A stretch of DNA of 32,000 nucleotides, taken from positions 960,001 to 992,000 of the forward strand of contig NZ_CP011304.1 in NCBI RefSeq assembly GCF_000981785.2, given 5' to 3'. Source of the DNA: Microcystis aeruginosa NIES-2549 (GTDB taxonomy: Bacteria; Cyanobacteriota; Cyanobacteriia; Cyanobacteriales; Microcystaceae). The notes beneath the pieces are model-generated. The model was not told the origin of the DNA and made no database searches. It saw only the letters and a list, made by a program, of their open reading frames with translations. Within the stretch, counting starts at the first letter, position 1, and each line of letters begins with the position of its first letter. A program made the position numbers and the translations under genes. Positions 1-32,000 of the stretch are shown in pieces.

Positions 1-132
1 GATCGATTCGGGACTATTACCGCTAACATACAGAAGCTGGGCGCGATCATCGGCTTGCAAGCTTTCAGCGCGACGTTGAGCGGCGAACCCTGTGCCAACT
101 ATACCAATTTTTAGGGAACGATGAGAAGTCAT
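1..132 (-). CDS. Gfo/Idh/MocA-family NAD(P)-dependent oxidoreductase, N-terminal 44 codons only (gene runs off left edge)
   Basis: My own minus-strand translation from the ATG at 132 gives MTSHRSLKIGIVGTGFAAQRRAESLQADDRAQLLYVSGNSPESI. The IGIVGTGxxA Rossmann motif is typical of this family. The gene is truncated, so it is absent from the ORF track. Confidence 0.55.
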   Translation of the reverse strand, partial: MTSHRSLKIGIVGTGFAAQRRAESLQADDRAQLLYVSGNSPESI

Positions 133-160
133 CAGGGGCATTCTGGCGACCTTAATTATC

Positions 161-240
161 GGGAAGTGGGGTGTGGGGTGCGGGGAGATGGGGAGAATAA
201 ATAAAAATAATCTCCTGACTCCTGAATCCTGACTCTTGCC
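161..240 (+). repeat. Composite short-tandem-repeat module, G-array-first polarity: GGGG tracts, then GGGGAGAATAAATAAAAATAATC, then (TCCTGAC)n
   Basis: Read directly: gggaagtggggtgtggggtgcggggagatggggagaataaataaaaataatctcctgactcctgaatcctgactc. It is near-identical to the junction at 28991-29040. Confidence 0.9.
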
Positions 241-372
241 TTTCCCAGCTTTATCTTTACAATCAACCCATCTATTATCTCAAAAATAGCGCCCTAAAAG
301 ATGTGGGGGGGGTGAATTCATATTTTGAATGGACAACGCCAATTTTTTACTCCTGTTTAGGGACCGGAACTT

Positions 373-648
373 CTAAACTGCCATCGGTTGTCGGGGAGCA
401 TGACGACTAGGGGAAACCACTACGGGAGTTGGCGACACCGTACAGGTTAATTCTAGAGACTGTTCTAAACTAACCACCCGATTGAGTTGTTGCCATTCAG
501 TGCTAAAAGGAGGCATCGCTAGAGCGCAGGCTTTCCAATGAGCTTCGACGGGAACATCTAGTTGTTGACAAGTGCCACCGCGCCGACCTTGGGTTTGATA
601 GTATCGGCAGTATCGACAGGAAGAAGTAAGAAAGTTTGCGGGTTGCAT
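373..648 (-). CDS. Small conserved-looking hypothetical protein with N-terminal Cys motif (CRYCRYY..GGTCQQL..WKAC)
   Basis: 91-aa ORF with an ATG start. The Cys-rich N-terminal half resembles a small protein family I recall as cyanobacteria-specific. Function is unknown. Confidence 0.5.
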   Translation of the reverse strand: MQPANFLTSSCRYCRYYQTQGRRGGTCQQLDVPVEAHWKACALAMPPFSTEWQQLNRVVSLEQSLELTCTVSPTPVVVSPSRHAPRQPMAV

Positions 649-1036
649 GGGTTGGCTTTAAAAGGAAGATCATTATAGGGAACTCAAGGGATGACTCTCT
701 TTTTGCTCTGTCTAATATTGTCCTACCCCGTGCCAAGGGTATTTTCCTGACTACCATAGCTAGAACTGTTATGCCATATAGTTTTTAGTGATCCCCCCAA
801 AAAATTTTGTTTTTAGAATCTTTTAATAGTTACTTTGCAAAAAGCAGCACTGTCTCAAAACTGAAGAGTTTAACTCAGTTGTGTCCGAGGTTATTGGGTC
901 TAGTATCGGCGATAACAGAACGGGGATCAAGCCTTAGCTCGATAGAATTGATGAATACAGGTTCAATTAAGACAGAAAAGATAGGCCAATTGATTCCCGA
1001 CTCAAAACCACTCTTTCCACAAGACTATAAAAAAAT

Positions 1037-1585
1037 TTAATCTTTTACACCGCCCGACTGGGCAAAACAAAAAGCACAACATTGCCAACGCTCAAGCTCT
1101 CCTGAGGGAGTGGGAGACTGACAACGAGGACAAATCGGCCAAGATCGGGTCCGGTGAACTATTTTCTGGCTCCAACTCTCTAAACTGTCCGGTTGCTGGG
1201 GATTTTCCGGCGGTTTTTCCGGGGTGACATAACTAGGATGATCTCTCAGGGAATTAGGCGCGATCGCTTCTGGGGGAATTAACTGACTATCTTGCTGCCA
1301 ACGGGCAGCAGAAAAGCGGATATCGCTCAGGGGAGTCTCTAACTGACTATTAAGCCGTTTTAATAAGCTATAGCGTTGTAAAGACAATTCCTGTGCTAAA
1401 GCGGCGCTACTGGTAGCCACCGATAAAACCCCACGATTGAGGGAAAAAGGCCGGGTTTGCTCGAGCAGACGGGGATTAATAATTTTTGGCCATAATTGCA
1501 GCACTTGATCATAGTGGCGATATTCTTCCCAACCCCCCTGTTGAGTAATAGCCGCCAAAATTTTGTCAAGAGAATGTAAAGACAT
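1037..1585 (-). CDS. DUF721/DciA-like protein with C-terminal Zn-ribbon
   Basis: 182-aa ORF. The N-terminal part (LDKILAAI..W..IINPRLLEQTRPFSLNRGVLSVATSSAALAQELSLQRYSLLKRLN) matches the DUF721 pattern. The C-terminus has CPRC...CCAFC. Confidence 0.6.
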   Translation of the reverse strand: MSLHSLDKILAAITQQGGWEEYRHYDQVLQLWPKIINPRLLEQTRPFSLNRGVLSVATSSAALAQELSLQRYSLLKRLNSQLETPLSDIRFSAARWQQDSQLIPPEAIAPNSLRDHPSYVTPEKPPENPQQPDSLESWSQKIVHRTRSWPICPRCQSPTPSGELERWQCCAFCFAQSGGVKD

Positions 1586-1679
1586 CTGGAAAATCTAGAG
1601 AGTACCACGTTAGACTAGGACGAAAAAACCCCCTAACTTTTTAGCATAACCTTTAATACCCCTGCCCTAGTCATCTGCC

Positions 1680-2570
1680 ATGAAATCCGATCGATCCCCA
1701 TCCTCCCAAGATTTGCCTCTCTCGATCGTCCATCAGCCCAGTTCAGCCATCGATCCCGCTCAGGAACCAGAATACCTAGAAGCTGCTGTCATTAACGTCT
1801 ATCCCCAAGCTAAAGATATCTTTTTTACCCCTTGGGGTATCGGGGCAATGGCGATCTTTTTAATTGCTAATAGTCTCCTCTCTCTCAATCAATGGTTAAC
1901 CAACACCACCGCTACCCCGAGGAAAGCTGAGAATTCCCCCCGCGAGCAGCACCAAAATAACTCCCGCCACCTCGATCGATTGATAGCGATCGCTCGTCCA
2001 GTACAGAAAACCCCTCAAACCAGTCCGATCGCTAATATTCCCGCTCCTCCCCTTAAAACCAGTCCGATCGCTAACATTCCCGCCCCACCGGTGGTTCAGC
2101 CTCCCCCCAGCGCTGTCAATCTGACTAACGCCCTCTTACCCCCGAATCCGCCACCGTCCCTGATGCCGGCCCATCAATTACCCGTCAGTAAGATCGAGCA
2201 ATCTTTACCCGTCGCCCCCCCGGACCCCGCTACCCCGCCCGTATCTTCCCTAGTTTCCGCACCACCGCCACCACCGCCCCAAGTCACCCCCGTCCCCTCT
2301 CCGGCGGTCATTAACGAACGAATGTTAGAGGAATTGCGCCAAAGAGAAGAATCACCCGCTAATTTACCCTTTTTTCAACGGGAAAAAGCCCGTCGCTTGG
2401 CCAATCAAAACCCACAGGATGCGGCGGAGTTAATGAAACAGTTACCGCCAGAATTACAAGTAGCCCCTTCTCCCAGTAGTCCGCCACCTTCAGAAACAGC
2501 CGATCCCTCCCAGTCCCCCGTCCCTAGTTCTATCATTATTGATAGGAGCGGCACTTCGGTAAACTATTAG
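1680..2570 (+). CDS. Proline-rich single-pass membrane protein, unknown function
   Basis: 296-aa ORF with one hydrophobic helix (FFTPWGIGAMAIFLIANSLLSL) followed by about 200 aa of P/S/A-rich sequence. It contains an internal 39-bp direct repeat (2019-2050 / 2058-2089, TSPIANIPAPP x2). It ends 22 nt before pspA on the same strand. Confidence 0.6.
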   Translation: MKSDRSPSSQDLPLSIVHQPSSAIDPAQEPEYLEAAVINVYPQAKDIFFTPWGIGAMAIFLIANSLLSLNQWLTNTTATPRKAENSPREQHQNNSRHLDRLIAIARPVQKTPQTSPIANIPAPPLKTSPIANIPAPPVVQPPPSAVNLTNALLPPNPPPSLMPAHQLPVSKIEQSLPVAPPDPATPPVSSLVSAPPPPPPQVTPVPSPAVINERMLEELRQREESPANLPFFQREKARRLANQNPQDAAELMKQLPPELQVAPSPSSPPPSETADPSQSPVPSSIIIDRSGTSVNY

Positions 2571-2592
2571 GGTTGGTATCGGGAGGACGGCA

Positions 2593-3249
2593 ATGGGTTT
2601 GTTAGATCGCATGGGCCAAGCAATTCGCGCCCAAGTCAATAGTCTGATTCAGGAAAATCAAGATCCAGAAAAACTGCTGGAAAAGGCGATCTTGGAGATG
2701 GAAGGGGAATTGATCCAAATGCGACAAGCCCTGGCGGCAGCCGTCGCTACCCAGAAACGCACCGAGCGCCAACGACAACAACAGGAAAAAGCCGCCCAAA
2801 CTTGGCACGAACGCGCCCAATTAGCCCTACATCACGGTAACGAGGAACTCGCCCGCCAAGCTCTCAGCCAATGGCAAACCTATCAAAGTCAGATCGCCCC
2901 CCTACAAACCTCCCTGCAACAACAGACGGCTATTATACAAAAATTAAAGAAAGAACTCTTGACAATTGAACGCAAATATGCTGAGATGAAAGCACAGAAA
3001 AGCCTTTATGTGGCCAGATTGCGATCGGCGAGCGCCAGTCAAAAAGCCCAAGAAATTATGGGCAGTTTGAACAGCAGTCAGATGGGGACTATTTTCGAGA
3101 AATTAGAAGCAAAAGTCTTAGAAGCCGAATCCCAAGCCGATTTAATCGGGTATAAAGACCCCTTAGAGCGACAATTCCAAGATTTGGAGGGACAAAAACA
3201 AATTGAAGCGGAATTACTCAAGTTAAAACAAGAAAACTTGGATGGGTGA
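2593..3249 (+). CDS. pspA: PspA/IM30-family protein, short form without the Vipp1 C-terminal extension
   Basis: MGLLDRMGQAIRAQVNSLIQENQDPEKLLEKAILEMEGEL... is the canonical PspA N-terminal amphipathic helix plus coiled coil. A GGAGG RBS lies upstream. Confidence 0.85.
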   Translation: MGLLDRMGQAIRAQVNSLIQENQDPEKLLEKAILEMEGELIQMRQALAAAVATQKRTERQRQQQEKAAQTWHERAQLALHHGNEELARQALSQWQTYQSQIAPLQTSLQQQTAIIQKLKKELLTIERKYAEMKAQKSLYVARLRSASASQKAQEIMGSLNSSQMGTIFEKLEAKVLEAESQADLIGYKDPLERQFQDLEGQKQIEAELLKLKQENLDG

Positions 3250-3250
3250 T

Positions 3251-3350
3251 GTGGGGTGTGGGGTGTAGGGTGTGGGGTGTGGGGAGAAAAAAGCGTTCGA
3301 CAAAAGCTCACGCCGAAGTCTGTCTCCTGACTCTTGACTCCTAACTCCTA
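3251..3350 (+). repeat. Composite repeat module: (GTGGGGT)x5, then GGGGAGAAAAAAGCG.. linker, then (TCCTGAC-like)x4
   Basis: Read directly. It starts right after the pspA stop codon (3247-3249). Confidence 0.9.
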
Positions 3351-3461
3351 TCGCCTATCCTAGCTCCCGTGGTTTATATTAGAGAATGAGCCGTTAGGCA
3401 AGATGGGAAATTTTAAGAACAGTTAACTGATTTAGTACACACCGAGAGGAACAAGAGCGTC

Positions 3462-4235
3462 ATGGGTTTATTCGATCGCCTTAGCCGAGTTGTCCGAGCT
3501 AACCTCAATGATATGGTGAGCAAGGCTGAAGATCCAGAAAAAATGCTGGAACAAGCTGTCAGTGAGATGCAAGAGGATCTAGTACAGGTACGTCAAGCGG
3601 TTGCTAGAGCGATCGCTGAACAACGACAAACGGAACAAAAATACAGTAAAGACCAGTCAGAAGCCAATAAATGGGAACAAAGGGCCAAATTAGCCCTTTC
3701 TAAAGGGGATGAAAATCTCGCCAGGGAAGCTCTTAAACGCAAGAAAGATTGCACGGAAACCGCCGCCATTCTCAAAAATCAACTGGATCAGCAAACGGTA
3801 CAGGTAGATAGTCTGAGAAAAAACTTGATCGCGCTCGAAAGTAAGATTTCTGAGGCAAAAACCAAGAAAAATATGTTAGTAGCTCGCTCCAGAGCCGCAA
3901 AAGCTAACGAACAAGTCCAAAAAACCCTCGGCAGTATCAATACCAGTAGTTCCGTGGCTGCTTTTGAGCGCATGGAAGAAAAAGTTATGCAGTTAGAAGC
4001 TAGTAGTCAAGCTTACGCTGAAATCACTCAGACGGGCATCGAAAATCAATTCGCCGCACTAGAATCAGGTAGCGATGTGGAGGATGAATTAGCACTGCTA
4101 AAAGCACAAATGTCCGGGGGAGCATTACCCGGTACAGCTTCTAGTCAACCCACTTTACCCCAAGCAACCACCGTCAGGGATTCGGTAGTGGATGCAGAAT
4201 TAGAGGAATTGCGATCGAAGTTAAAAGAACTGTAA
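3462..4235 (+). CDS. vipp1: Vipp1/IM30 (vesicle-inducing protein in plastids 1 homologue)
   Basis: MGLFDRLSRVVRANLNDMVSKAEDPEKMLEQAV... is a PspA-type core. It is followed by the Vipp1-specific C-terminal extension ending VVDAELEELRSKLKEL. Confidence 0.9.
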   Translation: MGLFDRLSRVVRANLNDMVSKAEDPEKMLEQAVSEMQEDLVQVRQAVARAIAEQRQTEQKYSKDQSEANKWEQRAKLALSKGDENLAREALKRKKDCTETAAILKNQLDQQTVQVDSLRKNLIALESKISEAKTKKNMLVARSRAAKANEQVQKTLGSINTSSSVAAFERMEEKVMQLEASSQAYAEITQTGIENQFAALESGSDVEDELALLKAQMSGGALPGTASSQPTLPQATTVRDSVVDAELEELRSKLKEL

Positions 4236-4250
4236 AACTTTGAGAGCGTC

Positions 4251-4284
4251 GAGACGTACTATCTACGGTACGTCTCTATTTATT
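4251..4284 (+). terminator. Rho-independent terminator candidate after vipp1
   Basis: 9-bp stem gagacgtac (4251-4259) / gtacgtctc (4268-4276) with an 8-nt loop, followed by tatttatt. Confidence 0.6.
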
Positions 4285-4570
4285 AATTTTGTTGTTGAGA
4301 TAGGGAATAAGCTAAAACGCATTTTAACCGCCTATCCTTAGATTAGTTCTCTCCTCCGACGTCGGGGTAGGGTTGATTCATGAATCAACCCTACTATGAA
4401 TCAACCCTACTATGAATCAACCCTACTATGAATCAACCCTACTATGAATTAACCCTAACATGAATTAACCCTAACATGAATCAACCCTACTATGAATTAA
4501 CCCTACTATGAATTAACCCTAGGGGCAAGGGGGGGTGTTGCCTCTTGGCTCATCTCAACAAGCAATTTAA
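4283..4570. mobile_element. MITE-like element bounded by 19-nt imperfect terminal inverted repeats, carrying a 16-mer tandem array
   Basis: The left end is ttaattttgttgttgagat (4283-4301). The reverse complement of the right end (4552-4570) is ttaaattgcttgttgagat, a 16/19 match. No coding capacity. Confidence 0.45.
4380..4523. repeat. 16-bp tandem repeat x9 (ATGAATCAACCCTACT and ATGAATTAACCCTAAC variants)
   Basis: Counted directly: nine head-to-tail units with no spacers. The first unit forms a palindrome with the preceding gtagggttgattcat. Confidence 0.95.
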
Positions 4571-4617
4571 ATACTTAACATCTTCTTAATTGCTACTCAT
4601 AATTAACCATCACTATT

Positions 4618-5338
4618 ATGCGGGATGATTTATCTAATTTACGCTCCTCAATTATCGAAGTAATTGCCTTACAAAAAAGAGCCGAGCAACAGTACAACCA
4701 AGCACAAGCTGAGGTTTTAAAATGGCAAGAAAGAGTTAAACTCGCCCTAGATAAAGGTGATGAGTCTCTGGCACAAGAAGCTAATATAAAGAAAAAACAT
4801 CACATTAATACCGCAAATATTATTAAAAATCAACTGGAAAAACTGAATATCCAAGTTGATAAACTGAAAGAAAAATTGCCGATTTTAGAAAGAAAGATTA
4901 ACGAAAAAAGTATCGGCAGTATAGATACTATTTACCCTTCAGCTTTTGAGCGCATGGAAGCAAAATTTATGCAGTTAGAATCCAGTAGTCAAGCGATTGG
5001 TGAATTGAGTCCTAGCGACATGGAACGGGGGTTCTTCTAGATTCTGTGTGATAAGTTTAACTTACTATATGATCGATCGATCTTTGTGTCCTTTGTGTCT
5101 CTGTGGTTCGTTCCACTCACTGCCCCAAGACTGTATCTTAGAATACATTTTACCCACCAAACCTGGGAGAGCCGAACGGGTATTCGTTGGACTAGAAGCG
5201 AGTAGCGATGTGGATGATGAATTAGCACTGCTAAAAGCACAAATGTTACTGGGTAAAACTGCCTATCCACCTACCGTCAGGGATTCGGTAGTGGATGCAG
5301 AATTAGAGGAATTGCGATCGAAGTTAAAAGAACTGTAA
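4618..5338 (+). pseudogene. Third PspA/Vipp1-family copy, N-terminally truncated, internally shortened and split by a MITE
   Basis: ORF 4618-5040 aligns to vipp1 from about residue 36 (KWQERVKLALDKGDESLAQEA vs KWEQRAKLALSKGDENLAREA). ORF 5048-5338 ends with the Vipp1 tail SSDVDDELALLKAQM...VVDAELEELRSKLKEL. The two parts are in different frames, separated by a 144-bp insertion. Confidence 0.75.
5030..5173. mobile_element. 144-bp MITE (family 1), flanked by a 7-bp target-site duplication GAACGGG
   Basis: GAACGGG occurs at 5023-5029 and 5174-5180. The ends are ggttcttct... and ...gggagagcc (imperfect TIR). A second copy in opposite orientation lies at 11549-11693, with long identical blocks (tgtgtgataagtttaac, atctttgtgtcctttgtgtct, tgtggttcgttccactc, tatcttagaatacattttacccaccaaacc). 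Confidence 0.8.
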
Positions 5339-5693
5339 AACTTTGAGATTGTCGAGACGTATTACAGCCCGTCTCATCAATATGAAGTATAACTTAATCT
5401 GGTATCTACGAGCGAAGAGCGGCTAATCTTAAGCGTTTTGGCGTTTCCCAGAACAAAAACTTTGTACCTCATCATTAGAAAAAAATCCCCAAGCAATGCC
5501 GCTCAAAACCCTTTAATTCTGAAGATAATCCTAAGATTCAGCCCGAAAAAGAGCCAGAAAGGTGAGGATAGCTAGGATGGAAGTGAAAAGCAATTTTGAC
5601 TCGAAATTATCCCAAGGGATCGATCGCATTTAACGAAACCCTTACCCTAACAGCATAAGACAAGAGAAGGACTTATTAAGGAGAAACCCAGCC

Positions 5694-6842
5694 ATGAAAA
5701 TCGGCGTAATCAAAGAAAGTGACCAAGGCGAGGCGCGGGTGGCGCTAGTGCCGGATACCGTCGCCCGTTTAGTCAAGGCGGGATTTGAGGTAATTGTCCA
5801 AAATGGGGCGGGAATTAGCGCTAACTTTGCCGATAGTGCCTATAGTGCCGTGGGTGCTGCCCTGAGCGAAAACAGCGAATATATCTATGAAACTGCCGAT
5901 ATTATTCTCAAAGTCGTCCCTCCTAGCGATAGCGAGATCGATCGCCTGAAAGGTGGCGGTATCCTCATCGGCTTTCTCGATCCCCTGCGTCAACCCCGGC
6001 GCATTGCCAAATTAGCCGATCGCGGAATAACCGCTTTGAGCATGGAATTAATTCCCCGCAGTAGTCGCGCCCAGAGCATGGATGCCCTCTCCTCTCAGGC
6101 TAACCTCGCCGGTTACAAAGCGGTACTCCTCGCCGCCGTTGAGCTGCCGAAAATGTTCCCGATGATGACTACCGCCGCCGGTACGATCGCCCCCGCCAAA
6201 GTGCTGGTATTGGGGGCAGGAGTTGCTGGATTGCAAGCTTGCGCTACCGCCCGCCGTTTGGGGGCAGTGGTGGAGGCTTTTGATATTCGTCCCCAAGTCA
6301 AAGAAGAAGTACAGAGTGTCGGGGCGAAATTTATTGAAATGCCCCTAGAAGAAGATACCGTCGCCGATAACGGTTATGCCAAAGAGGTTTCTCTTAGCAC
6401 ACAGGAGCGCATTTGTCAAGCCCTAACGGAACCAATTAAGCGGGCTGATGTGGTGATCACCACGGCCCAAGTACCGGGGAAACAGGCCCCGCTGCTAGTC
6501 ACCAAAGAAATGATCGCCACCATGAAACCGGGGTCGGTAATCGTTGATTTAGCGGCGGAACAGGGCGGAAATTGCGCCTACACCCAACCGGGACGAGAAA
6601 TCATCGAAAATGGGGTAAAAATCGTCGGAGCCGTTAATCTTCCTGCCACAGTGGCCACCAATGCCAGCCAGATGTACGCCAAAAACCTGCAAATGCTGCT
6701 ACAGCTTCTAGTCAGCAAAGAGGGCAGTTTAAACCTCGATTTTGCCGATGACATCATTGATAGTGCCTGTGTCACCCACGCTGGCGAAATCCGCAACCAA
6801 CGCATTAAATCCGCCCTCAGTGAACAGTTATCAGCTTTTTAG
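5694..6842 (+). CDS. pntA: NAD(P) transhydrogenase subunit alpha part 1 (PntAA, dI domain)
   Basis: The 382-aa ORF has alanine-dehydrogenase/PNT-type motifs (MKIGVIKE...EARVALVP, VLVLGAGVAGLQA Rossmann). An AAGGAG RBS sits at 5679-5684. pntAB and pntB follow. Confidence 0.9.
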   Translation: MKIGVIKESDQGEARVALVPDTVARLVKAGFEVIVQNGAGISANFADSAYSAVGAALSENSEYIYETADIILKVVPPSDSEIDRLKGGGILIGFLDPLRQPRRIAKLADRGITALSMELIPRSSRAQSMDALSSQANLAGYKAVLLAAVELPKMFPMMTTAAGTIAPAKVLVLGAGVAGLQACATARRLGAVVEAFDIRPQVKEEVQSVGAKFIEMPLEEDTVADNGYAKEVSLSTQERICQALTEPIKRADVVITTAQVPGKQAPLLVTKEMIATMKPGSVIVDLAAEQGGNCAYTQPGREIIENGVKIVGAVNLPATVATNASQMYAKNLQMLLQLLVSKEGSLNLDFADDIIDSACVTHAGEIRNQRIKSALSEQLSAF

Positions 6843-6845
6843 CTA

Positions 6846-6951
6846 TCAGGATTCAGGAGGCAGGAGTCAGGAGTCAGGAGGCAGTATTCTCCCCACACCC
6901 CACACCCCACACCCCACACCCCACACCCCACACCCCACTTCCCCAATCCCC
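6846..6951 (-). repeat. Composite repeat module (inverted polarity): (CAGGAGT-like)x5, GCAGTATTCTCCCC, then (CCCCACA)x6 plus 3 degenerate C4 tracts
   Basis: Read and counted directly. It fills almost the whole 136-nt pntAA-pntAB spacer. Confidence 0.95.
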
Positions 6952-6978
6952 AAACCCTATCCCCTATTTCTTTAACCA

Positions 6979-7275
6979 ATGACTGCCCAACTTTTAACCG
7001 CTTTAGTGGTATTTGTCCTCGCTTCCTTTGTCGGTTTCGAGGTGATCAATAAAGTCCCTCCCACTCTCCATACACCCCTGATGTCGGGAGCCAATGCAAT
7101 TTCAGGTATCGCCGTTGTCGGTGCGCTCCTCATCGCCGGAGGCACGGATTGGCACGAATTAACCGTAATTTTAGGGTTAATTGCCGTTATTTTGGCGATG
7201 GTTAACGTGGTCGGTGGTTTTGTCGTTACCGATCGAATGCTGCAAATGTTCAAGAAAAAAGAGGCTAAATCATGA
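6979..7275 (+). CDS. pntA: NAD(P) transhydrogenase subunit alpha part 2 (PntAB, membrane)
   Basis: 98-aa protein with three hydrophobic helices (LHTPLMSGANAISGIAVVGA motif). Its stop overlaps the pntB start (ATGA). Confidence 0.85.
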   Translation: MTAQLLTALVVFVLASFVGFEVINKVPPTLHTPLMSGANAISGIAVVGALLIAGGTDWHELTVILGLIAVILAMVNVVGGFVVTDRMLQMFKKKEAKS

Positions 7276-8681
7276 ATAATGCCCTTATCACAGGGATCGA
7301 GTTATCCTATCTACTCGCCGCCATTTTATTTATCATCGGTCTTAAACAATTATCTTCCCCCGCTACCGCCCGTCAAGGCAATTTTCTGGCTGCCATCGGG
7401 ATGCTAATCGCCGTTATTGCCACCTTAATCAATCAAGAAATCCTCAGCTATGGTTTAATCGCCGTGGCGTTGGTGATTGGCTCAATTATCGGCCTGGTTT
7501 CGGCGCAAAAAGTCCCGATGACGGCTATGCCCCAAATGGTGGCGATTTTTAACGGTTTAGGCGGTGCTGCCAGTGCTTTAATTGCCATGGGCGAATATTG
7601 GCGTTTACTGCAAAGTGGTGAAAATATTGCCTTTGACTCGATACTGATCGCTATTTTGGGTATATTGATCGGTGGTGTCACTTTTACCGGTAGTGTCCTC
7701 GCTTTTGCCAAATTACAGGAATTAATCAGTGGCGCGCCCGTAACTTTTCCTTTCCAACAACCCTTTAACATTCTCTTGCTACTCACCTTTTTAGGGGGTA
7801 GTGTCTATCTCTTTTTTGATCCCACCTCGATCGATGTTTTCCTGACCTTGGTGGCACTTTCCCTAATTTTCGGGGCTTTATTCGTGCTTCCCATCGGCGG
7901 CGGCGATATGCCCGTGGTTATCTCCCTCTTAAACTCTTTTTCGGGACTTGCCGCCAGCGTGGTCGGTTTTATCCTGATGAATAGTATGCTGATCATCGCC
8001 GGTGCTTTGGTGGGTGCGTCGGGGATTATCCTGACTCAGATCATGTGTAAAGCCATGAATCGATCGCTGGCTAGTGTACTATTTGGGGCATTTGGTACAG
8101 GTGCTAGTGCCGGAGGCGAAGCGAGCGCCACTTCTAGCCTTGATAAATCGGTTCATGCTATTGATTCAGAAGAAGGGGCAATGATGCTCGGTTATGCGCG
8201 TTCTGTGGTGATTGTACCCGGTTACGGCATGGCGGTGGCCCAAGCACAACACGCAGTGCGAGAATTGGCTGAACAGTTGGAAAAAAATGGCGTTGAGGTT
8301 AAATATGCTATTCACCCCGTGGCGGGAAGAATGCCCGGTCACATGAATGTATTACTGGCCGAAGCTAATGTTCCCTATCCGCAACTCTACGATATGGATG
8401 ATATTAATCCTGAGTTTGAGCGCGTCGATGTGGCCTTAATTATTGGGGCGAATGATGTGGTTAACCCCGCTGCCCGTCACGATAAAGCTAGTCCGATTTA
8501 TGGAATGCCAATCCTCGACGTGGATAAGGCACAGCACACGATCGTGATTAAGCGCAGTATGCGATCGGGTTTTGCCGGGGTAGAAAACGAATTATTCTAC
8601 AATCCCAAAACCTTTATGCTCTTTGGTAGCGCTCAAGATGTGGTAGCACAATTAGTATCACAAGTCAAGGATTTGTCATAA
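7272..8681 (+). CDS. pntB: NAD(P) transhydrogenase subunit beta (PntB)
   Basis: 469-aa ORF with an N-terminal polytopic membrane domain. The C-terminal dIII NADP(H) domain reads VPGYGMAVAQAQH..., AIHPVAGRMPGHMNVLLAEA, GANDVVNPAA. Confidence 0.92.
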   Translation: MNNALITGIELSYLLAAILFIIGLKQLSSPATARQGNFLAAIGMLIAVIATLINQEILSYGLIAVALVIGSIIGLVSAQKVPMTAMPQMVAIFNGLGGAASALIAMGEYWRLLQSGENIAFDSILIAILGILIGGVTFTGSVLAFAKLQELISGAPVTFPFQQPFNILLLLTFLGGSVYLFFDPTSIDVFLTLVALSLIFGALFVLPIGGGDMPVVISLLNSFSGLAASVVGFILMNSMLIIAGALVGASGIILTQIMCKAMNRSLASVLFGAFGTGASAGGEASATSSLDKSVHAIDSEEGAMMLGYARSVVIVPGYGMAVAQAQHAVRELAEQLEKNGVEVKYAIHPVAGRMPGHMNVLLAEANVPYPQLYDMDDINPEFERVDVALIIGANDVVNPAARHDKASPIYGMPILDVDKAQHTIVIKRSMRSGFAGVENELFYNPKTFMLFGSAQDVVAQLVSQVKDLS

Positions 8682-8695
8682 TTCTTAACAAATGG

Positions 8696-8723
8696 GACGG
8701 GGTTTTCACCCCGTCTTTTTTTT
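8696..8723 (+). terminator. Rho-independent terminator after pntB (may also serve the convergent gene)
   Basis: Stem gacgggg (8696-8702) / ccccgtc (8709-8715) with a 6-nt loop, followed by T8 (8716-8723). Confidence 0.7.
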
Positions 8724-8740
8724 ATCTGATTTTTCAGAGT

Positions 8741-8980
8741 TTAAAGATAATCAAGAACTAATTCCCCTTTGCTCACTTTTTCGGTAATTAAAGTTCTGAC
8801 TAACTCTAATTCTTCCAGGGTCACTTTACCATCAGACCTCATAGCTAGGGCGATTCTTTCCCTTTCCCCTTGAGTGATCACGCCATCAACACTAGCCTGT
8901 TCGATAATAGCTCGCAACTTTTCTAGTTCCTGATGTTCTTCTGCGGTTAATTCTACTTGATTAGGACGAGATATTTCCAT
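8741..8980 (-). CDS. Hypothetical 79-aa acidic helical protein
   Basis: I placed the start at the internal ATG (MEISRPNQ...) because an AAGGAG RBS lies about 8 nt upstream of it. The DG.IT..E repeat pattern is vaguely TerB/DjlA-N-like. No firm family call. Confidence 0.45.
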   Translation of the reverse strand: MEISRPNQVELTAEEHQELEKLRAIIEQASVDGVITQGERERIALAMRSDGKVTLEELELVRTLITEKVSKGELVLDYL

Positions 8981-9350
8981 AAAAATTTCTCCTTGAGTGA
9001 TCAATACAAACTTGATAATTTTTTTCTAAGTAGTAGAAGGCATGGCAGTTATCCCCAGTCAGGATCAGGAATTACGGACGATGCCTAATCAGTTTACACT
9101 TCATATTTGCTCGGAAACCCTCTCAACAAATACTTTTGTATTAAAAACATTAATAAAGCTGAGAGCCTTGACTATTGCCTCTGGTCTATTCCCTTGCCTC
9201 ACGGTTAACTTTAATTTTGTTCGACCACTTAGAGTTTGCCAATACATTATAGCAGTTATCTTAATGGTGAGAGACAGGCTGTAGTATAACTTTGTCTCTT
9301 TGTGCTTGAGGAAAAAAAGCTGTCTTGTCCCCTCCAGAATCGAGGTTAAT

Positions 9351-9870
9351 TTAATCTAATTCTACCCCCAAGGCTCGCAATTTTGCCTCTAGTATTTGCC
9401 CTCGTTGTTCATCGGTTTCTGCCCGTTTTTGCACTTGCTTGAGTTTCTTTCCTAACTCTACAAAAGTCAAAAATCCCTCGCCATCCGGTTGACAAATCTG
9501 ACAATCTTCTGCGGATAAAAGAGGGCTAACCCAATTATCCATCACTTCGATAATTTCTAGGTTAGACTTCCTCGCTTGCCAACCACTAAGATGATTGCGA
9601 ACGGTATCGTAAAGATAAGTACCTAAGCAAAATTAATTACACATTTCGATAAAGCTTTTGCCTTTTGCCTCTTGCCTTTTGCCTATCTTCACTAGGAAAT
9701 TTATTTTGCACGACTACTTAGTATTCCAAGACTCCGTATTTCTGATAGACATCTAACTTTTTGATCATTTCTTTCCAAGGGCCGTATGAGGAGAAATTCT
9801 CATGTACGGTTCCGAATAGGAGGGGATGGGGGCGACTCTATTCTCGACCCCTAATAATTTCCCTGTTATT
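9351..9870 (-). pseudogene. Uma2 (DUF820)-family endonuclease remnant, 5'-truncated and split by a MITE
   Basis: The minus-strand translation on either side of the MITE reads ...KKLDVYQKYGVLEY | YLYDTVRNHLSGWQ...FLTFVELGKKLKQVQKRAETDEQRGQILEAKLRALGVELD. This matches the Uma2 core (K.D.Y...GV.EYW) and the coiled C-terminal tail seen in cyanobacterial members. There is no start codon, and a stop lies upstream at about 9870. Confidence 0.6.
9618..9718. mobile_element. 101-bp MITE (family 2) with TA target-site duplication and an internal (TTTTGCC)n array
   Basis: TA occurs at 9616-9617 and 9719-9720. The TIR is agtacctaagcaaaat / reverse complement agtagtcgtgcaaaat. A second 101-bp copy lies at 12281-12381. 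Confidence 0.8.
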
Positions 9871-9907
9871 ATCATTTTTATCTAGCCGACGGCTGACTGC
9901 TTCAAGA

Positions 9908-10408
9908 TCACTGATCACTAAAATCACCGCGACGTTGGATCAGGTCTGAGGGGCTAAGATTGGAGACGAAATTGCGGAAAGCTTGACGTTCCTCTTCATC
10001 TGCGTCACGATCAACAGGAATAGAAGCCGAAGCGATCACTTCTTCCATTACCCAGACAGGACTGTTGGTACGCAGGGCAATAGCGATCGCATCACTGGGA
10101 CGACAATCGATTTCTTTTTTGACTTCGCCGCGCTGGAGACAGAGGACAGCATAAAAAGTATTATCTTGGAGAGAATGGATGATAATCTTTTCTAAATCCA
10201 TGTCCCAAGCTTTAAAAATATTAGCGATCAAATCGTGGGTGAGGGGACGAGGGGACTTTTGTTGTTCGAGGACGGTCATAATGGCCTTAGCCTGATCTTG
10301 TCCGATGTAGATAGGTAGGGCGCGACGCTCGGAACCATCCTTCAGCAGTACAATGGGACTGCGAGTGATAGCGTCTAGGGCAATTCCAGCGACTTTCATT
10401 TCGATCAT
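9908..10408 (-). CDS. Bifunctional nuclease (BFN/DUF151) family protein
   Basis: MKVAGIALDAITRSPIVLLKD...RALPIYIGQDQAKAI...RPLTHDL...FYAVL...IDCRPSDAIAIAL is the characteristic BFN domain pattern. Confidence 0.85.
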   Translation of the reverse strand: MIEMKVAGIALDAITRSPIVLLKDGSERRALPIYIGQDQAKAIMTVLEQQKSPRPLTHDLIANIFKAWDMDLEKIIIHSLQDNTFYAVLCLQRGEVKKEIDCRPSDAIAIALRTNSPVWVMEEVIASASIPVDRDADEEERQAFRNFVSNLSPSDLIQRRGDFSDQ

Positions 10409-10564
10409 GACTATGGCTTCTCCAAGATAGAGATTCAGCTAGGGAAGGAGTGGGAAAGCAACCTGAATAATATAGTGCTTCGTTACACTCACAGTATGCC
10501 CTAAGATGGCAGAGATTAGCCTCATCTTTAATGAAAAAAATACATCAGCTGCCGTCAGGCTTGA

Positions 10565-10707
10565 ATCAGTGATCAGTAATCAGTAATCAGTAATCAGTAT
10601 TCTCCGAGTCGGGAGTCAGTATTCAGGAGATTGCTTTTATTTATTCTCCCCACACCCTACACCCTACACCCCACACCCTACACCCTACACCCTACACCCC
10701 ACACCCC
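10565..10707 (-). repeat. Composite repeat module (inverted polarity): (ATCAGTA)x5, (GGAGTC-like), linker, then (CCCYACA)x8.5
   Basis: Read and counted directly. The reverse complement of 10600-10651 is GGGGAGAATAAATAAAAGCAATCTCCTGAATACTGACTCCCGACTC. Confidence 0.95.
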
Positions 10708-10776
10708 AAATAAATTACTTAATTTGTGCTATGATAATAGTTTTGGGATAAATTTAAATAGGAGCAGACCGTCTGT

Positions 10777-11385
10777 ATGTCTCGTTATAGAGGACCGCGC
10801 TTGCGCGTTGTGCGTCGTTTAGGGGAATTACCGGGCCTAACCCGTAAAAATGCCCGTCGTGCCTATGCACCCGGGCAACATGGCCAGGCCCGCAAAAAAC
10901 GTTCAGAATATGCCATTCGTCTAGAAGAAAAACAAAAACTGCGTTTTAACTACGGTGTCAGCGAAAAACAATTAGTTCGCTATGTCCGCAAAGCTCGCCG
11001 GGCTACTGGTTCCACCGGTCAGGTGCTGCTGCAACTCTTAGAAATGCGTCTGGATAATACCGTTTTCCGTCTCGGTATGGCTGGGACAATTCCGGGGGCG
11101 CGACAATTAGTCAATCACGGTCACGTCACCGTTAACGGTAGAGTTGTGGATATTGCCAGTTATCAGTGCCGTCCGGGTGATGTGATTGGAGTTAGAAATC
11201 AAGAGCGTTCCCAAGATCTAGTCAAAAGAAATATGGAATACCCCGGTTTAGCCAACCTGCCGAGTCATTTGGAATTTGACAAAAACACCCTTGTGGGCAA
11301 AGTGAATGGCGTTGTGGAAAGAGAATGGATTGCCCTCTCGATTAATGAACTGTTAGTAGTGGAATACTACTCTCGGAAAGTCTAG
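10777..11385 (+). CDS. rpsD: 30S ribosomal protein S4
   Basis: [22 protein letters not shown]...[11 protein letters not shown]...[10 protein letters not shown]...[19 protein letters not shown] is an unmistakable S4 sequence. An AGGAG RBS lies upstream. Confidence 0.97.
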
Positions 11386-11411
11386 GAAAAAAGCCTTTTC
11401 CAGATACCTTG

Positions 11412-11442
11412 AGGACGCAATTGGCAGCGTCCTTATTTTATT
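11412..11442 (+). terminator. Rho-independent terminator candidate after rpsD
   Basis: Stem aggacgc (11412-11418) / gcgtcct (11427-11433) with an 8-nt loop, followed by tattttatt. Confidence 0.6.
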
Positions 11443-11548
11443 GGTTAAATTTAGTGTTTTTGATTGTATATAGGGCTGGCTAATACTAAATCCTGTTTAA
11501 AAGTGATAGGTCAGAGTCAGTCAAAAATGGCTCCTTGAGAAGGTATCT

Positions 11549-11693
11549 GGCTCTTTTGGGTTTGGTGGGTAAAATGTATTCTAAGATAAGGTCTTGCCAG
11601 CGGGGGAGTGGAACGAACCACAAAGACACAAAGGACACAAAGATTGATCGCTCCTATATACGTTAAACTTATCACACAAAGAATAAGAGAGCC
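11549..11693. mobile_element. 145-bp MITE (family 1), second copy, inverted relative to 5030-5173
   Basis: Its reverse complement aligns along its length with 5030-5173. It is flanked by the near-identical 7-mers GGTATCT (11542-11548) and AGTATCT (11694-11700). Confidence 0.8.
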
Positions 11694-11815
11694 AGTATCT
11701 GTATGGAGTGAAACTTATCATCGTCAATGTTACTGACTGCTTGATACCTCCCCTGAACGGTTACAGTTAAGAGAGTAGTCCGTTAGCACCCACTTCTAAA
11801 TGGGATATTATCAAC

Positions 11816-12268
11816 ATGAAAACTAAATTATCTCAGCTTTATGAAACTGATTTTAATTTGTGGCTTGAGCAAACCGTAAATCACTTAAAAAAGGGCAATT
11901 TACAAGCCCTTGATTTAGATAACTTAATCGAAGAAATATCCGATATGGGACGTAATAATAGACGGGAGGTATTCAGTCGTTTAAAAGTTCTATTGATCCA
12001 CTTACTTAAATGGCAATATCAACCGGAAAAACGGACTAATAGCTGGATAAATACCATTGATGAGCAAAGAGAACAATTAGAGCTTATTTTAAGGGATAGT
12101 CCTAGCTTAAAACCCTATTTAGCCGATATTTTCGCAGAATGTTATCAAAAAGCAGTGCGAGGGATGGTAAATGAAACTAATTTACCAAAAGAAACTTTTC
12201 TGGTTGATTGTCCTTTTAGCCAAGAACCGGTTTTAAATTGGGATTATCTTCCTGAAAATAGCTTTTGA
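11816..12268 (+). CDS. DUF29 domain-containing protein
   Basis: LYETDFNLWLEQTVNHLKKGNLQALDLDNLIEEISDMGRNNRREVFSRLKVLLIHLLKWQYQPEKR is the typical DUF29 signature, a family abundant in cyanobacteria. Confidence 0.8.
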   Translation: MKTKLSQLYETDFNLWLEQTVNHLKKGNLQALDLDNLIEEISDMGRNNRREVFSRLKVLLIHLLKWQYQPEKRTNSWINTIDEQREQLELILRDSPSLKPYLADIFAECYQKAVRGMVNETNLPKETFLVDCPFSQEPVLNWDYLPENSF

Positions 12269-12280
12269 ACAATAGATATA

Positions 12281-12381
12281 AGTACCTAAGCAAAATTAAT
12301 TACACATATCTAACTACCTTTTGCCTTTTGCCTTTTGCCTTTTGCCTATCCTAACCAAGAAGTTAATTTTGTCCTATTACT
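12281..12381. mobile_element. 101-bp MITE (family 2), second copy, TA-flanked
   Basis: TA occurs at 12279-12280 and 12382-12383. It has the same ends as 9618-9718 and an internal (TTTTGCC)x4. Confidence 0.8.
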
Positions 12382-12411
12382 TAGCAGTTTTATGATAAAA
12401 TTGCCCTGCTG

Positions 12412-13668
12412 TCAAGACTGATTTTTTTCTTGCCAAATAGCTAAAGCCATTTGATGAACAAATCGCCAAGGTAGATGATGCTGACGGGCAATAGCGGCAC
12501 AATCTTCGTATTCTGGTTGTACGGTAATCGGTTGATTAATTGACTCTTTGTAGGCAACTTTTAGCCGAATTTGGCCATAGACAGTATCGATCAATTGTAT
12601 TTCTCTTTTTAAGATCGATCGCTCTTGAATTGTCCTTCTAATGCCTAAAGTTGTGGTTTCCTGAAAGATCATATTTTCACAAATAGCAATTTTATCCAAG
12701 GCACAAATTACTGTCAAAAGTATTCCCAAACGGGATTTTTTCATAGTAATTGCTTGACTAAATACATCCAAAGCACCCACTTGTAATAAAGACTCGCTTA
12801 AGTAGGCGATCGCTTGCGGATTTAAGTCATCAATTTGAGTTTCTAAAACTGCCACAGTTTCGCTTTCATCTAGCTTTTCTGGTGTTTTTTTCCCTAACCA
12901 AAGCCGGACAAGATTGGGAATCGGTAAATCTTTTGTACCTGCCCCTAAACCGACCTTTTCTAACTGCATTTCCGGCGGTTTACCGAAACTTTTAGCTAAA
13001 GTTGTCACAATAGCTGCCCCCGTGGGTGTTACTAACTCCGCTTCGATGCCATTACTATAAATTGTGACTTGTCGCTGGCTGAACAATTGTACTACTGCTG
13101 GCACGGGAACTGGTAAACGACCATGGGCGGCCTGAACTGTACCGCCGCCGGTGGGTAGAGAAGAACAGTATAATTCACTCACCGATAGCCAGTCCAAACC
13201 CAAACAAGTCCCGACGATATCAATAATGGCATCGGTTGCCCCGACTTCGTGAAAATGCACTTTTTCCGGCGCGATCCCGTGAACGGCTCCTTCTGCGATC
13301 GCAAGTTGTTGAAAAACCGCTAAACTCCATTCTTGGACTTTCTGGGGTAAATTTGCCTGTTTAATTAAATTTTCAATCTCCGGTAAATGACGAGCGGGGG
13401 TATGATGATGATGGTGGTGATGATCAGCGGACTTCTCGGCAGTGACATCGACGTGAACCTTAGTAGCAATTTGACCGCGACGATGCACTTTTTCGGCTCT
13501 TAACTGATATTCATCCTCAATTCCTAAAGTTTTTAGTTGTGCAATCAGGTATTCTAAGGGGACTCCTAAATCTACTAACGCCCCTAAACACATATCCCCG
13601 GCAATTCCCGTGGGACAATCCCAATAGGCGACGATTTTGCTATCATGGCTACTATTTACTCTCTCCAT
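12412..13668 (-). CDS. larC: Nickel-pincer cofactor biosynthesis protein LarC (DUF111, Ni insertion/cyclometallase)
   Basis: [24 protein letters not shown] is the DUF111 N-terminus. There is a His-rich stretch [14 protein letters not shown], then [17 protein letters not shown] placed the start at the ATG at 13668 ([18 protein letters not shown]), because family N-termini begin just before the YxDC motif. Confidence 0.85.
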
Positions 13669-14286
13669 CCCGAAAATCCCCAACAACGTTCTATCCAAGA
13701 AATCTGTCATGCCCTGAAAAACGGGGCAATTATGCTTTATCCTACCGATACCGTCTATGCGATCGGTTGCGATCTCAATGTGAAATCCGCCGTCGAACGA
13801 GTTCGCCAAATCAAGCAACTATCTAATGATAAACCCTTGACGTTTCTCTGTTCTTCTTTGTCGAATATTTCTGAGTACGCAGTGGTCAGCGATTATGCCT
13901 ATAAGATTATGCGACGAGTCATACCCGGTCCCTACACTTTTCTCTTACCGGCGACTAAATTAGTGCCGAAAGTGGTGATGAATCCGAAGCGGAAAACTAC
14001 CGGTATCCGGGTTCCCGATCACGTTATCTGTCGCACTATTATCGAAACCCTAGAAAATCCCATTATCTCTAGTTCTGCCCATCTTCCCGATGAGGAGGGA
14101 GATTTTCCCACCAAGGGATTAGAATCCGCTAGGTTATTCGATGCCCTCGATCATATAGTTGATTTAATTATCGAAGATGGTTCGGCTCCCGGTTCGGAAG
14201 TGTCAACCATTGTTGATTTTACCGGCGATCAACCGGAGATTGTGCGTCAAGGTTTGGGTTGGCCGGAATTACAACAATGGTTATAA
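13645..14286 (+). CDS. tsaC: L-threonylcarbamoyladenylate synthase-type protein (TsaC/YrdC/Sua5 family)
   Basis: Matches the YrdC-domain pattern: [52 protein letters not shown]. Confidence 0.8.
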
Positions 14287-14290
14287 CGAA

Positions 14291-14441
14291 GGCAAAAGGC
14301 AAAAGGCAAAAGGCAAAAGGCAAAAGGCAAAAGGCAAAAGGCAGCTTTGTTCTCCCCACACCCCACACCCCACACCCCACACCCCACACCCCACACCCCA
14401 CACCCCACAACTTCCCACTGATAACTGATAACTGATAACTG
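14291..14441 (-). repeat. Triple heptamer array: (GGCAAAA)x7, GCAGCTTTGTTCT, (CCCCACA)x8, ACTTCCC, (ACTGATA)x3.5
   Basis: Counted directly. It starts 4 nt after the tsaC stop codon. Confidence 0.95.
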
Positions 14442-14553
14442 TATCGGTTATTGCGACTTTTTATTTCCTGAAAACCGCCTTGTGGAAGTCAAGTTAGTTG
14501 CTTAAGATGGAGATAATCGCAGTCAGAGAAAACCTCTCAAGGAAATTATTACT

Positions 14554-14964
14554 ATGGCTTTCACTCTTTATTCTCCCTTCCTAGAAATTAATTCTGTCCA
14601 ACGTCAAATCGATCAACTTTTTCAAGAAGTATTACCGACAACTTTATCGGTATCTCGTCCCCCGGTGGAAATCTCTGTTAACGAGGATTCCGTGGAATTA
14701 AAAATCGAATTACCCGGTGTGGATATTAAAGATATCGATGTGGAGGTTAGCAAACAAATGGTGGCTATTAATGGGCAACGTCAACGCCCTGCCGAGGTGG
14801 AAAACAGCGAATTTTATTATGGTAAATTTAGTCGCTTGATTACCCTGCCAGTGGAGGTGCAAAATAGCCAAGTTACCGCTAACTATCAAAACGGTATTCT
14901 TTCTCTCACCCTCCCGAAAGCGGTGGCAGAAAAAAATAAAGTGGTGAAAGTTAATCTTGGTTAG
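14554..14964 (+). CDS. hspA: Hsp20/alpha-crystallin small heat-shock protein
   Basis: 136-aa ORF with an alpha-crystallin domain pattern (VELKIELPGVDIKDIDVEV..., GKFSRLITLP, ANYQNGILSLTLPK). Confidence 0.9.
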   Translation: MAFTLYSPFLEINSVQRQIDQLFQEVLPTTLSVSRPPVEISVNEDSVELKIELPGVDIKDIDVEVSKQMVAINGQRQRPAEVENSEFYYGKFSRLITLPVEVQNSQVTANYQNGILSLTLPKAVAEKNKVVKVNLG

Positions 14965-14973
14965 ATGAGAAAA

Positions 14974-15008
14974 AGACTGGAGAAATTCTCCAGTCTTTGG
15001 TTTTATTT
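14974..15008 (+). terminator. Rho-independent terminator between convergent hspA and hpf
   Basis: 9-bp stem agactggag (14974-14982) / ctccagtct (14988-14996) with a 5-nt loop, followed by ttggttttattt. Confidence 0.7.
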
Positions 15009-15022
15009 GCAGTCGCTAACTG

Positions 15023-15622
15023 TTAATGGGATTCTTTGCCATTTAGGTTGACGGGACGGGGCTGAATAACACCAAAACCGCCGTGATTGCGTTGATAGAT
15101 AACGTTGATTTCGTTCGTGTCTTTGTTGCAGAACATAAAGAAATCGTGATCGACTAATTGCAATTGTGTTAGTGCCTCCTCAATAGTCATCGGTGGCATG
15201 GCAAAGTATTTCATCCGCACTACTTCCGCAGGTAATTCGGGAGTGCGATCACCAATTAGGCTATCATCTAAGGGTTTCTCTTGCACCACCTCGCTAGTTT
15301 TAACGGTGGCGTGGGTGCGATGATCCACCAATCTTTCTTTATACTTGCGGAGTTGACGAGCGATTTTATCAGAAACTAAATCAATACTTGCGTACAAATT
15401 TTCGCTTCCTTCTTGAGCGCGAATCACTGTTCCATTAGCATAAACCGTCACTTCCGCTTTGTGGCGATCAGGAATGCGTGCATTCTTTTCCACGGAGAGG
15501 TGAACATCGACTTTTGTGGTTATGCCGTTAAAATGTTTCACCGCTTTCTCCAGCTTTTGTTCCACATAATCATGAATAGGTTCGGTGACAGCGATATTAT
15601 TGCCCTGAATCAATAGCTTCAT
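15023..15622 (-). CDS. hpf: Ribosome hibernation promoting factor, long form (LrtA/HPF)
   Basis: [31 protein letters not shown]...[18 protein letters not shown]...[22 protein letters not shown], followed by the long-HPF C-terminal domain. I chose the ATG at 15622 because a GGAG lies 8 nt upstream. The ORF-track start at 15628 is GTG. Confidence 0.92.
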
Positions 15623-16095
15623 ACTCACTACTCCATCTAAAAATTTTGCTATAGACCGTCCACATCAACTATTTTTAAGGGATGTTGATGCTAGGAATTT
15701 AATCCTCAAAAACCTGCTCGATCACGCTGTTGTTAGAGGTCACAGTCTAGATATTGTCGGTGTTCTCTTTCTCTTTTTTTTGTCGGATCGCGCGGAAAAT
15801 TCATCGGGTCGAGCGCCTATTTGCAACTGGATTTATCTACCTCTATTCTAACAAGTTTCTGCAAAGCTTCTCTTAACAGAAGTGCGAAGTTCTGTTAACT
15901 TTTATTTAAAGAAACCGATTTTGGCCGCCAGCAAGGGAATCCGGTGATTGTTTCTCCTGTGCGACGGTTAACATCCGAATAGATGGGATATCCTTAGATT
16001 AGCACTTAGTATTCTCCCCGACATATATATCTTCCCTTCTTTTAATCTTCCTTTGCGCTCTTTTACATTTCTTAAATATTTTGACAAATCTCGCA

Positions 16096-16764
16096 ATGAA
16101 TGCTCAAAAAATACCTCGTCTCTGTGGGCTGAAAATTCAGGCAATTACTCCCTATTCTCTGGCCTGGGCGCAACAGCGGTCGCTGGTGGCGGCGAGAATT
16201 GCCGATCCCGACTTACCCGATGTGCTGCTGCTGCTGGAACATCCCCCCGTTTACACCCTCGGTACCGGTTCAGATATTAAGTTTATTAAATTTAATCTTG
16301 ACAAAACCGACAAAGAAGTGCATCGAATCGAGCGAGGAGGGGAAGTCACCTATCACTGTCCGGGGCAGTTAGTGGGCTATCCGATCCTCAATTTGCGCTA
16401 TTATCAGCAGGATTTACACTGGTATTTGCGACAATTGGAAGAAGTCATCCTGCAAACTATCGCTATTTATGGATTATCAGGGCAAAGAATCGGGGGCTTG
16501 ACGGGGGTATGGGTAGAAGGGTATAAAATAGCGGCGATCGGTATTAAAGTGAGTCGTTGGATTACCTATCATGGTTTTGCCATCAATGTTTGTCCGGATT
16601 TAAGCGGGTTTGCCGAAATTATTCCCTGTGGGATTGCTAATAAACCCGTGGGCAGTTTAGAGCAGTTTCTGCCTAATATTAGTCTTAGGCAAGTACAGCA
16701 AGATTTATCGAGGGTTTTCGCCTCAGTTTTCGGTGTGGAATTATTTTCTCTTGACAAGGATTAA
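16096..16764 (+). CDS. lipB: Lipoyl(octanoyl) transferase LipB
   Basis: [38 protein letters not shown] and [22 protein letters not shown] are canonical LipB motifs. I chose the first ATG (the track start is TTG). Confidence 0.9.
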
Positions 16765-16765
16765 T

Positions 16766-18028
16766 ATGAGCGATCGCAAAGACCCAGAAAAACTCACCGT
16801 GGAAAATAGGGCTGATAACCCCGAAAATAACGGTAAAACCAGTTTATCGGCCCCCGATGCCTCCGAATACGTCTCCTCTTTATCTTCGCGTAATCCCGTG
16901 CGTCAGCGCATCCTACTATTAAAAGATCTTCGACCGGGTAACGCGGGGTTACTACTGGCCCCCCTGATGGTGATGACCATCGGCCTCGTCTTTAGCTGGG
17001 ACTGGTTAGGCTTTTCTGGGGCGATAGTAGCGGTATTAATATCTTTACAGGTGATTTTACCCTCTATTCGCCAGTGGATCGCCCATTATCTCACTCCCTC
17101 TGAACGTCAGACGGTTTTCGCTTTTATAGTTTTTATAGCTGCTCTGGCCGGATTAGGGAAATATTTAGGAGTTTACGAGCGCATATTGCGATGGTTAGAC
17201 AGTTTTAAATACGATGAGTTCGGTTCTTGGGCCGAGTGGGTGGGGGCCTTGGGACAGATTATGATTGCTGTGTTAGCTGTCTATGTGGCCTGGGAACAGT
17301 ACGTTATTTCTAAGGATTTAACCATACAACAAAATCGCATTACCCAACAACAGACGATCGATTCCTATTTTCAAGGGATTTCCGATCTAGCCTTGGATGA
17401 GGAGGGATTTTTAGAAGATTGGCCCCAGGAAAGAGCGATCGCAGAAGGTCGCACCGCTTCTATCCTCAGCAGTGTCGATGCCTCTGGAAAAGCGAAAATA
17501 CTGCGTTTTTTGAGTCAATCGCGGCTATTATCACCGATTAAACGCGATCGTTATCTGGGCCGACCGATTCTAGACGGGGAAGGGGGTTATGCGGAGGATC
17601 GAGAGTTCGGTACAAGAGTAGTACAATTGGGAGTAATGTTAGCGGGGGCCGACATTTCTGGGCAGGATTTGCGCTGGACGGATTTAAGCGAAGCGAATAT
17701 GGTGCGGGCCGATTTAAGTTATGGCGATTTGGTAAAAGCAAATGTATCGCGAACAATTCTCTACGAAGCTAATTTAAGAGGGGCCGATATCAAAGGGATG
17801 CGTTTATTTTATGGTTCCCTAGAAAATGCTACCCCCCGCAGTCGTACCGTTCCCCCCAATTATGACAGAGGAGAACACACGGGAGCAGTGGTAGAAAATG
17901 TCAATTTTACCGGGGTGAAAAACATGAGCGAGGAACAACGTCACTATTGTTGTCGTTGGTGTGGGGAAAAGTCCCGCGCAACCATTCCGGGGGGATGTGC
18001 TGATATTGCCAATCTTTTGGGTCGTTAA
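16766..18028 (+). CDS. Membrane-anchored pentapeptide-repeat protein with Cys-rich C-terminus
   Basis: It has 3-4 hydrophobic helices in the N-terminal half. The pentapeptide tract reads ADISGQDLRWTDLSEANMVRADLSYGDLVKANVSRTILYEANLRGADIKG. The ATG lies 1 nt after the lipB stop. Confidence 0.8.
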   Translation: MSDRKDPEKLTVENRADNPENNGKTSLSAPDASEYVSSLSSRNPVRQRILLLKDLRPGNAGLLLAPLMVMTIGLVFSWDWLGFSGAIVAVLISLQVILPSIRQWIAHYLTPSERQTVFAFIVFIAALAGLGKYLGVYERILRWLDSFKYDEFGSWAEWVGALGQIMIAVLAVYVAWEQYVISKDLTIQQNRITQQQTIDSYFQGISDLALDEEGFLEDWPQERAIAEGRTASILSSVDASGKAKILRFLSQSRLLSPIKRDRYLGRPILDGEGGYAEDREFGTRVVQLGVMLAGADISGQDLRWTDLSEANMVRADLSYGDLVKANVSRTILYEANLRGADIKGMRLFYGSLENATPRSRTVPPNYDRGEHTGAVVENVNFTGVKNMSEEQRHYCCRWCGEKSRATIPGGCADIANLLGR

Positions 18029-18120
18029 CGGAGGCGGTCGGCAGTCCTGATGACAAAGTTGGTACCGCCAAGCATGAGAATATTCTGATTGAGGAATTGG
18101 CGTTATTTCAGCTTCTATTT

Positions 18121-18386
18121 TCCACTCAGTGCCTCTCCTGATATGTAGCCTATACTCAAGGGATTTAGTATTACTTCAGATCTGATTACTCAATCCAAGC
18201 TTTTGGGGGGTTCTACCCCCCAAACCCCCCGTTGGGGGCGTGGCGCCGCCCCCAAACCCCCCGCGCATTAGTTTTTCGGTGAGATGCTTACACGCAGCTG
18301 CTAATACATCTGTAATAATTTCAGAGTCACTCCACTTGCAAGAGTGCCTCTCCTGATATGTAGCTTATACTCGACGGATTTAGTAT
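18121..18386. repeat. Two ~50-nt direct repeats (18121-18171, 18331-18386) bracketing two consecutive 9-bp G/C hairpins
   Basis: The shared core gtgcctctcctgatatgtagc is at 18129-18149 and 18344-18364. Hairpins: tttgggggg/ccccccaaa (18202-18224) and ttgggggcg/cgcccccaa (18232-18255). Confidence 0.7.
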
Positions 18387-18391
18387 GAATA

Positions 18392-18605
18392 ATTAGAGTT
18401 TGCTGAATAAATCTAAAAACCTTGTTGGATAATATCTTTAGGCTTTTTTGAAATCAAAAAGTTCCGGGCCTGGGAGTGATCGGGGAGAAAATTTAGGCAC
18501 TTTTTCCCTGAAAATTAGGTAATTGGCCACCTCAAAACCAGTAAAACCCCACACCCCACACCCCACACCCTGCCCCCACGAAAAAGTTTTTCAGCAAACC
18601 CTAAT
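18392..18605. mobile_element. 214-bp MITE (family 3), TA-flanked, carrying a (CCCCACA)x3 array
   Basis: The TIR is attagagtttgctgaa (18392-) versus reverse complement attagggtttgctgaa (-18605). TA occurs at 18390-18391 and 18606-18607. Confidence 0.75.
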
Positions 18606-18653
18606 TAGAAGATATCCTCATCGGTAAGGGCAGTGTTATAATCAGTGGTATTC

Positions 18654-18908
18654 ATGGCCAATAATTCCCACAAATTTATGAATCAAAAAGTCGTTATTCT
18701 TGCCACTGCTTCCGCTAGTTTATTAACCCTATTAGTTACCACTAACTCCGTACAAGCTGCCCCAGAGTCCTTTCATCCTAGTTTCAATACCGAGAACTTA
18801 GGTGACATGATTATCGCCAAGACAACCGGGGAAGAAAATCCGATTTTACGTCATCTTAATTGTAGTTGTGCCACCTGTACGCAATCCCTTAACTCCTCAC
18901 TCAATTGA
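18654..18908 (+). CDS. Small secreted protein with C-terminal CSCATC motif
   Basis: It has a signal-peptide-like N-terminus (KVVILATASASLLTLLVTTNSVQA/AP). The C-terminal part reads NPILRHLNCSCATCTQ. An alternative start is the ATG at 18678. The 3' end overlaps the convergent gene by 12 nt. Confidence 0.45.
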   Translation: MANNSHKFMNQKVVILATASASLLTLLVTTNSVQAAPESFHPSFNTENLGDMIIAKTTGEENPILRHLNCSCATCTQSLNSSLN

Positions 18909-20093
18909 TAATTTTCCGCCCCAACGATCCTGGGGGATAAAAGTCCGCTCTAGATTAATTTTTGCCACGGGTTCCGTGAGGGTAAATTCTCCCGATTCGA
19001 TCAGTGCTTTTAATTCTAAAGCGGCTTCCCGGGACAGGGAAATACTGGCCAAAGGAGCCACCCTCACACTTTTTCCCTCGATCATAATCCGACCGCTTTT
19101 TAGTTTAGCGTAGGTGATTAAACCAAAGGTAGGACGGACTCGCCGGGGAATGGAAAAATCCACCACTGGGGCGACAATTTCCTCATCTTTTACGGCACAA
19201 TGTCGAACGATTTCCTCGCTTAAAATCGGAATCGGTACCGCTACCCCTAACATTAAAGAAGCCCCATAATTTTTGAAATAACAACCCCGCACCCAGCGAG
19301 CATTCATTTGTTTAGCATCACCAATTAAGGCTAAGGTGGAAGCTGGGCCAATAGGAGTTCGATTTTGTAGGCGTTTTTGTAGGGGAAAATGTTGGGTTCC
19401 TTCCCAGGCAATATAACCGATTCCTCCTCCCAAAAAAATGCGCGTACCGATGCCGATAGCCTCTAAATCCGGGTCATTTAACAGGGGAGAAATTGCCCCG
19501 GGGTTAGAATAAACTGCATTACCTAATCGCGGCTGTAGTGGTCCTAAATAAGTATATAAAGTCCGCTCTCCTCCATTGACTCCGACGATAAAATTCTGGT
19601 AGAGATTCCGAGGATTAAAAAGATAAAATTGATTGATAGTATCCTTAGAAATAATCGTTTCAAAAGAAGCACGAGGATAACAATCGGTGGCCTGGCCGAC
19701 AGCACGCAATGGCAGCGATTTTCCGGCGATTAAATCCTCAATAATATGTCCGCCGCCCCTTTCGGGATTTTCTCCCTCTAAATTCTCATTTTTGGCCGCT
19801 AGATCACTAATAGCACTGGCTCCTAAATATAAATCCACCGCCCCAAAACCAGCATAAGCAGGAATCCCATCTAACCAACATTGACGAATTTTTATCGGCG
19901 GATCTGTCTGACCTAAATTAATAATTGCCCCCGAAGATTCCATCGGTTCAAAGGTTCCCGTACAAACCACATCTACTTGGGAAAAAACCTCCTTAATTCC
20001 CATCTCGGTAACGCGGCTTTTTAATTCCTCTACTGTCCAGACTACAGCCGTTTTTTTTGCGATCTTGTCGTTGATTTCAGCGATTGTTCTCAT
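18897..20093 (-). CDS. COG1900/DUF39 protein (family implicated in sulfide-dependent homocysteine biosynthesis)
   Basis: MRTIAEINDKI...VVWTVEEL...VDVVCTGTFEPMESSGAIINLG..DPPIK...WLDGIPAYAGFGAVDLYLGA resembles the DUF39 N-terminus as I recall it. I chose the ATG at 20093 (the track start is TTG). Confidence 0.7.
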   Translation of the reverse strand: MRTIAEINDKIAKKTAVVWTVEELKSRVTEMGIKEVFSQVDVVCTGTFEPMESSGAIINLGQTDPPIKIRQCWLDGIPAYAGFGAVDLYLGASAISDLAAKNENLEGENPERGGGHIIEDLIAGKSLPLRAVGQATDCYPRASFETIISKDTINQFYLFNPRNLYQNFIVGVNGGERTLYTYLGPLQPRLGNAVYSNPGAISPLLNDPDLEAIGIGTRIFLGGGIGYIAWEGTQHFPLQKRLQNRTPIGPASTLALIGDAKQMNARWVRGCYFKNYGASLMLGVAVPIPILSEEIVRHCAVKDEEIVAPVVDFSIPRRVRPTFGLITYAKLKSGRIMIEGKSVRVAPLASISLSREAALELKALIESGEFTLTEPVAKINLERTFIPQDRWGGKLSIE

Positions 20094-20221
20094 GATAAAA
20101 ATTGGCAAGATGGGGGGTTAGGGAGCTTTTTGCTGTTGTCAGTAAACAGTAATCAGATTTGAGTTTTCAGTGAGTGGTATTAACCGAGCAGTATTAAATG
20201 GCGGTGACAGTGCTGTTTTTT

Positions 20222-20256
20222 CACTGATTACTGATTACTGATCACTGATCACTGTT
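20222..20256. repeat. Heptamer array (YACTGAT)x5
   Basis: cactgattactgattactgatcactgatcactgtt, read directly. A related cagtaaacagtaatcag lies at about 20139-20156. Confidence 0.9.
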
Positions 20257-20296
20257 ATAAGATGAGAAAGGGAAAATTTACGATCGAAGCTTTTCT

Positions 20297-21223
20297 ATGA
20301 CAGTTACACCCGTTCCGGCCTCCTTTAATCCTGTTTCTGGTCTAGTTAACCGTATTCTCGGCATAAAACCGCTTTTTGACATCGCTCGCTATCAGGCCCG
20401 CAATATGATGATTAAAAGAGCCGAAAAACTAGGCGTACCTTGGCGGGAAACCGTCAAACAATGGCAGCAACGGGATTGGAGTCGGGAACTGCAAGCGGTA
20501 GAAAATCCCGATCTCGTCTATCCCGAATACTACGTTTGTTCTTTCCACGCTTACGAAAAGGGCAATTTAGACTGGTTGCCAGCTTTTGAGGTAGAATCTG
20601 CCGCCTATGCTGTTCATTCTACCATCTGGCCCGGGGCGGGGATTGACGGCGATCCGCGATTGCGGCGGGAATATCACCGGATATTGAAGGAGCAAATCAA
20701 GGCAGAAATTAACGATATTGTCGATTTAGGCTGTAGTGTCGGCATGAGTAGCTTTGCGCTACAAGATACTTATCCTCAAGCCAGGGTAACTGGGTTAGAT
20801 CTCTCTCCCTACTATTTAGCTGTTGCCCAATACCAAGCTCAACAAAAACAAAAGACGATTCAATGGCAACACGCGGCGGCGGAAAAAACTCAATTACCCA
20901 GTCAGTCCTACGATCTGGTATCTTCGTTTTTAATGTTCCACGAACTACCCCAACAGGCTACTAGAGAAATTTTCGCCGAAGCGCGTCGTTTATTGCGATC
21001 GGGAGGTTATTTGACGCTGATGGATATGAATCCGCGCTCGGAAATTTATCGAAAAATGCCCCCTTATGTCCTAACCTTACTCAAGAGTACCGAACCCTAT
21101 CTCGATCAATATTTTACTCTCGATATCGAACGGGCATTAGTTGAAGCCGGGTTTCAAGCACCGATCATTACCCCCACCAGTCCCCGACACCGGGCGATTG
21201 TTGCGCGGGTTTCCGAATCATAA
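20297..21223 (+). CDS. Class I SAM-dependent methyltransferase
   Basis: Motif I is IVDLGCSVGMSS. Post-I is VTGLDLSP. Later motifs are YDLVSSFLMFHELP and LRSGGYLTLMD. Confidence 0.8.
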   Translation: MTVTPVPASFNPVSGLVNRILGIKPLFDIARYQARNMMIKRAEKLGVPWRETVKQWQQRDWSRELQAVENPDLVYPEYYVCSFHAYEKGNLDWLPAFEVESAAYAVHSTIWPGAGIDGDPRLRREYHRILKEQIKAEINDIVDLGCSVGMSSFALQDTYPQARVTGLDLSPYYLAVAQYQAQQKQKTIQWQHAAAEKTQLPSQSYDLVSSFLMFHELPQQATREIFAEARRLLRSGGYLTLMDMNPRSEIYRKMPPYVLTLLKSTEPYLDQYFTLDIERALVEAGFQAPIITPTSPRHRAIVARVSES

Positions 21224-21237
21224 TTTTGAGGTAATCA

Positions 21238-21891
21238 ATGAAGATAATTTTTCGTCAAAGCTGGACAAGGATATTAACTATTGTCCCTCTCTTCCTGTTA
21301 ATTTTTGCCAGCAAAACCCTCGCCCATCATGCCATGGCAGGGGAAACTCCTGATAATTTTTTGAAGGGATTTTTATCGGGTTTAGCTCACCCGGTTATCG
21401 GTTTAGATCATTTAGCTTTTGTGGTGGCTAGTGGTTTAATTGCTGTGGGGATGGAACAGGGTTTATTAATTCCGATCGCTTTTGCGATTGCCACTTTAAT
21501 CGGCACAGGCATTCATTTACAGGGAATAAATTTACTTTTTCCTGAGGGGATTGTTGCCCTTTCTGTGGTGATTTTTGGCGTGATTTTAACCCTAAAAAAA
21601 GGTTTACAAACTCATTCTAATCTCTATACGATCGCTCTGGCAACTCTGGCAATGATTGCGGGAATTTTTCACGGTTATGCCTACGGAGAATCAATTATCG
21701 GGGCGCAAGTTGCCGCTTTAGTTGCCTATTTAATCGGTTTTACCGTCATCCAATTAGCGATCGCATCTGGTGCTTTTTTCCTTGGCAGTGTCATCAAGGA
21801 AAAATTAGCCAAGCAAGCAACTCTAATTAGCAAGTTAATCGGATTGGCAATTATGGCGATCGGTACAACTTTTTTAGTGGGAATTAAGTAA
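21238..21891 (+). CDS. hupE: HupE/UreJ-family Ni/Co transporter
   Basis: A signal peptide ends ...TLA/HHAM, which would expose an N-terminal His. It also has GFLSGLAHPVIGLDHLAFVVASGL, FHGYAYGE and 6 TM helices. Confidence 0.85.
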   Translation: MKIIFRQSWTRILTIVPLFLLIFASKTLAHHAMAGETPDNFLKGFLSGLAHPVIGLDHLAFVVASGLIAVGMEQGLLIPIAFAIATLIGTGIHLQGINLLFPEGIVALSVVIFGVILTLKKGLQTHSNLYTIALATLAMIAGIFHGYAYGESIIGAQVAALVAYLIGFTVIQLAIASGAFFLGSVIKEKLAKQATLISKLIGLAIMAIGTTFLVGIK

Positions 21892-22034
21892 ATTAATCTC
21901 GGTGGGGCTAATTATTAATGGCTCTCTTGAGGTTATGGGATCGAAGAAAGGGCGTACAATATACGCCCCTGCCAAACAAGTGCGGGAGAGCCGCTAAATC
22001 AAAAATAATCCTGATTTCTACCCCTACTATTTTT

Positions 22035-23039
22035 TTAGGTTTCCGAGGGGAAGTAACCAAACAGTTTTTTATAATCAGAGGCCAGATATCCTCGGTGAAA
22101 AAAACCTAATTCTTCGGCAATTTCATAAACTAATTTTGTCTGATTATTTTGGTTAAGAGATTGATGTAAAGCATTAAGACGAAGCAATTTAAAATAATTG
22201 TAAGGAGACATTTGATAGAAGTCTTTAAATATATATTCTAAGGTGCGTTGACTTACTTCTAAGTCTTGACAAATCGCTGGAATAGTCAGATCAGAACGCA
22301 GATTTTTTCTCATCATTTCTTCTGCTTTTTTGAGGATAGAGGTACGTCTGATAGCGTTTTTAGGGGTTTTAATATCTTTGGTTACTGCTAAAGTAAAAAG
22401 AAAATCTTTGACAATTTCTTCTTTTAATTTTTGACTGACAAAATTCAATCTTAATGCTTTTCTTTTCCCAGATATTTGTTGACGATCTAAATTAAATAGC
22501 ATTTGATAAAGTTGATGACAAGATTGTTGGAGATGACGAATTTTTTCCGATGGGCAAATCACAATAGAAGAAGCAGAAGAATTTAAAAACTTTTTGGCTT
22601 CTGGTAGCTCTAAAGTTTGGCACAATTGTTGCAGATAATTATCATGAACGTAAAGCTGAAAACGATTAGAAAAAGGATGCTGAAAAACGGAAATTTCTGA
22701 TTTAGGGGGTATAATCCCCAGATAGTTATTTTCTAATGGATACAAATTTTGGAAGAAGACAGAATTCACCTGAACAGGAATCGCAAAAACCCACATTTTA
22801 GAATGGACTACTCCCGCAACATTCGTTAAACAATTACGTTGCGATAATTCTAACATCACTTCATCGATGATGATCCTTGAAAGATACCCTTCAAAATTAT
22901 CGCCACTGAGTTGTAAAGCATCTAAGTTGACAAATTCTCGATTCTGAAAATAATGAGAAAAGTCACAAACATATTCACTTTTAAAGGTTAATTCCTGAGA
23001 ATTAATTAAAATATCGGTTTTATTGTCAAAAATAAACAT
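22035..23039 (-). CDS. AraC/XylS-family transcriptional regulator
   Basis: The C-terminal double HTH reads LTIPAICQDLEVSQRTLEYIFKDFYQMSPYNYFKLLRLNALHQSL ... EIAEELGFFHRGYLASDYKKLFGYFPSET. The N-terminal ~230 aa is unassigned. The coding region is AT-rich. Confidence 0.85.
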   Translation of the reverse strand: MFIFDNKTDILINSQELTFKSEYVCDFSHYFQNREFVNLDALQLSGDNFEGYLSRIIIDEVMLELSQRNCLTNVAGVVHSKMWVFAIPVQVNSVFFQNLYPLENNYLGIIPPKSEISVFQHPFSNRFQLYVHDNYLQQLCQTLELPEAKKFLNSSASSIVICPSEKIRHLQQSCHQLYQMLFNLDRQQISGKRKALRLNFVSQKLKEEIVKDFLFTLAVTKDIKTPKNAIRRTSILKKAEEMMRKNLRSDLTIPAICQDLEVSQRTLEYIFKDFYQMSPYNYFKLLRLNALHQSLNQNNQTKLVYEIAEELGFFHRGYLASDYKKLFGYFPSET

Positions 23040-23245
23040 CTATCTATATATAACTATTTGGTTATTTAGTAAAGTTAAAATTTTTTTTGCCCATCAATTT
23101 AAAAACTTGCGTTTTTTGGATCATCTTAGCATAAAAGACTGAGTAGTATGAGTTACAGCAGAGTTGATTTGTTAATTTTGTCCATCAGTGTAATTCCAGT
23201 TAAATCTCTCACTTTTTTCCGTTATCAATTACTAAGGAGATTTCG

Positions 23246-23550
23246 ATGACTGAACAATATATGCCCCTTGAAGATTGCTCTGGGTGTGCGGTATTGGGTG
23301 GAGAATTCCGCAATTACGTCACCTGGCATTTTCTAATGACTCAAAATATACCACATTTAGCTATACCTATTATCCAGGGGTATCAGAAATTTACGAGGCT
23401 GTTGCTCCTAATATTAGCACTCGTTTCTATGCCATCGAAGCAACTATTGATTTCTCCAAAGCTAAAGGGTGCTTACAAGGTGTTCTGATGGCGCACGAAG
23501 GATGTTTTGGTGGACATAGTTTCTACATCTATCAGGGAAAACTATGTTAA
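23246..23550 (+). pseudogene. Arylsulfatase C-terminal stump (frameshifted, truncated)
   Basis: Across two frames it reads QYMPLED..., then TTFSYTYYPGVSEIYEAVAPNISTRFYAIEATIDF...GVLMAHEGCFGGHSFYIYQGKL. Compare the arylsulfatase pattern SFTYYPG..IPE..APN..NRS..I.AEV....GVL.A.GGRFGG.SLY..DG.L. The sequence stops where IS630 DNA begins. Confidence 0.55.
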
Positions 23551-23610
23551 GCTGTTCAAAATTTAAATAGCGTACAATAGAAATAGTAACCTAGTCAAAT
23601 ATTAATAGCC

Positions 23611-24400
23611 ATGCCAGCCCCTAATCACTTAAATTCCGAGCAAAAAGAAAAATTACAAAAGGCATTAAAAGAAGAAAAAAATGCCTGCATTCGAGAAAGA
23701 ATTTTGATACTATTGTTGTTAAATGACGGAAAAACTCAAGTCCAAATCTCTCAAATCATTGGGTGTTCACTGCGCACAGTATCCTATTGGTGTGTTCATG
23801 GAGATGCGGATAATTTAGATAGTTTAAAAGACAAGAGAATGGCGGGTAATTATCGAAAAGCAACGGAAGAGTATATCAAAATATTGTTAGAGACAATTGA
23901 CAAAAATCCTCATGAAATGGGGTATGAATTTAGTCGTTGGACAGCCAAAAGATTAGCCACTTATCTAACAGAACAGACAGGAATCAAGTTAAGTAGTTCT
24001 CAAGTCATGAACATTTTAAAAAAAAGTCTATATTTAGGCAAAATCTAGTTTATAAGATCGACAAACCCTTGAAAAAACAAGAGAATTTAAACAGAAACTA
24101 GCGGAATATTTAAAAATAGCAAAAGAAGAATTAAGCTCAATTTCTGGTTCTTCGGTTTGTGTGATGCCATGACGGGAGTTTTAAGGGATGAAATCCTTAC
24201 AGAAAAAGGCATTCGGCGATTTTTGTCAATTGTTTTCGTTCTAGAACGAACTAATCAATTAAGTCTCTTGCCAAATAAGGATTTAGTCGATTTATGCCAC
24301 CCGATCAAACCATACCAAGTAACGAAGAACCCAATTTCTTTTATCGCTTTGACTCATTGTCAGCTGTAGAACATTTAAATTGGTTATTTAGGCAAAGGAA
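23611..24400 (+). mobile_element. IS630-family transposase gene remnant (intact 145-aa HTH ORF, then frameshifted and stop-riddled)
   Basis: ORF 23611-24048 reads RERILILLLLNDGKTQVQISQIIGCSLRTVSYW...FSRWTAKRLATYL. After an A8 run the frame shifts: KKVYI*AKSSL*DRQTLEKTREFKQKLAEYLKIAKEE. Later fragments are FWFF, ..NPI.. and YRFDSLSAVEHL (compare the ISY100 C-terminus YRFDSLSSAIESFF). Confidence 0.7.
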
Positions 24401-24532
24401 CAGGGAACAGGAAAAGGGAGGCTCTCTCTCAACAAATTTGGGAGGCTATTCCCTTAAGTTGACACCAATGATCCTATGCGCCCAAAATGTAATATAGATA
24501 TTTCTACAAAATTGAGATGCACCCATTCAAGA

Positions 24533-25366
24533 TTACCCTTCAATCCAAAGTAACGGAACTAAATCATCGACAAAGCAGCATAAATCCGCAAAATCATGAG
24601 GATATTGATTAGACATTCTCTTAAAATCATGTTCTGGGATTGTTCTCATTTTTACCCCAGCAAGTTTTTGAAAATTTGTTACTGATTTAATCTGTTTATA
24701 ATTATCGGTAGAGGTGATAGAGATTATCACTCCATTACAAGCCATTTCCCAATGATTATTATAGGAACGATTCTGACGAGCTAGGGCTTTTTGTCCGCGA
24801 CTGCCTATTTGAAACTCTTCTGGCCCCCTGATTCTTCCCCAAGGTTTTCTTCTAATCTTAAAACTGGTATTTATATGATTATTTTCTTGAATAAAATTTT
24901 TAATCTTTGCGGCTGTCCCTTTCGGAGAACAATCTGTCCAGTCATATTTCAAATGAATATGTGGTAGCTCTTGAGAAGTTTGTGGTTTAAACCCAATAAT
25001 GATTAATCGTCGAGAAAATTCCCTGAGAAAATTTTGGAAGACTAACTCTGATGGTACAATTTGTGGAGATTTAACTTGTGTTCTATTTAGCAAAGGTTGA
25101 AAATGTTTAATTAGATATAGTTCAATTTCATTTAATTCTTCATTATTGCAAACTTGCCAAGCTATTCTTACAGGATAATCTTGATTAATTTCTTGTAATT
25201 GATATATACGATGGTGATTTTTCCAGCGATTTAAAAGATTGACTGCTTGACCAATATAAAGAATTCTATTTTGAGAATCGATAGCAAAATATATGGCCGA
25301 ACAATCAGGAAGTTGATTTAAATTATCTAGTTCTACTGAAGACATTGCCAAAGGATCGAGCAACAT
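24533..25366 (-). CDS. GIY-YIG nuclease-domain protein with unassigned ~170-aa C-terminal domain
   Basis: AIY-FAIDSQNRIL-YIG gives GIY-x10-YIG spacing. It is followed by the conserved R (LLNRWKNHH), E (NEIELYLIKHF) and N (PLLNRT). The 277-codon ORF is intact in very AT-rich DNA. Confidence 0.8.
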   Translation of the reverse strand: MLLDPLAMSSVELDNLNQLPDCSAIYFAIDSQNRILYIGQAVNLLNRWKNHHRIYQLQEINQDYPVRIAWQVCNNEELNEIELYLIKHFQPLLNRTQVKSPQIVPSELVFQNFLREFSRRLIIIGFKPQTSQELPHIHLKYDWTDCSPKGTAAKIKNFIQENNHINTSFKIRRKPWGRIRGPEEFQIGSRGQKALARQNRSYNNHWEMACNGVIISITSTDNYKQIKSVTNFQKLAGVKMRTIPEHDFKRMSNQYPHDFADLCCFVDDLVPLLWIEG

Positions 25367-25559
25367 AAACCTAGTCTTATTTTATTTCCAATATAATAAT
25401 TTTCTGTAATTGCTATCAATTATAAGTCATTATTCGCTTAATTTTTTAAGGCAAGGGTTTTAAAATTGCTGTAACCTTTATCCTGTATACTTTTTAGCGA
25501 ATAAGGTAAACAGAACAGTGGCGATTCCTTAACCTCAAAATAGTCTTTTTGTATTAATA

Positions 25560-25919
25560 AATATTCTAGTAGAAGGCTCAATGCGTTTGCTAGACTGCAT
25601 TTGAGACAATTTATCAAATTTTCGGTTCCAGAAATGAGCGAACGGTGAGTTAGAAAATTCATGTCAGCGAAGAAGTCCGTCAAGCTGTGGGAGAAGAAGG
25701 AGCCTAAGATAGTTTATTTACATCCTTACTCTCTCGACTTTACCTCGATTGAAAACTATTGAAAATTTTTGCCCAAAAGCCAAGTCTATCTTGGGAAAAT
25801 TACAACCGAAAAATTATCGAGATTTAGACAAGGCTCTCGAAGAAGCTTTTAAGGCAGTCTCCAAGAAAGACACCCGTAATTGCTGCAATCACTGTTGTCA
25901 TTATACCTCATCTGTCTGA
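25560..25919 (+). mobile_element. IS630-family transposase C-terminal remnant (frameshifted)
   Basis: The frames read DNLSNFRFQK*, then KIVYLHPYSLDFTSIENY*, then IENFCPKAKSILGKLQPKNYRDLDKALEEAFKAVSKKDTRNCCNHCCHYTSSV*. Compare YLPPYSPDFNPIENFW...AF....KD.RNWF.HCGY. Confidence 0.7.
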
Positions 25920-26087
25920 GAAAGGCTGTAAGTATTTATAAAGTAAAATTTAAAATAAATAATGTCGTGGGTTGGTAGAGCTAAAATACTATATAAGATT
26001 TAAGGGAGTGTGGGCGGAATTCTTCTAATCCCGATACCTGACAGGACTCCACCGAGAAGTAACTATTTTTTAGAGCCAGAAAATATA

Positions 26088-28838
26088 ATGACAGAAATTT
26101 GGGGATCCCTATTTATTTTTTTAGTCTGTCCCATAATCGGGGGATTGCCTCTGATCGATTGGATAAATTATCTAGTAACTGGACGTAAATTATCCCAATT
26201 AGGGACCGGTAATATCGGTGTAACTGCCGCCTTTTATCATGGGGGTAAATTAGCGGGAATTTTGGCGGTAATTTCGGAAGCAGCCAAGGGAATTATCGTT
26301 ATTTTCCTAACCCGTTTCTTTTTTCCTACCGGCTCTCCTTGGGAATTATTAGCTTTAATTGCCTTAGTCGTGGGGCGCTATTGGTTAGGAAAAGGTGCAG
26401 GAACGACTAATGTTTTCTGGGGATTAATCGTTCACGATTTTGTCGCTGTTTTTCTCACCTCAATTATCAGTGGGATTAGCTTTACTATTTTTCGAGAAAA
26501 ATCTACGGGTAGATTGGTAGGATTATTTTTATTAGCTTTAATTCTCACCTTGCGCCGTCCCCACGATTTAGGTTATATTATAACTGCCATTGCTTTAGCC
26601 TGTCTATTAGGGGCAATTTTTCAAAAAATAGCCGACGATTTAGACTTACCCGAAGCAACTGTTAACAATGAATCAAAAACTATGTTTCGTTTTTTTCGTG
26701 GAGATCGATCGATCCAAACTCTTGATGACAATCTAGCGGCTTTAAAAGTGGGACAAAAAGCCGCCACTCTATCCTATCTTAAGCGTACCGGTTATCCCAT
26801 TCCTAGGGGTTGGATTTTACCACCAGGAGATGATCCACAACCCTTAATAGAATCTCTTCATCCTGATATTAATCATCCCTTAGTCGTGCGATCTTCCGCT
26901 ATTGGAGAAGATAGTGAAACCGCTTCATCTGCGGGACAATATACTACAATTCTTAACGTCATCGATCAAGAAAATTTAGCGGCGGCGATTTTAAGTTGTC
27001 AAACCTCCTATAATAGTCCTAATGCCGTTAATTATCGACTCGATCGAGGTCAAGAAAACACGGCCATGGCTGTGTTAATTCAAGAACAAATTCGAGGAGT
27101 TTTTTCGGGGGTTGCCTTCAGTCGCGATCCGATTAATCCTCTCAGTTTAGATGTAGTTATTGAAGCTTTACCCGGAGATGCTACCAGAGTTGTATCGGGG
27201 AGAATCACCCCCGAAAGTTATCGAGTTAATTTAGAAGAAGATATCATCATCGGAGCGGGAGATATTCCCCCGGCTATTATTCAACAGGTAGCTAATCTTT
27301 GTCGGCAATTAGAAGCCCTTGATCATGGCATTCCCCAAGATATAGAATGGACTCATGACGGACAAAAATTATGGTTATTACAGTGCCGTCCTATCACCAA
27401 TTTACAGCCAATTTGGACAAGAAAAATCGCGGCTGAAGTTATCCCAGGGGTAATTCGTCCCTTGCCTTGGTCAATTAATCGCCCCTTAACCTGTGGAGTT
27501 TGGGGAGATATTTTCAGTTTAGTTTTAGGCAAAAAAGCCCTCGATTTGGACTTCAATGAAACAGCCACTTTACACTATCAAAGAGCCTATTTTAATGCTT
27601 CTTTATTAGGAACAATTTTCCGTCGCATGGGATTACCTCCAGAAAGCTTAGAATTCCTGACCAAAGGGTCAAAGTTTACCAAACCACCTTTAACGGCAAC
27701 CTTGGCTAATTCCCCCGGTTTATTAAAACTTTTAGGACGGGAATTACAGTTAGAAAAAGACTTTAGCCAAGATCAAAAAAACTATTTTATACCGACGCTC
27801 GAAAAAATTAACGCTACTTCCCTAGAAACTTTATCTTCTGGGGAGATTTTAGAGCAAATTGAGGAGATTTTAAACGTCTTAAAAAAAGCCACCTATTATA
27901 GTATTCTTGCCCCTCTTAGCTTCGCTTTGCGTCGCAGTATTTCCCGAGTACCTTTTGAGAAATTGGATAACTCCCAAGCACCAGAAATAGCCTCGATGCG
28001 ATCGCTATCTGAACTGAGAAAAAATACGCTCGATCGAGATTTTGACTCGGCTTTTTCCCTCTGGTTAGAAACCTACGGTTATTTAAGCGAAGTGGGGACT
28101 GATATTTCGATACCGAGATGGCGAGAAAATCCCCAAGAGCTGCTACAACTACCCTTAGATAGTCCGGGCAATAATAGCCATAAAAAAGTTAAATCTTCCC
28201 ATACTGTCCAAAAAAGATTAAATATCAAAAACCAAGGGACTGAAATTTACTCCCGTCTTTTAGCTCACCTACGCTGGCATTTTCTCGCTTTAGAAACCCT
28301 CTGGTTACGGCAGCAAATATTATCGGAGACGGGAGATATATTTTATCTAAATTACTCAGAAGTTATCCAGTTAGGTCAGAATAATAAAATCGCCAATCTT
28401 AAGCAAATTATCCGTCAGCGTCGCCAACAATTCCAAGAAAACTCTCAATTAACCGATATTCCCTATATCGTTTATGGACAACCCCCGAAAAAAGAATTTT
28501 TAGTCTCAAATTTAACTGCCAAAAAACGCTTACAGGGAATTGCCGCTAGTGGGGGGACCGTGGAGGGACGAGTCAAAATTATGCCAACCTTACAAAATCT
28601 AGAAATTGCCCCTAATACTATTCTCGTTATTCCCTATACTGACTCAGGATGGTCCCCTTTATTATCCCGGGCTGTGGGCATTATTGCCGAGGTGGGGGGA
28701 CAATTATCCCATGGTGCTATTATTGCCAGAGAATACGGAATTCCGGCGGTTATGGATGTGCATCATGCCATGAAATTGTTAAAAGATGGTCAATTAATTC
28801 GTCTCGATGGCACTCAAGGAATTATTGAAATTCTCTAG
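26088..28838 (+). CDS. Fusion protein: PlsY-like membrane domain, then PPDK_N/PEP-synthase ATP-grasp, central domain and PEP-utilising swivel-His domain
   Basis: I chose the ATG at 26088 (MTEIWGSLFIFL), since the track start is GTG 26 codons upstream. PlsY-like motifs are LGTGNIGVTAAF, EAAKG and GRYWLGKGAGTT. ATP-grasp motifs are VVRSSAIGEDSETASSAGQ and DIEWTHDGQKLWLLQCRPIT. The swivel motif is GGQLSHGAIIAREYGIPAV. Confidence 0.8.
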   Translation: MTEIWGSLFIFLVCPIIGGLPLIDWINYLVTGRKLSQLGTGNIGVTAAFYHGGKLAGILAVISEAAKGIIVIFLTRFFFPTGSPWELLALIALVVGRYWLGKGAGTTNVFWGLIVHDFVAVFLTSIISGISFTIFREKSTGRLVGLFLLALILTLRRPHDLGYIITAIALACLLGAIFQKIADDLDLPEATVNNESKTMFRFFRGDRSIQTLDDNLAALKVGQKAATLSYLKRTGYPIPRGWILPPGDDPQPLIESLHPDINHPLVVRSSAIGEDSETASSAGQYTTILNVIDQENLAAAILSCQTSYNSPNAVNYRLDRGQENTAMAVLIQEQIRGVFSGVAFSRDPINPLSLDVVIEALPGDATRVVSGRITPESYRVNLEEDIIIGAGDIPPAIIQQVANLCRQLEALDHGIPQDIEWTHDGQKLWLLQCRPITNLQPIWTRKIAAEVIPGVIRPLPWSINRPLTCGVWGDIFSLVLGKKALDLDFNETATLHYQRAYFNASLLGTIFRRMGLPPESLEFLTKGSKFTKPPLTATLANSPGLLKLLGRELQLEKDFSQDQKNYFIPTLEKINATSLETLSSGEILEQIEEILNVLKKATYYSILAPLSFALRRSISRVPFEKLDNSQAPEIASMRSLSELRKNTLDRDFDSAFSLWLETYGYLSEVGTDISIPRWRENPQELLQLPLDSPGNNSHKKVKSSHTVQKRLNIKNQGTEIYSRLLAHLRWHFLALETLWLRQQILSETGDIFYLNYSEVIQLGQNNKIANLKQIIRQRRQQFQENSQLTDIPYIVYGQPPKKEFLVSNLTAKKRLQGIAASGGTVEGRVKIMPTLQNLEIAPNTILVIPYTDSGWSPLLSRAVGIIAEVGGQLSHGAIIAREYGIPAVMDVHHAMKLLKDGQLIRLDGTQGIIEIL

Positions 28839-28850
28839 GCATTAGGGGAC

Positions 28851-29050
28851 AGGGTGTAGGGTGTGGGGTGTGGGGTGTGGGGTGTGGAGTGTAGGGTGTG
28901 GAGTGTAGGGTGTGGGGTGTGGGGTGTGGGGTGTGGGGTGTGGGGTGTGGAGTGTGGGGTGTGGGGTGTGGGGTGTAGGGTGTGGGGTGTGGGGAGAATC
29001 AATAAAAATAATCTCCTGACTCCTAACTCCTGAATACTGACTCCTAACCC
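28851..29050 (+). repeat. Largest composite module: (RGRGTGT)x~20.5 (28851-28994), GAGAATCAATAAAAATAATC, then (TCCTRAC-like)x5
   Basis: Units counted directly (GGGGTGT, AGGGTGT, GGAGTGT variants). It lies between two convergent genes. Confidence 0.95.
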
Positions 29051-29390
29051 AATGTTGGTCAAAGATAAGCAAAAATTATTTATTTACTCCAAAAACTTGA
29101 GAATATTTAAATTAACATTTCGCAATATTTACAAATTCTTAAGAATTAATTGAGAAAGATTTTTATTTAACAACGATGTTATGCTGGTTACAGCGATTTT
29201 ACTGAATTTCATAATGGGGTATTCTATGCTTTTTTGGGCAGCAACGGTTGAAACCCTTGCCACACCTAGAAGGTAATCCTCATTAAGACAGGTAAATGAG
29301 TCAATTTCACCCACAACGATGATCTTTTTTTTGTGTAGTTTTATTGCAAAAAAAAAGTTTTTTTGACAAAAAGCACAAAGTATGCGTTAT

Positions 29391-29433
29391 GAAGTGGGGA
29401 AGTGGGGTAATGGGGTGATGGGGAAGTGGGGTA
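29391..29433 (+). repeat. Octamer array (GAAGTGGG / GTAATGGG / GTGATGGG) x5
   Basis: gaagtggggaagtggggtaatggggtgatggggaagtggggtag, read directly. It ends 9 nt from the stop codon of the minus-strand gene. Confidence 0.9.
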
Positions 29434-29442
29434 GTTCGGAAG

Positions 29443-31599
29443 TTATCTGCTATTTTCCAATAAAAACCTTCTTTCTGCCCGAACAATTGCCTCTCTAGTG
29501 GCTAAAACTGCCTCCCTATCCACCGAAAGAGAAGTCACACCCCAAGCAATCAGATCATCGATAAGTTCGGGATACTGGACGATAGCCATGCCGCAAACCG
29601 AACAGGGAATCTGTAAAAGTTTTGCCTGAGTGATAATTTGTTTTAAGGCCGCTCTGACTGCGGGATGACGAGCGTTAAAATATTCTGAGAAATCTTCTCG
29701 ATCGCTACCTAAAAGTAATTGAGTTAAATCATTAGTGCCAATAGCGATCAATTGTACGCCCGCTTGCACATAATCCCTCAATTGAAAGATTACCCCCGGT
29801 ACTTCCACCATTATCCCCAATTGGAAAGAAGGGACTTGAGTGAGTAAAGCCGACTGTACCCGTTGCCGGCAGAAAATAAATTCCTCAACCCCGCGGACAA
29901 AGGGAAGCAGTAAATTAATATTGGTGGTGCCGGTGGTTTGTACCCGTCGTAAAGCTTGCAATTCTAGATCGAATAGAGTCGGATCTAATATATAACCATG
30001 GGTTCCCCGACTGTCTTTAGCCGAATCTTGAGCATCAAAAGAACGGTAAAATAAAGGCTTAGGCTGGATACTAAGGGCAAATTGTGCGATTAAATCACTT
30101 AATCTCTCGATCAATGCTTCTTGATGCTCTGGCGTTAACCATTCTTCTAGATTACGCTGAGAAAGTAACTCTAGAATCATCCATTCTGAGCGCAATAAAC
30201 CGATCCCATCAATAGGCAGTTCTTGGATTCTGGCAATACTTTCAGTTTGACTGAGATTAACCATCAAACGGGTAGCGATTGCCGTCCCGTCGGTTTCTCT
30301 GGGGGGTGGAGGGGGCAAGGAAATCTGTTCCTGAGATGCTAGAGAAATAATTCCCCTCGTACCATCTACTAAAATTATCTCGCCTGAGCGGATAATTTCC
30401 GTGGCATTTTTCACCCCGACAATGGCAGGAATGGCTAATTCCCGGGCTAAAATGGCTCCATGGCTAGTTAATCCCCCCTGTTCCGTGATCATTGCTCGAA
30501 TTTGGCGTAAATGGGGCAGTTTTTTCGGAGGTAAATTAGTAGTAACCAGAATGCAATCCTGAAAATTTGCCTCTGGGGAGTCGAAATTGCTGATCACTTT
30601 TGCCACTCCCGATGCCAACCCTGGGGATGCCCCTAATCCTCTTAAGGGATAATTGGAGGTAGTGGGGGTGATTTCCTGACTGTGACAGTTGAGAATATAA
30701 ATTTGACCATCCAGCATCATCAGCCATTCTATGCTGGTTAACGTCGGTTTTTCCGCCAGTAGAGATTGAATCAGTTGACAAAGGCGATCGAGGGCGAAAT
30801 TATCTAAACAGTAGCTTTCCTGTAAACTGGGTGCTAATAATTGTGGTACGAGCAGATTACTGTCACTATTGAGATAATAAGCCCTGGATTTATTGCCTAA
30901 TTGCCGACTGCGTAATTGACCAGAGCGATCGATAATGTAGGTATCCGGTGCCACTTCTCCATTAACTAAACTGTGTCCTAAACCCCAAACCGCCTGAATT
31001 TCCCAGTTATCCTCATTAATCAACACATTTCCCGCACAATTGGCTGGTAATAACGGTTGTACCAGTAAAGATAATTGAATGTTTTCTAAACCAATTCCCA
31101 TTTTTCGCCAATAAAATAGACTTCTGGCGGTGAATAACTCCGCCCAAGCTTGTTTTAGAGCATTTTCTAGATTATCTGCTTTAATTCCACTGATGGGGGC
31201 GGAAAATAAACCGAGAGTTCGCCGAGCCAGATTAGCTGGTAGGGAAAAGCGCCATACTAGGGTAGCCATGGATAATTGTGCCACGGCCGCCTCTAGTTCT
31301 TCTAACCAGAGAGGAGGAATTTCCGCTTGTAAAATGGCCCGCCGACTCTCTCGCGCAACTAATTGCAGAGCTTTGGCGTTATCTACGTCTAAATAGAGGG
31401 AAGATTGCGGAAAATCAGTCAGAAACGAGTCAGCATTGTCGATAGTTTCCAAAAATTCCGCAAAAATGCGGTTAAAAATGGCAAATCCCCTGATAATTGG
31501 GTATCCTCGTTGGTGCAATTCACTGGCAATAAAAGCTTTTTCCCCCACCAGGGGGCGATCAGAAGCACTAATGCGATCGAGCCAGCAGAGAATGGTCAC
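29443..31599 (-). CDS. PEP-utilising enzyme, three-domain (ATP-grasp-like N domain, swivel His, PEP/pyruvate TIM barrel), PpsA/PPDK-like
   Basis: The swivel motif is GGLTSHGAILARELAIPAIVG. TIM-barrel motifs are GIGLLRSEW, IMVEVP, IGTNDLTQLLLGSDRE and SVCGM. The N domain aligns to PPDK_N, but the RSSA..ED..SFAGQ motif is degenerate. Confidence 0.85.
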   Translation of the reverse strand: MTILCWLDRISASDRPLVGEKAFIASELHQRGYPIIRGFAIFNRIFAEFLETIDNADSFLTDFPQSSLYLDVDNAKALQLVARESRRAILQAEIPPLWLEELEAAVAQLSMATLVWRFSLPANLARRTLGLFSAPISGIKADNLENALKQAWAELFTARSLFYWRKMGIGLENIQLSLLVQPLLPANCAGNVLINEDNWEIQAVWGLGHSLVNGEVAPDTYIIDRSGQLRSRQLGNKSRAYYLNSDSNLLVPQLLAPSLQESYCLDNFALDRLCQLIQSLLAEKPTLTSIEWLMMLDGQIYILNCHSQEITPTTSNYPLRGLGASPGLASGVAKVISNFDSPEANFQDCILVTTNLPPKKLPHLRQIRAMITEQGGLTSHGAILARELAIPAIVGVKNATEIIRSGEIILVDGTRGIISLASQEQISLPPPPPRETDGTAIATRLMVNLSQTESIARIQELPIDGIGLLRSEWMILELLSQRNLEEWLTPEHQEALIERLSDLIAQFALSIQPKPLFYRSFDAQDSAKDSRGTHGYILDPTLFDLELQALRRVQTTGTTNINLLLPFVRGVEEFIFCRQRVQSALLTQVPSFQLGIMVEVPGVIFQLRDYVQAGVQLIAIGTNDLTQLLLGSDREDFSEYFNARHPAVRAALKQIITQAKLLQIPCSVCGMAIVQYPELIDDLIAWGVTSLSVDREAVLATREAIVRAERRFLLENSR

Positions 31600-31727
31600 G
31601 CGATTTGTTAAGAATGGTGAAAGGATTCTAAAATCATTGTGTGATTTTTGTCGCTTTTTATTTTTATCTGCTACTGTAAATTACTGTCACTGTCTTGAGG
31701 ATTATGTCGTCATTAAGGAAAAAACCC

Positions 31728-32000
31728 TTAACCTAGACGATTGTGCAGTTCTTGGAGGGCTACTTTAGTCTGTAGAGGGTCTTCAACTAATTTAGCGATA
31801 GGAATTTGATGAGTCCAAGTGTCGTAAAAGGCCTTAATTTTATAGTAAGAGCCTGGAAAGACAAGATGGGGAATATCAAGCAGCAGACATAAAATATGAA
31901 CATGAAGACGATTAGTAATCACGATCGGATATTGTTTTAATTGATAGATGCCACTGTGCATTAAACTCCATGATTTCTGATGGAGACGAGGATTATCTAT
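31728..32000 (-). CDS. Polysaccharide pyruvyl transferase-family protein, C-terminal part (gene continues past right edge)
   Basis: The frame is open to position 32000 (IDNPRLHQKSWSLMHSG...). ITNRLHVHILCLLLDIPHLV resembles the T.RLH..I.a.llG.P motif of PS_pyruv_trans proteins. Confidence 0.5.
   Translation of the reverse strand: MDNPRLHQKSWSLMHSGIYQLKQYPIVITNRLHVHILCLLLDIPHLVFPGSYYKIKAFYDTWTHQIPIAKLVEDPLQTKVALQELHNRLG

Follow-up and report, generated by a model that had tools for sequence, protein, structure and literature searches.

A cyanobacterial protein joining a PlsY-like membrane domain to an Rph-type dikinase, with a possible role in phosphorylating a membrane lipid

What might a single polypeptide do that carries a membrane domain resembling PlsY at one end and a phosphotransferase of the rifampin phosphotransferase (Rph) type at the other? 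The question is raised by the forward strand of the window, the 32,000-nucleotide stretch of Microcystis aeruginosa NIES-2549 DNA analysed here. Positions 26088-28838 hold 916 codons and a stop in one unbroken reading frame, as a sequence-only reading of the locus had described, and the motifs quoted in that reading are all found at the positions it gave. An in-frame GTG at 26010 offers an alternative start that would give 942 residues; the N-terminus conserved in the family alignment (M-x-E/Q-I/V-W-G) begins at the ATG at 26088. Microcystis homologues are 95-99% identical to the window protein, and other cyanobacterial homologues 54-72% identical with 100% of the length covered. A genuine three-domain PEP-synthase-like gene (29443-31599) adjoins the fusion gene. 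The gene and its parts are as follows.

26088..28838, + strand: whole gene for the 916-residue PlsY-like/Rph-type dikinase fusion, with its stop codon (single ORF; three Pfam domains above cut-offs)
26088..26657, + strand: PlsY-like 7-TM membrane domain, residues 1-190 (PF02660 at 61 bits, HHalign, AF2 model, PDB fold matches)
26649..26732, + strand: linker, residues 188-215, with a conserved F-R-F-F-R-G-D stretch (family alignment; split junctions in L090, L088 and L094)
26733..27413, + strand: ATP-grasp nucleotide-binding domain, residues 216-442, with K224, R268, T287 and E420 (PF01326; alignment to RPH-Lm)
27414..28502, + strand: central region, residues 443-805, positional equivalent of the rifampin-binding (acceptor) domain of RPH (Foldseek alignment to RPH-Lm)
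28503..28835, + strand: phospho-histidine swivel domain, residues 806-916 (PF00391; aligns to RPH-Lm residues 692-866)
28710..28712, + strand: codon for His875 in GGQLSHGAIIAREYGIPAV, the histidine predicted to carry the phosphate (aligns with RPH-Lm His825; invariant in the family)

The three Pfam profiles that the sequence-only reading had named were all found above their cut-offs in the window protein: PF02660 (G3P_acyltransf) over residues 14-173 (E 2e-16, 61 bits versus a cut-off of 24.1), PF01326 (PPDK_N; E 1.6e-39) and PF00391 (PEP-utilizers) over residues 841-911 (E 3.8e-22). The same search gave no match to PF02896, the TIM barrel (PEP-utilizers_C). No PlsY-type NCBIfam model matched at its curated cut-off, the sole PlsY-related match among the 25 of 33 listed being NF010992, 'membrane protein', at 23 bits versus 222. 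HHalign related the N-terminal domain to canonical PlsY with a probability of 99.5% (E 7.6e-23), and an AF2 model of the isolated domain (pLDDT 89.4) had significant Foldseek matches in the PDB to PlsY only (5XJ5-8; TM 0.70-0.74, rmsd 2.9-3.4 A, 179-185 columns), the best non-PlsY match having an E value above 1. Where five to six helices had been proposed, the model predicts the full 7-TM PlsY fold. The remainder of the protein corresponds to the Listeria rifampin phosphotransferase RPH-Lm (5FBS, 5HV1), the closest solved protein by sequence (E 6e-50), and Foldseek aligned the full-length model to it with an E value of 2e-26 over about 900 columns, although the geometry between domains in that model (pTM 0.48) is unreliable. 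Pfam and fold matches agree on the architecture first read from the letters: a PlsY fold, an ATP-grasp, an Rph-type central region and a C-terminal swivel His, without a TIM barrel.

More than 100 protein clusters share the same three-domain architecture. It is found throughout the cyanobacteria, Gloeobacter included, in at least 590 genomes at species level, closed chromosomes among them, so that the fusion is not limited to one assembly and the pairing is of ancient origin and widely distributed in this phylum. Three lineages carry both halves as separate adjacent or overlapping genes, divided at the linker (residues 188-215), with an overlap of 14 nt in the pair L088/L089, an ATGA overlap at L090 and a gap of 9 nt at L094. 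That the halves stay adjacent when separate argues that they work together, and this, along with the pairing seen from Gloeobacter to Nostocales, supports the coupling that the sequence-only reading had supposed. The existence of split versions in a few genomes might also suggest an assembly or annotation artefact, a neighbouring plsY and PEP-synthase-like gene having been joined through sequencing error. The survey rules this out, leaving it a negligible probability: the fused frame is intact in the window and in all those clusters and genomes, many of them closed chromosomes from independent projects, and the N-terminal domain forms a distinct, co-evolving subfamily that is not canonical plsY. 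More distant fusions were found in one Thermotogota MAG and, as a type-B fusion, on one archaeal contig, and standalone relatives of the PlsY-like domain exist. The sequence-only reading had raised the question of a conserved neighbourhood, and the gene surroundings proved mostly unconserved. In 19 loci, that of the distant Lusitaniella included, a GDSL_2 hydrolase is encoded in the vicinity; an alpha/beta-hydrolase lies directly upstream of the fusion in the Thermotogota MAG, and one split pair has a PAP2 lipid-phosphate phosphatase downstream. These neighbours are weak hints of lipid turnover.

In the kinase half, sequence alignment places R268, T287, E420 and H875 at the positions of R117, T136, E297 and H825 of RPH-Lm, whose catalytic roles have been described (PMC4844700), and the histidine thus matched is the one whose codon had been picked out from the sequence at 28710-28712. 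K224 is located in the G-x-K-A-A motif of the ATP-grasp. An alignment of 28 diverse family members showed K224, R268, E420 and H875 to be invariant, while position 287 is Thr or Ser and falls outside the invariant list. By these alignments the catalytic residues of the kinase half are intact. The central region is also very strongly conserved within the family (28-sequence alignment). Relatives match PF27448 (Rph_4th), which the Pfam search did not find in the window protein itself at E <= 1; sequence alignment of this region to RPH is only patchy, and the acceptor-site residues R666 and E667 of RPH-Lm fall in an unaligned gap, with no counterpart mapped in the window protein.

The conservation of the central region, the PF27448 matches of the relatives and the Foldseek alignment of almost the whole soluble part to RPH-Lm would all fit a small-molecule dikinase like Rph or PigC, with its acceptor held in the central domain and the PlsY-like domain serving as a mere membrane anchor or as a conduit through which a hydrophobic substrate passes passively. 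RPH, PigC/HapC and HpeHI bind hydrophobic acceptors in that domain (PMC4844700, PMC12167813). We consider this possible but doubtful, since a simple anchor would have no need of a complete PlsY fold and would not be kept, in three lineages, as a partner gene translated on its own; the standalone relatives and the residues of the membrane domain itself argue further against it. Their frequencies were counted in 143 non-redundant family members, from Gloeobacter to Nostocales, and the following segments correspond to the PlsY motifs.

26202..26240, + strand: motif 1 variant, G39-T-G-N-I-G-V-T-A-A-F-Y50-H51, where canonical PlsY has G-S35-G-N-x-G-A-T41-N-x-x-R45 (alignments)
26277..26291, + strand: E64-A-A-K67-G68 motif, where canonical PlsY has D59-x-x-K62-G (alignment)
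26373..26423, + strand: G96-R97-Y-W-L-G-K102-G-A-G-T-T-N-V-F-W-G112, counterpart of PlsY His92 and the Loop3 'phosphate hole' (HHalign, family counts)
26634..26648, + strand: acidic D183-D184-L-D-L motif in place of the basic PlsY motif 3, H177-x-x-N180-I-x-R-L (cross-class alignment)

About 25 polar or glycine positions of the membrane domain are invariant or nearly so among the 143 sequences. In motif 1, Ser35 of canonical PlsY is replaced by Thr40 (141/143), Asn37 is kept (N42, 143/143), Thr41 becomes Ser/Thr46 (135/143), Asn42 becomes Ala, and position 50, the counterpart of Arg45, is Tyr in 124/143 and Lys or Arg in 0/143. E64 and K/R67 are each present in all 143. The sequence-only reading had described a shortened 'third motif', GRYWLGKGAGTT, with His changed to Arg. 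The shortening and the substitution both hold, Loop3 being 4-7 residues shorter than in canonical PlsY and R97 standing at the His92 position in every member, so that a basic residue is retained but not the His; the segment, however, corresponds to His92 together with Loop3, the motif numbered 2 in published work on PlsY (PMC5700162). Within it K/R102 is found in 137 of the 143 and G105, T107 and W111 in each of them. The alignment of Loop3 differs by method: HHalign pairs GK102GAGT with GK104GVAT after a 7-residue deletion, and MAFFT sets K102 against K101, with a deletion at K104. Motif 3 proper (His177...Asn180) has no counterpart in alignments of the 143 members, the Pfam and HHalign matches to PlsY both ending ahead of it; in its place stands a juxtamembrane K-I-P-D183-D184-L-D-L, with both D183 and D184 invariant (143/143).

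Judged by these alignments and by the roles assigned to the PlsY residues (PMC5700162), the acyl-phosphate side of the PlsY site (Ser/Thr46, Arg97 and the GKGAGTT loop) appears to be kept and the glycerol-3-phosphate (G3P) side is largely gone, Arg45 being replaced by Tyr and His177/Asn180 by DDLDL. The membrane domain is probably not a mere anchor: it has some 25 near-invariant positions and appears to retain the acyl-phosphate half of the site, and a simple anchor would not keep such residues, the P-loop-like GKGAGTT and the DDLDL included, across the phylum.

The pattern bears also on the bifunctional enzyme of the sequence-only reading, where free fatty acid is converted by the kinase to acyl-phosphate, which the PlsY-like domain then consumes to acylate G3P, yielding lysophosphatidate and bypassing PlsX and acyl-ACP. 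The PlsY fold, membership of the family at the Pfam level and the retained acyl-phosphate-side residues agree with such an enzyme, and PlsY catalysis is substrate-assisted, without a protein base (PMC5700162), so that a scaffold that has diverged could remain active. There is also a precedent, one that serves the model preferred below as well, in the DegV/FakB-like fatty-acid-binding protein joined to PlsY's C-terminal end in two Chloroflexi (PMC5700162). The residues that bind G3P are, however, mostly changed in all 143 members, with position 50 never basic, and substitutions at such positions damage aaPlsY, where R45K loses more than 90% of activity, S35T keeps 17% and His177 tolerates no substitution (PMC5700162). 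Cyanobacteria moreover keep essential canonical PlsX and PlsY (PMC10114076), which argues that the domain of the fusion is a diverged paralogue and not the housekeeping enzyme, and the type-B fusion occurs on an archaeal contig too. We therefore regard lysophosphatidate formation by the fusion as quite improbable. In a variant of this scheme acyl-phosphate would again come from the kinase, but the acyl group, taken from it or from a lipid, would be passed by the PlsY-like domain to an acceptor other than G3P, such as a protein, a lyso-lipid or a head group that is neutral or cationic. The variant would suit the apparently kept acyl-phosphate side and a pocket for an anionic acceptor whose charge has been reversed to the invariant DD. 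Substrate-assisted PlsY chemistry (PMC5700162) would accommodate it, and the second substrate could come by way of the central domain. It has neither a candidate acceptor nor conserved partner genes to recommend it and merely varies the model preferred below by one extra unsupported step; we think it unlikely.

Building on the observed architecture, folds, conservation and gene fusion and fission, we favor, with a probability of roughly one half, a membrane-integral 'water dikinase' of the Rph type whose acceptor is a membrane lipid presented by the PlsY-derived 7-TM domain. We infer its chemical steps and the identity of its substrate as follows. ATP would be bound by the cytoplasmic ATP-grasp, as the conserved K224, R268, T287 and E420 suggest, and swivel His875 would attack the beta-phosphate to form His~P with release of AMP and Pi, by homology to RPH, PPDK and PEP synthase. 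The swivel domain would then travel to the cytoplasm-facing side of the PlsY-like domain. PlsY has its active site at the cytoplasmic face, half-way into the inner leaflet (PMC5700162), and the C-terminus, where the kinase attaches, is predicted from the 7-TM model to be cytoplasmic likewise. There a single-chain lipid, bound in what is the acyl-phosphate groove of PlsY, would receive the phosphate of His~P on its head group. The glycine-rich 'phosphate hole' (R97, K102-G-A-G-T-T), which appears to be retained, would accommodate the new phosphate, and E64, D117, D183 and D184, all acidic and invariant, may form a Mg2+ site or a docking surface for the swivel domain. The leading candidate reaction is free fatty acid + ATP + H2O -> acyl-phosphate + AMP + Pi, with the product then used by canonical PlsY or PlsX; alternatively the acceptor may be a lipid alcohol such as an isoprenoid or fatty alcohol, or a lyso-lipid. 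In these terms the ATP-driven activation of fatty acid to acyl-phosphate is plausible, acylation of G3P by the PlsY-like domain itself is unlikely, and it is probably a membrane lipid that is phosphorylated rather than a phospholipid that is made directly.

Several observations weigh against this membrane-lipid dikinase. Very high conservation extends to the central region, the counterpart of RPH's acceptor domain, and this region could hold the true acceptor, leaving the membrane domain secondary. The RPH acceptor-site residues R666/E667 lack a mapped counterpart. The unreliable inter-domain geometry of the full model (pTM 0.48) lends no support to a swivel His that reaches the PlsY-like pocket, the Loop3 alignment is ambiguous between HHalign and MAFFT, and gene neighbourhoods are mostly unconserved. 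The Rph-type enzymes characterised so far act on hydroxyl or enol oxygens, and we know of none that phosphorylates a carboxylate. Aas is reported as the sole fatty-acid-activating enzyme in cyanobacteria, and aas mutants of two model strains leak fatty acids (PMC10114076), which argues against redundant activation of fatty acids, at least in those two strains. The sequence-only reading knew of no characterised protein with such a fusion, and our literature search found none, nor any publication on this PlsY-like/dikinase family; known systems resemble it in parts.

PEP synthase and PPDK, names often given in automatic annotations, share a homologous ATP-grasp and swivel-His domain, but the window protein lacks their PEP/pyruvate-binding TIM barrel and has its His domain at the C-terminus rather than in the center. 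It does not fit either of these enzymes, with no PF02896 match and 157 bits against 598 for NF005057. Closest in sequence and fold is RPH-Lm, which together with other Rph-type dikinases has the ATP-grasp, the large central region and the C-terminal swivel His without a TIM barrel; equivalents of its K22, R117, T136, E297 and H825 are conserved, and by analogy the expected chemistry would be ATP + acceptor + H2O -> AMP + Pi + phospho-acceptor. The window protein differs in its additional N-terminal PlsY-like domain of 190 residues, in a central domain that aligns in patches, with residues of the RIF site lacking a mapped counterpart, and in its gene, which is conserved in cyanobacteria and housekeeping-like, not one for resistance. 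It does not score as a rifampin phosphotransferase proper (238 bits against 999 for the NF041857 equivalog).

The prodiginine ligases PigC, RedH and HapC and the dikinases of the HpeHI/phenylphosphate-synthase type likewise use an Rph-type ATP-grasp and swivel His on hydrophobic small molecules, but have no PlsY-like domain, and the window protein scores well short of the equivalog cut-offs for PigC (207 bits versus 1300) and RedH (192 versus 1350). The two-component HpeHI-type enzymes also tolerate division into separate polypeptides, although there the ATP-grasp is parted from the rest, whereas in the window family the membrane domain is parted from the whole kinase.

Canonical PlsY shares the 7-TM fold, PF02660, Asn37, a Thr41-like Ser/Thr, D/E-x-x-K-G, a Loop3 that is rich in glycine and includes a basic residue, and a pocket that faces the cytoplasm. 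It differs at Ser35 (Thr), Asn42 (Ala), Arg45 (Tyr) and His92 (Arg), in Loop3, which is shorter in the fusion, and in motif 3, replaced there by DDLDL. The PlsY-like domain is, moreover, fused to or paired with a dikinase and co-exists in cyanobacteria with an essential canonical PlsY (PMC10114076), and from its residues it is probably not a G3P acyltransferase. FakA/FakB offers a hypothetical analogy of function only, in that these systems turn a bound fatty acid into acyl-phosphate beside a membrane protein of the PlsY type. Sequence homology to FakA or DegV is absent, the window protein having no Dak2 or DegV Pfam match. FakA uses ATP's gamma-phosphate directly, whereas the beta-phosphate, by way of His~P, would serve a dikinase. 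In the PlsY-DegV fusions the partner is attached to the PlsY fold at the C-terminal end, as is the kinase of the window protein (PMC5700162).

The fusion gene encodes a predicted Rph-type dikinase, i.e. one without a TIM barrel, that carries a PlsY-derived membrane module. The gene is one uninterrupted ORF of 916 codons plus stop (window 26088-28838, plus strand), as the sequence-only reading had described it, and the motifs named in that reading, including the phospho-His codon at 28710-28712, were found where it had placed them. An in-frame GTG at 26010 would permit a 942 aa form; the conserved N-terminus of the family starts at the ATG at 26088. Scanning its surroundings for promoters and terminators gave results no better than those from shuffled sequences. 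All three domains that had been predicted from sequence scored above their Pfam cut-offs, and the PEP-utilizers_C TIM barrel was absent from the protein.

Pfam matches of the fusion protein
G3P_acyltransf (PF02660): aa 14-173, 61 bits against a cut-off of 24.1, E 2e-16
PPDK_N (PF01326): E 1.6e-39, above the curated cut-off
PEP-utilizers (PF00391): aa 841-911, E 3.8e-22, above the curated cut-off

For the soluble part, the nearest NCBIfam models among the matches listed were the "PRK06241 PEP synthase" subfamilies, rifamycin phosphotransferase and PigC/RedH, with scores far under the cut-offs (238 vs 999 bits for RPH and 207 vs 1300 for PigC). Databases call the protein "glycerol-3-phosphate acyltransferase", "PEP synthase", "pyruvate phosphate dikinase" or "rifampicin phosphotransferase", and residue-level membership tests back none of these four names.

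Microcystis proteins are 95-99% identical to the fusion protein of the window. More than 100 protein clusters from many other cyanobacteria contain the three-domain protein, matched from end to end at 54-72% identity; closed genomes are among their sources (for example, Gloeothece PCC 7424, Pleurocapsa PCC 7327, Rippkaea PCC 8801 and Crinalium PCC 9333). When one genome per species was scanned, at least 590 genomes carried the fusion; in the best 80 of these, which belong to the Chroococcales, Pleurocapsales, Oscillatoriales, Nostocales, Leptolyngbyales and Chroococcidiopsidales, the match covers residues 1-916 in every case. The fusion is thus not confined to one assembly, and the intact frame in so many protein clusters and species excludes a frameshift or assembly artefact. 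Since a second search recovered it from the deepest-branching cyanobacteria, Gloeobacter violaceus (Glr2690) and Anthocerotibacter panamensis, the fusion is ancient within the phylum. A 55%-identical gene of cyanobacterial type was also seen on a 6.9-kb contig of a MAG labeled Tatlockia sp., in a Legionellales bin (L056); mis-binning of the contig is the most likely reason, not a true occurrence outside the cyanobacteria. One degenerate paralogue of 910 aa (P0172) has lost the GTGN motif, has VRLSS in place of VRSSA, and has a swivel motif, GGLFSQGA, in which the His is replaced by Gln; this paralogue may be a pseudo-enzyme that arose from the family and has lost catalysis.

The likeness to PlsY and to rifampicin phosphotransferase structures that had been expected from sequence was found in the predicted models. 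The closest solved proteins by sequence were the Listeria rifampin phosphotransferases (RPH-Lm; 5FBS and 5HV1, E ~6e-50), and a full-length AlphaFold2 model (pLDDT 73.9, pTM 0.48, at which the docking of the domains on one another is too uncertain) matched RPH-Lm over ~900 columns (E 2e-26), while its N-terminal part resembled PlsY. Modeled alone, the N-domain reached a pLDDT of 89.4 and a pTM of 0.85, and its sole significant PDB matches were the structures of the canonical acyl-phosphate:G3P acyltransferase aaPlsY (5XJ5-5XJ8; TM 0.70-0.74, rmsd ~3 A, 179-185 of ~199 residues), with the next match at E > 1. Profile-profile comparison (HHalign) of the N-domain with canonical PlsY gave a probability of 99.5% and an E value of 7.6e-23. 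A pairwise PDB search with the N-domain sequence had no match even at E 10; PlsY was reached by profile and fold methods only. The N-domain is a true PlsY homologue with the PlsY fold.

According to the aaPlsY structure paper (Li et al., PMC5700162), G3P is bound by Ser142, His177 and a phosphate clamp made up of Ser35, Arg45, Lys104 and Asn180, whereas Thr41, His92 and the Loop3 backbone (residues 104-107) bind the acyl-phosphate. The same paper reports that R45K costs more than 90% of activity and that His177 tolerates no replacement. We mapped these residues by profile-to-PDB alignment, cross-class MAFFT alignment and HHalign, and counted them over 143 non-redundant family N-domains.

Counterparts of aaPlsY residues in the fusion family (of 143 N-domains)
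aaPlsY Ser35: fusion Thr40, 141/143
aaPlsY Asn37: fusion Asn42, 143/143
aaPlsY Thr41: fusion Ser/Thr46, 135/143
aaPlsY Asn42: fusion Ala47, 139/143
aaPlsY Arg45: fusion Tyr50, never basic, 124/143
aaPlsY Asp59-x-x-Lys62: fusion Glu64-x-x-Lys/Arg67, 143/143
aaPlsY His92: fusion Arg97, 143/143

Loop3 is 4-7 residues shorter in the fusion and keeps G-K/R102-G-A-G-T-T, with K/R102 present in 137 of the 143; HHalign equates K102 with Lys104, whereas the MAFFT alignment disagrees. The segment of motif 3 that holds His177 and Asn180 has no counterpart in the fusion, both the Pfam and the HHalign matches end before it, and the juxtamembrane stretch at its position is an invariant acidic D183-D184-L-D-L. 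By this mapping, the acyl-phosphate half of the PlsY site appears recognisably kept, and the G3P half is largely dismantled and partly charge-reversed. Canonical G3P acylation by the fusion is unlikely because Arg45 and His177, both critical in aaPlsY, are lost. In the example given by the sequence-only reading the kinase would make an acyl-phosphate for the PlsY-like domain to use, which taken in full would have the fusion itself synthesize lysophosphatidate; with Arg45 replaced by Tyr, His177 and Asn180 missing and DDLDL in their place, the residues do not support this part of the reading and we regard it as very unlikely. Acyl transfer by the fusion to an acceptor other than G3P also seems quite improbable. 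Essential canonical PlsX/PlsY enzymes are known in cyanobacteria (Slr1510 and Sll1973; PMC10114076), and for M. aeruginosa TAIHU98 CyanoBase predicts a PlsY (cited by PMC6131169); no canonical plsY lies within the 32,000-nt window.

The kinase half retains the catalytic residues of its class. The key ATP-grasp residues of RPH-Lm are Lys22, Arg117, Thr136 and Glu297, and its phosphate carrier is His825 (Stogios et al., PMC4844700). The alignment places their counterparts at K224, R268, T287, E420 and H875 of the fusion; four of these (K224, R268, E420 and H875) do not vary among 28 diverse members of the family, and position 287 is Thr or Ser. The Rph-type architecture with a swivel His, proposed from sequence, is therefore borne out by Pfam, by the RPH-Lm match and by the aligned catalytic residues. 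No counterparts of the RPH-Lm acceptor-site residues R666/E667 and Q336/Q337 could be placed in the fusion alignment, because the central domain aligns in patches only; in relatives, this central region matches the Pfam family PF27448 "Rph_4th".

Against 1.84 billion representative proteins, the N-domain profile had 339 matches only, which marks a narrow subfamily. Besides the cyanobacterial fusions themselves, the matches include a second cyanobacterial clade, with both fused (P0174, P0184) and split forms, and more distant "type-B" fusions (P0206, P0230, P0240, P0202) whose N-domains are nearer to canonical PlsY and lack Arg45 and motif 3; ~200-aa standalone proteins related to type B were also matched. 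The type-B fusions are carried by a Thermotogota MAG and by an archaeal contig. The latter, a 130-kb contig of JGI metagenome 3300041075 (L092), encodes the 1025-aa P0230 along with the archaeal markers eIF-1A, RIO1, a KRR1-type KH protein, Topo VI A/B and a family-B DNA polymerase (PolB), with an acetyl-CoA-synthetase-like gene downstream; a PlsY-fold protein in an archaeon is an odd occurrence. In three independent lineages the two halves are separate, a PlsY-like gene (197-223 aa) being followed directly by an Rph-like kinase gene (750-767 aa).

Split gene pairs
L088/L089: 7.6-Mb genome, also in a second assembly, 14-nt overlap
L090: Gloeobacterales MAG, ATGA overlap
L094: marine cyanobacterial MAG, 9-nt gap

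The split in L094 is not a frameshift, since the 9-nt gap parts the genes. Repeated fusion and fission of one gene pair is classic evidence for a common function, and the recurrence of the same pair supports the view, judged from gene arrangement, that the PlsY-like and kinase halves work together, as the sequence-only reading had supposed.

A conserved neighborhood did not emerge: there was no universal neighbor in seven contexts from closed or long contigs or upon ORF clustering of 80 loci. The window contains the following features.

2593-3249 and 3462-4235 (plus): presumed Vipp1/PspA pair of tandem PspA/IM30-family paralogues (218 and 257 aa)
22035-23039 (minus): AraC-type regulator
23611-24048: transposase-like HTH_32/HTH_23 ORF of 145 aa with overlapping short ORFs (region 23246-25366)
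24533-25366 (minus): 277-aa ORF with a GIY-YIG domain
26088-28838 (plus): fusion gene
29443-31599 (minus): 718-aa PEP-synthase-like gene with PPDK_N, PEP-utilizers and PEP-utilizers_C, convergent with the fusion

The region 23246-25366, between the regulator and the fusion gene, looks like mobile-element debris. The PEP-synthase-like protein, which we take to be shorter than a typical PpsA, adjoins the fusion in Microcystis loci only, and the adjacency is probably coincidental lineage synteny. At 18 loci in Nostocales (L031-L083) the 3' end of the fusion gene touches or overlaps a Cupin_2 gene of 116 aa (for example, L069 8889-9239). A divergent gene 0.4-1.1 kb upstream encodes a GDSL_2 hydrolase anchored in the membrane by an N-terminal TM helix (for example, L059 4260-5294); it occurs at 19 loci when the distant Lusitaniella (L006, 35% identity) is counted. 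Both associations are in essence shared gene order of the Nostocales, with a few cases elsewhere. DUF3891 genes, whose products are 54% identical to one another, adjoin the fusion in Gloeothece PCC 7424 (L001 13053-13793) and Crinalium PCC 9333 (L003 8841-9569) and in no other locus nor in the window. An alpha/beta-hydrolase lies directly upstream of the type-B fusion of the Thermotogota MAG, and a PAP2 lipid-phosphate phosphatase (L094 7458-8177, plus strand) lies 0.5 kb downstream of the split pair on the same strand, a single case among 94 loci. The GDSL_2, alpha/beta-hydrolase and PAP2 neighbors are weak, non-universal hints of lipid turnover.

We propose, with a probability of about one half, that the fusion is a membrane "water dikinase" that phosphorylates a lipid in the PlsY-derived groove. 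The ATP-grasp domain would bind ATP, the beta-phosphate would pass to His875 with release of AMP and Pi, the swivel domain would then phosphorylate a single-chain lipid in the groove at its head group, and the retained phosphate hole would take the product phosphate. PlsY has its active site at half depth in the leaflet and facing the cytoplasm (PMC5700162), and the 7-TM topology of the model suggests that the C-terminal end of the PlsY-like fold, where the kinase attaches, would be cytoplasmic as well. The central domain is conserved as strongly as the membrane domain, and in a different arrangement the central domain may hold the acceptor and the PlsY-like domain may be an anchor; we consider this unlikely.

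For phosphorylation in the groove, conversion of free fatty acid to acyl-phosphate is the leading candidate, because the acyl-phosphate site is kept and the G3P site lost. On energetic grounds, an enzyme class capable of making PEP could reasonably form a mixed anhydride. Against the fatty-acid version, we know of no Rph-type enzyme that phosphorylates a carboxylate. In addition, cyanobacteria are reported to activate fatty acids by Aas alone, and fatty acids leak from aas mutants (PMC10114076); the strains with aas phenotypes are Synechocystis 6803 and S. elongatus 7942. It is only tentatively, and with more doubt than belief, that we suggest an ancient cyanobacterial route, older than the Gloeobacter split, in which a membrane Rph-type dikinase would, inside a re-purposed PlsY fold, convert membrane-released free fatty acids and ATP to acyl-phosphate, AMP and Pi.

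From its conservation from Gloeobacter to bloom-forming Microcystis and Nostocales, we place this 900-1000-aa enzyme, which has no assigned function, in the core membrane biology of cyanobacteria. Our literature search found no paper on the family, in keeping with the earlier statement that no characterized protein has this fusion. Fatty-acid and biofuel yields are limited by re-uptake and re-activation of free fatty acids, and the fatty-acid version, if true, would be relevant to such engineering; PlsY/PlsX would be fed independently of acyl-ACP synthetase. The PlsY structure paper looked for PlsY fusions; it describes a FakB-like DegV protein fused C-terminally to PlsY, a precedent for the proposed coupling, and does not mention the PlsY-like/dikinase fusion (Li et al., PMC5700162). 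If lipid phosphorylation in the groove is correct, the fusion would be without precedent in two ways: as an Rph-type dikinase shown to work on a lipid within the membrane, and as a PlsY fold put to new use as the pocket for an acceptor or product instead of as a G3P acyltransferase. If the lipid is a fatty acid, Aas would no longer be the sole fatty-acid activator of cyanobacteria, and the fusion would represent a third, non-homologous kind of fatty-acid-activating enzyme beside the adenylating Aas/FadD enzymes and FakAB.
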